A stretch of 64,000 bases of DNA from an uncultured Nitratireductor sp. Its GTDB lineage: Bacteria > Pseudomonadota > Alphaproteobacteria > Rhizobiales > Rhizobiaceae. Shown piece after piece: positions 1 to 64,000 of this stretch (positions are counted from its first letter, which is position 1; each line of letters opens with the position of its first letter). The notes under the pieces were generated by a model, which made no database searches, had not been told where the DNA came from, and worked only from the letters and a program-made list of their open reading frames with translations. Location: assembly GCF_913053745.1 (NCBI RefSeq), contig NZ_CAJXGF010000004.1, positions 1,157 to 65,156 of the forward strand. Direction: 5' to 3'. The position numbers were made by a program, and so were the translations under genes.

Positions 1-241
1 AATGCGGGAATCAGGATCGATTCGAAAAAGAGCTGTGCTGTCACGGACGAACGGGCGGCACGTAAGAGCAAGATACCGAAATTGGACGTGACAGGGAGTC
101 CACCTAAGTATCAGGGTTAATCCGGTATTAACGCAGCCGACGCTAGATCACGAATCAGGTTGCGAAATGCCGCGACGGACAGCCGTTGCAGCGGCGGCGA
201 CGGGGTGGCATGGACCCCCGCTCGGTTGGAGAAGGCAAAGC

Positions 242-2242
<2,001 letters not shown>

Positions 2243-2308
2243 GAACTCTGGAGTGGCTTGCCCTCTCGCATCGTCAAGGATTTGCGTGTGAGAGGAAATG
2301 AAAAACTG

Positions 2309-2337
2309 AAAGCCGGGTCTGAGCGCCCGGCTTTTTG
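2309..2337 (+). terminator. Rho-independent terminator after rpoD
   Basis: Hairpin AGCCGGG...CCCGGCT followed by TTTTT. Confidence 0.6.
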
Positions 2338-2380
2338 TGCACAAGGGCGTCTTTCAAAACCCTGCAGGGCAAGGCAGTCG

Positions 2381-3133
2381 ATGACGATTACACATCATGA
2401 TGAAATGAACGGTTTGCGGGAGATTGGGCGTATTGTCGCCAACACCATGCATGCCATGGCGAAAGCCATGGAGCCGGGCATGGCCACCGGAGAACTGGAT
2501 CAGATCGGCGCAGCGTTGCTGGAGCGTGAAGGCGCGCTTTCTGCGCCGCAGACGACCTATGATTTTCCCGGGGCAACCTGCATCAGCGTGAACGAGGAGA
2601 TTGCTCACGGCATTCCCGGCTCAAGGGTGCTTGCCAAAGGCGATCTGGTCAACATCGACGTTTCGGCATCGAAGAACGGTTTCTATGCCGATACCGGTGC
2701 CACGTTCCGATTGGGCGCGGTTAGCCCGGAGCTCGAACAATTGTGCCGGGATGGCAAGCGGGCGATGGAGATCGGCATCGCGCAGGTGCGCAGCAACGGG
2801 CCATTGGCCGGGATCGGAAAGGCTATCGGCCGCTTTGCCGAACGCCGTGGCTACACGCTGATCCAGAACCTGGCCAGCCACGGGGTGGGACGCTCGCTGC
2901 ACGAATATCCCGAGGAGATCGCCACCTGGCCGACGCGCAGCGACAGGCGCCGGATCAACAGGGGGCTAGTCATGACGGTTGAACCGTTCCTGTCCCGTGG
3001 AGGGCTTTGGGCCATGCATGGAGAGGACGATGCATGGACATTGCTAGCCGAGCCCTGCGCTCCGGTGGTGCAGTATGAGCATACGGTCGTGGCAACGGAC
3101 CGGGGGCCGATCGTCGTCACTTTACCTGGCTGA
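2381..3133 (+). CDS. map: Type I methionine aminopeptidase (M24)
   Basis: MTITHHDEMNGLREIG...; motifs CISVNEEIAHGIP, DLVNIDVS, GHGVGRSLHE, MTVEP, QYEHT. The internal ATG at 2381 lies downstream of the rpoD terminator. Confidence 0.9.
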   Translation: MTITHHDEMNGLREIGRIVANTMHAMAKAMEPGMATGELDQIGAALLEREGALSAPQTTYDFPGATCISVNEEIAHGIPGSRVLAKGDLVNIDVSASKNGFYADTGATFRLGAVSPELEQLCRDGKRAMEIGIAQVRSNGPLAGIGKAIGRFAERRGYTLIQNLASHGVGRSLHEYPEEIATWPTRSDRRRINRGLVMTVEPFLSRGGLWAMHGEDDAWTLLAEPCAPVVQYEHTVVATDRGPIVVTLPG

Positions 3134-3184
3134 ACTGGGGCTGCCTGCTTGACAGCGCGTTCGTCTGGATGCTCCACCAGAACG

Positions 3185-3604
3185 ATGAAACAGACGATCC
3201 TGTCCGTCCCCACTGACGGGCCCGGACTTTATGAGTTCACCGGAGAGGCGACGCGTTTCGTGCGCGAGGCTGGGGCCGATGCGGGACTTCTGACCGTTTT
3301 CGTGCGTCACACATCCTGTTCGCTGACCATTCAGGAAAATGCCGATCCGGATGTGAAACGGGATTTGCAAACCTTCTTCGAGCGGCTGGTTCCGCCTTCC
3401 GACGATCCATCCATGTCTTGGCTCGTGCATCGCCTGGAAGGGCCGGACGATATGCCGGCTCATATCAAGGCTGCGCTCACGCAGACGTCCATCGGTATTC
3501 CGGTGATGAGCGGTCAGATGGCGTTGGGCACGTGGCAGGGGCTCTATCTCTTCGAACATCGCATTCATCCGCATCGGCGGGAAGTGGTTCTGCACCTCGC
3601 CTGA
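3185..3604 (+). CDS. YjbQ/UPF0047 family (secondary thiamine-phosphate synthase-like) protein
   Basis: Motifs GLLTVFVRHTSCSLTIQENADPDV, GPDDMPAHIKA, GTWQGLYLFEHR typical of YjbQ. Confidence 0.85.
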   Translation: MKQTILSVPTDGPGLYEFTGEATRFVREAGADAGLLTVFVRHTSCSLTIQENADPDVKRDLQTFFERLVPPSDDPSMSWLVHRLEGPDDMPAHIKAALTQTSIGIPVMSGQMALGTWQGLYLFEHRIHPHRREVVLHLA

Positions 3605-3686
3605 GGGTTTGGCGCGCGTCCGGTTTCGCGGGGATGCGTGTAAGGGTAAAACAACGTAGTGTTGCGGTAACAACGGGAGTAAGCGC

Positions 3687-3980
3687 ATGTCATTCTTGAA
3701 GCGTCTGTTCGGGGGCGGAACGGGCACATCCGAAGCCGGCGAGGGTAAGCCCGTGGGAGACGCGGTGGAGCATAAGGGCTTCACGATCCAGCCGACTCCC
3801 TTCTCCGAGGGCGGGCAGTTTCAGACATCCGCCGTGATCACGAAAGAAGTGGATGGGGCGCTCAAGGAACATCGCCTGGTGCGCGCCGACCGCTTTCCAA
3901 GTGCAGACCTTGCCGCCGAGCAGGCGATCCGCAAGGGGCGTCAGGTTATCGACGAACAGGGTGAGCGGATTTTTGACTGA
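3687..3980 (+). CDS. Small conserved hypothetical protein (often labelled HlyU-like in Rhizobiales)
   Basis: 97-aa ORF MSFLKRLFGGG... in an otherwise empty intergenic slot. The product name is from memory only. Confidence 0.55.
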   Translation: MSFLKRLFGGGTGTSEAGEGKPVGDAVEHKGFTIQPTPFSEGGQFQTSAVITKEVDGALKEHRLVRADRFPSADLAAEQAIRKGRQVIDEQGERIFD

Positions 3981-4106
3981 CCGGACAATTGGGTCGCGGT
4001 CGCATCTCGTTTCAATATGCTCTGCCTTCTTGGAGCCGACTGGACCGTGGGCGAAGGTTCGATCAAACTGGCGCTGAATGGCTCACCGGGCTGAAAGGCT
4101 TTCATA

Positions 4107-4826
4107 TTGACCCTCGCCGCATCTCTTTTTCCTATCTTTTGCTGGGGCTTCTACACGGTCTTTGCCAGTTGGCTGGAAAAACGCCGGCCTTCGCTTTCGA
4201 TCATCATGGGCGCACAGCGTCACCGCTGGGTGCGCAACGCGGTTCGCCGTGAGACCCCGATGGATGCGATTCTGTCGGGCAATCTGATGGGGGCAGTGTC
4301 CTTTTTTGCCTCGACCACCGTGCTGATCATCCTGGCGGTGATCGCGGTGTTCGGCCAGATCAATGCGGTGGTGGAGGCCGTGTCGGTCATGCAGCCCGCG
4401 CTCGACCTTTCGAAGGCCGCCGTCGAGCGGCACCTCGTGTTTTTCCTCGTCATGTTCGTCATGGCGTTTCTGGCCTTCACCCTATCGCTGCGACAGTTCA
4501 ACCATTTCTGCATCATGCTTGGAGCGGCCGACGAGGCCGAGGAAAGCGACCCGGAGGAAATCTACATCATGGCCGCCCTCAATACGATTGCGGCGCGGAA
4601 TTTCAACCAGGGTATTCGGGCCTATTACTTCTCCATCGGCATGATCGCCTGGTTCGTTTCCACATGGGCGGCCATTATCGTCAGCCTCCTGATCTTTGCT
4701 TCTATTCTCTACCGGGAATTTTTCTCGGCGGCACGCGAACTGGTTGCTGGCCTCAAAGTGGAAATCGCCGATCCGGCGCAACCCAAGGAGAAGCCGGTGA
4801 GCCCGGGAACGGCGCACAGGGACTGA
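4107..4826 (+). CDS. DUF599 family membrane protein
   Basis: TTG start with AAAGG upstream. N-terminal TM helix, then RRPSLSIIMGAQRHRWVRNAVRRE and further TM helices, the layout of DUF599. Confidence 0.75.
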   Translation: MTLAASLFPIFCWGFYTVFASWLEKRRPSLSIIMGAQRHRWVRNAVRRETPMDAILSGNLMGAVSFFASTTVLIILAVIAVFGQINAVVEAVSVMQPALDLSKAAVERHLVFFLVMFVMAFLAFTLSLRQFNHFCIMLGAADEAEESDPEEIYIMAALNTIAARNFNQGIRAYYFSIGMIAWFVSTWAAIIVSLLIFASILYREFFSAARELVAGLKVEIADPAQPKEKPVSPGTAHRD

Positions 4827-4837
4827 AAATCCCGCGC

Positions 4838-5434
4838 TCAAGCGCGTGCCGCAAGGCCTTCGATCAGCGCGGCCAGAGCTTGCCCGTGCGCCTTGCTGTC
4901 GCCACCGGCTTCGATTGACAGTGCCGCGCGGTCGAAGGCTGCGGCAAGCAAGCCTGTCAACGCGTCGAGAGGCAGGGGGCGGATCGCACCAACCTGCATG
5001 GCGGCATCGAGTCCTTCGCGCAGGGTGCGATTGCCGTGGCGGCTCTCAATCTCATCCATTCTTGCGCGCCCAAGAACAGCGGGTCCGTCGAGCAGGAGCA
5101 GACGCGTTCGCCCGGGTTCCGACATCGCCTTGAGGTAAACCTGTCCTCCCTCAATCAGCGCTGCCGTCGGGGAGGTCGTGTCGAGGGTGTGGCGCTCGAT
5201 GCTATGGGCCACGATCGTCGCTTCGCGCTCGATCACAGCGGTCATAAGCGCCTGCTTGTCTGCAAAGTGATGATAAAGCGCTCCGCGCGTCACCCCGGCT
5301 GCGCGGACGATCTCCGGGGTTCCCGTTTCGGCATAGGATTTTTCCACGAACAGCCGTCTGGCCGCTTCGATCAGTTTTTCGCGGGTTTCTTCGCTGCGTT
5401 CGCGGTTTGAACGCCGTGTCGAATTATGTTGCAT
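4838..5434 (-). CDS. TetR family transcriptional regulator
   Basis: N-terminal HTH REKLIEAARRLFVEKSYAETGTPEIVRAAGVTRGALYHHFADKQAL. Confidence 0.9.
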   Translation of the reverse strand: MQHNSTRRSNRERSEETREKLIEAARRLFVEKSYAETGTPEIVRAAGVTRGALYHHFADKQALMTAVIEREATIVAHSIERHTLDTTSPTAALIEGGQVYLKAMSEPGRTRLLLLDGPAVLGRARMDEIESRHGNRTLREGLDAAMQVGAIRPLPLDALTGLLAAAFDRAALSIEAGGDSKAHGQALAALIEGLAARA

Positions 5435-5480
5435 ACATGCAGCCTGTATGTTAATTGATGATACATGCAGTCTGTATGTT
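5433..5480. promoter_or_regulatory. Two tandem copies of a 20-bp near-palindromic operator (probable TetR site)
   Basis: ATACATGCAGCCTGTATGTT (5433-5452) and ATACATGCAGTCTGTATGTT (5461-5480). Each has half-sites ACATGCAG/CTGTATGT. They lie between the divergent TetR and VOC genes. Confidence 0.5.
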
Positions 5481-5672
5481 TTAGAGCGTTAGACGGTGAT
5501 TGCAACCGCTTCGCTGGCAGCGAGTGTAAAAACAGCCGATTGCGATGAATGTGCCGGGCCGGTTTGTCTTGTCCGGAATAGAAGCAGGTCCGACCGACCT
5601 TCGTTTTATGCAGCACAGATTGGAAGCCGGATATCCGTGTTTCCTGGGAGCGTCTTAAAAGGAGAGATCCCG

Positions 5673-6098
5673 ATGAAAGTCACCAGCTACTACCCCGTGA
5701 TCATGACCGGTAAAGTTGCCGAGACGGCGGCGTTCTACTGCAATCATTTCGGTTTTCAGCCCGCTTTCGAGGCGGATTGGTATGTTCATCTTCAGTCCAA
5801 GGAAGACCCGAGCGTCAATCTCGCCATCCTCGACGGAACGCACGAAACAGTTCCCGAGGCCGGGCGCGGTCAAGTTTCCGGCCTGATCCTCAACTTCGAG
5901 GTCGAGGATCCGGATGCCGAATATGATCGGCTGAAAGGAGCGGGGCTTCCGATATTGCTGGAACTGCGAGACGAAGCCTTCGGCCAGCGGCATTTCATTA
6001 CCGCCGATCCGAACGGTGTGCTTATCGACGTTATCAAGCCGATCCCGCCATCCGCGGAGTTTGCCGATCAGTATTCGCAGGATGCGGTTCCGCAATAA
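5673..6098 (+). CDS. VOC/glyoxalase family protein
   Basis: ATG preceded by [32 protein letters not shown]...[18 protein letters not shown] is a glyoxalase-fold signature. Confidence 0.85.
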
Positions 6099-6157
6099 CC
6101 TTGCAGATAAACCGGACGCCGCGGCGTGATCGCCCCGCGGCGTCCGGTTCGTCGCGA

Positions 6158-6592
6158 TCAACCGTCGACCACTTCGACGACTTCGATATCGAAGATCAGG
6201 TCATGTCCGGCCAGGGGATGGTTGGCATCGACGGTGATTTCATCATCGCCCACGCCGACCACCGTCAGGGAAATTTGATTTCCGTCCTGGGTGGTTGCCT
6301 GAAGATTGGATCCAACCTTGACTTCGAGATCCGGCGGCAGCGCCGTGCGCGGCACAGCCTGAACCTGGTTTTCGTCGCGCGCGCCATAGGCTTCCGCTGC
6401 GGGAATGTTCAATGTGCCGCTGTCGCCCTGCTTCATGCCCTGAATCTGCCGGTCTAGGCCGGGAATAATCTGGCCGCTGCCGACCTTGAACTCGAGCGGC
6501 TCGCGTCCGGCCGAGGAATCAAACTGCGTGCCGTCGGCCAGTTTGCCCGTGTAATGAATGCGCACGACATCGCCGCTTTTGACCTGGCTCAT
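6158..6592 (-). CDS. FKBP-type peptidyl-prolyl cis-trans isomerase (SlyD/SlpA-like)
   Basis: VRIHYTGKLADGTQFDSS...LEFKVGSGQIIPGLD...HPLAGHDLIFDIEVVEV, an FKBP fold with an inserted flap domain. Confidence 0.9.
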   Translation of the reverse strand: MSQVKSGDVVRIHYTGKLADGTQFDSSAGREPLEFKVGSGQIIPGLDRQIQGMKQGDSGTLNIPAAEAYGARDENQVQAVPRTALPPDLEVKVGSNLQATTQDGNQISLTVVGVGDDEITVDANHPLAGHDLIFDIEVVEVVDG

Positions 6593-6733
6593 GTCTGTCT
6601 CTCAATCTTTTTTGTGTGAGAATATGTTGACGCGGCATAGCGCCGAGCGTCGGCGAACGGGGATGTGGCGTTGCCTTTCATCCCTTGCCCACACAGCCTA
6701 GTGGGTCGCAAGCGGCCCTGTAAAGCGATTGAG

Positions 6734-6769
6734 GAAAAACGGCCGGGGACGGTTTCGGTCCCCGGCCGT
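6734..6769 (-). terminator. Strong minus-strand rho-independent terminator with no adjacent stop codon
   Basis: Minus strand reads ACGGCCGGGGAC-CGAAAC-GTCCCCGGCCGT followed by TTTTT. It lies about 217 nt downstream of the stop at 6987. Confidence 0.5.
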
Positions 6770-6986
6770 CCGCAGCGGCGAAAAATGGCCCCTGGGCTTG
6801 GGGAGCACCTGGGGTGGGGCCAGCCGCCGCGAAGCGATATGGGCACATCAAAGGATGCAGGTATTCGACGGATCCGAAGAGACAGGGCGTTCCGCGCTGA
6901 GAATGTGGGGCATCCTTATCGGGATGCCTTGCGATGACAGGCGGTTCCTGAAACTCAGGATTGTCGATCCGCACCTCCTTTTGTGG

Positions 6987-7406
6987 TTATTTGCCAACGA
7001 TGGCCCAGCGCACGCCGAACGGATCGCACACTTCGCCGTAGCGGTCGCCCCAGAACATGCGTTCCAAAGGCACCGTCACTTCCACGCCGGAACCGATGGC
7101 GCGCGCCCACCAACCGTCGACATCCTCAACGGCGAGGGTCAGTGTGTATCCTGCATGTTCGCGCAAGGGCTGACCGTACTCCGGATAGGCATCGCACAGC
7201 ATGATCGAGCCGCCATGGATATAGAGGTGGATATGCATGGTGCGGCCGTTCTCGTCTTCCGGTTGTCGGAAAACCTCTTCGGCAGCGAAGGCCTGTTTGT
7301 AGAATTCAGCGGCTTTCGAGGCACCCTCCACAGTGAGATAGGGGACGACGCCTCCAAGAACCTTGGGCATTTCCTGTTGGTCGGTATCAGCATGCGTTTC
7401 GGTCAT
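6987..7406 (-). CDS. VOC family protein (PhnB-like)
   Basis: VVPYLTVEGASKAAEFYKQAFAAEEV...FWGDRYGEVCDPFGVRWAI, typical of PhnB/glyoxalase-like proteins. Confidence 0.85.
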   Translation of the reverse strand: MTETHADTDQQEMPKVLGGVVPYLTVEGASKAAEFYKQAFAAEEVFRQPEDENGRTMHIHLYIHGGSIMLCDAYPEYGQPLREHAGYTLTLAVEDVDGWWARAIGSGVEVTVPLERMFWGDRYGEVCDPFGVRWAIVGK

Positions 7407-7522
7407 ATTCCTGCTCCTTCATGACAAGGCCCGGTGTCGGGTCTTGTCATGAAGACGAATCTGGCGGTGCATCTCCGACAGGGTCGGTCATTTTAAGTGC
7501 GATCCGCGCATTGCGGGGAAGG

Positions 7523-9067
7523 CTACTCTGCCGGCGCCAATGTGCCGTCCTCCGGTTCCTGCAGCCCGACTCTGCGCAACATGACCGCAGCGACGAAGGC
7601 TGCGACCAGGGAGATCACGGCGCAAACGACGGAGGCGACGACCAAACCGTTGGAAAATGCCAACCTGGCGTTCTCGACGAGCATGGTTGCGCTTTCGGTC
7701 GGCAGGTCCTGAGCGACGGTCAAAGCGCCGCCCAGTGTGTCGCGCACGGCCTCGTAGGCGGGACCGGATTGAGGGGTTGCGGCCATGCCTGTTCTGTAGA
7801 TGGCCGTCACAACGCTGCCCAGAACGGCGATGCCAAGCGCGCCTCCCAATTCCGTGCAGGTTTCGGCGATTGCCGATGCCGCGCCGGCGCGCTCCGGTGT
7901 CACCGTGCCGACGACGAGATCGGTGGTCAGCGTAAAGACCGGCGCAAGCCCGATCGAAAACACGGTGAAGGCAATGATCATTGCAACAAGGTCGGTGGTT
8001 TGGGCGGCCCACGCAACGAGGCCGAAGCCGATTGCGGCCAGTATCAAACCAGCTGCCATCAGGAACGGCGGGCGAATGCTTTGTGCGAGCAACGGGGTGA
8101 TCATCGATCCGGCAATGAAGGCGATGCCGGACGGCAATGACCACAAGCCAGCGGCGAGCGGTGAGAGGCCAAGCACCAATTGCAGGAACTGGGCGATGAA
8201 CAGGAACGAACCGAAAGCGATGAAAAAGGCCATCAGGTTCACGAGAAGCGAGGCACTGAAGGCAGGCTTGGCGAACAGGCTTATGTCGATCAGTGGATCG
8301 GCGAGCCTGCGCTGGCGCAGCATGAACAAGATGCCGATCGCCATGCCGGCACCGATTGCCACGGCCGCTTCACCGGAAAGGCCGATCTCGGCAATGTGCT
8401 TGATGCCGTAGATGATTGCGAGGATCGCGGCGAGCGACAGAGCAGCACTCATCAGATCGAGCCTGCCTGCATCGGGATCGCGAAATTCCGGCAGCAGCGC
8501 CGGTCCGATCAGCAACAAAAGCAGCATGATCGGAACGGCGATGAGGAAGACGGAGCCCCACCAGAAATAGGCCAGCAGCACCCCGCCCACCAAGGGACCG
8601 ATGGCGGCGCCGGCGGAGAAACTGGCGATCCAGACACCGATGGCAAAAGTGCGCTGTGCGGGGTCATGAAACATGTTGCGCAGGAGCGAGAGTGTCGACG
8701 GCGCAAGCGTGGCGGCGGCAAGGCCGAGCAGCGCGCGCGACGCGATCAGCATGGCGGGCGTTGTGGAAAAGGCCGCGAGTATCGAGGCAAGCCCGAAGGC
8801 GGTTGCGCCGATCAGCAGAAGTTTTCGCCGTCCGATACGGTCGCCGAGCGTTCCCATAGTGATGAGGGCGCCGGCCAGCAAAAAGCCGTATATGTCGACA
8901 ATCCAGAGCAGCTCCGCACCGCTCGGTTTCAGATCGGCGCTCAGATGGGGTACCGCCAGATTCAGCACGGTCATGTCCATCGAGTAAAGCATGCATGGCA
9001 GAGCGAGCACGGCGAGCCCGATCCATTCGCGCCGTCCAGCGCGCCGCGTTTCGGTTGAAGCAAGCAT
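7523..9067 (-). CDS. MFS transporter, DHA2 (EmrB/QacA-like, 14-TMS) family
   Basis: Start MLASTETRR with AAAGGA Shine-Dalgarno. Motifs GTLGDRIGRRKLLLIG and LLGLAAATLAPSTLSLL, with many TM helices. Confidence 0.9.
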   Translation of the reverse strand: MLASTETRRAGRREWIGLAVLALPCMLYSMDMTVLNLAVPHLSADLKPSGAELLWIVDIYGFLLAGALITMGTLGDRIGRRKLLLIGATAFGLASILAAFSTTPAMLIASRALLGLAAATLAPSTLSLLRNMFHDPAQRTFAIGVWIASFSAGAAIGPLVGGVLLAYFWWGSVFLIAVPIMLLLLLIGPALLPEFRDPDAGRLDLMSAALSLAAILAIIYGIKHIAEIGLSGEAAVAIGAGMAIGILFMLRQRRLADPLIDISLFAKPAFSASLLVNLMAFFIAFGSFLFIAQFLQLVLGLSPLAAGLWSLPSGIAFIAGSMITPLLAQSIRPPFLMAAGLILAAIGFGLVAWAAQTTDLVAMIIAFTVFSIGLAPVFTLTTDLVVGTVTPERAGAASAIAETCTELGGALGIAVLGSVVTAIYRTGMAATPQSGPAYEAVRDTLGGALTVAQDLPTESATMLVENARLAFSNGLVVASVVCAVISLVAAFVAAVMLRRVGLQEPEDGTLAPAE

Positions 9068-9214
9068 AACATTATCCTTTCGTCCCGGCGGCAGCGCCAC
9101 GCGGCGTTCGGGGATCGATTGTGGAGAGTCAAACTGAGCCAGACATGGATGCGACGTCGGCACATTGCCACATCGCAACTGACGACCTGGTGTCAGGATG
9201 CCTCGGAATCAGGG

Positions 9215-9568
9215 TTACGCGTCATCGGGGGCGACCGCACGCAGTTCGATCGAGCCATAGGCTGCGCATGGAATCCTGCCGGCGATTTCGCGGGCGCGCT
9301 CCAAGCTCTCTGCCTCGACCAGAATGAAGCCCATGAGTTGTTCCTTGGTTTCGGCATAGGGTCCATCGACCGAGATCACCTTGCCACCGCGGCTGCGCAG
9401 ATAGAGCGCTTCGGCGGTTGGATGCAGGGCATGGGCGACGACCATGTTGCCGGATGCCGTCAATTCTTCGTCGTAGGCCGAGGAATCGCGTACCAGTTTC
9501 TGCATCTCCGCCACCGGGAGCGCGTCGAGAACGGCTTCGCTGACGTGAACAAAACAAACATATCGCAT
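9215..9568 (-). CDS. YciI family protein
   Basis: DGPYAETKEQLMGFILVEAESLERAREIA motif. Confidence 0.85.
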   Translation of the reverse strand: MRYVCFVHVSEAVLDALPVAEMQKLVRDSSAYDEELTASGNMVVAHALHPTAEALYLRSRGGKVISVDGPYAETKEQLMGFILVEAESLERAREIAGRIPCAAYGSIELRAVAPDDA

Positions 9569-9650
9569 TGGGTCACTCCTTCTTGAAAAGGCGCCTATCG
9601 GCGCCGACGCTCAGAGGACGTGGGCCCGGACATCTTACCGACAAAAATAA

Positions 9651-10904
9651 TCAGACGGCTTTGGCGTTTGCGGAAAGTTTGTCGAGATGCTGGCGGATAT
9701 GGGCGGCCTCCGCTGGTGTGCGGGCAAGCGCAATGGCGCGGCCGAAGGCTTCGCGTGCTTCCTCCGCACGTCCGATCTGGCTCAAATAGGCGCCGCGCAC
9801 GCCATGGAAATAGAAATAACCGGACAAGCACTCCGCCAACGGTGCGATCAATTGCAATGCGGCCTCCGGCCCTCTGATTTTGGAGACAGCGACAGAGCGG
9901 TTCAGCGTGATGACGGGAGAGGGCGTCTGGCTTTCGAGCATCTGGTAGAGAAGGTCGATCTCTTCCCAGTCGGTTTCCTCCGATGTGCGGGCGCGGGCAT
10001 GAAGCGCTGCAATTGCCGCCTGAACCTGATAGGGGCCGGGCTGGCCATGGCGCAGGGCCTTCTCCACCAGGGCGAGGCCCTCATCGATGCCGGTCCGGTT
10101 CCAAAGCGCGCGGTCCTGTTCCTCAAGCAAAACGGCGTTGCCGTCCGCATCGGTGCGTGCCGGGCTGCGGGCGTGTTGAAGAAGCATGAGAGCGAGAAGG
10201 CCCATGATCTCCGGTTCGGAGGGAAAGAGCCTGAGCAGCAGACGAACAAGGCGGATCGCCTCGTCACAGAGCGAGGCGCGCACCACCTCGGCACCGCTGG
10301 TTGCCGAATAACCTTCGTTGAAGACGAGATAAACCATCGCTGCAACCGCGCCTAGCCGTTTCGATCGTTCGACGGCATCGGGCGCGGCAAAGGGCACATC
10401 GGCTTCCGCCACCCGGCGCTTTGCCCGTGTGATGCGTTGTTCCATAGCCTTTTCGCCGACCAGAAAGGCACTGGCGATCTCACGCACACTGAGGCCGGAG
10501 ACGATGCGCAGCGCCAATGCCACTTGCTGGGTTGCCGGCAGGTCGGGATGGCAACACACGAACATCAGCCGAAGAATATCGTCGCGATAATGTGCGTCGT
10601 CCAGCCGTTCCGCCATGTCGGTCTCGACGTCTTCGAGGTCCGAGATGCTTTCTTCCGCCGGCAACGCGGTGTTGCGGCTGTCACGCCTCACATTGTCGAG
10701 CGCGGCGTTGCGGCCGACGAAGATCAGCCAGGCCGTGGGGTCGCGCGGTGGCCCCTTGACCGGCCAGTTTTTCAGAGCCCGCAGACAGGCTTCCTGAAAG
10801 GCCTCCTCAGCCCGATCGAGGTCGCGGAAATAACGCAGGAGCGCACCCATCGCTTGCGGACGCGCGCCGGTGAGCGCGTTCTCGATCCAGGCCAGCTCGG
10901 TCAT
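9651..10904 (-). CDS. ECF-like RNA polymerase sigma factor with C-terminal TPR-like extension (COG4941 type)
   Basis: Sigma region 2 (EEAFQEACLRALKNWP...PTAWLIFVGRNAALD) and region 4 (LRIVSGLSVREIASAFLVGEKAMEQRITRAKRRV) are followed by a ~230-aa helical C-terminal domain. The start overlaps the upstream YciI stop (ATGA). Confidence 0.85.
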   Translation of the reverse strand: MTELAWIENALTGARPQAMGALLRYFRDLDRAEEAFQEACLRALKNWPVKGPPRDPTAWLIFVGRNAALDNVRRDSRNTALPAEESISDLEDVETDMAERLDDAHYRDDILRLMFVCCHPDLPATQQVALALRIVSGLSVREIASAFLVGEKAMEQRITRAKRRVAEADVPFAAPDAVERSKRLGAVAAMVYLVFNEGYSATSGAEVVRASLCDEAIRLVRLLLRLFPSEPEIMGLLALMLLQHARSPARTDADGNAVLLEEQDRALWNRTGIDEGLALVEKALRHGQPGPYQVQAAIAALHARARTSEETDWEEIDLLYQMLESQTPSPVITLNRSVAVSKIRGPEAALQLIAPLAECLSGYFYFHGVRGAYLSQIGRAEEAREAFGRAIALARTPAEAAHIRQHLDKLSANAKAV

Positions 10905-11287
10905 GATGCGGCGGTTTCCTTTCCGGACAGATTGCCCTTTTCAATGATTTGTATAGGGCGGATTTCGAAGGTCACGTTCTCGCCTTCCTTCATACGTTTG
11001 GCGAAATCGACAACCTCGTCGAGATTGTCGCAATCGACGACATAGAACCCGAGGAGCTGTTCCTTGGTCTCGGCGAAAGGACCGTCGAGAACGAGCTGCT
11101 CGTTGCCCGAGGAGCGGATTGTCGTTGCGGCGGAAGTGGGCATGAGCCGGATTGCGGGCCCCATACGCCCCGTGTCTACGAGCTCCTTCTGGACCCGCCG
11201 ACGCTTCGCGAGCACCGCGTCGTCCTCTTCCTTGGACCAGGACATGACCACGTCTTCATTGTGGTAGCAGAGAATTGCGTAAAGCAT
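10901..11287 (-). CDS. YciI family protein
   Basis: [13 protein letters not shown]...[29 protein letters not shown]. Confidence 0.85.
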
Positions 11288-11461
11288 TCCGGTTCCTTTC
11301 TCGATTGGAAGACGGCGAAGCTTGCCGCATTCCGACACAATGCGTCGAGAAAATTCTGGATCCGATGGCGCCGAACCATCCACCGGAATATTGTCGGGGA
11401 AACTTCCTACCGGCGTTCAATCCTGATAGCTGAAAGCCGCGTCACAAACCGAGAGCCAGCC

Positions 11462-12166
11462 ATGTTCGCCAACACATTTCCCGACCGCGCCCTGATTGCC
11501 GAGACCGTGGCCAAGATGCTGATCGAGATAAAGGCGGTGCATTTCCGCGCCGACGAGCCCTACACGTTCACATCGGGGCTCAAGAGCCCGGTTTATATCG
11601 ATTGCCGGAAACTGATTTCCTATCCGCGCATTCGCTCTGCGATCATGGACTTTGCCGCCTCCGTCGTGCTGCGGGATGCCGGCTTCGAAAAGTTCGATGC
11701 CGTGGCTGGTGGCGAAACGGCCGGCATACCCTTCGCGGCCTGGCTTTCCGATAAGCTTGGCCTGCCCATGCTTTACGTGCGCAAGAAGCCCAAGGGCTTT
11801 GGCCGTGATGCGCAGATCGAGGGCGATCTGAACGAGGGTGCGCGTCTGCTCCTGGTGGAAGATCTGACGACCGACGGAGGCAGCAAGCTGAAATTCGCCG
11901 AAGCCGTTCGCAAGGCCGGCGCGGAGGTGACCGATACGTTCGCCGTGTTTTACTACGGCATCTTTCCAGACACACCGAAGCGCCTCGAAGACGCCGGAAT
12001 GCGGCTGCATTATCTCACAACCTGGTGGGATGTACTGCAGGTGGCGCGCGCGGAAAAACTGTTCGACGATAAGACACTCGACGAGGTGGAGAAGTTCCTC
12101 AACAAGCCGCTCGAATGGTCGGCCGCCAATGGCGGCATTTCCGAACTCGGAGAAAAAGCCGGCTGA
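11462..12166 (+). CDS. pyrE: Orotate phosphoribosyltransferase
   Basis: [28 protein letters not shown]..., PRPP motif [14 protein letters not shown]. The 405-aa ORF from 10949 is an antisense read-through extension. Confidence 0.93.
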
Positions 12167-12217
12167 CCGCGAATTCTGCGGCCCGGGATAATCGTGAGAC
12201 CGACTGGAATGAGACGC

Positions 12218-12251
12218 GGCGGTTCGGCTATTCGAACCGCCGTTTGCATTT
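12218..12251 (+). terminator. Candidate terminator after pyrE
   Basis: 9-bp stem GGCGGTTCG/CGAACCGCC with a 6-nt loop, followed by GTTTGCATTT (weak T tract). Confidence 0.45.
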
Positions 12252-13119
12252 AAAGCGGGATCTCGCCGAGCGCCGCTTTCTGCGCATCGGTCAGCGGCAT
12301 ATGCGGTGGCAGCGATGCCTCGAAACTCCGGTCGTCATGCAATCTGGCCGTCAGATATTTGACGGCGGGAATGAGCGGATGAGCCGAAATCGCGGTGCGG
12401 GCACTCGAGGCGGCTTCGAGTGCATGATCATTGGCAGGCTCCGACCGAAGTTTCGCGACAAGCGGTGCTGTAACGCTCGCTGTAGCCGATATGCAGCCGG
12501 CATAGCCTTCCGCTTCGGCCTTCGAGAGTGCCGCCTCATTGCTCGGAAAAACGTCGAAATCTTCGATCTTTGCAAGTTCCGATGCGTATTCGAGGTCGCC
12601 GGAACTGTCCTTCGCGCCGGCAAAGCGGTCGGGGAACGTCTCTTTTAGCCGGCGGGCCAGCGCGGGCGAAAAGGTCAGCCCCGTCATCTGCGGAAAATTG
12701 TAGAGATAGAGGGGGATGGATGCGTCGTTCGTCGCATGTGCGAGGCGTTCGAACCAGGCGAACAGCCCATCGTCGCTCACGCCTTTGTAGTAATAGGGCG
12801 GCAAGACAAGCGCTGCGGCAAAGCCCAGCGTGTGCGCCTGCATGGTAAGTGCAACGGTCGTCTTAAGGTCGGGCGTGCCAGTGCCGACCATCAGCCGGGT
12901 GCGATCGAGGGAGCCGGCGGCCGCTTCCATAAGCGCAATCCGCTGGCCCTGCGAGAACGAATTGGCCTCTCCCGTGGTGCCAAGCACGTTCAGCGCGTCG
13001 CACCCATTGTCGAGCGCCCATTCTGCATGGCGCAGAAAACGGGCCGTGTCCGGGTCGCCAATATCTGTCACGGGGGTGGGAACGGCGGCGATCACACCGC
13101 TCAAGCGTTTAGGGGGCAC
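12250..13119 (-). CDS. Dihydrodipicolinate synthase family (DapA-like) lyase
   Basis: GTG start 7 nt after AAAGGAG. LSGVIAAVPTPV..., GTTGEANSF motif, class I aldolase layout. Confidence 0.85.
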   Translation of the reverse strand: MPPKRLSGVIAAVPTPVTDIGDPDTARFLRHAEWALDNGCDALNVLGTTGEANSFSQGQRIALMEAAAGSLDRTRLMVGTGTPDLKTTVALTMQAHTLGFAAALVLPPYYYKGVSDDGLFAWFERLAHATNDASIPLYLYNFPQMTGLTFSPALARRLKETFPDRFAGAKDSSGDLEYASELAKIEDFDVFPSNEAALSKAEAEGYAGCISATASVTAPLVAKLRSEPANDHALEAASSARTAISAHPLIPAVKYLTARLHDDRSFEASLPPHMPLTDAQKAALGEIPL

Positions 13120-13208
13120 GAAAGAACTCCTTTGAACATATCGCTCGCTCTCTAAAGCAATTTTCCTTTGGCTGGAAACACTCAGCTTCCCACGCATAAT
13201 GCCAAAGC

Positions 13209-13241
13209 AAAACCCGGCCGGAGGAGGGAACGTCCGGCCGG
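13209..13241 (-). terminator. Rho-independent terminator after the OmpA-family gene
   Basis: Minus strand CCCGGCCGGA...TCCGGCCGGG followed by TTTTGCTTT. Confidence 0.55.
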
Positions 13242-13292
13242 GCTCCTTTCGCCGGCCCGGTGACCGGGCGCGGGGCGGAAAGCTGCTACAGC

Positions 13293-15302
13293 TTAGTTAG
13301 CGCTGGCCACCGGCGCGACAAGCGGGGTAATCCGTCGCAAGGCCACGCGGCGGTTTTCACGTTCGCGCTCTCCGGTATCGATTTTGAGGTAGCGCTCGCC
13401 ATACCCCTGCGTGACCAGGTTTTCCGGCGGTATGCCGAAGACGTCCGTCAGGGCGCGTGCAACGGATTCGGCTCGACGATCCGAGAGCGCCAGATTGGCA
13501 AGATCCGAACCCACCGCATCCGTATGGCCTTCGATCAGGAAGGTTTCGCCCGGATTTTCGTCGAGCATGCGTTCGATTGCAGTGGCGATCGCCTCGAGCT
13601 CATCGATCTCGCTCTCGTCGATATCCGCGGAACCGAAGGCGAATTCGATCGTGTCCAGATCGACGCGGCGTACCATGTCGCGAACGCGTGCCGAGCGCTT
13701 CACCTCTTCAAGCGAATACATGCGCTGCACCGGCTCAACCGGCGGCTTCTCGAGAAAGGCGTAATAGCGGTCGGGATCTTCCACCCGCTCGGCCTCGAGA
13801 ATGTAATCGCTGACCGGGATGGTCAACCGCAGCGGCGGCAGGTCGCGAGCCGGATCGCGCCAGCGATCGACCGTTTCCAACCGCTCCTCGGGCACGAACA
13901 CAAGCACCTGCTCGCGGCCGTCAGGCGCGACCCGCACCCGGCGGATCACATCACCGTAACGGTTGCGAACGGTCACCAGACGAACGCCGTTGGGACGCGT
14001 AACAACCTCGCGGACCCGGCCGCGCGGCAGTTCCTCGTAGTAGACCTCGTCGTCGTCGCGGATGAGACGGTCGCTGTCCTGGCTTTCGACGAAAACCTGA
14101 TTGTTGATCTGGATGATCGTGCGGTTGTCGTTGAATTCGCGCACCACCTCAGCGTCCTCGCGGCGCTGGCGCAGCTCGCGCCGGCGTTCGCGGCGTTCCT
14201 CGCGTGTCGCGCCCATTTCGATGCGCTCACCCCGTTCTTCCATCAGAGTGCGGATTTCGCTGCGCAGAGTCTCCGCATCGATGGTTCCGGCCTGGGCCTC
14301 GGCGTCGCTTTCAGGGGGAGGGGCGGATTGTCCTGCTTCATCCGCAGGCGCCGCAGTCTGCGGGTCTGACGGCGTTTCGGCATCGCGATCGCCATTCGCC
14401 TCCGCGTCGGATCGAGGCTGTGCCTCGCCCTCGGCTTCAGGTTCCTTCTGGCTGTCCAGAACGGGCGCGGCGTTTTCGGGAAGGACCTCGGTTTCCGGCT
14501 GCGCGGAGTCCGAACCGGTCGTCGCCTCCTCTTCCGTCTGGCCTTCCTCTATGACGGGCTCGTCGACGGCCGGCTCAGAGGTTTCGGGCGCTTGCTCCGG
14601 CTCATCTCCGCCCACTTCGGTCTGCCCTTCGGTGTTCGGTGCGCCTTCTTCGGCCTCCACCGGCGGTGTTTCCTCCGTGGGAGCGTTTTCTGCCGGCGGA
14701 GTTACTTCGTCGGCCTCATCTTCCTGCAGTTCGGGCGCTTGCTGCTCGCCAGATCCGGCAGGTTGTTCGTCTTCTTCCGCTTCCAGTTCCACGGGCGCGT
14801 CTTCCGGCGCCGTTTCACCCTCGGCTTCGGCCGGTTCCTCTGCGGGAGGAGCGGTTTGTTCCGTTGCCGGAGGTTGCGCGTTTTCCTGTGACGGCGGCTC
14901 TTCGACGGGCGCTTGCTCGGATTCCGGTTCGGCAGTCTGCGGTTCGACCTCAACCTCCGGCGTCACCTCAGGTTCGACCTGAGGGGCAGCCTCGTCTTCT
15001 GCCGGAGCAGGGGTTTCGGTCGGCGCTTTCTGGTCGAGCTCACGCACTTCGCCGCCGCCATTGTCGTTCGCCGGGGCGTTTTCCGGTTCCTCGGTTTTCC
15101 TGTCCTGTTCCTGTCCCTCGCCGCCACGTTTCTTCAGGAGCGCGCGCCAGGCTTCTTCCGTCATGCCCTCAGGCTTTTGGGCCTGAGCGAGCACCGTGCC
15201 GGCGGACCGATCCGAAGCAAATCCAGGCTGAACCGCGAGCGGCGCCGCGGCGATAAGCAGGCCGAGGGCGGTTGTGGTCATGATCCGCTTTCGCGTTGTC
15301 AT
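13293..15302 (-). CDS. OmpA family protein with a long acidic Pro/Glu-rich region
   Basis: Signal peptide, a ~300-aa low-complexity P/E/A/T-rich segment, a conserved middle domain, and a C-terminal OmpA-like domain (FLIEGHTDAVGSDLANLALSDRRAESVARAL...NRRVAL). Confidence 0.88.
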   Translation of the reverse strand: MTTRKRIMTTTALGLLIAAAPLAVQPGFASDRSAGTVLAQAQKPEGMTEEAWRALLKKRGGEGQEQDRKTEEPENAPANDNGGGEVRELDQKAPTETPAPAEDEAAPQVEPEVTPEVEVEPQTAEPESEQAPVEEPPSQENAQPPATEQTAPPAEEPAEAEGETAPEDAPVELEAEEDEQPAGSGEQQAPELQEDEADEVTPPAENAPTEETPPVEAEEGAPNTEGQTEVGGDEPEQAPETSEPAVDEPVIEEGQTEEEATTGSDSAQPETEVLPENAAPVLDSQKEPEAEGEAQPRSDAEANGDRDAETPSDPQTAAPADEAGQSAPPPESDAEAQAGTIDAETLRSEIRTLMEERGERIEMGATREERRERRRELRQRREDAEVVREFNDNRTIIQINNQVFVESQDSDRLIRDDDEVYYEELPRGRVREVVTRPNGVRLVTVRNRYGDVIRRVRVAPDGREQVLVFVPEERLETVDRWRDPARDLPPLRLTIPVSDYILEAERVEDPDRYYAFLEKPPVEPVQRMYSLEEVKRSARVRDMVRRVDLDTIEFAFGSADIDESEIDELEAIATAIERMLDENPGETFLIEGHTDAVGSDLANLALSDRRAESVARALTDVFGIPPENLVTQGYGERYLKIDTGERERENRRVALRRITPLVAPVASAN

Positions 15303-15485
15303 AAAATCTCTCCTGTATGAGGGCGTCCCATCGCCGCCTTAACCCCCTCGATGGCGTTCGGTTCCCAATTCCGTTCGATTGATACCGGAGCGTGTGGAAC
15401 CATGGCGCCGGGGTGGCGAGAGGGTGACGGAATTGCGGTTGACGGGGCGCTTGACGCGGGGTGGATGGCGGTCCAAACCTCGATC

Positions 15486-15935
15486 ATGACGACGACCGAA
15501 TTCTGGAAAACCAAGACGCTGGCCGAACTGAGCGATCGGGAGTGGGAGGCACTGTGCGATGGCTGCGGCAAATGCTGCCTCGCCAAGCTCGAGGATGAGG
15601 AGACCGGCGAGATCTATTGGACGAGCGTTGGCTGTCGTCTGTTCGATGGCGGGACCTGCCGGTGCAACGATTATGAGAACCGGCTCACGCGCGTGCCCGA
15701 TTGCGTTCGCCTGACGCCGGAGAATGTGGGGGACATCCCCTGGCTGCCGAGCACTTGCGGTTATCGGCTCATGGCGGAAGGAAAGGACTTGGCCTGGTGG
15801 CATCCGCTCGTTTCCGGCGATCCCAACACCGTGCACGAGGCCGGCATTTCCATGCGCGGCCGCGTGAAGGCAAGCGAAGACGAGCTGACGCAAGCGGAAG
15901 ACTATTTCTCTTTTATCCTGGATGAGGAACCATAG
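15486..15935 (+). CDS. YcgN family cysteine-cluster protein (UPF0260)
   Basis: [59 protein letters not shown]. Confidence 0.88.
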
Positions 15936-15987
15936 TCCGCGTATGCGGCTTTTCGTCCGGGACGAGCAATCAACGAGGAGGATGACG

Positions 15988-16404
15988 ATGCCCGAGGAAA
16001 AGACGCGCCGCCTGGTACAATCTTATCTGGATGCATTGAACGCCAATGACCACGATGCGGCGCTGGCGCTGGTGAGCGAGGACGTGGCGCACGACCCCTT
16101 CGACGGTGAGCGGGAGATCGGTCGCGAAAAGCTGCGCTGGCGTTTGGGGCTCGAGGCGCGGCATTTCGATGAGCGTTTCGCCGACATTGCCGTGATGAGC
16201 GCCTCGGGCGGTGTGCGGGCTGCCGCCGAGTTCACGGTTCGCGGCACCTATCGCAAAAGCGCGGATGGCCTGCCGGAAGCAAATGGTCAATCCTATGTCT
16301 TGCCAGGTGGTATGTTTTTCGAGGTCGACGGAAATGAAATCACCCGCATCAGCGAGCAGCGAAACCCGGTGCAATGGCGTGCCGCACTGTCTGCGGATCG
16401 CTGA
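15988..16404 (+). CDS. SnoaL-like/NTF2-fold protein
   Basis: ATG 6 nt after GAGGAGG. RRLVQSYLDALNANDHDAALALVSEDVAHD is typical of the ketosteroid-isomerase-like fold. Confidence 0.7.
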   Translation: MPEEKTRRLVQSYLDALNANDHDAALALVSEDVAHDPFDGEREIGREKLRWRLGLEARHFDERFADIAVMSASGGVRAAAEFTVRGTYRKSADGLPEANGQSYVLPGGMFFEVDGNEITRISEQRNPVQWRAALSADR

Positions 16405-16506
16405 ACGCAGTATGAACGGCTCATTCCCAAATCGTTCAGACGCAGTTTGACATTGTGATCTCCATGACGGGGCGCGTGAGGGTCCTGATCAAACAAGGAG
16501 AGCACC

Positions 16507-16860
16507 ATGTTTCAGAAACTGAAGATCGCAACCCTTTCGACGCTGATCGGATTGGGCACATTGGCAGCGGCTCCGGCCACGGCTCAGGCCGACAGCCTGT
16601 ATTTTGGCTTCGGCATCGGCGGCCCGTCGGGCGGTTATATTCATGGCAATAGCGGCCGTAGCCATCGGGCCGAGCGTCCCCGCCGTCATCACCGTGCCTG
16701 CACGCCGCGTCAGGCCGTTCGCAAGGCGGAACGTTTCGGAATTCGTCGCGCCCGGGTCGTGCGGGCCAACCGCAATGTCATCCGCGTCGTTGGCCGCACC
16801 CACCGGGGACGTCAGCATATGGTTTTCGCGCGCGCGCCGCGCTGCCCGGTGATCCGCTAA
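16507..16860 (+). CDS. Small secreted basic hypothetical protein
   Basis: AAGGAGAG Shine-Dalgarno. Signal peptide ending ATAQA-D, followed by a His/Arg-rich mature part. Confidence 0.6.
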   Translation: MFQKLKIATLSTLIGLGTLAAAPATAQADSLYFGFGIGGPSGGYIHGNSGRSHRAERPRRHHRACTPRQAVRKAERFGIRRARVVRANRNVIRVVGRTHRGRQHMVFARAPRCPVIR

Positions 16861-16884
16861 CCGTTAGCCGACCGCTGACAAGCA

Positions 16885-16920
16885 CAAAAAAGCCGCCGGT
16901 AAATGCCGGCGGCTTTTTTG
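16885..16920. terminator. Bidirectional rho-independent terminator
   Basis: AAAAAAGCCGCCGG-TAAAT-GCCGGCGGCTTTTTT between convergent genes. Confidence 0.7.
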
Positions 16921-16936
16921 GGCGGTGAGCCTCGGC

Positions 16937-17665
16937 TTACTTGTCGAGCTCGAAGGTCACATTGACCTGCACCTGATAGGTGTTCTCGCCGGCTTCGACC
17001 GGAACGGCTTCAGCGGAGGCCTGCATCCGCACCGCCTTGCCGGCATAGGGCATGGGCGGACGCTGTTGCGCCTGCTCGGAAATCTCGATGATATCGCCGA
17101 GTTTGACGCCAGCGGCCTCCGCCAGTGTTCTGGCCTTGTCCATGGCGTTCTGGACGGCACGTTTGCGTGCCTCGGAGACAGTGGTCGAGGGGTCGTCATT
17201 GGTGAAGCTAAGGCCGCCGCCCTGATTGACGCCCAGCGTGACGGAGCGATCGAGAACCGCGCCGACCTTGTCGAGATCGCGGATGCGCACGGTCAGCGTG
17301 TTGCCGACCTCGTAACCGACGATGCGCGGTGACTCTTCCTCGTTCTTGTCGTTCGGATAGACGTAGCGCGGATTGATCGACAAGCCGCCGGTCTGCAGGT
17401 CGCGCGATTCGATCCCGTCTTCTTTCATGGCGTCGATGACCGAGGTCATTGCGTCATTGTTGGCGTCGAGTGCGGCGCGCGCGGTTTCGGCTTCACGTAC
17501 GACGGCGATTGTAAGGATCGCCATATCCGGGCTGATCGCGGCTTCTCCCTCGCCGGTCACGATGATTCGCGCGCGGTCGTCATCGGCATGAGCCGGCGCT
17601 GCGGCGAGAAGCGAAGCGGCAAGCATGGGGGCTGCAAAAGCGGCAGGAAAGATGGATTTGGTCAT
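16937..17665 (-). CDS. SIMPL-domain periplasmic protein (BP26/Omp28-like)
   Basis: Signal peptide MTKSIFPAAFAAPMLAASLLAAAPAHA. IIVTGEGEAAISPDMAILTIAV...VQVNVTFELDK matches the SIMPL/DUF541 layout. Confidence 0.88.
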   Translation of the reverse strand: MTKSIFPAAFAAPMLAASLLAAAPAHADDDRARIIVTGEGEAAISPDMAILTIAVVREAETARAALDANNDAMTSVIDAMKEDGIESRDLQTGGLSINPRYVYPNDKNEEESPRIVGYEVGNTLTVRIRDLDKVGAVLDRSVTLGVNQGGGLSFTNDDPSTTVSEARKRAVQNAMDKARTLAEAAGVKLGDIIEISEQAQQRPPMPYAGKAVRMQASAEAVPVEAGENTYQVQVNVTFELDK

Positions 17666-17775
17666 GGAAATCTCCTTTTGCGATGTCCGGATACGGCAAC
17701 TAGCGAGCGATTGTGTATCGATTGCGGCAAGGTGACTTGTGCAGCGATGAAAAAGCAACTACTCCATCGCCCACC

Positions 17776-17852
17776 GGGCCTGTAGCTCAATTGGTTAGAG
17801 CCGGCGGCTCATAACCGCTTGGTTGGGGGTTCGAGTCCCTCCGGGCCCACCA
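17776..17852 (+). tRNA. tRNA with CAU anticodon (elongator Met, or lysidine-modified Ile2)
   Basis: Folds as a cloverleaf: acceptor GGGCCTG/CGGGCCC, D arm GCTC/GAGC, anticodon arm GGCGG-CTCATAA-CCGCT, T arm GGGGG-TTCGAGT-CCCTC, encoded CCA. The anticodon arm resembles E. coli ileX (from memory), so Ile2 is possible. Confidence 0.93.
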
Positions 17853-18076
17853 GAAACGCCGTTCCGGGAGTGTCAGAATGCACCTCCCGGAACGGTATTC
17901 GTCTCAAGAACCCGATCTTTCATCCCTTGTGTATTTCCTGTCATGGCATTGTCCATTGGGAAAGCAACCATCATGTGATGGTGTCCTAATCCCTTTTGTT
18001 ACTGGCGGCTGCGCCGCACATTGGGCTTTCTGAAAAATCGGCCTGCGGAAACAGGGTGTCGTTTCCAGGGTGTGTG

Positions 18077-18104
18077 AAAACCCCGCCGGCGGTTACCGGC
18101 GGGG
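18077..18104 (-). terminator. Rho-independent terminator after the large secreted-protein gene
   Basis: Minus strand CCCCGCCGG-TAACCG-CCGGCGGGG followed by TTTT. Confidence 0.6.
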
Positions 18105-18127
18105 CCTCTTGCTTGGTGTGCTCCGTT

Positions 18128-21100
18128 TTACTGAAGCTGATTGCTCCTGTCGCGCGGCCGCAGGATTTGCGGATTGATGCGCAACGGGCGATCGAGCTGC
18201 TGTCGGGGCACCCGGTTGGTCGGCGGCGCCACGCGGATCTGCCGACAGTTGGGGTACTTGCCCGTCGTGCCGGGCGGACAACGGCGCTGCACAATCGGGC
18301 GGCAGTTCGGATACCTACCCGTTGTGCCCTGCGGGCAGCGGCGCTGTACGACCGGGCGGCAATTCGGGAACGTGCCCGTTGTGCCCCGCGGACAACGCGG
18401 CCGTACGATGGGTGCGCAATTGGGATAGCGCCCCGTCGTTCCCGGCGGGCATTGACGCTGCACCTCCGGCTTGCGGCAGGCCCCGGCCACCAGACGGGTT
18501 CCGCGCGGGCAGACACAGCGTCCGTCCTGGGTGCGGATCATGCCCGGAAGCAGACGGCACTGCTGGCGGATCGGCCGGCAGTTGGGCGGCGTGCCCGTCG
18601 TGCCGCGCGGGCACTCGCGCTCGATCTGCGGCTTGACGCAGCGGCCGTTCTGGAGCCGTGTTCCACGCGGGCAAACACAGCGTCCGTCGCGCGTGCGGAT
18701 CTGACCCGGCAGAAGCCGGCACTGCGGCCGGGGATCTGCCTGCGGCTTCGGATCGGGCTCGCGCGGCGGCGTTGGCCGGGGCGTGGGCAGCGGAACCGGA
18801 GCGGTTTGCGTGCCGACGCACTGGCCGTTGCGGAAGGTGGTGCCTTCCGGACAGACACAGCGCCCGTCATTGTTGAGAACAAGACCCGGCGAACATTGCT
18901 GGTCCTCATCCTCATCCGCCAGAACCGTGAAGTCATGGCAGTCATAGGCGCGGCCGTCTCCGGTCCCATCCGGCGCACCGGAGAGGGAGGGCGCGGTGCG
19001 CACATCCGCTCCACGGTCGATCACCGCAGCGCAGTTGCGTCCCGATGCACCATTGCCCACCGCGTTGGCGAGGCCGCCATCTTCCGGCAGCTCGACAACG
19101 ACCTCATGCGTGCGGCTTTCGCCACTGGCAAGGGTGAGGTCGGCTTCGCAGGCGAAGGGAAGCTCGGTCGGTTCGGGCGAACAGCCGAAGGGCGGGTTCA
19201 CCGAAACGATCCGGGCCGGAACGCCGCCGAAACCTTCTACCCGAAGCGCATCGCCGATGCGAACCGGACCGGAGATCGATGACGGACCTTCATTGCGGAT
19301 GGTGATCTGGAACGTGCAGGGCTGACCAAGCAGGCACTCCGCATCGCCGGTCTTTTCGACCGTGATCCGGGTGCCGCCCTGAGCACAGGCCTCGCCGATG
19401 GGATAGACGATGTCGTCCCCCGGAGCCGGGCCGAAGGAACCGCGTGCGCAGTTCTCGAACCGCTCATTGGGTGACACATTGACCGTCACATCGAAGTGCC
19501 GCGCGGTTCCGGGTGTCATGACGGCGCCGGGGATCTCGCAGGTGAGATTGGCCGCAGGCACCGCGCCGCAGGACCATTCCGGACCGTCAGGCGTGACAGT
19601 CTGGATGTCGACCGGCGCACCGCTGCCGATGATTTCGGCCGCGTCGTTGACGCGAACCGGTCCGACGGGTGCTGCCGTTCCGGCATTGCTGACAGTGATC
19701 CGGCAGGCCACACCTTCGGCGAGCGACACGGTGGGCTCACAGGTCTTCTGGATGCGCATTTGCGGCTGGCCGCCCGGGATGCCCGGTATGGTCGCCGTCG
19801 CACAGGCCTCGTTGTTGGCGAGATTGGTTTCGCCTTCAAGCGCGGTCACTTTCGCACAGTTCTCGACCTCGTTTGTCGGATAATCGCCGACGATTGTGGT
19901 CACGAGAATGTCCGTCGATGCGCCTGGCACGAGATTCAGGCCCGGATGGTCGCACTGGAACGTGTTGCCGGCGAGCGGCGCGCACGACCAGGGCGGCGAG
20001 GGGCTGAACGATGCCGAGGCGACATCACCGGCCGGGAACGTGTCCACGAAGCTGACAGGACCGTTGATCGGCGCCGCACCCGCATTGATGATTGTCACGA
20101 CATAGGTGCAGAGACCGTCTGGCGTACAGACCGTGGGTTCGGCCCGCTTGCGCACGGCGATGTCCGGAATGTCGTTCTCCGGCGGCGTGCAGGCCGGATC
20201 GCCCGGCAGGCAGATCGCGATGGTGGCGCAGGCCTTGTCGTTGGTCGGATCGCCGAACGGATCCTTGCCGCTGGCCGTGTAGTCATATGCGGCGCAATTG
20301 CGGATCGCGCTCCAGCTCCATGCCGGTCCCGGCTGGAAGCCGAGCTTCAGCTCCACGAATTCGCCCGGGTTGAGCGTGGTTTCGGGGTGTTCGCACGACA
20401 TGGGGCTCATCATCGGCACGCAGGTCCACGGCGCATTTGGCCCCGAGACCACCGCTGCGTTTCCGGGCGTCGTCACCTCATCCAACACGATCTTGCTGGT
20501 GTAAGGCGCATCGCCCGCATTGGAGACGCGAATGGTGAAATCGCACGAACCGTCGATCTCGCATTCGGCCTCATCGGCGCGCTTCTCGACCTTGATGTCG
20601 GGCTCGCCCTCGTCGTCGGGCGGGCATTCGAGGTCTTCGGGGATTTCAATGTCGACCACCTGCGAGCAACACAGGCCGACGCCTTCAGCGGGACCCGCAT
20701 AGGTCTCGATGCTGGTGACGATCAGATGCACCGTATCGCCGGGCAGTGCGCCGGTGATTTCCCATTCGAGCGTGCCGCCGCCGGCGGGAACGGCCTGGCT
20801 CGGCGGATCGATGGTGATGCCGGGCGTGGTGGATGTCACGGTGACGACATTGCCTGCCATCTCCGGGCCGACATCCATGCGATAGATATAGGCACCGCCA
20901 CCGGGAAGGCAGTCCACTTCACCGGTCTCGACCGAGAAACAGGCCTCTTCCGGCCCGTCGCCGGGCGGCGGGGGAGGCGGTGGCGGATCGCAATCCGTTA
21001 CATCGATGATGATAGCGGTGGGATCGCCGGTCTTCCAGTCGCCATCGTCCGGCAGGGCCGGGTCATGGGACGGAATGGTGGCGACGAGCCCGCCGGTTGC

Positions 21101-21799
21101 GGTGCGGATCACGGCCACATTGGCCTGATTGTCGACATTGGTGGCGGCAGGGAAGGCCGCCTGGTCGATCTTTGCCTTGATGGTGATATCGATGGCGCGC
21201 TCGGTCAGGCTGCCGTCGCCGTCGAGATCGGCGGCGGACAGGTGAAAATCCGACTGGGTGAGCGTGTCGTCCAGGGTACCGGTCGTGCTGACCACATGGG
21301 GTGGAACGGCTCCGCCGCCAGCACCGATGATATCGCCGCTGAACGTGGCGTCGACAATCGCCAGATTGGCGGGAAGCTGATCGGTAAACTCGAAGGTTAC
21401 ATTGGTGAGGAATGCGTCGAGGCCTGGGTGCGCGATCATGTCGGGCGTGCCGCGCACGCCGAGGCGCAGGCGATATTCCACATAATCGCAGTTGAGCTGC
21501 GTTCCGCGCTTTTCGAGGAAAGGCGTCAGGTCGGGCTCGGTTTCCGGCTCCAACGGTTCAAGCTCGATGCGTGGGCCTTCGGCGTCGCCCGGCGTTTCGA
21601 GAACCTCAAGCTCCTCGATCGTCCGGTCCTGTGCTCTGGCCTGATTGATGCCGGAAAGCGGTATGAACGCGGTGGAGAGCGCCATGCCCGCCACCAGCAG
21701 CCAGCGCGGCGAGCGCGCTTTTTCTGCAAGGGGTTTCATGATCGTCTCCATGACATTGTTGACCGTCAGCCGGTCGGCGGGAATTGTGAACATGTTCAT
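18128..21799 (-). CDS. Large secreted multidomain protein: four DUF11-like Cys-bracketed modules plus a Cys-rich tandem-repeat tail
   Basis: GGAGG lies 5 nt before the ATG at 21799. An alternative ATG at 21739 (GGAG Shine-Dalgarno) sits directly before signal peptide MKPLAEKARSPRWLLVAGMALSTAFIPLSGINQARA-Q. Contains a poly-Pro stretch, four ~90-aa repeats of the form (I/V)xK..C..C.(I/V).(I/V).N.G...W.C...C, then CPxGTTGxxPNC repeats. Confidence 0.85.
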   Translation of the reverse strand: MNMFTIPADRLTVNNVMETIMKPLAEKARSPRWLLVAGMALSTAFIPLSGINQARAQDRTIEELEVLETPGDAEGPRIELEPLEPETEPDLTPFLEKRGTQLNCDYVEYRLRLGVRGTPDMIAHPGLDAFLTNVTFEFTDQLPANLAIVDATFSGDIIGAGGGAVPPHVVSTTGTLDDTLTQSDFHLSAADLDGDGSLTERAIDITIKAKIDQAAFPAATNVDNQANVAVIRTATGGLVATIPSHDPALPDDGDWKTGDPTAIIIDVTDCDPPPPPPPPGDGPEEACFSVETGEVDCLPGGGAYIYRMDVGPEMAGNVVTVTSTTPGITIDPPSQAVPAGGGTLEWEITGALPGDTVHLIVTSIETYAGPAEGVGLCCSQVVDIEIPEDLECPPDDEGEPDIKVEKRADEAECEIDGSCDFTIRVSNAGDAPYTSKIVLDEVTTPGNAAVVSGPNAPWTCVPMMSPMSCEHPETTLNPGEFVELKLGFQPGPAWSWSAIRNCAAYDYTASGKDPFGDPTNDKACATIAICLPGDPACTPPENDIPDIAVRKRAEPTVCTPDGLCTYVVTIINAGAAPINGPVSFVDTFPAGDVASASFSPSPPWSCAPLAGNTFQCDHPGLNLVPGASTDILVTTIVGDYPTNEVENCAKVTALEGETNLANNEACATATIPGIPGGQPQMRIQKTCEPTVSLAEGVACRITVSNAGTAAPVGPVRVNDAAEIIGSGAPVDIQTVTPDGPEWSCGAVPAANLTCEIPGAVMTPGTARHFDVTVNVSPNERFENCARGSFGPAPGDDIVYPIGEACAQGGTRITVEKTGDAECLLGQPCTFQITIRNEGPSSISGPVRIGDALRVEGFGGVPARIVSVNPPFGCSPEPTELPFACEADLTLASGESRTHEVVVELPEDGGLANAVGNGASGRNCAAVIDRGADVRTAPSLSGAPDGTGDGRAYDCHDFTVLADEDEDQQCSPGLVLNNDGRCVCPEGTTFRNGQCVGTQTAPVPLPTPRPTPPREPDPKPQADPRPQCRLLPGQIRTRDGRCVCPRGTRLQNGRCVKPQIERECPRGTTGTPPNCRPIRQQCRLLPGMIRTQDGRCVCPRGTRLVAGACRKPEVQRQCPPGTTGRYPNCAPIVRPRCPRGTTGTFPNCRPVVQRRCPQGTTGRYPNCRPIVQRRCPPGTTGKYPNCRQIRVAPPTNRVPRQQLDRPLRINPQILRPRDRSNQLQ
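18245..18721 (-). repeat. Nested in-frame coding tandem repeats (57-bp unit within a ~162-bp unit)
   Basis: Four consecutive CPxGTTGxxPNC(R/A)P(I/V)V.RR units (19 aa) at 18245-18451. Two larger units, CRLLPG.IRT.DGRCVCPRGTRL..G.C.KP....(E/Q) plus CPxGTTG..PNC, span 18395-18721. By eye, DNA copies 18497-18561 and 18658-18722 match at most positions. Confidence 0.85.
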
Positions 21800-21810
21800 C
21801 TCTCCCTCCC

Positions 21811-23802
21811 TCACGGCGCACAGGATTCAAGCGGCGTTTCAAGCGGCAACGTCACCTTGCAACAGGGGAAGTAGCCACCCGCCTCGGCATCGGACTTTCT
21901 GTAGAAGCACAGGCCGAGATCGACGGTTTCGCCGGGAATGTGGCCATTGATGCCGAGTGTGAACGGCGTGGCCAGACCGGGGACCGTCTGCTTGGACGGG
22001 GAAACGCCGACGCCGGGCGTCAGCGATTTCGCGGAAAGCGAATCGCCACCGATGCCGGCGCGGTCATGGATGTAGAGATCGGCTTCAAGCCCTGCGGGCG
22101 TACAGAAATACGCCGCCGTCTCCAGCTCGATACAGGGCGGGATATCGTTGGGCGGCGGGAAGCCGGGCGGCCAGCCGGGGACGGGAATGTCACCCGGATA
22201 GGGGATAGGCTCGTAGTAGCCGGCGCGGCCCTCGCAGGGACGCCAGACCTCCACGTCGCCGACATGCCCCTTGACCTCGGGGTCTTCGAAGAAGCCGTCG
22301 TAATCGGCAAACCACGAGCCGAAGGGCGGTTCGTTTTTTGGCCGCACGAGCGTGCTTCTCGTAAGCTGCACACCATGAACGGCGAGCGGCCCGCCCTCGA
22401 TGAGCTGCTCTTCAAGGGCAGGGTTGTCGCGCAGCCTGTCGCCGGTTTTCACCAGCGTGGCCGCGCAGGCATTGCGGTTGAAGAAGCCTTCGGCGTCATA
22501 ACCATATTGCAGGTCGATGCCGCCGGCTCCCTGTCGGTATGGTTCGGGAAAACCGACCGCATATTCCTGCGGTGCCGGCACCCAGACGCTTTCGGTTTCG
22601 GGATCGTCGGGGCTTTCGCGCCAGTAGCGCAGCACCGATGCCTCTCCGCTGTCGGCAAAGCTCGAATAGTCGTAGCGGTTTTCAACTTCGCCGCGCTGGG
22701 CGAGATACATGAAACCGCGCGTGTCGAAAGCAATGTCGGTGACGGGGAGGTCTTCCTCCGCCTCCACCGTCAGCTCCCAGCGCGGGTCGCCGGCGAACGT
22801 GCCGTCGCGAGCGATGCCCACGGACCAGATTTCCGCTTCCTCGCCAACGGCGTAGTAGAGGCGTCCACCGTGCATGGAGAGGCCATGAACGCGGCGCTCT
22901 TCCTGCGTGTAGCCCCAGCTTTTCGGCTCTTCCGCGTCGAAGGCAGCGCCCTGAATGTCCATCACGGCGCCATCGTCGGCCACGGGATCGAGCCCGCGTG
23001 CCGCCCTTCCGTCCACGCCATGATCGAACGTGTCGATGAGATTGCCGTCGATGTCGATGCGGTGAATGAGGCCGCTGTCGAGATCGGAAGCGAAGAACTG
23101 GCGATGCGACCGGTCGAAGGCGATGTTGCCGATGCCGGGGCCGCTGTTCGTGTCGATATTGGCAAACAGGGTCACGGCGCCGGTGATGCCGTCAATCTTC
23201 CAGATCGAACCGGGACCGCCGCCATTCTTCTCGCCGAACTGCCCGTCCATGAAGCGCGCGCCGGCTTCGCCGCGGCGCTGCCGTTCGGGCCGCCCGTCCT
23301 CGTCGGCGTCTTCCGTGACGATCTGGAGGCCGTGCAGGGACGTGGCGGCGGCGTAAAGGTTCGGCACGATGGCCGTTGTCTCTTCACGCTTGCCGTCATC
23401 GTATGCAAGGCCGAACACCTGGCCGATTTCGGCGGCCGGCACTTCGAAGGGCGGCGGCGTAAAAACCACCTGTCCGCTGGGCGGGGCGCCGAGCCAGGTC
23501 ATGTCGAAGATGCGCAGCGAAGCGCGCTCGGTGTCGATGAAGGTTTCGTCCACCGGGTCGACGCCGGGGAGCAGTCCCTCCTCGAAGCCGGGAATATGTG
23601 TGCCCGGGAAACCGGTCACGGCCATGAAGCCCGGTTGGATGATTGCGTTTTCCTGCGCGCTTGCCGGCGCGTTCGATGAAATTCCCGCCATCACGGCGAG
23701 CGCTATGGCCGCGGTGCTTTCAAGAAAATGTCTGGCGATTGTGCCAGAGTGACGTGGTGCGTTTCTGCCGCACCGTGTCGGGAACTGCCGGTTTTGCCCC
23801 AT
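21811..23802 (-). CDS. Secreted hypothetical protein (663 aa) sharing a C-terminal Cys-containing domain with the downstream large protein
   Basis: ATG at 23802 lies 6 nt after GGGAGG. Signal peptide ...STAAIALAVMAGISSNAPASA-QE. Its stop overlaps the downstream ORF. I recognise no named family. Confidence 0.8.
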   Translation of the reverse strand: MGQNRQFPTRCGRNAPRHSGTIARHFLESTAAIALAVMAGISSNAPASAQENAIIQPGFMAVTGFPGTHIPGFEEGLLPGVDPVDETFIDTERASLRIFDMTWLGAPPSGQVVFTPPPFEVPAAEIGQVFGLAYDDGKREETTAIVPNLYAAATSLHGLQIVTEDADEDGRPERQRRGEAGARFMDGQFGEKNGGGPGSIWKIDGITGAVTLFANIDTNSGPGIGNIAFDRSHRQFFASDLDSGLIHRIDIDGNLIDTFDHGVDGRAARGLDPVADDGAVMDIQGAAFDAEEPKSWGYTQEERRVHGLSMHGGRLYYAVGEEAEIWSVGIARDGTFAGDPRWELTVEAEEDLPVTDIAFDTRGFMYLAQRGEVENRYDYSSFADSGEASVLRYWRESPDDPETESVWVPAPQEYAVGFPEPYRQGAGGIDLQYGYDAEGFFNRNACAATLVKTGDRLRDNPALEEQLIEGGPLAVHGVQLTRSTLVRPKNEPPFGSWFADYDGFFEDPEVKGHVGDVEVWRPCEGRAGYYEPIPYPGDIPVPGWPPGFPPPNDIPPCIELETAAYFCTPAGLEADLYIHDRAGIGGDSLSAKSLTPGVGVSPSKQTVPGLATPFTLGINGHIPGETVDLGLCFYRKSDAEAGGYFPCCKVTLPLETPLESCAP

Positions 23803-24268
23803 GCCTTGCCTCCCGAAACCGTTTCGGAAGGCTGCCGGATGGGCGTCATTTTCGCGCCCGGTCCCTGTTGTTCCGGTGTATCCCCCCGAAGCGAGGTTCT
23901 TTTCAACCCCGTCGCCGTTGAACCTACGCCTCGGCTTACCCAAGGTCAACAAAACCGCCCCGGCCATAAGCCGTGGCGGCTCCAGCGACCGTTTGCATTC
24001 GATATGCCGTGTCATCACAACACTCCTTTCCGGGTGCGCACCATGCGTACCCTGCAGGGTTTGTCGGACGAGGCTGTGAAAAGGTTCACACTGGAAACCG
24101 GCCGAATGCCGGTAGACGAAGGCAAATCCGTCCCTCGGGCGCATTCCCGGGATCTGTATTCTGAGACCTGTTCCCACGGGTCGGCAAATGGACTAGCTTT
24201 CGAAGGATTGGGGGAAAAGCGATGAACCGGAACGTCCCGTCGCGCGACACAGTCTCGAAGGGCCGGTT

Positions 24269-24841
24269 ATGAGCGGTGCTGCGGACCAGATGTCCGACGC
24301 AGAACTTGTGGCCAGAACGGCGCGCGGCGAACGGACTGCGCTGAGGCTCTTGTTCATGCGGCATCACACGCGCGTCTACCGCTTCGTGGTGCGCCAGACG
24401 GGATCGGAGACCATGGCGGAAGAAATCGCGAATGAAGTGTTTCTGGAGGTGTGGCGCCAGGCGCCACGCTTCGAGGCACGCTCGCAGGTTTCCACCTGGC
24501 TTCTCGGCATTGCGCGGTTCAAGGCGCTTTCGGCGTTGCGCAAACGCAAAGAGAAGGCTCTGGAAGAGGGGCAGGCCGAGGCCGTCGCCGACAGCGCGGA
24601 TACGCCGGAAGTCTCGGCGATGAAGGAGGACAAGGCGACGGCGCTGCGCGGTTTCGTCAACCATTTGTCGGAAGAGCACCGCACGGTGGTCGACCTTGCC
24701 TATTACCATGGCAAGTCGGTGACCGAGATTGGCGAGATCCTTTCCGTGCCCATCGCCACCGTGAAAACCAGGATGTTTTACGCACGCAAGAAGCTTGGAG
24801 AAGCCTTGCAGGCGGCAGGATACGATCGAGGCTGGCCATGA
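24269..24841 (+). CDS. ECF-type RNA polymerase sigma factor
   Basis: Region 2 (LLFMRHHTRVYRFVVRQTGSETMAEEIANEVFLEVWRQA..FEARSQVSTWLLGIARFKAL) and region 4 (VVDLAYYHGKSVTEIGEILSVPIATVKTRMFYARKKL). Confidence 0.92.
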   Translation: MSGAADQMSDAELVARTARGERTALRLLFMRHHTRVYRFVVRQTGSETMAEEIANEVFLEVWRQAPRFEARSQVSTWLLGIARFKALSALRKRKEKALEEGQAEAVADSADTPEVSAMKEDKATALRGFVNHLSEEHRTVVDLAYYHGKSVTEIGEILSVPIATVKTRMFYARKKLGEALQAAGYDRGWP

Positions 24842-25494
24842 GCGAGAACCCACAATCGAACCGCCGCGACCGGCTGGAGGCGCTGTTGCCGTTCTTTCTG
24901 AATGGCACACTCTCCGGGGCGGAACTGCGCGAAGTGGAGGAATGGCTCGCCTCTGATCCACAGGCAATGGCCTCGCTGGCCGAAGCCGAAGGCGAGTATT
25001 CCGCAACCCTTGCCGACAATGAGGCGATCCGCCCGACGGACGATGCATTGGCGCGCTTTTCAGAAGCGTTGGCTGAAGAGGCTGGGCCGGAAAAGATGGC
25101 AAAGCCCGCATTTAGGGAGCGGCTTGCCCGCATTCTGCCCGCGTTTCCGGTTCAGGCTGCCTGGGTGGCTGCGGGTCTGGCGCTCGCCATTTTGGTGGGG
25201 CAGACCGTGTGGCTCGGTCTATCGCAGACGGAGCAATACTCCGTCGCCGGCGCGGAGGATGATGATGCACCCTTCGCCTTCGTGACCTTTACAGCGGAAG
25301 CCTCGATGGCCGATGTCTCGGCGTTGCTGGACGAAAGCGAAGTCGAGATTGCTGCCGGGCCGCTGCCGGACGGACTCTACCGGGTGCTTATCCCGGCCGA
25401 AACGGCCGCACAATACGATGAGATCGTTGCCGGGCTGGAGCGGGCCGGTGTGGTGGAAACCGTTGTGACGGGGCGTAAACCTGGTGATGAATAG
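24838..25494 (+). CDS. Anti-sigma factor (single-pass membrane protein, no zinc-binding Cys motif)
   Basis: ATGA overlap with the sigma gene. N-terminal anti-sigma-like helix bundle (LEALLPFFLNGTLSGAELREVEEWLASDPQ), one TM helix (AAWVAAGLALAILVGQTVWLGL), and a ~90-aa periplasmic tail. Confidence 0.75.
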   Translation: MSENPQSNRRDRLEALLPFFLNGTLSGAELREVEEWLASDPQAMASLAEAEGEYSATLADNEAIRPTDDALARFSEALAEEAGPEKMAKPAFRERLARILPAFPVQAAWVAAGLALAILVGQTVWLGLSQTEQYSVAGAEDDDAPFAFVTFTAEASMADVSALLDESEVEIAAGPLPDGLYRVLIPAETAAQYDEIVAGLERAGVVETVVTGRKPGDE

Positions 25495-26908
25495 GGCTTT
25501 CACGCGTATATTGAGCGGTGTCGTGCTTGCCGTTTTTCTGGAGGGCCCCGTGTTCGCCCAAACCGCGTCGCCAAACGGATCGGCGCGGACGCTCGTGGCG
25601 AACGGAGTGCGTGAGGATGCGGCAGCGGGCGAGCGCCATGTGATCTATCTGCCCGAAATGCTGGCCGAGCTATTCGGGCCCGGAATTGGCAGCGACGCCT
25701 CCGCGCGCTCTTCTGCGCCCCCGGCTGCCGATGCCGCTGCGACAAACGGGGATCCGGCAAATCCGAACAGCGACGGAGCGGCCGCGTCGGTATCCGTATC
25801 TGCCAGCGCAGGGTCGTTTGCGCGGCCGGTTGAGCCGCAGCGGGCCATTTCGGGCGCCATCGTGCCGGACGAAGTGCTGGTCACCCTGGCTGGTGACGAG
25901 GGGGTGGTCAACGCGGTCGCCGCGCAATTCGGACTGGAGGTGCGTTCCGCCCGCGCTTCGACACTTCTTGGCCGCACCGTTGCACGCCTTGGCATCCCCG
26001 ATGGGCGTCCTGTGGGGTTCGTGCTCGCTCAGCTTGCCGGCGACGGTCGGCTGGCCGATCGTGTGCCAAATCATCTGTTCGAACTACAGCAGGCGGCGGG
26101 CGTGGTGAATTACGCCTTCGAACGCATCGCACTCGATGCCGGTGTCGTGAGTGGAGAGAATGTAAGCGTCGCGGTGATCGACACCAGCTTCGACGAGGAG
26201 CATCCCGCTCTCAAGGGACGCATCGCAGGCACGTTCGATGCGCTCCCGAATATGGCTGTGAACGACCGTGATCATGGCACGTCCATTTCCGGCCTAATCG
26301 CTGGCGATGGACCGTTTCGGGGAATCGCGCCGGGCGTTCGCCTGCTCCATGCACGGGCTTTCGAGAGCGGTGTGTCGAGCACCGACGTCCTTCTTGCCGC
26401 CCTCGATTGGGCAGTGGAAGAGGGCGCGCAGATCGTGAATATGAGCTTTGTCGGGCCGGAGAACCCGCTCTTTTCCGCAGCCTGTCGCAATGCGGTTGCG
26501 CGCGGCGTGGTGCTTGTTGCGGCAGCCGGGAACAACGGGCCGAATGCGCCGTTCGGTTATCCTGCCGCCTATGAGAGTGTCATCGCCGTGACGGCGACCG
26601 ACGTTCGCGACAAGCTTATGGGCAAGGCCAATCGCGGCCGCTACATCGATCTATCGGCGCCGGGCGTAAACGTGGTTGCGCCCATTTCCGGCGGCATCGA
26701 TGTTGTGACGGGCACCTCTTTTGCGGCCGCCGTCGTTTCCGGTGCGATTGCCAATCTCATGCATGCCGGTGAGGACGCAACGCCGGAAGCGCTGGCCGAA
26801 CTGCTGCGGACCACCGCCGTGGATCTCGGTGTGCCGGGCCGGGATGAGGATTTCGGAGATGGGTTGCTGAATGCCAAGGCGGCCATGGAGGCACGTGTCG
26901 AAGATTAG
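25487..26908 (+). CDS. S8 family serine peptidase (subtilase) with signal peptide and N-terminal pro-region
   Basis: Signal peptide MNRAFTRILSGVVLAVFLEGPVFA-Q. Catalytic triad contexts VAVIDTSFD, DHGTSISGLIAG, GTSFAAAVVSG. Overlaps the anti-sigma stop by 8 nt (GTG at 25484 is an alternative start). Confidence 0.9.
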   Translation: MNRAFTRILSGVVLAVFLEGPVFAQTASPNGSARTLVANGVREDAAAGERHVIYLPEMLAELFGPGIGSDASARSSAPPAADAAATNGDPANPNSDGAAASVSVSASAGSFARPVEPQRAISGAIVPDEVLVTLAGDEGVVNAVAAQFGLEVRSARASTLLGRTVARLGIPDGRPVGFVLAQLAGDGRLADRVPNHLFELQQAAGVVNYAFERIALDAGVVSGENVSVAVIDTSFDEEHPALKGRIAGTFDALPNMAVNDRDHGTSISGLIAGDGPFRGIAPGVRLLHARAFESGVSSTDVLLAALDWAVEEGAQIVNMSFVGPENPLFSAACRNAVARGVVLVAAAGNNGPNAPFGYPAAYESVIAVTATDVRDKLMGKANRGRYIDLSAPGVNVVAPISGGIDVVTGTSFAAAVVSGAIANLMHAGEDATPEALAELLRTTAVDLGVPGRDEDFGDGLLNAKAAMEARVED

Positions 26909-26919
26909 GTTTTCTCGTT

Positions 26920-27690
26920 TTATCGGGCGAGATCGACGGGCGCGATGATTGGGCCCTTCTTGTCGCGTGTGCGATGGGCCGCCACCCCGTAGATCTCCGC
27001 CAGATACCGGTCCGAAAGCACCGTTTCCGGCGCGCCGAACGCTGCAAGTTTTCCTTGGTTCAAGAGCAAGACCCGATCACACCAGCGGGCGGCGAGCGTC
27101 AGGTCGTGCAGTGAGACCAGTGTTGTGCGCCCTTCGGCTGCAAGCCGGTTCAGCGATTGCATAAGTGTGATCTGGTGCGCCGGGTCGAGGCCGGAGGCCG
27201 GTTCGTCGGCGATGAGGAGAGGGGTTGCCTGCGCAACGGCGCGTGCCATCAGCACACGCGCCTGTTCGCCGCCGGAAAGCTCGGTGGCAATCCGGTGGGC
27301 GAGCGGAGTGACATCGGTCATCTCCATTGCGCGGGCGATGGCGCTTTCGTCTTCGTCGCCGGCGCGGCGACCGAAGGCACGCCATGGCAAGCGGCCCAGC
27401 GCCACGAGATCGCGCACGGTGAGACGCCAGCCGATGATGCGCTGCTGCGGCAGATAGGCGATAAGGCGGGCTCGTTCGGCCGGGCCGACAGAGGCGAGAT
27501 CGTGCTCGCCGAGCCGCATGGTGCCGTGAGCGGCCAGATGCCCGGTGAGCGCGCGCATCAGCGTGGACTTGCCCGCGCCGTTCGGGCCGAGCAGGCCGAT
27601 CACGTGACCGGCCTCTATATCGAAACCGATGCCATCGATCACGCGTCTGCCGCCGAGCGTTACGCCGAGATTGTCGACCTGGAGCCTCAT
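26920..27690 (-). CDS. ABC transporter ATP-binding protein (FecE/BtuD type)
   Basis: Walker A GPNGAGKST, signature LSGGEQ, Walker B LLIADEP. Its start shares 1 nt with the permease stop. The 604-aa track ORF is a read-through extension. Confidence 0.9.
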   Translation of the reverse strand: MRLQVDNLGVTLGGRRVIDGIGFDIEAGHVIGLLGPNGAGKSTLMRALTGHLAAHGTMRLGEHDLASVGPAERARLIAYLPQQRIIGWRLTVRDLVALGRLPWRAFGRRAGDEDESAIARAMEMTDVTPLAHRIATELSGGEQARVLMARAVAQATPLLIADEPASGLDPAHQITLMQSLNRLAAEGRTTLVSLHDLTLAARWCDRVLLLNQGKLAAFGAPETVLSDRYLAEIYGVAAHRTRDKKGPIIAPVDLAR

Positions 27691-28670
27691 CACAACATCT
27701 CCCGGCGGGCGCGCATGACAAGCCACAAGAAGAAGGGTGCGCCGATCAATGCCGTCAGAACCCCGACATTCAATTCGCCGGCCGGAAGAACCACGCGCGC
27801 GGCGATGTCGGCAGCCAGAAGCAGCGCCGCGCCGCCAAGACCCGCCGGCAGCAAAAGGCTGCTCGGCATGCGGTTGGTGAGCGGACGGACCAGGTGCGGC
27901 ACCACCAGTCCGATAAAGCCGATGGTGCCGGAAACGGCGGTTGCTGCGCCCACCGAAAGTGCGACGCCGGCGACGATCAAAACGCGTGCGCGGCCCATAT
28001 GAATGCCGAGATTGGCGGCGGCTTCCTCGCCGAGCGACAGCGCATCGATGGCGCGGGCCGAAACGGCAATAAGCAACCATCCCGCGACCATGAGGGGCAG
28101 GGCGAGCATCACATGCTCGATGGAGCGGTCCTTTAGGGAGCCGAGCAACCAAAAGACGATTTCGTAAGCGGCAAAAGGGTTGGGAGAGAGGTTGAGGACC
28201 AGAGAGGTTAGCGCGCCGGCAAGGCTCGACAGGGCAATGCCGGCAAGGATGAGCGTCAGCGTGGAGCCTTGCCGCGACGCGATTGCAAGCAGGATGAGCA
28301 CGGCCAAAAATGCGCCGATCAGCGCACCGGCGGGCAGGGCATAGAGCGAGCTTCCGGCAAGTCCGGAGTAAAACATGACAACGGCGCCGAGGGCGGCCAT
28401 GGATGACACGCCGATCACGCCGGGTTCGGCGAGCGGGTTGCGCAGAAATCCCTGCAGCACCGCGCCGGAGAGACCGAGCGAAACGCCGATTGCGAGACCG
28501 AGAACGGCGCGCGGCAGGCGAATTTCGCGCATGATGATGGAGGCCGCTTCGCCACCGCCGGCGAGAAGTCCGGCAATGCTGTTTCCGATCCCAAGCTCGG
28601 CCGGCCCGACCAGCAGCGACAGGACGAAGAGCGCAAGGGTGAGAAGTGTAAGCGAGACGGAAAGCTTCAT
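27690..28670 (-). CDS. FecCD-family ABC permease (BtuC-like)
   Basis: MKLSVSLTLLTLALF...REIRLPRAVLGLAIGVSLGLSGAVLQG...GTIGFIGLVVPH, typical FecCD motifs. Confidence 0.9.
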   Translation of the reverse strand: MKLSVSLTLLTLALFVLSLLVGPAELGIGNSIAGLLAGGGEAASIIMREIRLPRAVLGLAIGVSLGLSGAVLQGFLRNPLAEPGVIGVSSMAALGAVVMFYSGLAGSSLYALPAGALIGAFLAVLILLAIASRQGSTLTLILAGIALSSLAGALTSLVLNLSPNPFAAYEIVFWLLGSLKDRSIEHVMLALPLMVAGWLLIAVSARAIDALSLGEEAAANLGIHMGRARVLIVAGVALSVGAATAVSGTIGFIGLVVPHLVRPLTNRMPSSLLLPAGLGGAALLLAADIAARVVLPAGELNVGVLTALIGAPFFLWLVMRARREML

Positions 28671-29536
28671 TGCGTGGCGTCCTGCGGGCAGGGCGCGATT
28701 TCGGCGCGCAGGCTTGCCAGTGCGCGCACGGCATCGATCACTGCGGGCGAGCCGCACGACCATGCGCCGGCGGGCACGAATGGGCCGATGTGCGTATCCG
28801 GCAGGGCGGCAATCGCGGGATGGCGCGGCACATATTCGCCAAGGGTGGGGGCACCCTCCGAGGCGCTGGTGACGATGACGTCGGGTCGGGCGGCGACGAC
28901 CTGTTCGAGCGGAAACGGAGCCATGCCGTTGACACCGAGGTCGGCGGCCAGATTGTCAAAGCCGGCGGCTTGCATGACGGAATCGGCGAGCGTGCCGTTC
29001 CCGGAAGCGATGCCGTTCTGGTCATAGGCGATGATCGTGGGGCGGATGCCGCATTGCCGCGAGGCGATCTGATCGAGCTCTTGCGAGAAATCGTCGGCCA
29101 GCTTTTCGGCCTTTTCTTCCTGGCCGAGAAGCGCGCCCATGCGGCGTATCTCATCGGGTATGGTGTCGAGCGTCTGCACGAAGGAAAACTCTTCGACCCT
29201 AAAGCCGAGCCGCTTCAGCAGCGCAGTCGTGTTGTGCAGCGAATAGGTGCCGGTGACGACCAGATCCGGCTTTTCCAGAAACACTTCTTCGGCAAGCCCG
29301 CGATTGACCGGATACGCCTGCGCTTTTTCGTGCAGCGTGGAAAGGGTGGGTTCGCGGGCCAGAAACGAGACGGAAACGAGCTGCTCCGGCTGTGCAAGCG
29401 ACATGGCGAGTTGATCGGTGCACAGATTGAGGGACATGACCCGCTTGGGCGCGGCCGACACCGGCGCGGCAAAAAGCGCGCCAGCCAGAAATATCAGGCC
29501 GGAAAGGCGAAGCGAACGTTTCCGGCCCCCGGACAT
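28667..29536 (-). CDS. ABC transporter periplasmic substrate-binding protein (BtuF/heme-type cluster)
   Basis: Signal peptide. KRVMSLNLCTDQLAMSL...PDLVVT...PDVIVTS are class III substrate-binding-protein features. ATGA overlap with the permease. Confidence 0.85.
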   Translation of the reverse strand: MSGGRKRSLRLSGLIFLAGALFAAPVSAAPKRVMSLNLCTDQLAMSLAQPEQLVSVSFLAREPTLSTLHEKAQAYPVNRGLAEEVFLEKPDLVVTGTYSLHNTTALLKRLGFRVEEFSFVQTLDTIPDEIRRMGALLGQEEKAEKLADDFSQELDQIASRQCGIRPTIIAYDQNGIASGNGTLADSVMQAAGFDNLAADLGVNGMAPFPLEQVVAARPDVIVTSASEGAPTLGEYVPRHPAIAALPDTHIGPFVPAGAWSCGSPAVIDAVRALASLRAEIAPCPQDATQ

Positions 29537-31404
29537 CAGGGCGCAAACTTCGCCCGGAACCCGGCAAAGACGCCGAAGCCGGGCGTGTTGTAGCCGCGCA
29601 CGGTCTGATAATCCTGATCGAGCAGGTTTTCCGCCCGCACATAGAGTTCGGTGTCCTCGGTCGGCTTGTAAGCGACCTTGGCGTTGACCAGCAGGTAATC
29701 ATCCAGCTTGAACCCGCCGGTATCCACTGTATCGATGGCAGCCTTTGCCGAGGCCGAAACGGTCCATTTCTCAGCCGGTCGCACGCTGGCGATCAGGCCG
29801 ATCTCATGGCGCGGCACGCGCGGTAGCCGCGCATCGTTCTGATCCACCGAATGCGTGTAGGTGTAGGCCCCGGTCAGGTCGAGCCATTCGGTCGCGGCAT
29901 AGCGAAGCGAGGCCTCGACGCCGCGCTGGCGCGATGTGCCGGGGATCTGTTCATACTGCGACGTGTATCCGATCAGATCGTCGATCTCGAGCTGGAAATA
30001 GGTGAGGTCGGCGATGACCGCACCGTTCCAGAAACGTTGTTCCACGCCAATGTCGAAGCCGAAGCTCGTTTCGGGCCGCAGATCGGGGTTGGCGCCGAAG
30101 GGGCCGAAGAGCTCGTTTAGGCTGGGCGCGCGGAAGCCGGTTCCCACCGAACCGTGCAGACGCGTCCCTGTCTGCTCAAACAGATAGGAGGCGGTTGCAC
30201 GGTAGGTGGTATGCCCGCCGAATTCACTGTGCTCGTCTTGTCTGAGACCGGCAGTCAGCGTCAGGTTTTCAAGCGGCGTGGCGATGGCTTCGCCCCAGAC
30301 GCCGGCAATCCAGAAACTGGAATCGATCTCGGGATTGAACGCGCCGGCGGGAAAGACGGCGCTCTGTCGCTCGTAATCCGCACCGCCCTGAACCGTCAGC
30401 CAGTCATTGACGTCGAACGTGCCCTGATAATCGGCCTTGTAGCGGCGACCGTCATAGGAACCGTCGAAGGCGGTGCCGGTTATGGCGCGTTCCAGGTCGA
30501 AAGCCTGCACGGATACCGTGTTGCGGAACCGGCCATCCATCAGGTTGAGATTGAAACCGGCGCGACCGGCGAGTTGCTTGCTATGGTTGGTGGCTGTCGG
30601 ATTGTCGCTCGGCAAAAAGGTGCCGAAGCCCTGGTTGTCGAAATCGGCTTGCGCGTCGATGTAAAGCGCCGACCCGAATACGGAGAAGACGTCGGAAAAC
30701 GCGTGCTCGGCGTTCGCGTCGAAGGTGAGGTTCTCATAGCCGTCGCGCTCGGTGCCCGAGGCGGCAGCCGAGATGCCGTCGGTGCGGAATCCGGTGGCAT
30801 TGATGGACAATTTGGATTGCTCGCTGGCCGCCCGGAAACCGTAGGAGCCGCCGAACGTGCCATTCGAGCCTCCTTCACCTTGGACGATATGAGCGATGCC
30901 GGGTTCGATGTCGCTCAGTGTCGAAAGGCTGATCACGCCGGCTATGGCGTCCGAGCCATAAAGCGTGCTTTGCGACCCCTTGAGCACTTCAATACTCTGC
31001 AGGCCGCCGGACAAAAGGTACTGATAAGAAGTCTGAACCTGCGTGTTGGTGGGATCGGAAATGTCGATGCCGTTATAGAGCGTCTTCACATAGCGGCGGG
31101 GGGCACCACGGATCGACAGGCTGCCCTCCGCGCCCGCGCCGCCCGGCGATGAGAGACTTATACCGGGCAGAAGGCCGAGATAATCGAGCGCCAGCGGAAG
31201 CGATTGCTGCTCGATTTCCTCCCGCTCGACGATGTCCACCGTCGATCCGACCTTGGAGGCGTTCGCCGGTATACGGTTGGGGCTGATGACCAGCGTGTCG
31301 AGTGGATAGTCTTGCGCCTGCGCCTGCACCACTGCGGTGCCGAAGCCGGACAGCAGTGCCGATACGCCGAGTAGAAGCCGGGTCCGATGTCGCGTTGAAA
31401 GCAT
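29536..31404 (-). CDS. btuB: TonB-dependent receptor, probable vitamin B12 transporter
   Basis: AGGGAGGG Shine-Dalgarno, signal peptide, TonB box-like DTLVISPNR, plug motifs IEVLKGSQSTLYGSDAIAGVI, C-terminal ...GFRAKFAP. A cobalamin riboswitch lies immediately upstream. Confidence 0.88.
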   Translation of the reverse strand: MLSTRHRTRLLLGVSALLSGFGTAVVQAQAQDYPLDTLVISPNRIPANASKVGSTVDIVEREEIEQQSLPLALDYLGLLPGISLSSPGGAGAEGSLSIRGAPRRYVKTLYNGIDISDPTNTQVQTSYQYLLSGGLQSIEVLKGSQSTLYGSDAIAGVISLSTLSDIEPGIAHIVQGEGGSNGTFGGSYGFRAASEQSKLSINATGFRTDGISAAASGTERDGYENLTFDANAEHAFSDVFSVFGSALYIDAQADFDNQGFGTFLPSDNPTATNHSKQLAGRAGFNLNLMDGRFRNTVSVQAFDLERAITGTAFDGSYDGRRYKADYQGTFDVNDWLTVQGGADYERQSAVFPAGAFNPEIDSSFWIAGVWGEAIATPLENLTLTAGLRQDEHSEFGGHTTYRATASYLFEQTGTRLHGSVGTGFRAPSLNELFGPFGANPDLRPETSFGFDIGVEQRFWNGAVIADLTYFQLEIDDLIGYTSQYEQIPGTSRQRGVEASLRYAATEWLDLTGAYTYTHSVDQNDARLPRVPRHEIGLIASVRPAEKWTVSASAKAAIDTVDTGGFKLDDYLLVNAKVAYKPTEDTELYVRAENLLDQDYQTVRGYNTPGFGVFAGFRAKFAP

Positions 31405-31474
31405 GCGCGCCCTCCCTTGAAAAACATTCTTCGTTTGCTGGAGAGCGATTGCCGTCATCGTTCGTTCCCCCGCC

Positions 31475-31712
31475 AGCGGTGACTTTCGTCACCACTGCGG
31501 GATCCACAGCCCCGGAAGCGTCCCGCATCCGGTCGGTGACGGCTCGAGGCAGGTTTCCTGGCTCGCGCTTCGTCGGCTGCCTCGCCTTCCCGGGGCTTGC
31601 ACCCAGTGGCTTTGGAGGCGCCTCTGCGCTTACAGTTGCGGGAGCAGCCACGGCTGCGGCCTTTTCGAGAAAGACCGTTCCGTGTTCCCTTTTCCCCGGC
31701 AGGCGAACACCC
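31475..31712 (-). promoter_or_regulatory. Cobalamin (B12) riboswitch in the btuB leader
   Basis: Minus strand contains AAAAGGGAACACGG, GCTGCTCCCGCAACTGTAAG, GCCACTGG and the B12 box GAGCCAGGAAACCTGCC in canonical order. A GGTGAC-GAAA-GTCACC hairpin follows, before the Shine-Dalgarno. Confidence 0.85.
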
Positions 31713-32015
31713 GTCGGAGCACCTCAAGCGAACCGAAATCGATTATCAAGCGACCCAGGCAACGTCAATCGAATGGTGCATTCTGGACCTTCGTCTTCAC
31801 TGGCCTAAGTCAAGCATTGTCAGCAGGGTGCTTTGCTATTGTAGAAGAATCGGCTTTTCATATCGCTTTTGCGGCAATCCTGTCGCAAATCCGTCATTGG
31901 AATTGTCGAGAAAATTGCAGAATTCGGTCTCCGAACCCTGGGATTTTTTGACATCGGGGACGGGATGGGAAATGCTGATCGTAAACCGAGAACGGCAAAA
32001 AATGGGAGTGCGTCG

Positions 32016-33668
32016 ATGACGTTTTTCAAGAGCAATGGCGAGAAGGTGCCGGCCCGCGTCGCCGAAATGGCGGACGAGGCACGTGCCGGCAGAATGGACC
32101 GGCGTGAGTTTCTCGCGCTTGCAAGTGCGCTCGGCGCCTCTACCGCGGCCGCCTATGGCATGTTGGGGATGGCCGCGCCCACGCACGCTGTCGCACAGGA
32201 GCCGAAGACGGGCGGCACGCTGCGCGTTGCCATGTTCATCAAGGATCCCAAGGATCCGCGCACGGCCGACTGGTCGGAAATTGCAAACGCCATGCGCCAG
32301 ACACTTGAACCGCTGGTGAAATACACCCGCGACTTCACCTTCGAGGGCAAGCTTCTGGAAAGCTGGGAGGTGAATGAGGACGCCACGGAATACATTCTTC
32401 ACGTGCGGCCGGACGTGACCTGGAACAATGGCGACGCCTTCACCGCGGACGATGTGATCTACAACATCAACCGCTGGTGCGACCAGACGGTGGAAGGCAA
32501 CTCCATGCCGGCGCGCATGTCCGCTCTCATCGACCCGGAAACCAAGAAGGTTCGCGAAGGTGCCGTCGAGAAGGTCGACGACATGACGGTCAAGCTCAAC
32601 CTGTCGGCTCCCGATATTTCGATCATTCCGGGCATGGCCGACTATCCGGGCCTGATCGTGCACCCGACCTTCGACGAAACGGGCCGTGACTTCGTTGCAA
32701 ATCCGATCGGCACCGGTCCTTTCGAACTGGTGTCCTATGAGGTCGGCAACCGCGTCGAGCTGAAGAAGCGCGAAGACGGCCAGTGGTGGGGCGGCGAGGC
32801 CTATCTCGACGGCATTGAATTCATCGATTACGGCACGGATCCCTCGGCCACTGTCAGCGCTTTCGAGTCCGGCGAAATTCATACAAACTACGAGACCACG
32901 GCGGATTTCGTCGATATTCTCGACGCGATCGGGCTGGTGAAATCCGAAGTCACCACGGCGACGACCCTGGTGGCGCGCAGCAATGTCAACAACAAGCCCT
33001 ATGACGACGAGAAGGTGCGTCAGGCGCTGCAGCGCGCAGTCGACAACCCCACGGTTCTGGCGCTGGGCTACGACAATGCCGGCGACGTTGCCGAGAACCA
33101 CCATGTCTGCCCGATCCATCCCGAGTATGCCGAGCTTCCCAAGCGCGAGCGCAATGTGGAAGAGGCCAAGGCGCTCATGGAAGAGGCCGGCCAGATGGAC
33201 TACGAGCACGAGCTCATCACGGTGGATGAGGACTGGCACAAGAACACCGGCGATGCGATCGCCGCCCAGCTTCGCGAGGCCGGATTCAAGGTCAAACGCA
33301 CCGTTCTGCCAGGCTCTACCTTTTGGAACGACTGGACGAAATATCCTTTCTCCATGACCAACTGGAACATGCGCCCGCTTGGCATACAGGTGGTGGCGCT
33401 TGCCTACCGCACCGGTGAAGCGTGGAACGAGTCGGCCTATTCCAATCCGGAGCTCGACAAGCTGATCGAAGAGGCGCTGGCCATTCCCGATCCCGACAGC
33501 CGCCGCGAGGTGATGAAGAAGATCGAGGAGATCATCCAGAATTCGGGAATCATCATCCAGCCCTACTGGCGCAAGCTCTACAATCACTCGGTGGAGACCG
33601 TGAAGAACCACGGCATGCACCAGACCTTCGAGATCGATCTGGAAAAGGTCTGGCTCGACGAAGGGTGA
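32016..33668 (+). CDS. ABC transporter substrate-binding protein, family 5 (peptide/nickel/opine type), Tat signal
   Basis: GGGAG Shine-Dalgarno. Twin-arginine motif [19 protein letters not shown]. Family-5 body (GGTLRVAM..., PYWRKLY). Confidence 0.9.
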
Positions 33669-33753
33669 GACCGGTTAAGCAGGAAGGGGCCCGAACGGGC
33701 CCCTTTTGCACTGGAGATCAATAACAACCTCCGCATACGGGGGAGGGGAAACC

Positions 33754-34791
33754 GTGTTTGGCTTTATCGTGAGACGTCTGGGTGTCATGGCATTGACCAT
33801 GTTGTGCCTCACCCTTGTCGTTTTCTTTCTGGTCAATCTGGAACCGAATCTGAAGAAGCTTGCCATCAGTCAGCTCGACATGCGGTCGTCGGCTGAGGAG
33901 TTGGAAAGCTGGCTTCAGAAGAACGGCTACCGGCAGAATTTCTTCGTGCGTTACGGCCAGTGGCTCGGCGTGGTGCAGAAGCAGCCGAATATCGACCCCG
34001 AGACCGGTGTTGCCAGCCCGCGTTTTTCCTATTGCGACGAACCCGCCGAACCCTATTACGGCGGCATTCTGCAGGGCGATTTCGGGTGCTCCACCAAGTT
34101 CAAGGTGCCGGTTTCCGAAAAGCTTTTTCCCGCGCTCGGGGCCACCGGCATTCTCATGTTCTGGGTGATGGTGGTGATGGTGCCCGTGGCGCTTCTGATC
34201 GGCGTCCTGGCGGGGATGCGCGAGGGCAGCCGGACCGACCGCACCCTGTCCGTTGCCTCGATCGCCACCACGGCGACGCCCGAATATGTCTCGGGCGTGA
34301 TCTTCGCGGTCATTTTCGCTTCGTGGCTCGGCTGGCTCAACGGCTCGGCCGCCACGGCCACCAGGCAGGGCATTTCCTTCTACAATTTCACTTTGCCGGT
34401 CATGACCATGGCCATATACGGCATCGGTTATATTGCGCGCATGACGCGGGCCTCGATGGTCGAGGTGATGACGCAGCAATATATCCGCACCGCCCGCCTG
34501 AAGGGGCTCGGCTTTAAGGCCGTGGTTATCAAGCATGCCCTGCGCAACGCGCTGATTGCGCCGTTTACGGTCATCATGCTGCAGTTTCCATGGCTTCTGA
34601 CGGGCGTTGTCATCGTGGAAGTGATGTTCCGCTATCAGGGGTTCGGTTTCACGCTCGTGGAGGCGGCGAGCAACAACGATATCGACCTTTTGCTCGGTTG
34701 TTCGCTTGTGTCGGTCTTCGTTGTGCTGTCGACGCAGCTTATTTCCGACGTCGGCTATGCCTATCTCAATCCGCGCATTCGCGTGCAGTAG
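33754..34791 (+). CDS. ABC transporter permease (DppB-like)
   Basis: GTG start after GGGAGGGG. VFGFIVRRLGVMALTMLCLTLVVFFL is a classic DppB N-terminus. EAA-type loop YIRTARLKGLGFKAVVIKHALRNALIP. Confidence 0.88.
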   Translation: MFGFIVRRLGVMALTMLCLTLVVFFLVNLEPNLKKLAISQLDMRSSAEELESWLQKNGYRQNFFVRYGQWLGVVQKQPNIDPETGVASPRFSYCDEPAEPYYGGILQGDFGCSTKFKVPVSEKLFPALGATGILMFWVMVVMVPVALLIGVLAGMREGSRTDRTLSVASIATTATPEYVSGVIFAVIFASWLGWLNGSAATATRQGISFYNFTLPVMTMAIYGIGYIARMTRASMVEVMTQQYIRTARLKGLGFKAVVIKHALRNALIAPFTVIMLQFPWLLTGVVIVEVMFRYQGFGFTLVEAASNNDIDLLLGCSLVSVFVVLSTQLISDVGYAYLNPRIRVQ

Positions 34792-34803
34792 GGAGGACAC
34801 GCG

Positions 34804-35961
34804 ATGCAAGTGGATTATATCGGAACCTTCGGCATCATCCTCGGTGTTCTTGCGCGCTTCTGGCCGGTCTGGGTGGCGCTCGTGATCATTCTCTTCTTCA
34901 GTTTGCGCTTCCGCAAGCAACTGGGGCTCTACGGACACCTGTTCGATACCGGCGTCGGAGTCGCCGGTGTGATGATCTGTTGTTTTTGGCTGTTTACGGC
35001 CATCTTCGCGGGCACGGTCGCCCCCTTCGATCCGCTGGCGCAGTTCCCCATCATGAAAAATGTCGTGCCAGGCGCCCTGGAACCGGAGACGGGACAGGCA
35101 TTCCTTTTCGGTGGCGATCGGCTTGCGCGCGACGTCTTTTCGCGCATGGTCTTTGGCAGTCAGATTGTGCTCATCATCGCTCCTGCTGCCACACTGTTCG
35201 CGCTGATGGTCGGAACCACGCTCGGCCTGCCTGCCGGCTATTACGGCGGCCGCATAGACAGCTTCCTGTCGTTCCTCGCCAATCTGGTTCTGGCCTTCCC
35301 GGTCATCCTGCTGTTTTATCTTTTGGTCACGCCGGGCATTCGTGAGACGCCGATTCCGCAATGGATGGCGGGCACTTTCTTCATCTTCCCGATCGTGTTT
35401 TTCGTGACGCTGTTCTGGACGCGCTACCGCAGCCGTCCGCAATTGCTGGCGATACAACTGGCGCTGACGCTTCTGATCGGGGGCTGGGTTTATGTCGGGC
35501 TGGTGTTCAATGCCGATCCGCTCGGCATCATCTCGATCAGTTCGAACCAGCTCAACATCTTCGTGGCGGTGGTGTTCGCCTCTTCACCCGGCGTTTTCCG
35601 CATAGTGCGCGGACTGGTGATGGACATCAAGACGCGGGACTATGTGGCGGCCGCCCAAACACGCGGCGAAAGCCCTTGGTACATCATGCTTTGGGAAGTT
35701 CTGCCCAACGCGCGCGGGCCGCTCATCGTCGATGTGTGTCTGCGCATCGGCTACACGACGATCCTGCTTGGCACGCTCGGCTATTTCGGCCTTGGTCTGG
35801 CGCCGGAAAGCCCCGACTGGGGTACGGGTATCAAGGAATCAAGCCGCCTTCTGCGCGCTTATGTGCATCCGGCGCTGCCACCGGTCTTTGCGCTCATGTC
35901 CTTTGTGCTGGGGCTGAATCTGCTTGCCGACGCATTGCGTGAGCAATCGCTGAAGGATTGA
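34804..35961 (+). CDS. ABC transporter permease (DppC-like)
   Basis: Multi-TM protein. LGGDRLARDVFSRMVFG and DYVAAAQTRGESPWYIMLWEVLPNARGPLIV motifs. Confidence 0.88.
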   Translation: MQVDYIGTFGIILGVLARFWPVWVALVIILFFSLRFRKQLGLYGHLFDTGVGVAGVMICCFWLFTAIFAGTVAPFDPLAQFPIMKNVVPGALEPETGQAFLFGGDRLARDVFSRMVFGSQIVLIIAPAATLFALMVGTTLGLPAGYYGGRIDSFLSFLANLVLAFPVILLFYLLVTPGIRETPIPQWMAGTFFIFPIVFFVTLFWTRYRSRPQLLAIQLALTLLIGGWVYVGLVFNADPLGIISISSNQLNIFVAVVFASSPGVFRIVRGLVMDIKTRDYVAAAQTRGESPWYIMLWEVLPNARGPLIVDVCLRIGYTTILLGTLGYFGLGLAPESPDWGTGIKESSRLLRAYVHPALPPVFALMSFVLGLNLLADALREQSLKD

Positions 35962-35984
35962 GGATAAACACTGAGAGCGACGCC

Positions 35985-38606
35985 ATGAACGAAGCCATCA
36001 GCATCACGCGAGCCGGGAAGGCGGGCAAGCCGATCCTCGAAATCGAGAACTTGTCCATCTCGTTCTTCACGCGCGCCGGCGAGATCCCGGCTGTAATGGA
36101 CTTTTCCTGCGAGGTCATGCCCGGCGAGGCTATGGGCATTGTCGGTGAATCCGGTTGCGGCAAATCGACGGTCTCTTTGGGGATCATGCGGGACCTTTCC
36201 AATGTCGGGCAGATCGTTGGGGGGCGTATCCGGTTCAAGGGCCGCGACATGGCCGACATGAGCGAGGAAGAACTGCGTCAGGTTCGCGGCAACGAAATCG
36301 CGATGATTTATCAGGAGCCGATGGCGAGCTTGAACCCGGCCATGAAGGTCGGCAGGCAACTCATGGAAGTGCCGCTGATCCACGACAAGGTATCCAAGGA
36401 AGAGGCCTGGAATCGGGCACTGGAGATGGTGCGCGCGGTGCGTCTACCGGACCCTGAGCGGATGATGCGTTCTTTCCCGCATCAGCTGTCCGGAGGCCAG
36501 CAGCAGCGCATCGTGATCGCCATGGCGCTTCTGTCCAAACCGGCATTGTTGCTGCTCGACGAACCGACGACCGCCCTGGATGTGACGGTCGAGGCCGGCA
36601 TCGTCGAACTGGTCAAGGGACTGGGCAAGGAGTACGGCACGTCGATGATCTTCGTGTCGCACAATCTCGGGCTGATCCTGGAAACCTGCGACCGGGTTAC
36701 CGTGATGTATTCCGGCGAGGCGGTGGAGACTGGCAGGGTCGAGGATGTATTCGACCGCATGCGCCATCCCTATACACAAGGACTTTTCCGCTCCATACCG
36801 CTGCCCGGCGCCGACAAGAACGCTCGCCCGCTGATCGCCATTCCCGGTCAGTTGCCGTTGCCGCACGAACGGCCGAAGGGCTGCAATTTCGGCCCGCGTT
36901 GTCAGCATTTCAAAGCGGGATTGTGCGATTCAGGCGAGGTGCCGATGCTGCCGATCAAGGGCCATAAGCGGCACCATTCGCGCTGCCTGCGCTTCGACGA
37001 GATTGACTGGAACGCCCTGCCGGAAGGCGCGCTCGACGAGAAGGAACCGATCGAGCCCGGCGCGCCGATGCTGAAGATCGACAATCTCAAAAAATACTAC
37101 CACGTTGCCGCGAACAGCATTTTCGGCGGCGGCGATACCAAGACAGTGAAGGCCAACGAGCAGATCAGCTTCGAGGCGCGCGAATCCGAAACGGTCGCCA
37201 TCGTCGGCGAATCCGGTTGTGGCAAGTCGACGCTCGCCAAAGTTCTACTGGGATTGGAGACGGCGACGGACGGTGAAGTGGTGCTGGGAAACGAGCCGAT
37301 CCAGGCGACGCCGGTGGAAGAACGCGACACGGGGACGGTTGCTGGCGTTCAGATGGTGTTCCAGAACCCGTTCGACACGCTCAATCCGAGCCATTCCGTC
37401 GGTTCGCAGATCGTTCGCACGCTGGAGAAGTTCAACATCGGACGCACGCTGGCCGACCGCAAGCAGCGCATGCTGGAACTTCTCGATCTGGTGAAATTGC
37501 CGCGCGCCTTCGCGGAGCGTATGCCGCGTCAGCTTTCCGGCGGTCAGAAACAGCGCATCGGCGTGGCCCGCGCTTTTGCAGGCAACGCCAAGGTCGTGGT
37601 GGCCGACGAGCCCGTTTCCGCGCTCGATGTCTCCGTGCAGGCGGCGGTGACCGAGCTGCTGATGGACATCCAGCGCAAGAACAAGACCACCATGCTGTTC
37701 ATCAGCCACGATCTATCCGTCGTGCGCTACCTGGCCGACCGCGTGGTGGTCATGTATCTCGGGCATATTGTCGAACAGGGCACGACCGACCAGATTTTCG
37801 CGCCGCCTTATCATCCCTATACAGAGGCGCTTCTTTCGGCGATCCCGATTGCCGACACGTCGGTACGCAAGAAGCACATTGTTCTGGAAGGGGATATTCC
37901 CTCGGCGATGAATCCGCCATCCGGCTGCCCGTTCCAGACGCGTTGTCGCTACAAGGACCAGGTGCCGGGCGGCAAGTGCGAACGCGAAGTTCCGCCTTTG
38001 AAAGATCTGGGCGACGGTCATTTCAGCCTGTGTTGGCTGGATGACGCGGCGCTCGAAACGATGGAGCCGGTGATCAGTTTCGACGAGCCGGCCAAAAAAA
38101 ATGACGAGCCTGCTCGGAAGAAAGGCAAGGCGAAGGCAGCGAGCCGGAAGGAACGCGCCAAGGGCGATATCCGTCCCGTTGCCGGTCGCCGCAAGTCCGT
38201 AAGGGCAGCGGCGGCTGGACGCTCAGCGGTGCCTGGCAGCTCGTCGCCCAAGCGTGTCCTGGGAGAAGCCGGAGCGGGACGCCAGGCCGCGTCCACGCGC
38301 GTGAAACCGGCAACCGCGAGAAAATCGGCTGGCATCCAGCCTGCAGGCATGCGTAAACCCGGGAAACCCGACGACCTTAAGCTGATTTCGGGAGTCGGCC
38401 CCAAGCTTGAAGAGCGTCTCAACGATCTCGGCATCTACACATATGCGCAGATCGCCGCCTGGAAGAAAGCGGAGCGCCAGTGGGTGGACGCGCATCTGCG
38501 TTTCAAGGGACGCATCGAACGTGACGACTGGGTGAAACAGGCCAAGGCGCTCGCCAGGGGTGGCTTCGAAGAATACGTCCGCGTGTTCGGCAAGAAACCG
38601 CGCTGA
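35985..38606 (+). CDS. Fused double ABC ATP-binding protein (DppD-DppF type) with basic linker and C-terminal HhH-like domain
   Basis: Two Walker A sites (GESGCGKST twice) and two signatures (LSGGQQQR, LSGGQKQR), both with oligopeptide-type Cys tails. These are followed by a 174-aa extension. TTG at 35958 is an alternative start. Confidence 0.9.
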   Translation: MNEAISITRAGKAGKPILEIENLSISFFTRAGEIPAVMDFSCEVMPGEAMGIVGESGCGKSTVSLGIMRDLSNVGQIVGGRIRFKGRDMADMSEEELRQVRGNEIAMIYQEPMASLNPAMKVGRQLMEVPLIHDKVSKEEAWNRALEMVRAVRLPDPERMMRSFPHQLSGGQQQRIVIAMALLSKPALLLLDEPTTALDVTVEAGIVELVKGLGKEYGTSMIFVSHNLGLILETCDRVTVMYSGEAVETGRVEDVFDRMRHPYTQGLFRSIPLPGADKNARPLIAIPGQLPLPHERPKGCNFGPRCQHFKAGLCDSGEVPMLPIKGHKRHHSRCLRFDEIDWNALPEGALDEKEPIEPGAPMLKIDNLKKYYHVAANSIFGGGDTKTVKANEQISFEARESETVAIVGESGCGKSTLAKVLLGLETATDGEVVLGNEPIQATPVEERDTGTVAGVQMVFQNPFDTLNPSHSVGSQIVRTLEKFNIGRTLADRKQRMLELLDLVKLPRAFAERMPRQLSGGQKQRIGVARAFAGNAKVVVADEPVSALDVSVQAAVTELLMDIQRKNKTTMLFISHDLSVVRYLADRVVVMYLGHIVEQGTTDQIFAPPYHPYTEALLSAIPIADTSVRKKHIVLEGDIPSAMNPPSGCPFQTRCRYKDQVPGGKCEREVPPLKDLGDGHFSLCWLDDAALETMEPVISFDEPAKKNDEPARKKGKAKAASRKERAKGDIRPVAGRRKSVRAAAAGRSAVPGSSSPKRVLGEAGAGRQAASTRVKPATARKSAGIQPAGMRKPGKPDDLKLISGVGPKLEERLNDLGIYTYAQIAAWKKAERQWVDAHLRFKGRIERDDWVKQAKALARGGFEEYVRVFGKKPR

Positions 38607-38724
38607 GCCGGCCCGCCGCAGCGACACGATCTTCGCGGAGGCGTTCAGGGCGATCGATGTCTGGATATCGTGCTGTTTTTGAATCACTTTGCGCTGACTG
38701 AAAGGTCTGTGAAAGGAGATTCGC

Positions 38725-39681
38725 ATGCCGTCCCGGGTTCTTCGTTTCCTCGTTCTGGCGCTTGTCGCTTCCCTTGGCGTTGGCATTTCGCCACCGGCAA
38801 GGGCGCAGCAACGCGTCCAGGCCGTTGTGACGACCAATCTCGACATGCATCAGGGACCGGGCACGGATTACCGCGCCGTCCTCACGATACCGCGCGGTGC
38901 GCGGGTGGGGATCCTGCGCTGCACGGACCGCTATGAATGGTGCGAGGTGGGATATGCGGCGCGGTCGGGCTGGGTATCGGCGCGCCATCTGCGCGACACG
39001 CGCCGGCGATTTCAGGACCGCCCGGTCTCCGATATCGGTGCGGCGCTGGGGATCGAACTGTTCGACTTCGTGTTGCGTGAGCTGGATGAAGGCCGCAGCG
39101 AGGATGAAGGGTTCGACGACGACCGTTTCGAAGGGGTCCGCCGGCCTACGCCGCGCAATGTCTGTTTCTACGATCGGCCGGACTATCGGGGCCGTCCCTT
39201 CTGTGCGGGCATTGGCGACGATGCACGGGCGATTGCCGACCGCTGGGATGGCCGGGTGGCATCCATTCGGGTCGGCAAACGCACTTCGCTCGAAATCTGC
39301 TCGCGGCGAAACCATCGCGGCCGCTGTGACCTGTTGACGCGCGATGTGCGCCTCCTGCGTGGTCGCAGCGCGGTGGCTTCCTACCGAGTTCATCGCCGGC
39401 GCGCCGGCGATGAGGACGATTTCGAACGCATCCGCCGCGCCTGTTTCTATGAACACAGCGAGTTCCGCGGCGCACGGCTCTGCTTCGATGCCGGCGACGG
39501 TGCAGCGCGGTTGCCGCGCCAGTGGTACGATCGCATCTCCTCGATAAAGGTGGAGGGGGGTGCGGAGGCGCGCATTTGCGGTCGACGCAATTTCGGCGGC
39601 CGGTGCGAAACGATCACGCGCGATCTTCGCAGATTGCGCGGCTATTTCGACGATGCGATCGGTTCTATCGAGGTCTACTGA
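38725..39681 (+). CDS. Secreted protein: SH3b-like domain plus two beta/gamma-crystallin-like (I36-like) repeats
   Basis: AAAGGAG Shine-Dalgarno and a signal peptide ending ARA-QQ. SH3b-like LDMHQGPGTDYRAVLTIPRGARVGILRCTDRYEWCEVGYAARSGWVSARHL. Two internal repeats of the form CFY...(Y/F)RG..(F/L)C...W..R(V/I).SI(R/K)V...IC.RRN..GRC...TRD(V/L)R.LRG. Confidence 0.8.
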   Translation: MPSRVLRFLVLALVASLGVGISPPARAQQRVQAVVTTNLDMHQGPGTDYRAVLTIPRGARVGILRCTDRYEWCEVGYAARSGWVSARHLRDTRRRFQDRPVSDIGAALGIELFDFVLRELDEGRSEDEGFDDDRFEGVRRPTPRNVCFYDRPDYRGRPFCAGIGDDARAIADRWDGRVASIRVGKRTSLEICSRRNHRGRCDLLTRDVRLLRGRSAVASYRVHRRRAGDEDDFERIRRACFYEHSEFRGARLCFDAGDGAARLPRQWYDRISSIKVEGGAEARICGRRNFGGRCETITRDLRRLRGYFDDAIGSIEVY

Positions 39682-39877
39682 CAGCGGTTTCCCTTCTCCA
39701 ACGTCGCGAGCGCCGGCTGTCTGGTCGGCGTTGTCGTTTGAATGCCGGTTACTCGTAAATATGAGTTTTAAAATCATCTTTTAATTCAATGAGATGTGCG
39801 CAGTTTGGAAATTTGACCGATTGATAAAAAAATGAAACTGCGTTAGCCTGTTCCCAATAATATAAGGGGAATACGGA

Positions 39878-41230
39878 ATGGCTGATGGTCTCTACGCGGA
39901 CGGCATCGCCGCCGGCCGCCTTTCCGATAAGGATTACGAAAAGAACTTCGCCGACCTGCATCCGCCGCTCGATCGCCATGAAGCGGCCGTTGAAGCGGAT
40001 CGCTGTTACTTCTGCTACGACGCGCCGTGCACAACGGCGTGCCCGACATCGATAGACATCCCCATGTTCATCCGGCAGATCGCGACGGACAATCCGTTGG
40101 GCTCGGCCAAGACGATCTTCGATCAGAACATCCTGGGTGGCATGTGCGCCCGTGTCTGCCCCACGGAGACGCTTTGCGAAGAGGCCTGCGTACGCGAGGA
40201 GGCGGAGGGCAAGCCGGTTCAGATCGGCAGGCTTCAGCGTTATGCCACCGACGCGGCCATGCAGGCCGACGCGCAATTCTATGAGCGTGCGGCTCCCACC
40301 GGCAAACGTATCGCCATTGTCGGGGCCGGGCCTGCGGGACTGGCCTGCGCGCACCGTCTGGCCGTGCACGGCCACGATGTGACCGTTTTCGAGGCGCGGC
40401 CCAAGCCTGGCGGACTGAACGAATTCGGCATCGCCGCCTACAAGACCCCGGACGGCTTCGCCCAGGCCGAAGTGGACTATGTGACGGCCATCGGCGGTAT
40501 CGTGCTCGAGCAAGGAAAGGCGCTGGGGCGGGATTTCTCGCTCGGTGACCTGACCCGCGACCATGACGCCGTCTTTCTCGGCATGGGGCTTGCCGGCGTC
40601 AATGCGCTCGGTGCGCGTGGCGAGGAAGCCGAGGGCGTCGAGAGTGCCGTCGATTACATTGCCCATCTGCGTCAGGCAAAGGATCTCGCGACCCTGCCGG
40701 TCGGTCGGCGCGTCGTCGTCATTGGCGGTGGCATGACCGCCATCGATGCCGCAGTTCAGGCACGGCTTCTGGGCGCGGAAGAGGTCACGATCTGCTACCG
40801 GCGCGGCCAGGAACACATGAACGCGTCGGAGTTCGAGCAGGATCTGGCGGCCTCGAAGGGTGTCATCATCCGGCACTGGTTACAGCCTGTGCGCATCGTC
40901 GCCGAAAACGGCACGGTGAGCGGGATCGAGCTTGAATACACGGCGCTGAAGGACGGCAGGCTTTCAGGCACGGGTGAGACGTTGACCCTGCGCGCCGATC
41001 AGGTCTTCAAGGCGATCGGTCAGTCGTTCGAGGCGGGCGTGCTCAATGGCAGCACCGCGTCGGTTGCGCTGGAGGGACGCCGCATCAAGGTGGATGCGGA
41101 AGGACGCACCTCCATGCCGAAGGTCTGGGCCGGAGGCGACTGCATCGCCGGCGGTGACGATCTCACCGTCTCGGCGGTCGCGCAGGGGCGCGACGCGGCC
41201 GAGAGCATTCATCGCGCATTGGCCGGCTGA
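39878..41230 (+). CDS. preT: NAD-dependent dihydropyrimidine dehydrogenase subunit PreT
   Basis: Fe-S Cys motifs (CYFCYDAPCTTACP, CARVCPTETLCEEAC) and dinucleotide fold IAIVGAGPAGLACA, a GltD-like architecture. Confidence 0.9.
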   Translation: MADGLYADGIAAGRLSDKDYEKNFADLHPPLDRHEAAVEADRCYFCYDAPCTTACPTSIDIPMFIRQIATDNPLGSAKTIFDQNILGGMCARVCPTETLCEEACVREEAEGKPVQIGRLQRYATDAAMQADAQFYERAAPTGKRIAIVGAGPAGLACAHRLAVHGHDVTVFEARPKPGGLNEFGIAAYKTPDGFAQAEVDYVTAIGGIVLEQGKALGRDFSLGDLTRDHDAVFLGMGLAGVNALGARGEEAEGVESAVDYIAHLRQAKDLATLPVGRRVVVIGGGMTAIDAAVQARLLGAEEVTICYRRGQEHMNASEFEQDLAASKGVIIRHWLQPVRIVAENGTVSGIELEYTALKDGRLSGTGETLTLRADQVFKAIGQSFEAGVLNGSTASVALEGRRIKVDAEGRTSMPKVWAGGDCIAGGDDLTVSAVAQGRDAAESIHRALAG

Positions 41231-41243
41231 GGAGCGGAAAACC

Positions 41244-42554
41244 ATGGCAGACATTCGCAGCAATTTCGTTGGTATCAAGTCTCCCAATCCCTTCTGGCTT
41301 GCATCCGCACCGCCCACGGACAAGGCTTACAATGTCGAGCGCGCCTTCAAGGCGGGCTGGGGCGGCGTCGTGTGGAAAACACTCGGCGAAGAGGGACCGC
41401 CCGTCGTCAATGTCAACGGGCCGCGTTATGGCGCGATCTGGGGCGCGGACCGCCGGCTTCTGGGCTTGAACAACATCGAATTGATCACCGACCGCGATCT
41501 CTATCTGAATCTGCGGGAGATCAAGCAGGTCAAGAAGAACTGGCCGGACCGGGCGCTCATCGTCTCGCTCATGGTGCCCTGCGAGGAGGCGGCATGGAAG
41601 GCGATCCTGCCGTTGGTCGAGGAGACCGAAGCCGATGGTATCGAGCTCAATTTCGGCTGCCCGCATGGCATGAGCGAGCGCGGTATGGGGTCGGCCGTCG
41701 GCCAGGTGCCCGAGTATGTCGAGATGGTTGTGCGTTGGTGCAAGCAGACCACGCGCATGCCGGTCATCACCAAGCTGACACCGAACATCACCGATGTGCG
41801 CAAGCCCGCGCGCGCGGCGCATGCCGGCGGTACGGATGCGGTCTCGCTCATCAACACGATCAATTCGATTACGGCGGTCGATCTCGACAGTTTCGCGCCC
41901 GAGCCGACCATCGACGGCAAGGGGTCGCATGGCGGCTATTGCGGTCCGGCGGTGAAGCCGATCGCGCTCAACATGGTTGCCGAAATCGCCCGCGATCCGG
42001 CGCTTGCCGGCCTGCCGATCTCCGGCATCGGCGGCGTCACCACCTGGCGCGACGCGGCCGAGTTTTTGGCGCTGGGCGCTGGCACCGTACAGGTATGCAC
42101 TGCCGCCATGACCTACGGTTTCAAGATCGTCGAGGAAATGGTCGAGGGGCTGGAAAACTGGATGGACGCCAAAGGGCTTGCGTCGTTGGACGAGGTGGTA
42201 GGCCGGGCGACGCCCAATGTGACCGATTGGCAGTATCTGAACCTCAACTATGTCACAAAGGCTCGCATCGATCAGGATCAGTGCATTAAGTGCGGGCGTT
42301 GCCATATTGCCTGCGAGGACACCTCGCATCAGGCGATCACCGCCATGGTCGACGGCAAGCGCCATTTCGAAGTGATCGAGGAAGAATGCGTCGGCTGCAA
42401 TCTTTGCGTCAATGTCTGTCCGGTCGAAGGCTGCATAGACATGGTGCCGCTGGCTGCCGGAGCGCTCGACAAGCGCACGGGCGAAAAGGTCGAGCCGGTC
42501 TATGCCAACTGGACGACGCACCCGAACAACCCGTCCAAGGTGGCAGCCGAATAG
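41244..42554 (+). CDS. preA: NAD-dependent dihydropyrimidine dehydrogenase subunit PreA
   Basis: MADIRSNFVGIKSPNPFWLASAPP..., DHOD-like TIM barrel (GIELNFGCPHGM), C-terminal 2x[4Fe-4S] (CIKCGRCHIAC, CVGCNLCVNVCP). Confidence 0.92.
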   Translation: MADIRSNFVGIKSPNPFWLASAPPTDKAYNVERAFKAGWGGVVWKTLGEEGPPVVNVNGPRYGAIWGADRRLLGLNNIELITDRDLYLNLREIKQVKKNWPDRALIVSLMVPCEEAAWKAILPLVEETEADGIELNFGCPHGMSERGMGSAVGQVPEYVEMVVRWCKQTTRMPVITKLTPNITDVRKPARAAHAGGTDAVSLINTINSITAVDLDSFAPEPTIDGKGSHGGYCGPAVKPIALNMVAEIARDPALAGLPISGIGGVTTWRDAAEFLALGAGTVQVCTAAMTYGFKIVEEMVEGLENWMDAKGLASLDEVVGRATPNVTDWQYLNLNYVTKARIDQDQCIKCGRCHIACEDTSHQAITAMVDGKRHFEVIEEECVGCNLCVNVCPVEGCIDMVPLAAGALDKRTGEKVEPVYANWTTHPNNPSKVAAE

Positions 42555-42791
42555 ATGTAGAGAGCGGCGGCGCAGTGCCGCCGTTCCCGATCTCGCCCAC
42601 CCTGAGACCGTCTGTCGGGTGAGGATCACCCCGTCATTCTTCTTCAGCAATCGTTTCAGGCGCTCGGGATAGTCGTCGCATGACGGATTTGCACACCCGC
42701 TGGACGTCGGGCGAGGCACTGGCCCCATATCTGCCTACCGCGTAAACCATCGGATACACCGGAGCCGGCGATCTCGTCGAAGACATCGAAA

Positions 42792-43055
42792 TTGCGGAAG
42801 GCGGGCGGTCTGCCGCTGATAGCCTGGTACGAAGCGCTTTGGGGACTGGGGAAAGCGGGTGAGGCGGGGCTGCATCCGTTCGAGCTGGAAAGGGCGATGC
42901 TGTTCGAGCAGTACAAGCTTTTGCGACCGGTGGAACGGTTGGTGAATATAGATTTGCTGGAACGCTGCGCATGTTCCCGGGACGGTTGGGGACAGGCTTT
43001 GTTCATCAACAGAAGGGGCAAGGACGTGCGAGCGCATGTCGTCCGTTTGAGGTGA
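42792..43055 (+). pseudogene. Possible truncated MarR-like winged-helix ORF
   Basis: TTG-initiated 87-aa ORF. GLPLIAWYEALWGLGKAGEAGLHPFELERAMLFEQYKLLRPVERLVNIDLLERCACSRDGWGQALFINRRG resembles a MarR wHTH core, but the N- and C-terminal helices are missing. No Shine-Dalgarno seen. Confidence 0.3.
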
Positions 43056-43207
43056 GGCCGAAACCGTTGGTGGCCGGCTCGGTCGCGATGAGGCCCGGAT
43101 CCTCAGGGATCCAATGCGAAAACTCGATTATCTTAACCGGCCGACTTCCTGCCATGGTCCTGTCAGGATGAGTCAGAAGCCATTCTCACTCCTATTGTAG
43201 TTATAAA

Positions 43208-43220
43208 ATATCCAGGATAT
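43208..43220. promoter_or_regulatory. 13-bp perfect palindrome upstream of the Rrf2 gene (candidate operator)
   Basis: ATATCC-A-GGATAT, followed by a partial repeat AATATCCA at 43223-43230, in an AT-rich promoter region. Confidence 0.35.
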
Positions 43221-43246
43221 TAAATATCCATGATTAGGAGAGCGAA

Positions 43247-43744
43247 ATGAAACTCAGTGAAGGCGTCGAAGCGGCGATCCATTGCGCTACACTGCTTGCA
43301 CAGTTGGAAGAGGGGCGGACCATGCCTGCCAGCGCGCTTGCCGAGTATCACGGCCTCTCGCCCAGCTATCTGCTGAAGCATCTGAAGACGCTGGCGGCGG
43401 CGGGCATTCTGGAATCCGTTTCCGGACCGCATGGCGGTTATCGTCTCGCGCGTTCTGCCGAGGCGGTCACCTTGCTTGACGTGGTGCTCGCCATCGAGGG
43501 GCCGAAGCCGGCGTTTCGCTGCGCTGAAATTCGCCAGCGCGGACCGGGTGCGCTGGAACCGCAGGCCTACGCGCAGCCATGTGGCATCAACATTGCCATG
43601 CTGCGCGCCGAACAGGCCTATCGCGCCGAACTGCGCAAAACGCGGCTCTCGGATGTGATCTCCAATTACGAAGCGACCGCCGACCCCCGATCGATCGCGT
43701 TCGGTTGTGCCTTTGTGGACCGCAACCAGCGTCCGCAAGGCTGA
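43247..43744 (+). CDS. Rrf2 family transcriptional regulator
   Basis: MKLSEGVEAAIHCATLLA...LSPSYLLKHLKTLAAAGILESVSGPHGGYRLAR. Confidence 0.9.
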   Translation: MKLSEGVEAAIHCATLLAQLEEGRTMPASALAEYHGLSPSYLLKHLKTLAAAGILESVSGPHGGYRLARSAEAVTLLDVVLAIEGPKPAFRCAEIRQRGPGALEPQAYAQPCGINIAMLRAEQAYRAELRKTRLSDVISNYEATADPRSIAFGCAFVDRNQRPQG

Positions 43745-43769
43745 ACTTATCCTCCCGCAATGAAAGGAA

Positions 43770-44243
43770 ATGACCGTGAAGGAACGTCTGAACTACATGA
43801 AAACCGACCCGAAGCTGCTCGGTGCCGTGCTGAACCTCAAGAAGGCGGTGGACGAATCCGGCCTGGATCGCGGGCTCACCCATCTGGTGAATCTGCGCGC
43901 CTCGCAGATCAATGGGTGCGGTTACTGCGTCGATATGCACACCCGCGAAGCCCGGCGGGATGGCGAGAGCGAACAGCGCGTGCATCTGGTGTCGGCTTGG
44001 CGGGAATCGCCGCTTTATACGGACCGTGAGCGTGCGGCTTTCACCTGGACTGAACGCCTGACGAAGATCTCCGATGGCCCCGTCGAGGATGCCCTCTATG
44101 CGCATATGTTGGAGCATTTCTCCGAGGAGGAACTGGTAAAGCTGTCGGTGCTTATCGGTCTGATCAATGTCTGGAACCGGGTGGTGATCCCGTTCCGCTC
44201 GGTTCATCCAATCGTCGGCGACCAGGAAATCGCCGCCGCCTGA
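43770..44243 (+). CDS. Carboxymuconolactone decarboxylase/AhpD-like family protein
   Basis: LVNLRASQINGCGYCVDMHTREARRDGE is the AhpD-core CxxC motif. Confidence 0.88.
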   Translation: MTVKERLNYMKTDPKLLGAVLNLKKAVDESGLDRGLTHLVNLRASQINGCGYCVDMHTREARRDGESEQRVHLVSAWRESPLYTDRERAAFTWTERLTKISDGPVEDALYAHMLEHFSEEELVKLSVLIGLINVWNRVVIPFRSVHPIVGDQEIAAA

Positions 44244-44287
44244 TCCTTACAAGCACAACCACCCCGCCCGAAAGGGGCGGGGCAAGC

Positions 44288-44677
44288 GTGAAAGAAAACC
44301 CCATGTTCAATTCCGATATCCTGTTTTTGCCGTTTTTGGGAAGCTTGCTCCTGGGGGGTGCGTTCGTGTTCGCCGGACTGCGCAACCTCGGCAACATTCC
44401 GTTTCTGACAGGTGTTCTTGCGGGCCGCGGCGTGCCTCTGGCGCGGGCCGCGCTTTTTGCCGGGATCGCGCTCCAGTGCGTGGCGGGCACGTTGCTGATC
44501 GCGGGCATCTACCCTGCCTATGCGGCGGCTGGGTTGATCGTCTTTCTCGTCATTGCAACCTTGATCTTTCACAATTTCTGGGATCATGACGGACCTGATC
44601 GGGTCGCACGCATCAATGGTGTCGTTTCCAACGTCGCACTCGCCGGCGGATTTCTCCTGATCATTGCCAATAGCTGA
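44288..44677 (+). CDS. DoxX family membrane protein
   Basis: Four TM helices. FAGLRNL...IFHNFWD motif typical of DoxX. Start uncertain (GTG at 44288 or ATG at 44303). Confidence 0.8.
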   Translation: MKENPMFNSDILFLPFLGSLLLGGAFVFAGLRNLGNIPFLTGVLAGRGVPLARAALFAGIALQCVAGTLLIAGIYPAYAAAGLIVFLVIATLIFHNFWDHDGPDRVARINGVVSNVALAGGFLLIIANS

Positions 44678-44769
44678 TCCACGATCCGACTTTTTGCCGA
44701 ACAGCCGGGAAATCGGTTCCGATTTCCCGGCCGTTCCTTTAGGCAGGGAGACAAGAGCGGGAGGGCGCA

Positions 44770-45714
44770 TTGACGGAAACCGTGGATACGAAGATGGCGC
44801 GGCGCGATGCGCACCGAAAAAGCGCCACGGGAGCACAAAAAAAGCTCGGGCACCTCGCCATGCTCGGCTTTGCCATACTGGTGGCCGGATCCTTCTCTCT
44901 GGGTTCGCTCGCGGCGCCGCATATCGGGCCTGTCGCGCTTAATGCCGCCCGTTTCCTGATCGGCATTCTCTTCATGGGTTTGGTGGTGCGTTTCGTGCTT
45001 CGCCAGCAGCTTCCCTTGCCCAAGGCGCCATGGCGCTTTCTGGTGCTGGGCGGCCTGATGGCGTTCTACTTTGTCACCATGTTTGTGGCGCTTGGCATGA
45101 CAAGCCCGGTTTCCACCGGCGCGGTCTTCACGTTGATGCCTCTGTTGAGCGCATTTTTCGGTTTTCTCTTCCTCCGGCAGGTGCCGCGCGGGCTTGTGGT
45201 TCCAAGTCTCGTTCTGGCCGGGCTCGGCTCCGTGTGGGTTATTTTCGATGGCGATCTCGAGGCGATGCGCCGCTTCGATATGGGCGAAGGCGAGCTGATC
45301 TTTTTTGCCGGTGTCGTGGGACACGCGGCCTACGCCTCGCTTGTGCGGCTCTACAATCGCGGCGAGCCGGTTATTGCCTTCACTTTCTGGACGCTTTTGG
45401 CGACCGGTCTGCTCATCGGCGTTTACGGTGTGGGCGAGATCGCCGCGACGGACTGGCTTTCCCTTCCTTCGGTCACCTGGATCGCGATCTTTTATCTGGC
45501 GATCTTCACGACCGCCGGCACCTTCTTCCTGCTTCAGTTCGCGGCCCTGCGGCTACCGGCCTCCAAGGTGCTTGCGTACAATTATCTAACGCCGACGCTG
45601 ATCATCGTGTTCGAAGGCCTGCTCGGCCATGGATGGGCGAGCTTTTCCGTCATGGCCGGGGCGGTGGTGACCATTCTCGGACTTGTCATTCTGGCGCTAT
45701 CGCCTGAGGGTTGA
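44770..45714 (+). CDS. DMT (EamA-like) family transporter
   Basis: Ten predicted TM helices in two EamA-like halves. TTG start 5 nt after GGGAGGG. Confidence 0.85.
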   Translation: MTETVDTKMARRDAHRKSATGAQKKLGHLAMLGFAILVAGSFSLGSLAAPHIGPVALNAARFLIGILFMGLVVRFVLRQQLPLPKAPWRFLVLGGLMAFYFVTMFVALGMTSPVSTGAVFTLMPLLSAFFGFLFLRQVPRGLVVPSLVLAGLGSVWVIFDGDLEAMRRFDMGEGELIFFAGVVGHAAYASLVRLYNRGEPVIAFTFWTLLATGLLIGVYGVGEIAATDWLSLPSVTWIAIFYLAIFTTAGTFFLLQFAALRLPASKVLAYNYLTPTLIIVFEGLLGHGWASFSVMAGAVVTILGLVILALSPEG

Positions 45715-46590
45715 TCAGGCACCGAAACGGTGCTTGAAGGCGTCTGCGTCGATGAGTGGTGGCAACCCCGTCCCGTCGAGCCATGCTTCGCTCGGCCCGC
45801 TCAGACTGGCATAGATACCGCCCACCAGCTTGCGCGCATGCTCGCCGGGCCAGTCCTGAGGAAGAAGTGCGATTGGCAGGCCGGGGTCGCGCAGCACGAT
45901 GCGTCGCCAGTCATGGATGAGCAGCGTGCGCGCCGCCATGGCGTCGATGGGGGTGGGCAGGGGCGTGCTGGCAAGCTGTGCGGCCAGCGGCGCATAATCG
46001 GCGATCAGCCCCGCATAGGCGTTGGCGATCTCGTCCGAGGGCCACAGGCTTCGCAACATCTGCGGATGTTCGGCACTGGAGCCGTGGATTATGAGCGTAT
46101 CGGCAAGCGTGGCGTCGTAATTCGGCTCAAGGGTGCGAGGCAGGAGATACACGCCTTCAGCGATCTTGAGGAACCCGCTGTCCTTCAAAGCTTCGTCATG
46201 AGCGCGATGGCCGCCGGGCGGTGCGATGGCGACTGTCCAGGAACCATCCCAGCCAGGCGCACCGGCCGCATAGATACGTCGCGTCGCGAGATCGAAGGCA
46301 TGCTGGCCGTGCTTGTCGAGGGAGAAGAACGAGTTTCGTCCGCGCCGCTCACGCACCACCCAGCCGTCGCTGGCAAGCCGCGACATGGCAGTGCGCAGCG
46401 CGCCGGCCTCGATGCCGAGCCGTGCCATCACGTCCTGAAGGCTCGCAAGCGGTGCCTCGCCGCCACGGGGCACGATGGCGTCGCCGAAAAGGGTGATGAC
46501 CAGCGACCAGACCCTGAGTCGGCCGCGTCGGTGCAGACGGTCGATCAGCTCGGAAAGGGTCGTTTCGACAGGTTCTGTTGGCGCATCCAT
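45715..46590 (-). CDS. paaX: PaaX family transcriptional regulator
   Basis: RVWSLVITLFGDAIVPRGGEAPLASLQDVMARLGIEAGALRTAMSRLASDGWV..RRGRNSFFSL is diagnostic PaaX N-terminal wHTH. The PaaX C-terminal domain follows. Confidence 0.88.
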   Translation of the reverse strand: MDAPTEPVETTLSELIDRLHRRGRLRVWSLVITLFGDAIVPRGGEAPLASLQDVMARLGIEAGALRTAMSRLASDGWVVRERRGRNSFFSLDKHGQHAFDLATRRIYAAGAPGWDGSWTVAIAPPGGHRAHDEALKDSGFLKIAEGVYLLPRTLEPNYDATLADTLIIHGSSAEHPQMLRSLWPSDEIANAYAGLIADYAPLAAQLASTPLPTPIDAMAARTLLIHDWRRIVLRDPGLPIALLPQDWPGEHARKLVGGIYASLSGPSEAWLDGTGLPPLIDADAFKHRFGA

Positions 46591-46630
46591 CTTTCCCAAA
46601 TGCCACGGGATCGCAGAACGGGCAAGATTG

Positions 46631-47227
46631 TCAGGAGATCTCCTTCACACCGCTCACAAGCAGATGGGTCGCGAGTTTTGCATAGTCGTGCCGTGAGATA
46701 CCGCGATCCTCCCGAAACCACATGTAGAACCAGTTAAGCATGCCGAACAGGCTCATTGTGACCGGTTTCAGAAGGGGCCTGTTGTCGAACGCGCTCGGAT
46801 TCACCTGCCTTACAGCCTCGGCGAAGGTCGCCACCAGACGCCGCTCCAGCGCTTTCAACTCTTCCTGTTGCGCATCAGGCAGGAGTTGCAGACCGGAAAG
46901 CTGGACGCGGTGTTCGTTGTCGGCATCGCGGTAGGCTTCAAGCAGGGCGGTGACCAGCCCTTCGAGGCGATCCCGGGGTGCAGCCTCCCGGCAGTCCGCC
47001 TCTTCCACCGCCTCCACCAGGTCCTGAAGATGCGTTTCGATAATGTCGAAAAGCAGCGCTTCCTTGGAGGCATAGTAGTGATAGAGGAGAGCCTTAGAGA
47101 CACCCAATTCGGTCGCAAGCTGGTTCATCGAGGCGCGGTCGTAGCCGTCGCGCGCAAAAATGCGCGCCGCGCCATGCAATATGGCGTCGCGCTTATCGTC
47201 GTAGTCCTTGGCGCGGGTGCGGGCCAT
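46631..47227 (-). CDS. TetR family transcriptional regulator (possibly PaaR-like)
   Basis: HTH RDAILHGAARIFARDGYDRASMNQLATELGVSKALLYHYYASKEAL. Located directly upstream of paaK and paaI. Confidence 0.9.
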   Translation of the reverse strand: MARTRAKDYDDKRDAILHGAARIFARDGYDRASMNQLATELGVSKALLYHYYASKEALLFDIIETHLQDLVEAVEEADCREAAPRDRLEGLVTALLEAYRDADNEHRVQLSGLQLLPDAQQEELKALERRLVATFAEAVRQVNPSAFDNRPLLKPVTMSLFGMLNWFYMWFREDRGISRHDYAKLATHLLVSGVKEIS

Positions 47228-47270
47228 CAGCAGCTCTCATAGGGCGGGTACGCATGCATGTCCGGACCGC

Positions 47271-48581
47271 TCACTGTTTGGCCCGTTTGTCGACGATGCG
47301 CACCGCCTTGCCCTGGCTACGGGCCACGCTGCCGGGATCGGCCGCGTGGACACGTACCGTCACGCCGACCACATCCTTGATGCGCTCGCCGAGTTGATGG
47401 CAGGCGGCAAGCCGCACGTCGTCGCCGGCTTCAAGCGAAGCCATTTCCACGTGGATCGTCATGGCATCCATGCGGCCTTCCTGCGTGAGTTCGATTTGGA
47501 AATGCGGCGCAAGGCCCTTCACCGTGAGGATCTGTTCCTCGATCTGGGTCGGGAAGACGTTCACTCCGCGCAGGATCATCATGTCGTCCGAGCGGCCGGT
47601 GATCTTTTCCATACGGCGCATGGACCGTGCCGTGCCGGGAAGGAGGCGCGTCAGGTCGCGGGTGCGGTAGCGCACGATGGGGAAGGCTTCCTTGGTCAGT
47701 GAGGTGAAAACGAGTTCGCCCAGTTCACCGTCCGGTAGAACGTCGCCCGTCTCCGGGTCTATGATCTCCGGATAAAAATGGTCTTCCCATATGTGCAGCC
47801 CGTCCTTGGTCTCCACGCATTCGTTCGCCACGCCCGGCCCCATCACCTCCGACAGGCCATATATATCGACCGCATGCATGTCGAATGCGTCTTCGATTTC
47901 GGCGCGCATGGCGTTGGTCCAGGGCTCTGCGCCGAATATGCCCACCTGAAGCGGGCTTTTCCGCGGGTCGAGACCCTGCGCCCGGTATTCATCCAGGATC
48001 GACAGCATGTAGGAGGGGGTGACCATGATGGCTTGCGCCTGAAAATCCTCGATCAGCGTGACCTGGCGCGCTGTCATCCCGCCGGAGGCCGGCACAACCG
48101 TTGCGCCCAACCGTTCCGCACCGTAATGCGCGCCAAGCCCGCCAGTGAAGAGCCCGTAACCATAGGCCACATGCACGACATCACCGGGGCGTGTGCCGGA
48201 TGCGCGGATGGAGCGCGCCATCACTTCGGCCCAGGTGTCGATGTCCTTTGCGGTATAGCCCACCACGGTCGGCTTGCCGGTGGTGCCGGACGAGGCGTGA
48301 ATGCGCACCACTTTCTCGCGCGGCACGGCAAACATGCCGAAGGGATAATTGTCGCGGAGATCCGTCTTCACGGTGAAGGGGAATTTCGAGAGATCGGAGA
48401 GCTGTTTCAGATCGTCGGGATGGACGCCAGCGGCGTCAAAACTCTTCCTGTAGTGCGGCACGTTCTCATAGGCATGGTTCAGCGACCATTTGAGGCGCAC
48501 CAGCTGCAGGGCCTGGATTTCATCGCGTGAAGCGATTTCAATGGGATCCAGTTCTTCTTTTCTTGGGGTCAGGTCTTTCAT
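47271..48581 (-). CDS. paaK: Phenylacetate-CoA ligase
   Basis: IHASSGTTGKPTVVGYT AMP-binding motif, YGLSE, and the PaaK-specific N-terminus (LQLVRLKWSLNHAYENVPHYRKSFD). Confidence 0.93.
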   Translation of the reverse strand: MKDLTPRKEELDPIEIASRDEIQALQLVRLKWSLNHAYENVPHYRKSFDAAGVHPDDLKQLSDLSKFPFTVKTDLRDNYPFGMFAVPREKVVRIHASSGTTGKPTVVGYTAKDIDTWAEVMARSIRASGTRPGDVVHVAYGYGLFTGGLGAHYGAERLGATVVPASGGMTARQVTLIEDFQAQAIMVTPSYMLSILDEYRAQGLDPRKSPLQVGIFGAEPWTNAMRAEIEDAFDMHAVDIYGLSEVMGPGVANECVETKDGLHIWEDHFYPEIIDPETGDVLPDGELGELVFTSLTKEAFPIVRYRTRDLTRLLPGTARSMRRMEKITGRSDDMMILRGVNVFPTQIEEQILTVKGLAPHFQIELTQEGRMDAMTIHVEMASLEAGDDVRLAACHQLGERIKDVVGVTVRVHAADPGSVARSQGKAVRIVDKRAKQ

Positions 48582-48599
48582 GTCTCTCTCCCGAAGCTC

Positions 48600-49046
48600 T
48601 CAGGCCTCCACCTCGAAATGCGTTCCGCTGATCACGCGGGAATTGCCTCGGAATTCCGCGATGCGCTTGCCCTCCTGGTTTTCAACCCGCACGTCATAGA
48701 TGCCCGAGCGCCCGAACCGCGCCACCTCGCGCGCGACCGCCGTCAGTCGGTCACCAAGTGCGCCGGGCGCGATGAAGGTGATGGAATTGTGCTGTGCGAC
48801 AGCGATTTGGTTATAGGAGTTGCAGGCAAAGGCGAAAGCGGAATCCGCCAGCGTGAAGATGTAGCCCCCATGGCAGATGTCGTGCCCGTTGGTGTGATGC
48901 TTCTCCACCGTCATGGACAGCGTGGCGCCGCCGGGTGCCACGGCATCGAGGCTGCATCCTAGCCATTTAGAGGCGTCGTCGCGCGCCCACATGGCTTCTG
49001 CGCTGCGCTCGGCGATCTCCTGTGGAGACAGTTGCATTTGTGACAT
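48600..49046 (-). CDS. paaI: Hydroxyphenylacetyl-CoA thioesterase (hotdog fold)
   Basis: GHDICHGGYIFTLADSAFAFACN motif of PaaI. Confidence 0.9.
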   Translation of the reverse strand: MSQMQLSPQEIAERSAEAMWARDDASKWLGCSLDAVAPGGATLSMTVEKHHTNGHDICHGGYIFTLADSAFAFACNSYNQIAVAQHNSITFIAPGALGDRLTAVAREVARFGRSGIYDVRVENQEGKRIAEFRGNSRVISGTHFEVEA

Positions 49047-49089
49047 TTAGGCTCCTCCCGAGACCGTCCACGAAAGCAGACTTGCATAA

Positions 49090-49103
49090 ACCGACCGGTC
49101 GGT
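49090..49103. promoter_or_regulatory. 14-bp perfect palindrome in the paaI/P450 divergent promoter region
   Basis: ACCGACCGGTCGGT is its own reverse complement. It lies between the divergent paaI-paaK and P450-paaZ transcription units. Confidence 0.4.
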
Positions 49104-49152
49104 CAATAATACTGTTGTGAGGAGGCGGTGCGACCGCTTCCGGGAGGAGAGC

Positions 49153-50391
49153 ATGACCAAAACGGCAGACAACGCTGCGGCGAATGGCGAGAAACTGGCG
49201 GAGCGTTTCGAATTGACGGCGCTGCCGTCAGGCTTCGTGGACGATCCGTTTCCGACCTATCACGCGCTACTGGAGCACGCGCCCCTCAAGCGTTTTGCCG
49301 ACGGCTCCGTCATGCTGTCGCGCTATGAGGATCTCGATCGCATTTACCGCGACACCAAAACCTTCTCGTCGGACAAGAAGGCCGAGTTCCTGCCGAAATT
49401 CGGCGACACACCGCTCTATGAGCATCACACGACCAGCCTTGTCTTCAACGATCCGCCACTCCACACGCGGGTGCGCAAGATCATGATGGGCGCGCTCACG
49501 CCGCGCGCGCTGGCAGCACTCGAGCCGGGCCTGATCACGTTGGTCGATGGCCTGCTCGACCGCATGGAAGAAAAGGGTGAGGTCGATCTGATCGAGGATT
49601 TCGCCGCCGCGATCCCCGTCGAAGTCATCGGTAACCTGTTCGACATCCCTCACGAGGAACGCGAGCCGCTGCGCGACTGGTCGCTCGCCATTCTCGGTGC
49701 GCTGGAGCCGGTCCTCACCGACGAACAACAGCAATGGGGCAATACCTCCGTCACCGATTTCAAGGCCTATCTCAAGGCGATCGCCGACGATCGGCGCCGC
49801 AATCCCGGCGACCCGGCGACCGACGTTTTGACCCGACTCATCAACGGCAATGAGGGGGAAGAGCTCTCCGAGGTCGAGCTTTTGCAGAACTGCATTTTCA
49901 TCCTCAACGCCGGGCACGAGACCACGACAAACCTGATCGGCAACGCGCTCTATGAGCTTGCACAATGGCCGCAGGAGAAGGCGCGGCTCGAGGCCGATCC
50001 GGACCTGATCGGGACGGCCGTGGACGAATTCCTGCGCTTCCAGAGCCCCAACCAGCTTGGCAACCGCATGGCGGTGGAGCCGGTGGAGTTTTACGGAGAA
50101 ACCGTGGATCCGGGCACGCCGATCCATCTGTGCATCGGTGCCGCCAACCGCGATCCGCGCCAGTTCGCGGATCCGGACAGGCTCGATCTCGGGCGCAAGC
50201 CCAACAAGCATCTGGCCTTTGCGGGCGGTCCCCATCTTTGCGCGGGCTTTTCGCTTGCGCGAATGGAGGGACGCATCGGCATTTCGCATTTTCTCAAACG
50301 TTTCCCCGACTATCGGCTGACCGGAGAGCCGGAGCGTACCGGACGCGTGCGCTTTCGCGGCTTTTCCCGGCTGCCGGCGCGGGTGCGCTGA
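49153..50391 (+). CDS. Cytochrome P450
   Basis: GGGAGGAGAG Shine-Dalgarno. I-helix NAGHETT, ExxR (EFLR), heme loop FAGGPHLCAGFSLAR. Confidence 0.92.
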   Translation: MTKTADNAAANGEKLAERFELTALPSGFVDDPFPTYHALLEHAPLKRFADGSVMLSRYEDLDRIYRDTKTFSSDKKAEFLPKFGDTPLYEHHTTSLVFNDPPLHTRVRKIMMGALTPRALAALEPGLITLVDGLLDRMEEKGEVDLIEDFAAAIPVEVIGNLFDIPHEEREPLRDWSLAILGALEPVLTDEQQQWGNTSVTDFKAYLKAIADDRRRNPGDPATDVLTRLINGNEGEELSEVELLQNCIFILNAGHETTTNLIGNALYELAQWPQEKARLEADPDLIGTAVDEFLRFQSPNQLGNRMAVEPVEFYGETVDPGTPIHLCIGAANRDPRQFADPDRLDLGRKPNKHLAFAGGPHLCAGFSLARMEGRIGISHFLKRFPDYRLTGEPERTGRVRFRGFSRLPARVR

Positions 50392-50409
50392 CCAGTAAAG
50401 GAGTGTTCC

Positions 50410-52440
50410 ATGAGCGTGATGCGGCTTGAAAGCTATGCGGCAGGGGCGTGGGTTGCGCCTTCCGGCGATCTCAAACCTCTGCGGAGTGCGGTCACCGGTG
50501 ATGTCGTCGCCGAACTCGGTTCGCAGAAGCTGGACTTCGCCCGTATGGCAGACCATGCTTGCCAGGTGGGCGGGCCGGCGCTACGCGCGATGACGTTCTA
50601 CGACCGTGCCTTCGCCATCAAGGCGCTGGCGCAATATCTGAACGACCGCCGCGACGCGCTCTACGAGCTTTCCTACGAGACCGGCGCGACCAAGCCTGAC
50701 TCGATGATCGACATCGATGGCGGCATCGGCACGCTGTTCGTTTATTCGTCCAAGGCGAGGCGCGAGCTGCCCGACGATCAGGTCTATGTGGATGGCGCGC
50801 TGGAGCAGCTTTCCCGTTCCGGGAACTTCGTCGGCCAGCATGTGGCGACGCCGCTTCAGGGCGTGGCCGTCCACATCAACGCCTTCAACTTTCCCGTCTG
50901 GGGCATGCTTGAAAAACTGGCGCCGACGCTGATTGCCGGTGTTCCGGCCATCGTCAAGCCAGCGTCCTCGACCGCGTGGCTCGCCGAAGCCTGTTTCCGC
51001 ATGATCGTGGAATCCGGCCTGTTCCCGGAAGGCGCGGTGCAGTTCATCGCCGGCTCCACCGGAGATCTGCTCGACCGTCTGACCGGTCAGGACGTGGTGT
51101 CCTTCACCGGCTCCGCTTCCACAGCCTCCATGTTGCGCGCCAACCCGAAGATCATCGGCAATTCCGTGCGCTTCGTGGCCGAGCAGGATTCGCTCAACGC
51201 CTCGGTGCTTGGGCCGGATGCAGCGCCCGGAACGCCTGAATTCGATGCCTTCATCAAGGAAGTGCATCGCGAGATGACGGCCAAGGCCGGCCAGAAATGC
51301 ACCGCCGTGCGCCGCATTTTCGTGCCCGACGCGCACCGCAATGCGGTCACCGAAGCGCTGGTCGCGCGGCTTGAGAAGACCGTCGTCGGCAATCCCCGCA
51401 GCGAAGGCGTGCGGATGGGCGCGCTCGCAAGCCTCGCCCAGCGCGACGATGTGCTTGAGAAGGCCGGCATTCTCGCCACCGAGGCCCGTCGCGTGTTCGG
51501 CGATCCGGATGCCTTCTCGGTCACCGATGCCGATGCCGACGCGGGCGCCTTCGTGCCGCCCATGCTGTTTTCCTGCGACGATCCCGATGGCGCCCGGAAG
51601 CTGCATTCCGTCGAGGCGTTCGGCCCGGTTTCCACCATCATGCCGTACCGGGATCTCGGCCATGCGCTGAAACTCGCCAATCGCGGCGACGGCTCGCTCG
51701 TCGCCTCGGTCTTCACGCAGGATCCGGCGGTCGCCCGGCAGGCGGTTCTGGAGGCGGGCGCATTCCATGGCCGGCTTTACTTCGCCAACCGCGACACCGG
51801 CAAGGAGGCGACCGGCCACGGTTCGCCGTTGCCGCACATGGTGCATGGCGGTCCGGGTCGCGCGGGCGGCGGCGAGGAGCTTGGCGGTGTGCGTGGCGTG
51901 ATGCATTACATGCAGCGCACCGCGATCCAGGCGAGCCCCGACCTGATCGCCGGCATCACAAACCGCTATGTGGCGGGCGCGTCGACCGAAGAGAAAGAGC
52001 CGCATCCCTTCCGCCTGACCTTTGGCGAACTGGAGCCCGGCCGCACGCTCTGGGCCGGTCCGCGCGCGGTGACGCTGGCGGACATCGAACATTTCGCCGA
52101 ATTCACCGGCGACACCTTCTACGCGCATATGGACGAGGAGGCGGCTGCCGCCAATCCGTTCTTCCCCGGCCGCGTCGCGCACGGCTATCTCATCCTGTCC
52201 TTTGCGGCGGGCATGTTCGTCGAGCCGGCCCCCGGCCCGGTGCTTGCCAATTACGGCCTCGACAATCTGCGCTTCATGAAGCCGGTTTCCCCCGGCGACA
52301 CGCTGAAAGTGCGCCTCACGGTGAAGCAGAAGACGCGCCGCAAGGACGAGTATGGCGAAGTGCGCTGGGATGTCGGCGTCTATAATCAGGAAGGCGAGCA
52401 GGTTGCCGCCTACGAACTCCTGACGATGAACGCCATGTAG
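50410..52440 (+). CDS. paaZ: Bifunctional aldehyde dehydrogenase / MaoC-type hydratase
   Basis: N-terminal ALDH domain ([20 protein letters not shown]) plus C-terminal MaoC hotdog ([30 protein letters not shown]). Length 676 aa. Confidence 0.92.
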
Positions 52441-52476
52441 CTTCCGAGGCGAGGCGCTTTGACGGCATGGAGCCGG

Positions 52477-52515
52477 CCCCTCATCCTCCTGCCGGGGAGA
52501 GGGTAAGGGTGAGGG
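52477..52515. repeat. REP-like intergenic palindromic element (short copy)
   Basis: CCCCTCATCCTCCTGCCGGGGAGAGGGTAAGGGTGAGGG. It shares the exact 12-mer CCCCTCATCCTC with the element at 60493. Confidence 0.4.
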
Positions 52516-52533
52516 ACGAGCGCTCGCGCTGTG

Positions 52534-53598
52534 CTATGTTTTCAGAGGCCTGAACGTCAGCCCGTCGATAAGCTCTGCGCTTTTAAGCGTTGCCGCGCCC
52601 GTTGCCACGATCATTTGCGGAAGGAGCATCCATTCCAGCGTCCACGCCGCTCCGGAGCGCTCGTTTTCGTGCACCAGCGCCTGATGCATGCCCCCTACAA
52701 GCGTCGCGTTGAAACGCGCGAACGTCACCAGTGCTTCGGCGGCGACCGGGTTCTTCTTGTGTGGCATGGCAGAAGAGCCGCCACCCGTCGCCAGTTCGAT
52801 CTCGCCGAGCTCGCTCTGCGCCCCGAGTGCGATATCCTGGCCCATCTTGCCGAGGCTTCCTGTGATTTGCGAGAGGGCAGCGGCGAATGCAGCGATCCCG
52901 TCGCGTTCGCTGTGACGCGGGTGACCGGGCAGTGCGAGATTGAGACTTGCGGCAAGTCGTTCGGCCACGGCATCGCCCTTGTCGCCAAGCTTGTCGAGCG
53001 TACCGGCGGCACCTGCGAAATGCAGCACCGCGATGCCGTCCAGCGCCACTTCGAGCCTTTTTGCACCGCGCGAGAGAGGTTCGTGCCATGAGCGGATCTT
53101 GCGGGCGGCCGGCACGGGAACGGCGGCCTGCATGCGCGTGTGCGCCATGACCTCGATTTGCCCTTCCCGTGTTTCCAGCGATTTCAGTGTTTTGACGAGT
53201 TCGGCCAGTCGTTGGGACAAAATTGACACAGCGTCACGCACCCGCAGCGCAAAACCCGTGTCGATCACATCCTGGCTCGTCGCGCCGAAGTGTAGGTGTG
53301 GTCGCGCGATTTGGGGAAGGGCAGCGCGCATTTGTGCAACGAGCGCAGGGACCGCCACGCCGTCCCGGGCCGCTCCGGCCTTCAAGCCGGCGATCTCGGG
53401 GCCGAAGGCGTTGGCCAATGCGGCGATTTCCTTCGCCGCATTATGCGGGATCACGCCTTCCTGCGCTTCCGCCATCGCAAGTTCTGCCTCGAAGCGCATC
53501 ATTGCGTCGATTTCCGCGCGCGCCGAAAAGTGTTGCGCCAGCGCCTCGTCGCCGAGAAGGCCCGACAGAATGGGATGGTCGAAGACGGAAATGGTCAT
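52534..53598 (-). CDS. pcaB: 3-carboxy-cis,cis-muconate cycloisomerase
   Basis: Fumarate-lyase superfamily signature GSSAMPHKKNP. Short (~354 aa) PcaB-type length. Sits in a pca operon. Confidence 0.88.
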   Translation of the reverse strand: MTISVFDHPILSGLLGDEALAQHFSARAEIDAMMRFEAELAMAEAQEGVIPHNAAKEIAALANAFGPEIAGLKAGAARDGVAVPALVAQMRAALPQIARPHLHFGATSQDVIDTGFALRVRDAVSILSQRLAELVKTLKSLETREGQIEVMAHTRMQAAVPVPAARKIRSWHEPLSRGAKRLEVALDGIAVLHFAGAAGTLDKLGDKGDAVAERLAASLNLALPGHPRHSERDGIAAFAAALSQITGSLGKMGQDIALGAQSELGEIELATGGGSSAMPHKKNPVAAEALVTFARFNATLVGGMHQALVHENERSGAAWTLEWMLLPQMIVATGAATLKSAELIDGLTFRPLKT

Positions 53599-53644
53599 GT
53601 GGGTTGCGTCCCGGATTGGCGTCCAACGGACCGACTATGCCCGA

Positions 53645-54259
53645 TCAGATGTCGAAAAACACCGTTTCCTTATCGCCTTGCAGGTGAATGTCGAAGACAT
53701 AGGCCCCGCCGTCGCGGCGGGCGATCAGGGTGGAGACGCGGTTCTGATGTTCGAGGCGGGTGAGAACCGGATCTTCCGCATTGGCTGTCTCCTCGTCGCT
53801 GAAATACATGCGTGTCGCCAACCCCAGATTGATGCCGCGGGCGACGATCCAGAGGCTGATATGTGGCGCCATCATGCGCCCGTCGGGGAAAGGCACGCGT
53901 CCGGGCTTGATCGTCTCGAAAACGATCTCGCCCGTGTCCATCTCCGAGGGGTACCGGCCCCACCCCTGAAAATTCGGGTCGGCCGTGCCACGCGTTTCGG
54001 AGGGCGAATTGTAGAGACCCTCCGCATCCGCCTGCCAGCTTTCCACGAGTGCGTCTTTCAATGGAGTGCCGGCTCCATCGACGATGCGCATCTTCACCGT
54101 GATGCGTTCGCCCTTGGTCTTTTCGTTCACCGGCTGTGCGCCGAGATCGTGCGGATAAACGCCCTCGATACCGCCGAAATTTGGTGTCAGACCGATATGC
54201 ACATAGGGGCCTGCGGTTTGCGAGGCGCTTTCCTTCAACCGTCTGAGTTCCTGAACCAT
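53645..54259 (-). CDS. pcaG: Protocatechuate 3,4-dioxygenase alpha subunit
   Basis: SQTAGPYVHIGL..., APHISLWIVARGINLGLATRMYF. Confidence 0.92.
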   Translation of the reverse strand: MVQELRRLKESASQTAGPYVHIGLTPNFGGIEGVYPHDLGAQPVNEKTKGERITVKMRIVDGAGTPLKDALVESWQADAEGLYNSPSETRGTADPNFQGWGRYPSEMDTGEIVFETIKPGRVPFPDGRMMAPHISLWIVARGINLGLATRMYFSDEETANAEDPVLTRLEHQNRVSTLIARRDGGAYVFDIHLQGDKETVFFDI

Positions 54260-54999
54260 CAGTTTCCCTCCATGCGGTTTTCGAACAGCGTCGAATGACG
54301 GCCGCGCAGCACGATGTCGAATTTATAGGCGCGTGCGTCCATCGGCACGGTGGCCTGCATGTCGAGTGCGGCGATAAGGCCTTCGATGGCGCGGCGCTCG
54401 GGGATGGTGGCGACGATAGGGCACTGCCAGATCATCGGATCGCCGTCGAAATACATCTGGGTGATGAGACGCTGGACGAAGCCGTGGCCGAATAGGGAAA
54501 AGTGAATGTGGGCCGGACGCCAGTCATTGATGCCGTTGGGCCAAGGATAGGCGCCGGGCATGATGGTACGAAAGAAATAGTTGCCGTTGGCGTCGGTGAT
54601 CGTGCGTCCGCAGCCGCCGAAATTGGGATCGAGTGGCGCCAGGTAGCCATCCTTTTTGTGGCGGTAGCGACCACCGGCATTGGCCTGCCAGAATTCCAGC
54701 AGCACGTTGGAAACGCCGGCACCGCGTTCGTCCAAGACGCGACCATAGACGATGATGCGCGGGCCGATGGCGCTTTCGCCGGGTTTTGCAAAGTTCAAAG
54801 TCAAATCGTTGTCGCGTTCGCCGAGGATATGATGCCCGAAAACGGGCCCCGTCGTCTCGGAGAGCGTGTGCGGAAACGATACCGGCGCGCGCTGTGGAGA
54901 GCGCATGACGGAGGTTTTGTAGCCGGGCGTGAATGCGGGCGGTTGCCAGGTGCGGTCACGCTGAAAGAAGCCTCCGGTTTCAGGCCGAACGTTCCTCAT
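54259..54999 (-). CDS. pcaH: Protocatechuate 3,4-dioxygenase beta subunit
   Basis: [15 protein letters not shown]..., [17 protein letters not shown] iron ligands. Confidence 0.92.
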
Positions 55000-55394
55000 A
55001 CCTTGCTCCCTTCCATGTCGGCGAGGGTTTGCTTGACGATCTTTATCGCGTGATTGGCAGCCGGAACGCCGGCATAGATCGCCACGTGCAGCATGGCTTC
55101 GCGCAAGTCCTCGGCGCTGGCGCCCGTATTGGCGGTGGCTCGCACATGCATGGCCAGTTCCTCGTCCTGACCGAGTGCGGCCAGAAGCGCGATGGTCACC
55201 ATGGAGCGTTCACGCGGTGTCCATTGAGAGCGCGACCAGACATGACCCCACGCGGCCTCCGTGATCAGCTCCTGAAACGGCGCGTCGAAGACGGTTTTCC
55301 GCGCTTCCGCTCCGTCGACCCAGTCGTCGCCGAGAATGGCGCGCCGGGTTTTCATGCCCTGCTCGTAGCGTTGGCTCTTCTTGTCGTTTGACAT
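54996..55394 (-). CDS. pcaC: 4-carboxymuconolactone decarboxylase
   Basis: [17 protein letters not shown]...[28 protein letters not shown]. Confidence 0.9.
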
Positions 55395-55412
55395 TGTCTT
55401 CTCCCTCGGGCC

Positions 55413-56675
<1,263 letters not shown>

Positions 56676-56696
56676 TCATCATCCAAGGGTAGTGCG

Positions 56697-57581
56697 ATGC
56701 GCAGATCGATACCGAACTATCGGCTTTATGAAGAAAAATCAGGAGAATCTTCCGATTTCTGGCTTCATTGCGAAACGCTTTCCATTCGCAGCGCCCTGCA
56801 CAATTGGCAAATTGCGGTTCATCGTCACTCCGCGCTCTTCCAGATGTTCTGGTTGACGCAGGGCGAGGGAAAGCTCGTCGGTGAGGGGCGCGGCGACCGG
56901 TCGTTTTCTGCCCCTTGTGCTCTGTTCATCCCTCCGGGGGCAGCGCACGGATTTCACTTTGCCGGGGACTCCGAAGGGATTGTCGCTACGGTGCTTGCCG
57001 ATCGGCTTTCCCTGCCGATCGCCGCCGACAGGGCGTTTTCGGATTTCTTTTCCGAAACCCGCATCGTGCCGGTGGACGGTATCGGTACAGGTGAGGGGGC
57101 CTATATCGACCATCTGTTTCGCCGCATCTATGCGGAGAACGGCGGGGTTGGCATGGGGCGGGATCTAATGCTCGATGCCCATGTTATGGAAGTACTCGTC
57201 TGGCTGGCGCGAACCGCTGCGCCGGGACACGGTGTCGCCACGCGCGATAGCGGGCGCCTGCAGGCGCTCGAAACGCTGATCGCCGCGCATTTTCGCGAGC
57301 ATCGTCCCGTCGGCTTCTATGCCGAGAGGATCGGTGTCTCCATGGCGCAGCTCAACCGTGTCGCACGGCAGGAGGCCGGAGCCAGCGTGTCACAATTGCT
57401 CGCTCGCCGCCTGCTCGATGCCGCGCGCCGCGATCTGATCTTCACGCCAACTCCGGTTCAGGCCATCGCATATTCGCTGGGCTTCCAGGATCCAGCCTAT
57501 TTCAACCGCTTTTTTCGCCGCCAGACCGGCACCACGCCGGGTGCCTACCGGGAGACGGAGCGGCGCAGGCTCGTGGGATGA
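56697..57581 (+). CDS. pobR: AraC family transcriptional regulator (PobR-like)
   Basis: Divergent from pobA. Cupin-like N-terminus (HRHSALFQMFWL) and C-terminal AraC HTH (IAYSLGFQDPAYFNRFFRRQTGTTPGAYR). Confidence 0.85.
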   Translation: MRRSIPNYRLYEEKSGESSDFWLHCETLSIRSALHNWQIAVHRHSALFQMFWLTQGEGKLVGEGRGDRSFSAPCALFIPPGAAHGFHFAGDSEGIVATVLADRLSLPIAADRAFSDFFSETRIVPVDGIGTGEGAYIDHLFRRIYAENGGVGMGRDLMLDAHVMEVLVWLARTAAPGHGVATRDSGRLQALETLIAAHFREHRPVGFYAERIGVSMAQLNRVARQEAGASVSQLLARRLLDAARRDLIFTPTPVQAIAYSLGFQDPAYFNRFFRRQTGTTPGAYRETERRRLVG

Positions 57582-57652
57582 ACTTGCTGGCGGCCCGGCC
57601 GTGCGTCGCCGGAAGGGGCAGAGGGCCCCCTTCCTGGCGATCCGACTGCGAT

Positions 57653-58636
57653 TCACATCGCCTTTTCGGTGATGTCGTGAGTGAAGGCGCCCTCCGGTTC
57701 CTTGGTGATGACCGGATCGGAACCGCCTTGCAGCAGTGTGTCGACGGTCTGCTTGTAAGCCGTCTCGTCGAGCGTGGCGTCGTCGCCCAGAAGTTTGGCG
57801 ATTTCACCCATCATGCGCGTCTGGTGCTTTTCGGTCTGGGCACCCGTCGCGTCGTTGTCGAGCACGATCATGGCCGCTTCGTCCGGATTGTCTCTCGCCC
57901 ACATCCAGCCTTTCATGGAGGCTTTGACGAAGCGCGCCATCTTGTCCGCGAACTCCGGGTCGTTGAGCTTGTCTTCCAGCACATACAGCCCGTCTTCCAG
58001 CGTCGCCACGCCTTCGTCGGTGTAGTTGAAGACCACGATGTCGTCTTCGCTCAGGCCAGCGTCGATCACCTGCCAGTACTCATTGTAGGTCATGGCGGTA
58101 ATGCAGTCGGCCTGCTTTTGCAGGAGCGGGTCGACATTGAAACCGATCTTCTGGATCGTCACGCCGTTTTCCGAGCCGTCGCGCGCCAACCCGAGCTTCG
58201 ACAGCCAGCTATAAAGCGGATATTCGTTGCCGAAGAACCAGGTGCCCAGCGTCTTGCCCTTGAAGTCTTCGGGTTTTTCGATGCCGGTCTCCTTGCGGCA
58301 GACCATGGTAAGGCCCGAGCGTGCGAAGGGCTGGGCGATGTTGACCACCGGCACGCCCTTTTCACGCGCGGCGAGGGCTGACGGAAGCCAGTCCACCATC
58401 ACGTCTGCGCCGCCGCCGGCCAGCACCTGAACGGGCGCGATGTCGGGACCGCCGGGCTTGATCTCGACGTTGAGGTCTTCTTCCTCGTAGAAACCCTGAT
58501 CCTTGGCGACGTAGTAGCCGGCGAACTGCGCCTGCGTCACCCATTTGAGTTGCAGGGTTACATCGTCGGCTGCAAGAGCTTGCGAAGCGGCGAGCATCAG
58601 CGCGCCGGAAAATATGCCTGTGACTGCGTGTTTCAT
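57653..58636 (-). CDS. ABC transporter substrate-binding protein (NMT1/THI5-like, NitT/TauT family)
   Basis: Signal peptide ending ALA-AD. VTLQLKWVTQAQFAGYYVAKDQGFYEEE.L is typical of NMT1-like substrate-binding proteins. Confidence 0.88.
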   Translation of the reverse strand: MKHAVTGIFSGALMLAASQALAADDVTLQLKWVTQAQFAGYYVAKDQGFYEEEDLNVEIKPGGPDIAPVQVLAGGGADVMVDWLPSALAAREKGVPVVNIAQPFARSGLTMVCRKETGIEKPEDFKGKTLGTWFFGNEYPLYSWLSKLGLARDGSENGVTIQKIGFNVDPLLQKQADCITAMTYNEYWQVIDAGLSEDDIVVFNYTDEGVATLEDGLYVLEDKLNDPEFADKMARFVKASMKGWMWARDNPDEAAMIVLDNDATGAQTEKHQTRMMGEIAKLLGDDATLDETAYKQTVDTLLQGGSDPVITKEPEGAFTHDITEKAM

Positions 58637-58681
58637 TTTCGCTTCCCTCTTTGATTGGGCCGCTGTTCTCCGCGCGGCCGG

Positions 58682-59542
58682 TTATCCACTCCTGATGGAT
58701 GGATGCCAGAAAGTGACGGCGCGCTCCAGAAGCGCCACCGCCCCGTAAAAAAGTGAGCCGGCGAGTGCGGCGATCGCAATCTCGGCCCACACCATGTCGA
58801 TGTTCATGCGCCCCACCTCGGTGGAAATACGGAACCCCATGCCCACGATGGGCGTGCCGAAGAATTCCGCGACGATAGCGCCGATCAGTGCCAGCGTGGA
58901 ATTGATCTTCAACGCGTTGAAGATGAAGGGCGCCGCTGCCGGCAGTCGCAGCTTGAAGAGTGTCTGCCAGTAGGACGATGCATAGGTGCGCATCAGGTCG
59001 CGGTCGATGGCGGACGAGGCGGTCAGCCCCTGCACCGTGTTCACCAGCATGGGAAAGAAGGTCATGATGATGACGACGGCGGCCTTGGACGGCCAGTCGA
59101 AGCCGAACCACATAACCATGATCGGTGCGACGCCGATGATTGGCAGGGCTGAAACGAAATTTCCGAGCGGCAGCAGGCCGCGCTGCAGGAACGGCGACCG
59201 ATCGATGGCGATGGCCGTCAGGAAGCCTGCGCCGCAGCCAATGGCGTAGCCGATCAGCACCGCCTTCAGGAAGGTCTGCTGAAAATCCGCCCAGAGTGTC
59301 GGCAGGGATGATGTGATGCGAGCCCATATGGCGCTGGGTGGTGTTAGCAGCACGGGCGAGATGTCGAAGCCGCGCACCAGCCCTTCCCACACCACCAGAA
59401 GCGTGACGCCGAAAATGGCGGGAATCAGAATGCCGAGCGCGCGTCTGGCGGGTGCCGAGGGCGGATTCAGCTTTGCGAGCCACTCATTGAGCGCCCAAGC
59501 GGCTGCCCAGAAAAGAAGCGCTCCCGTCAGCGCCCAGTTCAT
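58682..59542 (-). CDS. ABC transporter permease (NitT/TauT family)
   Basis: MNWALTGALLFW...; EAA-like loop SSAIDRDLMRTYASSYWQTLFKLRLPAAAPFIF. ATGA overlap with the upstream permease. Confidence 0.88.
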   Translation of the reverse strand: MNWALTGALLFWAAAWALNEWLAKLNPPSAPARRALGILIPAIFGVTLLVVWEGLVRGFDISPVLLTPPSAIWARITSSLPTLWADFQQTFLKAVLIGYAIGCGAGFLTAIAIDRSPFLQRGLLPLGNFVSALPIIGVAPIMVMWFGFDWPSKAAVVIIMTFFPMLVNTVQGLTASSAIDRDLMRTYASSYWQTLFKLRLPAAAPFIFNALKINSTLALIGAIVAEFFGTPIVGMGFRISTEVGRMNIDMVWAEIAIAALAGSLFYGAVALLERAVTFWHPSIRSG

Positions 59543-60465
59543 GGTTTTTCTCCCATGCGCGCCATCACCATGCGCTGGCCGATGCCAACCACGCCCACCA
59601 GGATGGCGGCGAGGGCGGCCGCCATGAAGAGGGCGGACCAGATCTGCACCGTCTGGCCGTAATAGGAGCCGGCCAGAAGCCGCGCGCCGAGGCCCGAAAC
59701 CGCCCCTGTCGGCAATTCGCCGACAATCGCCCCGACGAGACTGATTGCCACCGCAACCTTCATGGAAGTGAAGAGATAGGGAAGGGCGGCGGGCCAGCGT
59801 AGTTTCCAGAAGGTCTGTGTTCCGCTGGCATTGTAGGTGCGCATCAGATCGAGCTGGAATGCTTCCGGGCTGCGGAACCCCTTCACCATGCCCACGACCA
59901 CGGGAAAGAAGGAGAGATAGGTGGAAATCAGCGCCTTGGGCAGAAGGCCCGAGAGGCCGATCGCGTTGAGCACCACAATGATCATGGGCGCGACCGCCAG
60001 GATCGGAATGGTCTGGCTGGCGATCACCCACGGCATGACGGATTTGTCCATGGCTCGATTGTGCACGATGCCAACGGCAAGCAGCACGCCGAGCGCGGTG
60101 CCGATTACGAAGCCGAGCAGGGTGGAGGAGAGGGTGACCCAGGCGTGATAGAACAGGTTGCGCTTGGATGTGAGCCGCGTGCCGACCGTGGTTTTCCAGA
60201 TTTCCGCCACCACCTGATGCGGCGAGGGCAGCACGGGCCGCTCCTGCGCCATCGTATCGCGCACCAGGTCGGCGGCTGTCCATTCCGTCCCCGCCCGCTC
60301 ATAAGCGTCGATCTGCCATGGGGCGTTCAGATAGACGGTGAACGCGTACCAGATCAGGAGAATGACGCCGAGCACGATGAGGATTGGCAGCGTTTTGCCC
60401 TCCACCGCTCGGAGGAAGACGGGCGGTGTGGTGCGGGTCGGGGCTGTGTCCGTCGCCACCGTCAT
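59539..60465 (-). CDS. ABC transporter permease (NitT/TauT family)
   Basis: Start MTVATDT. Loop FRSPEAFQLDLMRTYNASGTQTFWKLRWPAALPYLF. The longer track ORF would translate the REP-like element. Confidence 0.85.
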   Translation of the reverse strand: MTVATDTAPTRTTPPVFLRAVEGKTLPILIVLGVILLIWYAFTVYLNAPWQIDAYERAGTEWTAADLVRDTMAQERPVLPSPHQVVAEIWKTTVGTRLTSKRNLFYHAWVTLSSTLLGFVIGTALGVLLAVGIVHNRAMDKSVMPWVIASQTIPILAVAPMIIVVLNAIGLSGLLPKALISTYLSFFPVVVGMVKGFRSPEAFQLDLMRTYNASGTQTFWKLRWPAALPYLFTSMKVAVAISLVGAIVGELPTGAVSGLGARLLAGSYYGQTVQIWSALFMAAALAAILVGVVGIGQRMVMARMGEKP

Positions 60466-60491
60466 GGTGTCACCTTTGGGGCTGGGTGCTC

Positions 60492-60602
60492 GCCCCTCAT
60501 CCTCACCTTCTCCCCGCAGGCGGGGAGAAGGGGGCATAGACGGTGCCGCTTCGTCCTTCTCCCCGTGCGCGGCGAGAAGGTGCCGGCAGGCGGATGAGGG
60601 GC
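60492..60602. repeat. REP-like nested palindromic intergenic element (~110 bp)
   Basis: Outer arms GCCCCTCATCC / GGATGAGGGGC enclose two hairpins, CCTTCTCCCCGCAGGCGGGGAGAAGG and CCTTCTCCCCGTGCGCGGCGAGAAGG. It sits inside an operon, between the ATPase and permease genes. Confidence 0.55.
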
Positions 60603-60624
60603 AGCGCTGGCGGTGGACATTTTC

Positions 60625-61449
60625 CTAGTCATCGCCATGCCCCGCACGCAGGCCTTCGCGCACCCGGTGCGCGATTTCAAGAAACTCCGGCGATTCTCGA
60701 ATGTCGAGCGGCCTTTCCTTCGGCAATGGCGACACGATCACATCGGTCACGCGGCCGGGCCGCGGCGACATGACGATGATGCGCGTCGACAGATAAACCG
60801 CTTCCGGGATCGAGTGGGTCACGAAGCCGATGGTCTTGCCGGTGCGTGCCCAGAGGTCGAGCAACTGCTCGTTCAGATGGTCGCGCACGATCTCGTCGAG
60901 CGCGCCGAACGGCTCGTCCATCAGAAGAAGATCGGCGTCGAAGGCCAGCGCGCGGGCAATCGAGGCGCGTTGCTGCATGCCGCCCGAAAGCTGCCAGGGA
61001 AACTTTTTCTCGAAGCCGGCAAGGTTCACCAGATCGAGTGTGCGGTGCACGCGCTCTTTCTGCTCCGCCTTCGAATAGCCCATGATCTCCAGCGGCAGGG
61101 CGACATTCTGCTCGATGGTGCGCCAGGGAAAGAGCCCGGCCGCCTGAAACACATAGCCATAGGCCCGGTTGCGGCGCGCCTCTTCCGGCGTCATGCCGTT
61201 GACGAAAATTTCGCCGGCGGTGGGCTGTTCCAGATCGGCGATCACACGCAGAAACGTGGTCTTGCCGCAGCCCGATGGGCCGATGAAGGAGACGAACTCG
61301 CCTTTGTTGATGGTCAGATCCACATCGGCGAGCGCGCGCACTGGCCCGTCATTGGTCTCGAAGGTGAGACCGAGCCCCTTCGCTTCCACGACGGGCTGAC
61401 TGGTTTGAGGGGAGGACGCTTCCTGGCGGATTGCTGGGTTGGCGTTCAC
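60625..61449 (-). CDS. ABC transporter ATP-binding protein (NitT/TauT family)
   Basis: GTG start after GGGAGA. Walker A GPSGCGKTT, signature LSGGMQQR, Walker B LLLMDEP. Confidence 0.88.
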   Translation of the reverse strand: MNANPAIRQEASSPQTSQPVVEAKGLGLTFETNDGPVRALADVDLTINKGEFVSFIGPSGCGKTTFLRVIADLEQPTAGEIFVNGMTPEEARRNRAYGYVFQAAGLFPWRTIEQNVALPLEIMGYSKAEQKERVHRTLDLVNLAGFEKKFPWQLSGGMQQRASIARALAFDADLLLMDEPFGALDEIVRDHLNEQLLDLWARTGKTIGFVTHSIPEAVYLSTRIIVMSPRPGRVTDVIVSPLPKERPLDIRESPEFLEIAHRVREGLRAGHGDD

Positions 61450-61463
61450 TGGATCGTTTCTCC

Positions 61464-62915
61464 CTATACCCCGCTCGCCGGAATGCCCGTTCGCTCCACC
61501 TTGCGGGGCGCGGTCACTTCCTTCCATTGCGACAGCGCCCTGTTCACCGCCATGTGCGGCTTGCGCGCCACGAATTTTCCGTGGCCCGGCTTCGGCTTCA
61601 CCGCGCCATCCTCGACCACGATCTCGCCGCGCGACAGCACTGTCTTCGGCAGGCCCTTCACCTTTATGCCCTCGAACACATTGTAGTCGATGGCCGATTG
61701 CTGGCTCTTGGCCGAAATCGTCTTCGTGGCGCCCGGATCCCAGATCACGATGTCGGCATCTGCGCCTTCGACGATCGCCCCTTTCTGCGGATACATGTTG
61801 AGGATTTTCGCGATGTTGGTGGAGGTTACGGCGACAAACTCGTTCATTGTCAGCCGACCCGAGTTGACACCAAAGGTCCAGAGCACCGGCATGCGATCCT
61901 CGAGTCCGCCCGTGCCATTGGGTATCTTGGTAAAATCGCCCACGCCGTAGCGTTTCTGGTCCGTGGTAAAGGCGCAATGGTCGGTGGCCACAACCTGCAA
62001 CGAACCCGCCTGAAGTCCGGCCCACAGCGAATCCTGGTGCTGCTTGTTGCGGAATGGCGGGCTCATCACGCGGCGCGCGGCATGGTCCCAGTCGGCATTG
62101 GCGTATTCGCTCTCGTCCAGCACGAGATGCTGAATCAGCGGTTCGCCGTAAACGCGCATGCCCTTTTGCCGCGCCCGACGGATCGCCTCATGGCTCTGCT
62201 CGCAGGAGGTATGCACCACATAAAGCGGCGTGCCGGCCATGTCGGCGATCATGATGGCGCGGTTGGTGGCCTCGCCCTCGACCTCCGGTGGGCGCGAATA
62301 GGCGTGGGCCTCCGGCCCGTTATTGCCCTCCTCCAGGAGCTTTGCCTGGAGTTGCGCGACCACGTCGCCGTTTTCGGCATGGACGAGCGGCAGCGCGCCG
62401 AGCTCGGCGCAGCGCTGAAAGGACGAATACATCTCGTCGTCGTCCACCATCAGCGCGCCCTTGTAGGCCATGAAGTGCTTAAAGGAGGTGATGCCTTTTT
62501 CCACCACCTGCGGCATCTCGTTGAAAACCTGTTCGCTCCACCAGGTGATGGCCATGTGAAAAGAGTAATCGCAGGTCGCCCGCGTCGACTTGTTGTCCCA
62601 CATCTGAATGGCTTCCAGCAGCGACTGACCGGGCGAGGGCAGGCAGAAATCCACCACCATGGTGGTTCCGCCGGAAATGGCGGCGCGCGTGCCGCTTTCG
62701 AAATCGTCGGTCGAATAGGTGCCCATGAAGGGCATTTCCAGATGGGTATGCGGGTCGATCCCGCCCGGCATTACGTAGCAGCCGGTGGCATCGATCTCAT
62801 GATCGCCGTGCAGATCGTGGCCGATCGCCACGATCTTGTCATGCTGGATTAGGATGTCGGCCTTCCACGTCCGGTCGGCCGTGACGATGGTTCCGTTTCT
62901 GATGACCTTGGACAT
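61464..62915 (-). CDS. hydA: Dihydropyrimidinase (D-hydantoinase)
   Basis: MSKVIRNGTIVTADRTWKADILI...GGIDPHTHLEMPFMGT...SFKHFMAYK..., the cyclic amidohydrolase metal-ligand pattern. Confidence 0.93.
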   Translation of the reverse strand: MSKVIRNGTIVTADRTWKADILIQHDKIVAIGHDLHGDHEIDATGCYVMPGGIDPHTHLEMPFMGTYSTDDFESGTRAAISGGTTMVVDFCLPSPGQSLLEAIQMWDNKSTRATCDYSFHMAITWWSEQVFNEMPQVVEKGITSFKHFMAYKGALMVDDDEMYSSFQRCAELGALPLVHAENGDVVAQLQAKLLEEGNNGPEAHAYSRPPEVEGEATNRAIMIADMAGTPLYVVHTSCEQSHEAIRRARQKGMRVYGEPLIQHLVLDESEYANADWDHAARRVMSPPFRNKQHQDSLWAGLQAGSLQVVATDHCAFTTDQKRYGVGDFTKIPNGTGGLEDRMPVLWTFGVNSGRLTMNEFVAVTSTNIAKILNMYPQKGAIVEGADADIVIWDPGATKTISAKSQQSAIDYNVFEGIKVKGLPKTVLSRGEIVVEDGAVKPKPGHGKFVARKPHMAVNRALSQWKEVTAPRKVERTGIPASGV

Positions 62916-62964
62916 GAGTTTCCCCTCTTATTGTGTTGTCCTTGGCGGGATGCGGACCGTCAGA

Positions 62965-64000
62965 TCATTCGACGATCTCCGCGGTTTCCACCACGGCATG
63001 GAACAGGACGTCGGCCCCGGCCTGCGCCCACTCCTTCGAGATTTCCTCCGCCTCGTTGTGCGAGAGCCCGTCGACGCAGGGGCACATCACCATGGCGGTG
63101 GGTGCAACGCGGTTGATCCAGCAGGCGTCGTGACCGGCGCCCGAAACGATGTCGCGGTGCGAATAGCCGAGCCGTTCGGCGGCGTCGCGGATCGCCTTCA
63201 CGCAGCCCTCGTCGAAGGTGACGGGAGCGAAATGGCCGACCGGCTCCACCTCGAACTTGATGTCGAGCGCGTCGCAAATGGTTTCGATGCCAGCTTCGAT
63301 CTTCGCGCGCATCCCGTTCAGCGTCTGCTCGTCGGGGGAACGGATGTCGATGGTGAACACCGTCTTGCCGGGAATGACGTTGCGCGAATTTGGATAGACC
63401 TCCACATGGCCGATGGCGCCCACGGCGCTGGGCTGATGGTCCATCGCCACCTCGTGCACCAGCTCCGTTACCCGCGCCATGCCGAGGCCGGCGTTGCGGC
63501 GCTTGGGCATCGGCGTCGATCCGGTGTGGCTGTCCTTGCCGGTCAATGTCACTTGCAGCCACCACAGACCCTGGCCATGGGTGACGACGCCGATGTCGAT
63601 GAATTCGTCCTCGAGAATGGGGCCCTGCTCGATATGCAGTTCGAAGAAGGCCTTCATCCTGCGTTGACCGACCTTTTCCTCACCCTTCCAGCCGATGCGC
63701 TCCAACTCGTCACCGAAGCGCTTGCCGTTCGCGTCTGTCCGGTCATAGGCCCATTCCAGCTCGTGCTGACCGGCGAACACGCCCGATGCCAGCATGGCGG
63801 GTGCGAAACGGGTGCCTTCCTCATTGGTCCAGTTGGTCACGACGATGGGGTGTCTGGTCTTGATGCCGAGATCGTCGAGCGTGCGGATCACCTCGAGCCC
63901 GCCCAGAACGCCGAGCACACCATCGTACTTGCCGCCGGTCGGCTGGGTGTCCAGATGCGATCCGACATAGACGGGCAGAGCGTCGGGGTCGGTTCCTTCG
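62965..64000 (-). CDS. M20-family Zn-dependent amidohydrolase (beta-ureidopropionase / N-carbamoyl-amino-acid hydrolase type); 5' end lies beyond the window
   Basis: The reading frame stays open to the window edge. GSHLDTQPTGGKYDGVLGVLGGLEVIRTL, TNEEGTRF, SGAGHDA motifs of the AmaB/allantoate amidohydrolase family. Confidence 0.85.
   Translation of the reverse strand, partial: EGTDPDALPVYVGSHLDTQPTGGKYDGVLGVLGGLEVIRTLDDLGIKTRHPIVVTNWTNEEGTRFAPAMLASGVFAGQHELEWAYDRTDANGKRFGDELERIGWKGEEKVGQRRMKAFFELHIEQGPILEDEFIDIGVVTHGQGLWWLQVTLTGKDSHTGSTPMPKRRNAGLGMARVTELVHEVAMDHQPSAVGAIGHVEVYPNSRNVIPGKTVFTIDIRSPDEQTLNGMRAKIEAGIETICDALDIKFEVEPVGHFAPVTFDEGCVKAIRDAAERLGYSHRDIVSGAGHDACWINRVAPTAMVMCPCVDGLSHNEAEEISKEWAQAGADVLFHAVVETAEIVE

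Follow-up and report, generated by a model that had tools for sequence, protein, structure and literature searches.

The canonical ECF sigma/class I anti-sigma systems are released by regulated proteolysis, as in sigmaE-RseA-DegS/RseP of E. coli, sigmaW-RsiW-PrsW of B. subtilis and the FecI/FecR-type systems of Pseudomonas with Prc. For RpoE6 of S. meliloti, which belongs to group ECF26, the strongest targets are neighbouring genes, including the divergent serine protease gene SMa0142 (PMC6180224). In group ECF54 of Actinobacteria a subtilase, a carboxypeptidase and CHAT proteins lie in the conserved gene context (PMC8999054), and the RsgI anti-sigma factors carry an autoproteolytic periplasmic domain (PMC10328401). 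Here we analyse a locus in a 64-kb window (the whole stretch of DNA examined) from an uncultured Nitratireductor, where a sigma/anti-sigma/S8 subtilase operon appears, as judged from a conserved promoter motif, to switch on P2-BIG, a large stalk-and-head envelope protein.

All five reading frames are present at the coordinates given by the original prediction, which had been made from this DNA alone, and they form two conserved transcription units back to back, sigma, anti-sigma and S8 on the plus strand and P2 and BIG on the minus strand (Table 1). The tight junctions are real: the sigma and anti-sigma genes overlap by ATGA at 24838-24841, and the S8 ATG at 25487 lies 8 nt inside the anti-sigma gene, which stops at TAG 25492-25494, both overlaps being as first described. 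The BIG frame had also been said to overlap the stop of P2, but this overlap is limited to the maximal reading frame, and the most likely start of BIG is ATG 21799, with the SD GGGAGGGAG 5' of it, 11 nt after the P2 stop. The start of P2 is ambiguous, being either 23802 (663 aa) or the in-frame ATG at 24015 (734 aa), which has the SD GGAAAGGAG and lies 47 nt past the -10 element of the P2 promoter, so that the intergenic region is 466 bp, as originally given, with the first start and 253 bp with the second. The frame upstream of P2 is open in 64/68 loci, with codon-position bias absent and amino-acid conservation slight, and this leader gave no Rfam match. The hairpin, which begins 24 nt beyond the BIG stop, probably forms the end of the minus-strand operon, ahead of tRNA-Met.

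Table 1. Features of the locus, in window coordinates
Feature	Position (nt)	Strand	Basis or remark
GC-rich hairpin, 9 G-C pairs	18081..18104	.	terminator-like scan and sequence
BIG, 1,223-aa secreted stalk protein	18128..21799	-	ORF, Pfam/NCBIfam, repeat analysis; DUF7929/CLIPPER per PMC12617251
BIG Cys-rich repeat tail	about 18245-18895	-	
BIG four CLIPPER/DUF11-like modules	about 18923-20605	-	
BIG shared Cys-bracketed domain	20639-20941	-	
BIG DUF7929, CnaA-like predicted isopeptide domain	20996-21523	-	PMC12617251
P2, 663-aa form from conserved Met	21811..23802	-	ORF, homolog comparison
P2 C-terminal shared Cys-bracketed domain	21832-22134	-	
P2 beta-propeller-like head, about 520 aa	about 22168-23655	-	
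P2 leader or N-terminal extension	23803..24062	-	frame and conservation analysis
Predicted ECF promoter of P2-BIG operon	24063..24088	-	motif conserved in 68 loci
Predicted autoregulatory ECF promoter of sigma/anti-sigma/S8 operon	24223..24248	+	motif
ECF sigma factor, 190 aa	24269..24841	+	Pfam/NCBIfam
Single-pass anti-sigma factor, 218 aa	24838..25494	+	homologs, structure model
Anti-sigma four-helix N-terminal anti-sigma domain	24850-25083	+	
Anti-sigma transmembrane helix	25150-25221	+	
Anti-sigma periplasmic beta-alpha-beta-beta-alpha-beta domain	25273-25470	+	
Secreted S8 subtilase, 473 aa	25487..26908	+	Pfam, homologs
S8 conserved pro-like region	25847-26131	+	signal peptide and variable linker N-terminal
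S8 catalytic domain	26153-26863	+	D232, H263, N318, S411 invariant

The family calls for the sigma factor and the protease hold up in HMM searches. The sigma factor has Sigma70_r2 and Sigma70_r4 (Pfam), i.e. the sigma-2 and sigma-4 regions only, and falls in the NCBIfam subfamily PRK12515 (278.8 bits versus a cutoff of 236), while the S8 matches Peptidase_S8 with E = 5.8e-44. The catalytic domain of the S8 is of ordinary subtilisin type, scoring about 100 bits against subtilisins BPN' and E, and has its catalytic residues invariant across 116 homologs; the nearest NCBIfam models, none of which reaches its cutoff, describe processing proteases (mycosin, QhpE and PatA/G).

The anti-sigma had no match in the Pfam search. 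Its structure model shows the anti-sigma helices, the membrane-spanning helix and, on the periplasmic side, an alpha/beta domain with pLDDT about 90, and its C-terminal GRKP tail is conserved, with G212 and P215 invariant. The best-ranked PDB matches of the periplasmic domain by Foldseek are the subtilisin pro-domains 3whi, 1scj, 1spb, 2z56 and 2z58, with target TM-scores of 0.66-0.67, rmsd of 2.6-5.0 Å and E values of 0.013-0.06, none of which reaches 0.001. The profile-profile comparison with the subtilisin pro-domain gave E = 0.056, which is not significant, BLASTP and Pfam found no pro-domain similarity, and the fold is very common, occurring also in S6, ACT and RRM domains; the modelled resemblance to a subtilisin pro-domain is weak. 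The domain has the same topology and size as the I9-type pro-domains, which are intramolecular chaperones and inhibitors. In these the C-terminal tail enters the active-site cleft of the protease, and in the anti-sigma the conserved C-terminal tail likewise comes straight after the last strand. By contrast with the pro-domains, the anti-sigma domain is on a separate membrane protein rather than at the protease N-terminus, and the S8 here also has its own conserved pro-like region.

We now turn to the cargo. BIG runs from a signal peptide through DUF7929 (4.4e-79 in Pfam), which the original prediction had not named, a P8 hinge, the shared domain, four modules and a Cys-rich tail to a basic C-terminus. 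The poly-Pro hinge, the four Cys-bracketed (K..D..N) DUF11-like modules (Pfam DUF11, 1.2e-22) and the Cys-rich tandem-repeat tail, which contains 5 x CPxGTTGxxPNC and is a 57-nt tandem repeat at the DNA level, are all confirmed. P2, with a signal peptide ending ASA-Q, has no Pfam match over its 663 aa and a poor structure model (pLDDT 43). It had been described as a protein of no recognisable family, but its head module has 1,898 cluster representatives, and P2 is a beta-propeller-like head of a widespread, uncatalogued family. In 20/36 large relatives the P2-like head is fused to DUF11/CLIPPER repeats; on the evidence of these sequences, the head is usually fused elsewhere to CLIPPER/DUF11 stalks of putative isopeptide type and is here split into two genes. 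The ~101-aa domain said to be common to P2 and BIG is indeed so (BLASTP E = 8e-8, 30% identity over ~100 aa), and the pair is kept together in almost all relatives.

The adhesin- or matrix-like reading of the cargo in the original prediction fits the CLIPPER (DUF11)/DUF7929 fibrillar adhesins with intramolecular isopeptide bonds, which are likewise long proteins with a signal peptide, DUF7929 and CLIPPER-like modules in tandem and have a separate head module, relatives carrying head and stalk in one chain (PMC12617251). The isopeptide bonds and the adhesion are predicted for BIG from this domain likeness. P2/BIG differs from these adhesins in being encoded by two genes, each with the private shared domain, in having every module Cys-bracketed, and in that BIG has no known sorting or anchoring signal, its C-terminus being the CPxGTTGxxPNC repeat tail, while some BIG-like relatives have a peptidoglycan-binding domain instead. 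P2/BIG gave no recognisable signal for outer-membrane export or for sorting, and the peptidoglycan-binding ends of those relatives would suit a periplasmic, wall-anchored structure over a surface adhesin.

The regulatory link rests on the ECF-type motif TGAACC-N16-CGAC, with -35 TGAACC, a 16-nt spacer and -10 CGAC. The directional motif occurs exactly 2 times in the window (expected 0.15), both in the divergent intergenic region, one copy facing P2 (TGAACCTTTTCACAGCCTCGTCCGAC) and the other facing the sigma gene (TGAACCGGAACGTCCCGTCGCGCGAC, 20 nt 5' of the sigma ATG). Among 79 species-level genomes it is present upstream of P2 in 68 loci at a fixed distance, and upstream of sigma in 11/14 sigma-bearing loci by the strict definition or 13/14 with 15–17 nt spacing. 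The 1.64 Mb of related loci contain 86 strict matches versus 3.7 expected, with 68 at P2 and 11 at sigma, the -35 and -10 blocks being conserved and the spacer variable. The transcription start sites of both operons and their dependence on the sigma factor are predictions from these elements.

The original prediction had regarded the five genes as one compact unit and had held that a lack of synteny between the sigma trio and P2-BIG in related genomes would speak against it. The compact unit is lineage-specific, the two operons being adjacent in only 12/72 informative loci and non-syntenic in most relatives, but the promoter link survives. In most Mesorhizobium and Aminobacter genomes the operons are unlinked, with 110–160 kb between them in the two genomes measured, and the motif is kept, even at both promoters of one genome at such a distance. 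The regulatory link to P2-BIG is well supported because unlinked genomes keep the motif at both promoters. The core of the prediction, that the ECF sigma has its own divergent target operon, is borne out by the common motif, which changes in step at both promoters in the distant locus L083, more than by the layout. The linked layout is found in early-branching lineages and is therefore probably ancestral. The sigma/anti-sigma/S8 trio is intact in 12/12 loci where the contig reaches far enough. Note also that the S8 staying with the anti-sigma after the split of the cluster would be expected simply from breakpoints falling between operons.

We propose a model in which this ECF sigma recognises TGAACC-N16-CGAC as its promoter and would drive its own operon (positive autoregulation) and P2-BIG, and in some Mesorhizobium also another secreted protein rich in Cys. 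The cytoplasmic four-helix domain of the anti-sigma would sequester the sigma at rest, and an envelope signal would relieve the sequestration via the periplasmic domain. The cargo would be a split fibrillar protein, with the head from P2 and an isopeptide-type stalk from BIG (DUF7929 and four CLIPPER modules, then the Cys-rich basic tail), the private Cys-bracketed domain, one copy in each, letting the two halves associate. In the least certain step, the S8 would act in the periplasm as a processing protease linked to this cargo, and the anti-sigma would monitor the S8, or be cleaved by it, through its pro-domain-like sensor domain. Taken as a whole, the model, comprising the motif-linked sigma regulon, the split cargo and the S8 tied to cargo/anti-sigma, seems to us fairly probable. 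For the S8 itself, action on the anti-sigma is a tentative assignment, action on the cargo only a possible but rather doubtful one, and action on both or on neither takes the remainder.

It is possible, though somewhat unlikely, that the S8 does no more than mature or process P2 and BIG, a maturation role having been suggested in the original prediction, with no signalling part, and is in the sigma operon only for co-induction with its substrates. This would agree with the sigma-less clusters of two outgroup MAGs, where an S8 of a different subfamily (with an SH3 domain) precedes P2-like and BIG-like genes on their own strand, one of these genomes also bearing the orthologous five-gene cluster (L060 and L084), with the processing proteases among the nearest NCBIfam models, and with the private domain, which could be a common recognition handle. 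However, on splitting of the ancestral cluster the S8 kept its translational coupling with the anti-sigma and did not go with the cargo, a distant P2-like/CLIPPER pair goes with a two-component system and has no S8 within 9 kb, and the sensor domain has subtilisin pro-domains as its best structural matches. That the regulon simply includes the S8 as one more product, a protease of general function in the periplasm or outside the cell with no specific relation to the anti-sigma or P2/BIG, is distinctly improbable: ECF regulons often include proteases, as when RpoE6 induces SMa0142 (PMC6180224), and the catalytic domain is an ordinary one, but the anti-sigma/S8 overlap of 8-11 nt is kept over deep divergence, to 42% S8 identity in locus L083, the narrow distribution of the S8 family matches that of the anti-sigma (102 homologs, all within one group of genera), and S8 genes recur beside P2-like cargo elsewhere.

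Very unlikely, in our view, is that the adjacency in Nitratireductor is coincidental and that P2-BIG is read by another sigma with a similar motif. The -35/-10 motifs of different ECF groups can resemble one another, and the two operons are unlinked in 60/72 informative loci. Against this, within single genomes the two promoters agree fully in motif sequence, in spacing and in the bases on either side (TGAACCTTTCC...GCGAC[T/A]GA), the distant L083 has GGGAACG-N16-CGAC at both, a matched change, P2-like genes are not preceded by the motif in lineages that lack this sigma, and the linked state is probably the ancestral one. An origin of the locus as a mobile or genomic island that went in next to the tRNA gene is hardly credible, since, although tRNA-Met(CAT) at 17776-17852 lies 276 bp from the BIG stop (~275 bp in the original prediction, which likewise saw no integrase or att-like repeat) and GC is slightly higher over BIG (up to 0.69), the tRNA 3' end is not repeated in the window, an integrase is absent from the homologous annotated region, P2-BIG is passed on vertically as a pair in the Phyllobacteriaceae, at 65-90% identity and in chromosomal surroundings that vary, and the stretch of raised GC is that of the Pro/Arg/Cys/Gly-rich repeat tail; the tRNA is an incidental neighbour, not part of the system.

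The locus is like the canonical ECF/anti-sigma systems in its autoregulated sigma/anti-sigma operon, in its single-pass anti-sigma, whose helical N-terminal domain is the sigma-binding part and whose sensor domain lies outside the cytoplasm, and in its small dedicated regulon with AAC-type -35 and CG-type -10 elements. There the site-1 protease is S1C (DegS), PrsW, S41 (Prc) or signal peptidase, whereas the candidate here is an S8 subtilase, whose gene belongs to the operon and is coupled in translation to that of the anti-sigma, and the sensor is a small ferredoxin-like alpha/beta domain. RpoE6 is likewise a rhizobial ECF sigma/anti-sigma pair with neighbour targets including a serine protease, identified through a common promoter motif; set side by side, the protease is divergent there and co-transcribed 3' of the anti-sigma here, and the motif is of GGAATA...CGTT type there and TGAACC-N16-CGAC here (PMC6180224). 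The original prediction knew of no standard ECF architecture with a subtilase in the sigma/anti-sigma transcription unit; for a subtilase in the surroundings of an ECF gene, ECF54 is a precedent, with a subtilase conserved near the sigma and a proteolytic regulatory role proposed for it (PMC8999054). No anti-sigma belongs to ECF54, where the sigma itself is the proposed substrate of the protease (PMC8999054). Our locus, from an alphaproteobacterium, does encode a membrane anti-sigma, and its S8 bears a signal peptide. In RsgI a conserved extracytoplasmic juxtamembrane domain is itself the proteolytic switch for transmembrane signalling (PMC10328401), as the sensor domain of the anti-sigma here may also be; RsgI cleaves itself, while here the separate co-encoded S8 is the candidate protease, and the PDB fold search detected no relationship between the two domains. 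If the S8 step is true, the locus would be a case of ECF/anti-sigma signalling with an S8 subtilase in the operon as the candidate protease.

The locus is a real, well-delimited system in which ECF/anti-sigma signalling probably controls a split CLIPPER-type protein. The five open reading frames exist as originally predicted: on the plus strand lies the trio of an ECF sigma factor, an anti-sigma factor and an S8 subtilase (S8), and divergent from it on the minus strand lie P2, a 663-aa signal-peptide protein, and BIG, a secreted stalk protein of ~1,220 aa. The sigma and anti-sigma genes overlap by ATGA at 24838-24841, and the S8 gene begins with the ATG at 25487, 8 nt ahead of the anti-sigma TAG stop. 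The BIG frame had been taken to overlap the P2 stop; its most likely start is instead ATG 21799, which lies 11 nt past that stop and is preceded by the Shine-Dalgarno sequence GGGAGGGAG. Profile searches matched Sigma70_r2/r4, Peptidase_S8 and DUF11 in the proteins where they were expected.

By every feature tested the sigma factor is an ECF. It has 190 aa with the sigma-2 and sigma-4 regions only, as for ECF (group 4) sigma-70 factors, and it matches Sigma70_r2 (9.4e-16), Sigma70_r4_2 (3.5e-11) and Sigma70_ECF (6.4e-07) of Pfam. On NCBIfam NF009168 (PRK12515) it scores 278.8 bits versus a curated cutoff of 236, with the next best model at 121.8 bits, while its nearest solved relatives reach only ~66 bits; our literature search found no paper on a studied member of this subfamily.

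Features of the locus and its flanks, with positions in the window
Feature	Position	Strand	Description
SIMPL/BP26-like periplasmic protein	16937-17758	minus	flank, ordinary chromosomal gene
BIG	21799-18128	minus	secreted stalk protein
BIG tail tandem repeat	18246-18460	minus	57-nt (19-aa) units, CPxGTTGxxPNC
P2	23802-21811	minus	signal-peptide protein
P2 leader region	23803-24062	minus	~260 nt, predicted P2 promoter to conserved Met
Motif copy facing P2	24063-24088	minus	strict pattern match
Motif copy facing sigma	24223-24248	plus	strict pattern match
ECF sigma factor	24269-24841	plus	
Anti-sigma factor	24838-25494	plus	
S8 subtilase	25487-26908	plus	
FecCD-type ABC importer (ATPase, permease, binding protein)	26920-29536	minus	flank, ordinary chromosomal genes

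The evidence on regulation comes from a promoter motif, TGAACC-N16-CGAC, which was discovered by aligning the sigma upstream regions, where it lies 11-34 nt ahead of the sigma start codon; a second conserved block in the same regions is the same -35 element on the opposite strand, directed at P2. Its -35 is of the AAC type and its -10 of the CG type, as in autoregulatory ECF promoters. The strict motif stands upstream of sigma in 11 of 14 loci, and in 13 of the 14 when spacings of 15-17 are allowed. Across 1.64 Mb of loci there are 86 strict matches versus 3.7 expected, 68 of them upstream of P2 at a fixed position and 11 upstream of sigma, and the 64-kb window contains exactly two, versus 0.15 expected. 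In the information profile TGAACCTTTCC and GCGAC(T/A)GA are conserved and the spacer between them is variable, which argues for selection on the two boxes rather than on the whole region. Moreover, where the two operons are unlinked within a single genome the motif is found at both promoters, and in a distant locus (L083) both promoters carry GGGAACG-N16-CGAC, that is, a matched -35 change. Upstream of P2-like genes in lineages without this sigma the motif is absent. From these sequence patterns we are fairly confident that the sigma acts on its own promoter and on that of P2-BIG. A simple scan of the intergenic region, which is weak evidence, showed no sigma-70-type promoter. No description of this motif was found in the literature.

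In five Mesorhizobium/Allomesorhizobium loci a further motif copy precedes the gene downstream of BIG, and in four of the five that gene encodes a 654-aa secreted Cys-rich protein, which is probably a third regulon member in Mesorhizobium, as judged by its promoter. This third gene was seen in some Mesorhizobium at L002 (15823-17843), L053, L054, L066 and L067, with its own TGAACCTTAC-N12-GCGACAAAC copy in all but L066 by the search pattern; its product carries Cys-rich repeats at the C-terminus, matches no Pfam family and is not a P2 paralog, being unrelated to P2, and there is no counterpart in the window. At L011 (Allomesorhizobium camelthorni) a motif copy also follows BIG (15793), and the gene downstream of that copy gives no match at E <= 1e-20. 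The regulon is unusually clean and computationally defined, with two promoters, or three in some Mesorhizobium, in a clade that includes important legume symbionts.

It is noted that the P2 transcript would begin well ahead of the conserved Met at 23802. Of 68 loci, 64 carry, 44-49 nt past the -10 element, an ATG that is in frame and has a GGAAAGGA Shine-Dalgarno sequence, and the frame is open; in the window this ATG is at 24015, giving 734 aa. The ~95 codons ahead of the conserved Met have hardly any conserved amino acids and lack a third-position bias, the variability by codon position being about 0.15/0.11/0.18 in the leader versus 0.07/0.05/0.22 in the mature part, and an Rfam search for an RNA element there gave nothing other than the tRNA. 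Two readings can be given: the region could be an unusual, long 5' leader, or a poorly constrained, disordered Arg-rich N-terminal extension before the signal peptide.

Concerning the cargo, P2 had been described as belonging to no recognised family. This holds in that Pfam and NCBIfam give no match, and fails in that its first ~520 residues form a widespread module, for which an exhaustive profile search found 1,898 cluster representatives (E <= 1e-30 for 633); no description of this family was found in the literature. The module is mostly N-terminal in proteins of 1,000-2,500 aa. Among 36 large head-bearing relatives scanned, 20 carry DUF11/CLIPPER, with head and stalk in one chain, and others carry DUF7507, DUF5979 or DUF7927, all of them predicted isopeptide domains; in some the additional domain binds peptidoglycan or is a caspase domain at the N-terminus. 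The remote P2-like proteins P0382, P0384 and P0420 appear to have a caspase-like Peptidase_C14 domain ahead of the head module, a fusion that we infer because three of 30 scanned have the domain and the head starts at ~305-318 in these three; if true, it is another protease association for the head family.

BIG matches DUF7929 (264.7 bits, 4.4e-79) and DUF11 (80.8 bits, 1.2e-22, in two stretches), both above the gathering score. DUF7929 and CLIPPER have been described as CnaA-like intramolecular isopeptide domains in fibrillar adhesin stalks (PMC12617251). On inspection BIG has the anticipated poly-Pro hinge (P8), four Cys-bracketed K..D..N modules, each with candidate residues by eye for the Lys-Asp-Asn isopeptide triad, and a Cys-rich tail, which is an uncatalogued repeat at the C-terminus with five CPxGTTGxxPNC units and is visible as a 57-nt tandem repeat in the DNA. 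BIG-like proteins range over ~900-1,740 aa across genomes, which makes repeat-number variation possible. In the relatives the consensus downstream of the head matches the Cys-bracketed modules and CPxGxxGxxP tail of BIG. Since the relatives fuse the head to CLIPPER modules and a BIG-like tail, P2 and BIG together are predicted, on sequence comparison, to be a head-plus-stalk protein divided between two genes. The Cys-bracketed domain of ~100 aa that P2 and BIG had been said to share is present (E = 8e-8), has no Pfam match at E = 10, and would be a natural candidate for re-joining the two halves.

The P2 head looks like a beta-propeller, on weak evidence: against PDB profiles there is a weak DFPase match (E = 0.01), and the AF2 model, built from an alignment of only 13 sequences and thus too shallow (pLDDT 43), gave in Foldseek only generic beta-propellers with low TM-score and poor superposition. 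No recognised export, surface-sorting or anchoring signal was found in BIG, where Pfam and NCBIfam show only DUF7929 and DUF11. Some BIG-like relatives carry peptidoglycan-binding domains, so that the cargo may be anchored to the wall in the periplasm instead of being a true surface adhesin. The ~520-aa head module caps CLIPPER-type isopeptide stalks in Gram-negative bacteria, and the locus offers a route to the role of isopeptide-domain proteins in the alphaproteobacterial envelope.

The original prediction also held that P2-BIG is the dedicated, divergent target operon of the ECF module, a view that non-synteny of the two arms in related genomes was said to refute. Taking one genome per species, a scan with the P2 alignment and flanks of ±10 kb gave 79 loci, each of which was scored against the five proteins of the window. 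Nearly all have P2 followed by BIG, while the trio adjoins the pair in only 12 of the 79; in 60 it is missing from the upstream sequence at hand (5 kb or more, mostly 10 kb), and in seven there is too little of that sequence to judge. The two arms are therefore non-syntenic in most relatives, but the target relation is supported by the motif at both promoters. The sigma and anti-sigma pair is kept in all sigma-bearing loci. Mesorhizobium keeps the whole trio, its junctions still overlapping, among sugar-transport genes; two genomes have both units on the same contig, ~160 kb and ~110 kb apart. The linked loci are from Nitratireductor, Allomesorhizobium, Phyllobacterium-like MAGs, two Mesorhizobium-like MAGs, a Rhizobiaceae MAG and the distant MAG of L083, where identity is 52% for P2, 57% for sigma and 42% for S8. 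Because the linked loci are early-branching lineages in the P2 tree and the unlinked ones fall into two or three derived clades, the divergent layout is most simply ancestral and was broken later by a few rearrangements. At L011 (7486-10001) sigma and P2 are divergent neighbours with ~2.5 kb between them, a gap that contains GC-rich, palindrome-like repeats (CCCCTC...GGGGGAGG); this arrangement could be an intermediate towards unlinking.

A tRNA-linked genomic island can be dismissed: the tRNA-Met(CAT) does lie 276 bp beyond the large gene, but the 64-kb window has no repeat of the tRNA 3' end, there is no integrase among the annotated neighbours, both as first reported, and P2-BIG is vertically inherited, so the tRNA adjacency is incidental. 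The same ordinary chromosomal flanks are seen in the Nitratireductor chromosome CP029208.

We now consider the anti-sigma factor and the subtilase. The AF2 model of the anti-sigma factor (pLDDT 79.6) has a four-helix N-terminal domain (helices 5-22, 27-39, 41-63 and 70-82, pLDDT 83-92), a transmembrane helix (105-128) and a periplasmic domain, a predicted class I (ASD) layout; the NCBIfam anti-sigma match is weak (6.2e-08, below cutoff). A homolog of this protein with 100% identity is annotated as deriving from an uncultured Nitratireductor. The ZAS subclass (HxxxCxxC) is excluded, as the N-terminal domain has no Cys or His at all. Residues 146-211 form a confident periplasmic beta-alpha-beta-beta-alpha-beta domain, followed by a C-terminal GRKP tail that is conserved, G212 and P215 being invariant. 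S8 matches Peptidase_S8 at 5.8e-44, and Asp232, His263, Asn318 and Ser411, in the order of the triad plus oxyanion Asn, are invariant in 116 homologs. Its identification as a T7SS mycosin (TIGR03921) is rejected, with 148.6 bits versus a cutoff of 278.75. Ahead of the catalytic residues, residues 121-215, the pro-like region where an N-terminal I9-type pro-domain would lie, are conserved (0.78-0.89) with an alternating strand/helix sequence pattern and no Pfam match even at E = 10.

The link of S8 to the cargo is seen in relatives outside the five-gene arrangement. In two outgroup MAGs there are same-strand, sigma-less S8 clusters (L082, 76-10960; L084, 1950-7635) that comprise an S8 with C-terminal SH3, unknowns of 444/482 aa and 316/282 aa, and a P2-like gene; L082 also has a BIG-like gene (1,736 aa), and the L084 contig ends within the P2-like gene. 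L084 is from the same MAG as L060, which carries the orthologous five-gene cluster, so that a single genome has two paralogous systems and a separate S8 for each. These clusters are evidence for an S8 link to the cargo. By contrast, at L092 (6820-15812) and L093 a pair of a P2-like gene (697 aa) and a CLIPPER gene (1,568 aa) has no S8 within 9 kb, which is evidence that S8 is dispensable for such cargo. The genes divergent from this pair encode a HisKA sensor kinase and a GerE-type response regulator instead of an ECF module, implying the same cargo type with a swapped dedicated regulator. We read these cases to mean that the cargo operon has repeatedly acquired a dedicated envelope-signalling module in divergent orientation, that S8 proteases are associated with the cargo recurrently and not universally, and that in this lineage S8 is stoichiometrically coupled to the anti-sigma factor. 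Regulation is modular: two separate genes can encode the cargo, and the regulators are interchangeable, ECF here and two-component elsewhere.

In the model that we favour, S8 would have its substrate in the periplasm: the sensor domain of the anti-sigma factor, the cargo, or both. Evidence for a link of S8 to the anti-sigma factor comes from Foldseek, where the best PDB matches of the anti-sigma periplasmic domain are subtilisin pro-domains (3whi at rmsd 2.6 Å; 1scj_B, 2z56_B, 2z58_B and 1spb_P with target TM-scores of 0.66-0.67), with E only 0.013-0.06 for a fold that also occurs in S6, ACT and RRM domains. In hhalign the sensor domain and the pro-like region of S8 have their elements in register, but at E = 0.056; BLASTP between the two gives nothing, nor does Pfam at E = 10 for either. 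This resemblance is a lead, not a result. In a more specific form of the model the periplasmic domain would mimic a subtilase pro-domain and its GRKP tail would dock the co-translated S8; an envelope or cargo-assembly signal would then activate S8, which would degrade the periplasmic domain and so serve as a dedicated S8-type site-1 protease triggering sigma release. Docking, cleavage and release taken together strike us as rather unlikely. If true, a protease/pro-domain pair would have been co-opted as an ECF pathway sensor, and transcription of a split isopeptide-stalk protein would be coupled to the state of its own processing. More generally, if S8 acts on the anti-sigma factor, it would be a new protease class in ECF activation, together with a pro-domain-like sensor.

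Finally, we compare the locus with known systems. That a subtilase in an ECF unit is non-standard, as originally stated, needs qualification, for there is the precedent of the actinobacterial ECF54, with a subtilase in its gene context and without an anti-sigma factor (PMC8999054). An ECF54-type protease-controlled sigma is ruled out here by the presence of the anti-sigma factor and the Phyllobacteriaceae host. The literature on the motif and on subtilase-linked ECF groups yielded only ECF54 and S. meliloti RpoE6, a target of which is a divergent gene for a serine protease (PMC6180224); among the papers found none describes a proteobacterial operon of sigma, anti-sigma and S8, and the main text of the ECF re-classification of Casas-Pastor 2021 does not mention a subtilase-associated proteobacterial group. 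With CLIPPER/DUF11 and DUF7929 adhesins BIG has in common the tandem isopeptide domains, its isopeptide bonds being predicted; in those adhesins the head is attached to the stalk, whereas here it is a separate adjacent gene. In regulated intramembrane proteolysis of the sigmaE/RseA type a site-1 protease cuts the extracytoplasmic domain, followed by the site-2 protease RseP in the membrane; that such a mechanism may act here is hinted at only indirectly, by the operon coupling of the protease and by the predicted pro-domain-like fold of the anti-sigma factor.

Follow-up and report, generated by a model that had tools for sequence, protein, structure and literature searches.

A Cys-containing segment of about 101 amino acids occurs in two neighbouring genes of an uncultured Nitratireductor sp., at the very end of one predicted product and in the interior of the other, and the question raised by this locus is what such a segment is and what it does in both proteins. 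An earlier note, made from the sequence alone, had described the two segments as aligning without gaps and had considered either a duplication within the locus or a common handle for interaction, anchoring or processing. Here we follow up that observation, taking as the window the whole stretch of 64,000 nucleotides that was analysed.

Two genes and a shared segment

Both genes, referred to here as A and B, are encoded on the minus strand, whose translation matches exactly the peptides quoted in the earlier note; the plus-strand translation of the two segments gives a sequence without relation to them. The coordinates of that note are correct, and the strand, which it left unstated, is minus for both genes. 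The features of the locus are the following.

21811..23802, minus strand: gene A, ORF for a 663-aa secreted protein, including the stop codon
23653..23802, minus strand: putative signal peptide region of A, aa 1-50 (...AIALAVMAGISSNAPASA/QE), read by eye as an A-x-A site after a hydrophobic stretch
22198..23640, minus strand: propeller-like body of A, aa ~55-535, from homology and AF2/Foldseek
22141..22197, minus strand: Pro-rich linker of A, aa 536-554 (PGDIPVPGWPPGFPPPNDI), read from the sequence
21814..22140, minus strand: type I domain copy, A aa 555-663, 6 Cys, ending ...ETPLESCAP-stop, from alignment and HMM
18128..21814, minus strand: gene B, ORF for a 1228-aa adhesin-like protein, from a GTG overlapping the stop of A
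20996..21523, minus strand: DUF7929 domain of B, aa 98-273 (Pfam E = 4.5e-79)
20948..20995, minus strand: poly-Pro linker of B, aa 274-289 (DCDPPPPPPPPGDGPE), read from the sequence
20618..20947, minus strand: type II domain copy, B aa 290-399, 5 Cys, internal, ending ...EIPEDLECPP, from alignment and HMM
20669..20671, minus strand: Cys382 of B (family position C93), probable unpaired Cys, from Cys counts
18929..20605, minus strand: four DUF11/CLIPPER-type repeats of B, aa 404-962, putative stalk, from Pfam, TIGR01451 and repeat alignment
18131..18928, minus strand: basic Cys-rich C-terminal repeats of B, aa 963-1228 (CPxGTTGxxPNC...), read from the sequence

The maximal ORF of gene A extends to 24177, and the 663 aa are counted from the start at MGQNRQF. 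Its product, which would carry an N-terminal signal peptide, has 775 homologues, every one of them annotated as 'hypothetical', and matches nothing in Pfam or NCBIfam. The region following the signal peptide is present in all complete proteins with a type I copy (phmmer and HMM E-values from 1e-50 to 1e-217). The AF2 model of the whole protein is poor (pLDDT 47.7), yet it displays repeated 4-strand units and its Foldseek matches are beta-propellers, such as SMP-30, NHL, and YWTD, so that this body may be called propeller-like and nothing more specific. The Pro-rich character of the linker extends to the family, since the 25 aa upstream of type I copies have a Pro fraction of 0.20, against a background of 0.09. 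In some lineages, A is fused to an additional caspase domain (Peptidase_C14).

Gene B, with a conserved alternative start (METIMKPL) at 21751, encodes a protein where Pfam recognises DUF7929 and three stretches of DUF11 (E = 1.2e-22), the latter also matched by TIGR01451 and resolved on alignment into four repeats. CLIPPER has been described as an isopeptide stalk domain and DUF7929 is listed among the predicted isopeptide domains (PMC12617251, Table 1); that of B is predicted to be CnaA-like, and some lineages have a B without it. The Cys-rich C-terminal repeats, which have no Pfam match, may represent the cell-proximal end of the protein, with an anchoring role, as similar repeats adjoin a PG_binding_1 domain in a fusion protein from Ciceribacter. 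B may be a fibrillar adhesin: it has a signal-like N-terminus and four CLIPPER repeats, but the Pfam and NCBIfam searches found no recognised anchor or secretion domain in it.

The segments at 20639-20941 and 21832-22134 (both minus strand) share 28 identities over 101 positions with no gaps, and their BLOSUM62 score of 111 compares with -98 +/- 22 for shuffled sequences (z = 9.4; none of 200,000 shuffles of the same composition equals it). When whole A is compared with whole B, this segment is the sole significant BLASTP match (E = 6e-8), and no third copy was found in the window by tblastn. The pairwise alignment that the earlier note had proposed as a check therefore returns a significant similarity, and all the conserved positions listed there are among the computed invariant ones. 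An identity of only 28% and a composition rich in G, P, T, and V might speak for a chance resemblance between secreted proteins rich in Gly/Pro/Thr and encoded by a genome of 62% G+C; however, the result against composition-matched shuffles, the BLASTP match, the coherent family with invariant Cys and motifs recovered by the profile search, and the preservation of both copies in 80/80 loci leave this explanation a negligible probability, and it was discarded. Both copies have a fifth invariant Cys past the end of the segment reported earlier (P-x3/4-C-x-P), so that the full units are slightly longer, about 110 aa each, at 20618-20947 and 21814-22140 (both minus strand).

A domain family with two types

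Even though the domain had been called private to the locus, querying 1.84 billion representative proteins with a profile retrieved 178 members (representative clusters) from contigs spanning 51-71% G+C; previous word-indexed searches had returned only 4 fragmentary proteins with the domain profile, and only 9 with the N-terminal 420 aa of B. As suspected in the earlier note, the domain has no name: 40 diverse members gave no family match in Pfam, NCBIfam, or PDB sequences, and we found nothing in the literature on the domain or the A-B gene pair, with only PMC12617251 mentioning DUF7929 and CLIPPER. We consider it highly probable that the segment is a real, so far unnamed domain family that obeys the pairing rule described below.

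The AF2 model of the type II copy is an 8-strand beta-sandwich (pLDDT 81). The type I copy reaches a pLDDT of 70-80 within the otherwise poor model of whole A, and its strand order matches that of type II, the 8-strand topology being common to both copies in independent models. Five Cys are invariant in the family (positions 3, 13, 93, 94, and 108), together with the motifs (S/T)xTPGV near position 40 and G-x-x-PG near 66-70, and both window copies carry all of them. Among 123 complete copies, 90 have the Cys pattern CC-CCC, 25 have CCCCCC, and 5 are without both C13 and C108; since Cys13 and Cys108 are lost jointly, this points to a disulfide between them. These data are in line with the disulfide-stabilised Ig-like module proposed in the earlier note, and the domain is predicted to be a Cys-stabilised Ig-like beta-sandwich of about 110 aa.

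We can distinguish between two types. Type I has an additional Cys in strand F, a K/R after the CC, and a position at the end of the propeller-like protein; type II lacks the strand-F Cys, has S/T/N after the CC, and is internal, lying towards the N-terminus of the CLIPPER/DUF11 adhesin-like protein. The median distance to the protein end is 3.5 aa for type I, whereas a median of 545 aa follow type II. In the window, the type I copy (GLCFY...PCCK) ends 3 aa before the stop, and the type II copy (IVTSI...LCCS) is followed by 829 aa. Against HMMs built from distant members, the window type I copy scores 78.8 bits with type I and 51.7 with type II, and the window type II copy scores 91.3 bits with type II and 36.7 with type I. 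Because each copy scores far better with the distant members of its own type, the division is, on these profiles, an ancient paralogous split. The duplication inside the locus contemplated in the earlier note is not supported, and a recent one is rejected on the same scores and on the presence of both copies in 80/80 loci. Copy number and order vary in a few proteins, such as P0190 (type II, then type I) and P0266 (three copies).

Pairing of the two genes

The GTG start of B overlaps the stop codon of A (GTGA at 21811-21814), and in the family the start of B lies at the stop of A or a few bases past it. Contigs assembled from RNA runs of relatives with 90-95% identity span the A-B junction, although these data are unstranded and DNA carry-over is possible. 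Both observations support the earlier description of the genes as co-operonic. A collection with one genome per species contained 205 stretches with confirmed relatives of A, from which 80 Phyllobacteriaceae genomes (Mesorhizobium, Nitratireductor, Aminobacter, and relatives) were compared. In all 80, A with type I precedes B with type II on the same strand, B being directly downstream in 79. The same order is found in 9/9 distant contigs. A metagenome scan seeded on a motif of a type I subgroup gave 22 contigs, and all those that extend far enough downstream (17/17) show it as well. The pairing holds even when A carries the extra caspase domain or B lacks DUF7929.

The earlier note had asked whether the domain occurs elsewhere only in similar ECF-linked loci. 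Genes for a sigma factor, an anti-sigma factor, and an S8 peptidase adjoin the pair in only 16, 15, and 12 of the 80 genomes, respectively, and this trio was not seen beside the pair in the distant contexts. An ECF-sigma-linked module is therefore not general (16/80 loci).

Two natural fusions complete this picture. In P0263, a propeller is followed by two tandem domain copies and an Ig-like stalk. An ORF from Ciceribacter thiooxidans lacks the domain altogether and runs from a propeller through a Pro linker into five CLIPPER repeats, PG_binding_1, and Cys repeats. Its lack of a copy would fit a pair that is required only where head and stalk are made as separate chains, even though such a copy-free fusion is a single case.

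A candidate docking pair

The reading we favour, which takes up the common interaction handle of the earlier note, is that types I and II constitute a matched docking pair attaching a propeller head to an adhesin stalk. Both proteins would be exported, A by Sec, and then oxidised. The type I domain, hanging on its Pro-rich tether at the extreme C-terminus of A, would thereafter bind to type II, putting the propeller as a 'head' on the distal part of a 'stalk' stabilised by isopeptide bonds and making one adhesin-like fibre out of two gene products. We infer the contact between the domains, the roles of head and stalk, and the cellular location of the fibre from the real similarity and the same topology of the two copies, their fixed positions, the strict pairing of the genes, the ancient split of the types, and the two fusions. 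To these is added the conservation of type II, whose 68.5% identity exceeds that of every other part of B (39-61%). On this evidence, we hold docking of the two domains to be about as likely as not. Some observations argue against it. P0190 and P0266 deviate in order or number, and the docking site for A on the window's B would lie next to the tip and not on it, as DUF7929 comes before type II. The mirror-tree analysis revealed no specific type I-type II co-evolution signal, with a partial correlation of 0.13, lower than the 0.47 between type I and the first CLIPPER repeat, and is regarded as uninformative.

Alternatively, both copies could be plain Ig-like spacer or capping modules left by an old duplication or gene fission, which never touch each other, the adjacency of A and B reflecting some other cooperation, for instance a propeller whose substrate or binding site is elsewhere in B. 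Fibrillar adhesins often contain Ig-like spacers (PMC12617251), and the generic fold match, the mirror-tree result, and the few proteins with varied copy number and order would all fit. However, one would not expect a mere spacer to be conserved better than the rest of B, to keep two distinct types at fixed positions over deep divergence, or to be lost exactly where head and stalk are fused, and we regard this explanation as somewhat improbable.

Both domains could also be handles for a third component that reads the same fold, whether a factor that serves both proteins in export, folding, anchoring, or processing, or a shared envelope ligand such as polysaccharide or peptidoglycan. The position of type I at the extreme C-terminus, resembling known C-terminal sorting domains, the proteases near or fused to the pair in some lineages (the S8 peptidase adjoining the window's locus, Peptidase_C14 on A), and an odd Cys in type II that needs a partner while A has none to spare would be accommodated by it. 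Nevertheless, no third gene is conserved beside the pair across distant contexts, the internal type II is ill-suited to be a terminal sorting signal, and one common reader does not explain the consistent differences between the types, all of which makes such a component unlikely.

The odd cysteine of type II

The total number of Cys in B is odd in 73 of 76 orthologues, with the odd Cys located within the type II domain, and one type II variant without the family position C93 has an even count. Cys382 of B (C93) is thus the probable conserved unpaired Cys of type II. Mature A has exactly 8 Cys in 108/109 orthologues, and since it has no spare Cys, a simple interchain disulfide is not evident. 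Under the docking pair, Cys382 could instead attack the disulfide Cys632-Cys647 of A, between strands F and G and exclusive to type I, so that a thiol-disulfide exchange after docking would covalently join head and stalk; we consider this very unlikely. Thioester-type C-x-Q chemistry at 'LCCSQ' was discarded, as the Gln is not conserved beyond close orthologues.

Comparison with known systems

The best Foldseek matches of the AF2 model are PapD-like, MSP, and ASH Ig-like domains (pilus chaperone N-domains, major sperm protein, VAP), with TM of 0.55-0.60. These are likewise 7-8 strand s-type Ig-like sandwiches and act as protein-protein interaction modules, but this is a generic match of a predicted structure, with 10-17% identity and a best E-value of 5e-4. 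Moreover, those families are without the pattern of 5-6 Cys and the TPGV and PG motifs, and Pfam PapD_N and Motile_Sperm do not match the domain.

CLIPPER/DUF11 (PF01345) is found in the same protein, B, and is similar in size, Ig-like fold, and presence of Cys. However, it forms repeat arrays, whereas the new domain is single in each protein and one of its types ends a different protein. DUF11 matches only 2 of the 40 members, faintly (E = 0.024), hhalign gives the domain a probability of 2.5% against the four CLIPPER repeats of the locus, and Pfam places no DUF11 over B aa 290-399 or anywhere in A. A divergent CLIPPER/DUF11 repeat is rejected on these values. No conserved Lys/Asn pair comparable to the CLIPPER Lys-Asp/Glu-Asn isopeptide triad stands out in the domain alignment.

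Like type I, the T9SS C-terminal domain (Por_Secre_tail) is an Ig-like beta-sandwich, of about 80-100 aa, that occupies the extreme C-terminus in secreted proteins, but type II is internal. Neither Pfam nor NCBIfam gave a Por_Secre_tail match, and, to our knowledge, Alphaproteobacteria have no T9SS. A signal of this type was thus rejected, the hosts (Nitratireductor, Mesorhizobium, Aminobacter) belonging to the wrong phylum.

Other systems offer a likeness in logic. In antibodies, CL and CH1 are two paralogous Ig domains on two chains linked by an interchain disulfide. As in our pair, these are two diverged Ig-like paralogues on jointly encoded polypeptides, with an unpaired Cys in one partner; however, the two systems are not homologous, A lacks a spare Cys, and the pairing proposed here is inferred. 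In cohesin-dockerin and in pilus tip-adhesin/shaft systems, such as the PilY1 propeller on type IV pili, a module pair attaches a head or an enzyme to a scaffold. The functional logic, with a propeller head on a fibre, would be the same, but folds and families are unrelated and pilus machinery is absent from the locus. A single Cohesin match was obtained, in one member of 40 (E = 9e-4).

Implications

We define here a new domain family, unnamed in current libraries, and a new version of split adhesin architecture, which offer a first clue to the function of two large families of secreted proteins annotated as 'hypothetical'. On these data, Gram-negative bacteria may build some of their CLIPPER-type fibrillar adhesins from the products of two genes, with a dedicated Ig-like pair connecting the propeller head to the isopeptide stalk. 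Adhesin architecture would here clearly have been shaped by gene fission or fusion. Tight binding of the pair, or a covalent link via its odd Cys, would make it of practical interest as a compact, orthogonal docking module. If the thiol-disulfide exchange were true, Gram-negative bacteria would possess a two-chain adhesin that assembles itself and is covalently coupled, as well as a natural pair for protein ligation, comparable in use to the isopeptide 'catcher/tag' systems. In rhizobia, we may speculate that such a surface structure could bear on the attachment to roots or particles.

Shared domain of genes A and B

Gene A encodes a secreted, propeller-like protein and gene B a larger, adhesin-like one, both on the minus strand of a window with 62% G+C. 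The features concerned are the following:

Features of the window (coordinates, strand, description)
13293-15302, minus: OmpA-family protein, 669 aa, downstream of the A/B pair
16937-17758, minus: SIMPL/DUF541 protein, downstream of the pair
18128-21814, minus: gene B, 1228 aa, with a GTG start overlapping the stop codon of A
18131-18928, minus: basic and Cys-rich C-terminal repeat region of B (aa 963-1228), read from the sequence
20618-20947, minus: type II copy of the domain (B aa 290-399)
20669-20671, minus: Cys382 of B, probably the unpaired cysteine of type II (from cysteine counts)
21811-23802, minus: gene A, 663 aa from MGQNRQF, the ORF being extendable to 24177
21814-22140, minus: type I copy of the domain (A aa 555-663)
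24269-24841, plus: ECF sigma factor, divergent from gene A
24841-25494, plus: probable anti-sigma factor without Pfam match, divergent from gene A
25484-26908, plus: S8 subtilase (peptidase), divergent from gene A

The earlier note had described a cysteine-containing segment common to both proteins. This segment is present, and translation of the minus strand yields the quoted peptides exactly; its coordinates were right, although both genes have to be read on the minus strand, the plus-strand translation being unrelated. Aligned without gaps, the two segments show 28 identities over 101 positions and a BLOSUM62 score of 111, a value reached by none of 200,000 shuffles (-98 +/- 22; z = 9.4), and the sole match in a whole-protein BLASTP of A against B is this same segment (E = 6e-8); a resemblance arising by chance is extremely improbable. 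The addition of orthologues revealed a fifth invariant cysteine just past the end point originally chosen, so that the unit comprises about 110 aa. No third copy was found in the window.

Both proteins start with a signal-peptide-like N-terminus, as read from their sequences. In B, a DUF7929 domain (aa 98-273, Pfam E = 4.5e-79), predicted in a survey to be a CnaA-like isopeptide domain (PMC12617251), is accompanied by DUF11 repeats, four DUF11/CLIPPER repeats being delimited at aa 404-962; in that survey, CLIPPER is an isopeptide domain of adhesin stalks. The remaining C-terminal region (aa 963-1228) has no Pfam match and contains about six copies of the motif CP[RPQ]GTTGxxPNC[RA]P and two of CxLLPGxIRTxDGRCVCPRGTRLxxGxC, with a shorter related one, DGRCVCPEGTTFRNGQC, upstream; this region may be the envelope-binding end of the protein. 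Gene A has no Pfam or NCBIfam match at all. The model of its full length is of poor quality (pLDDT 47.7), with visible repeated four-strand units and Foldseek matches to beta-propellers.

Antisense to A and B, the plus strand holds long ORFs at 17996-19282 (428 aa), 19496-21874 (792 aa) and 21940-23679 (579 aa). These are not genes but shadow ORFs rich in Arg, Gly and Ala, of a kind typical of high-G+C DNA.

For relatives with 90-95% identity, RNA-run contigs cover A and B, two of them spanning the junction of the genes; these data, which are unstranded and may include DNA, are consistent with both genes being on one transcript. RNA-run contigs from related strains (X1 and X3) skip 128 nt within the first 47 codons of A (window 23661-23790). 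Relatives differ in the N-terminal portion of the protein or in where A truly starts.

Fold and family

The B copy was modelled by AF2, on an alignment of 18 sequences, as an eight-strand beta-sandwich (pLDDT 81, pTM 0.69), and the A copy, modelled independently within its whole protein, has an identical strand order (pLDDT 70-80). Against the PDB, Foldseek returned only generic Ig-like matches, such as MSP, PapD-type chaperone domains and ASH (TM 0.55-0.60, best E = 5e-4). At the sequence level, among 40 diverse members, any given Pfam or NCBIfam model matches two at most, always at E >= 0.015; the best hit of a profile search of PDB sequences is only E = 0.037, and hhalign of the domain against B's own CLIPPER repeats gives a probability of 2.5%. 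With generic structural matches and no sequence family, the domain represents an unnamed Ig-like family, as had been proposed. The same proposal held it to be private to this locus, which did not survive once 1.84 billion representative proteins were searched with a profile: with 178 matches at E <= 1e-3, 38 of them at E <= 1e-10, the family is rare, though not private.

Two types of the domain

The cysteine pattern of the 123 complete copies is CC-CCC (type II) in 90 and CCCCCC (type I) in 25, the latter with an additional cysteine in strand F and a K/R after the CC pair. Cys13 and Cys108 are lost jointly in five, and this covariation is evidence for a disulfide between them. Type I sits at the end of its protein (median 3.5 residues from it), in all complete cases behind the propeller-like region of about 480 aa seen in A, to which some members add an N-terminal Peptidase_C14 domain. 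Type II is followed by a median of 545 residues, in large proteins whose stalk domains are DUF11/CLIPPER, DUF5979, SdrD_B or others of Ig-like type; DUF7929 occurs in just some of these proteins.

With HMMs built from members at most 40% identical to the window copies, the A copy scores 78.8 bits against type I vs 51.7 against type II, and the B copy 91.3 bits against type II vs 36.7 against type I. Each copy thus scores best with its own type, which makes them old paralogues and not the products of a recent local duplication; duplication within the locus had been one suggestion of the earlier note.

Pairing across genomes

In 80 genomes from Nitratireductor, Mesorhizobium, Aminobacter and relatives, B directly follows A in 79, and every one of the 80 has the domain in exactly two copies. 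The same order, a propeller with type I and then a type II protein, overlapping or a few bases on, recurs in nine distant contigs (51-71% G+C), each traced by way of an individual representative protein. Twenty-two metagenome contigs were seeded on a type I motif alone; five end too early to judge what lies downstream, and in each of the 17 that extend far enough a same-strand type II copy follows 0.7-2.4 kb downstream. The sole exception met (L088, P0212) carries two copies in tandem within a single protein chain.

The expectation that such loci are linked to ECF sigma factors was not borne out: sigma, anti-sigma and S8 genes stand beside the pair in just 16, 15 and 12 of the 80 genomes, respectively, while no distant context has them there; this link is local. 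In one distant lineage (L084:7001-12720), the A-type protein has an N-terminal caspase-like Peptidase_C14 domain ahead of the propeller and the type I domain, and B is followed by genes for PG_binding_1 and TIR_2 proteins.

Fusion proteins and a putative docking pair

Two fusions join the parts in a single chain. P0263, a metagenomic protein of 977 aa, has an A-type propeller, two tandem copies of the domain and then three Bact_surface_Ig-like domains. In Ciceribacter thiooxidans, an ORF of 1817 aa on a 1.38-Mb replicon (L092:6770-12220, which is NZ_CP059897.1 313198-318648) has a signal peptide, an A-type propeller (E = 4e-82), a Pro-rich linker, five DUF11/CLIPPER stretches, PG_binding_1 and Cys-rich C-terminal repeats, without any copy of the domain. 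In the PLSDB gene table, this position has no entry. Head and stalk can therefore be one chain, in the order head, (pair), stalk, envelope-binding end, and the absence of the pair upon direct head-stalk fusion, in this single case, is as expected of a docking function.

The reading with the best support takes types I and II as a matched docking pair that would attach A, as the head, to B, as the stalk. The idea of an interaction handle, already raised in the earlier note, holds up. While the family, its types and their positions, the pairing and the fusions are observed, the contact itself, the roles of head and stalk and the location of the proteins are inferred. Against docking stand a mirror-tree test without specific signal (partial r = 0.13), the position of DUF7929 before type II in the window lineage, and a few proteins with other copy orders. 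We regard it as rather unlikely that the domains are structural modules without connection to each other, in two proteins that work together, and as more doubtful still that both serve some third component as a common handle.

The odd cysteine of type II

The most intriguing observation concerns the odd cysteine of type II. Conservation within B, taken over 71 loci from outside Nitratireductor, is highest in type II, at 68.5% identity to the window sequence, next to 50% for DUF7929, 56-61% for the CLIPPER repeats and 39% for the C-terminus. B has between 49 and 65 cysteines in total, an odd number in 73 of the 76 complete orthologues, with two before the domain, five within it (76/76) and an even number after it (75/76); one type II variant without position 93 has an even count. 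Mature A has exactly eight cysteines in 108 of 109 orthologues. From this parity, type II bears a conserved unpaired cysteine, which in the window is probably Cys382 of B, the position that in type I is the partner of the strand-F cysteine.

Together, these proteins represent a new domain family and what would be a variant of adhesin architecture, in which two chains are joined via paired paralogous Ig-like domains.
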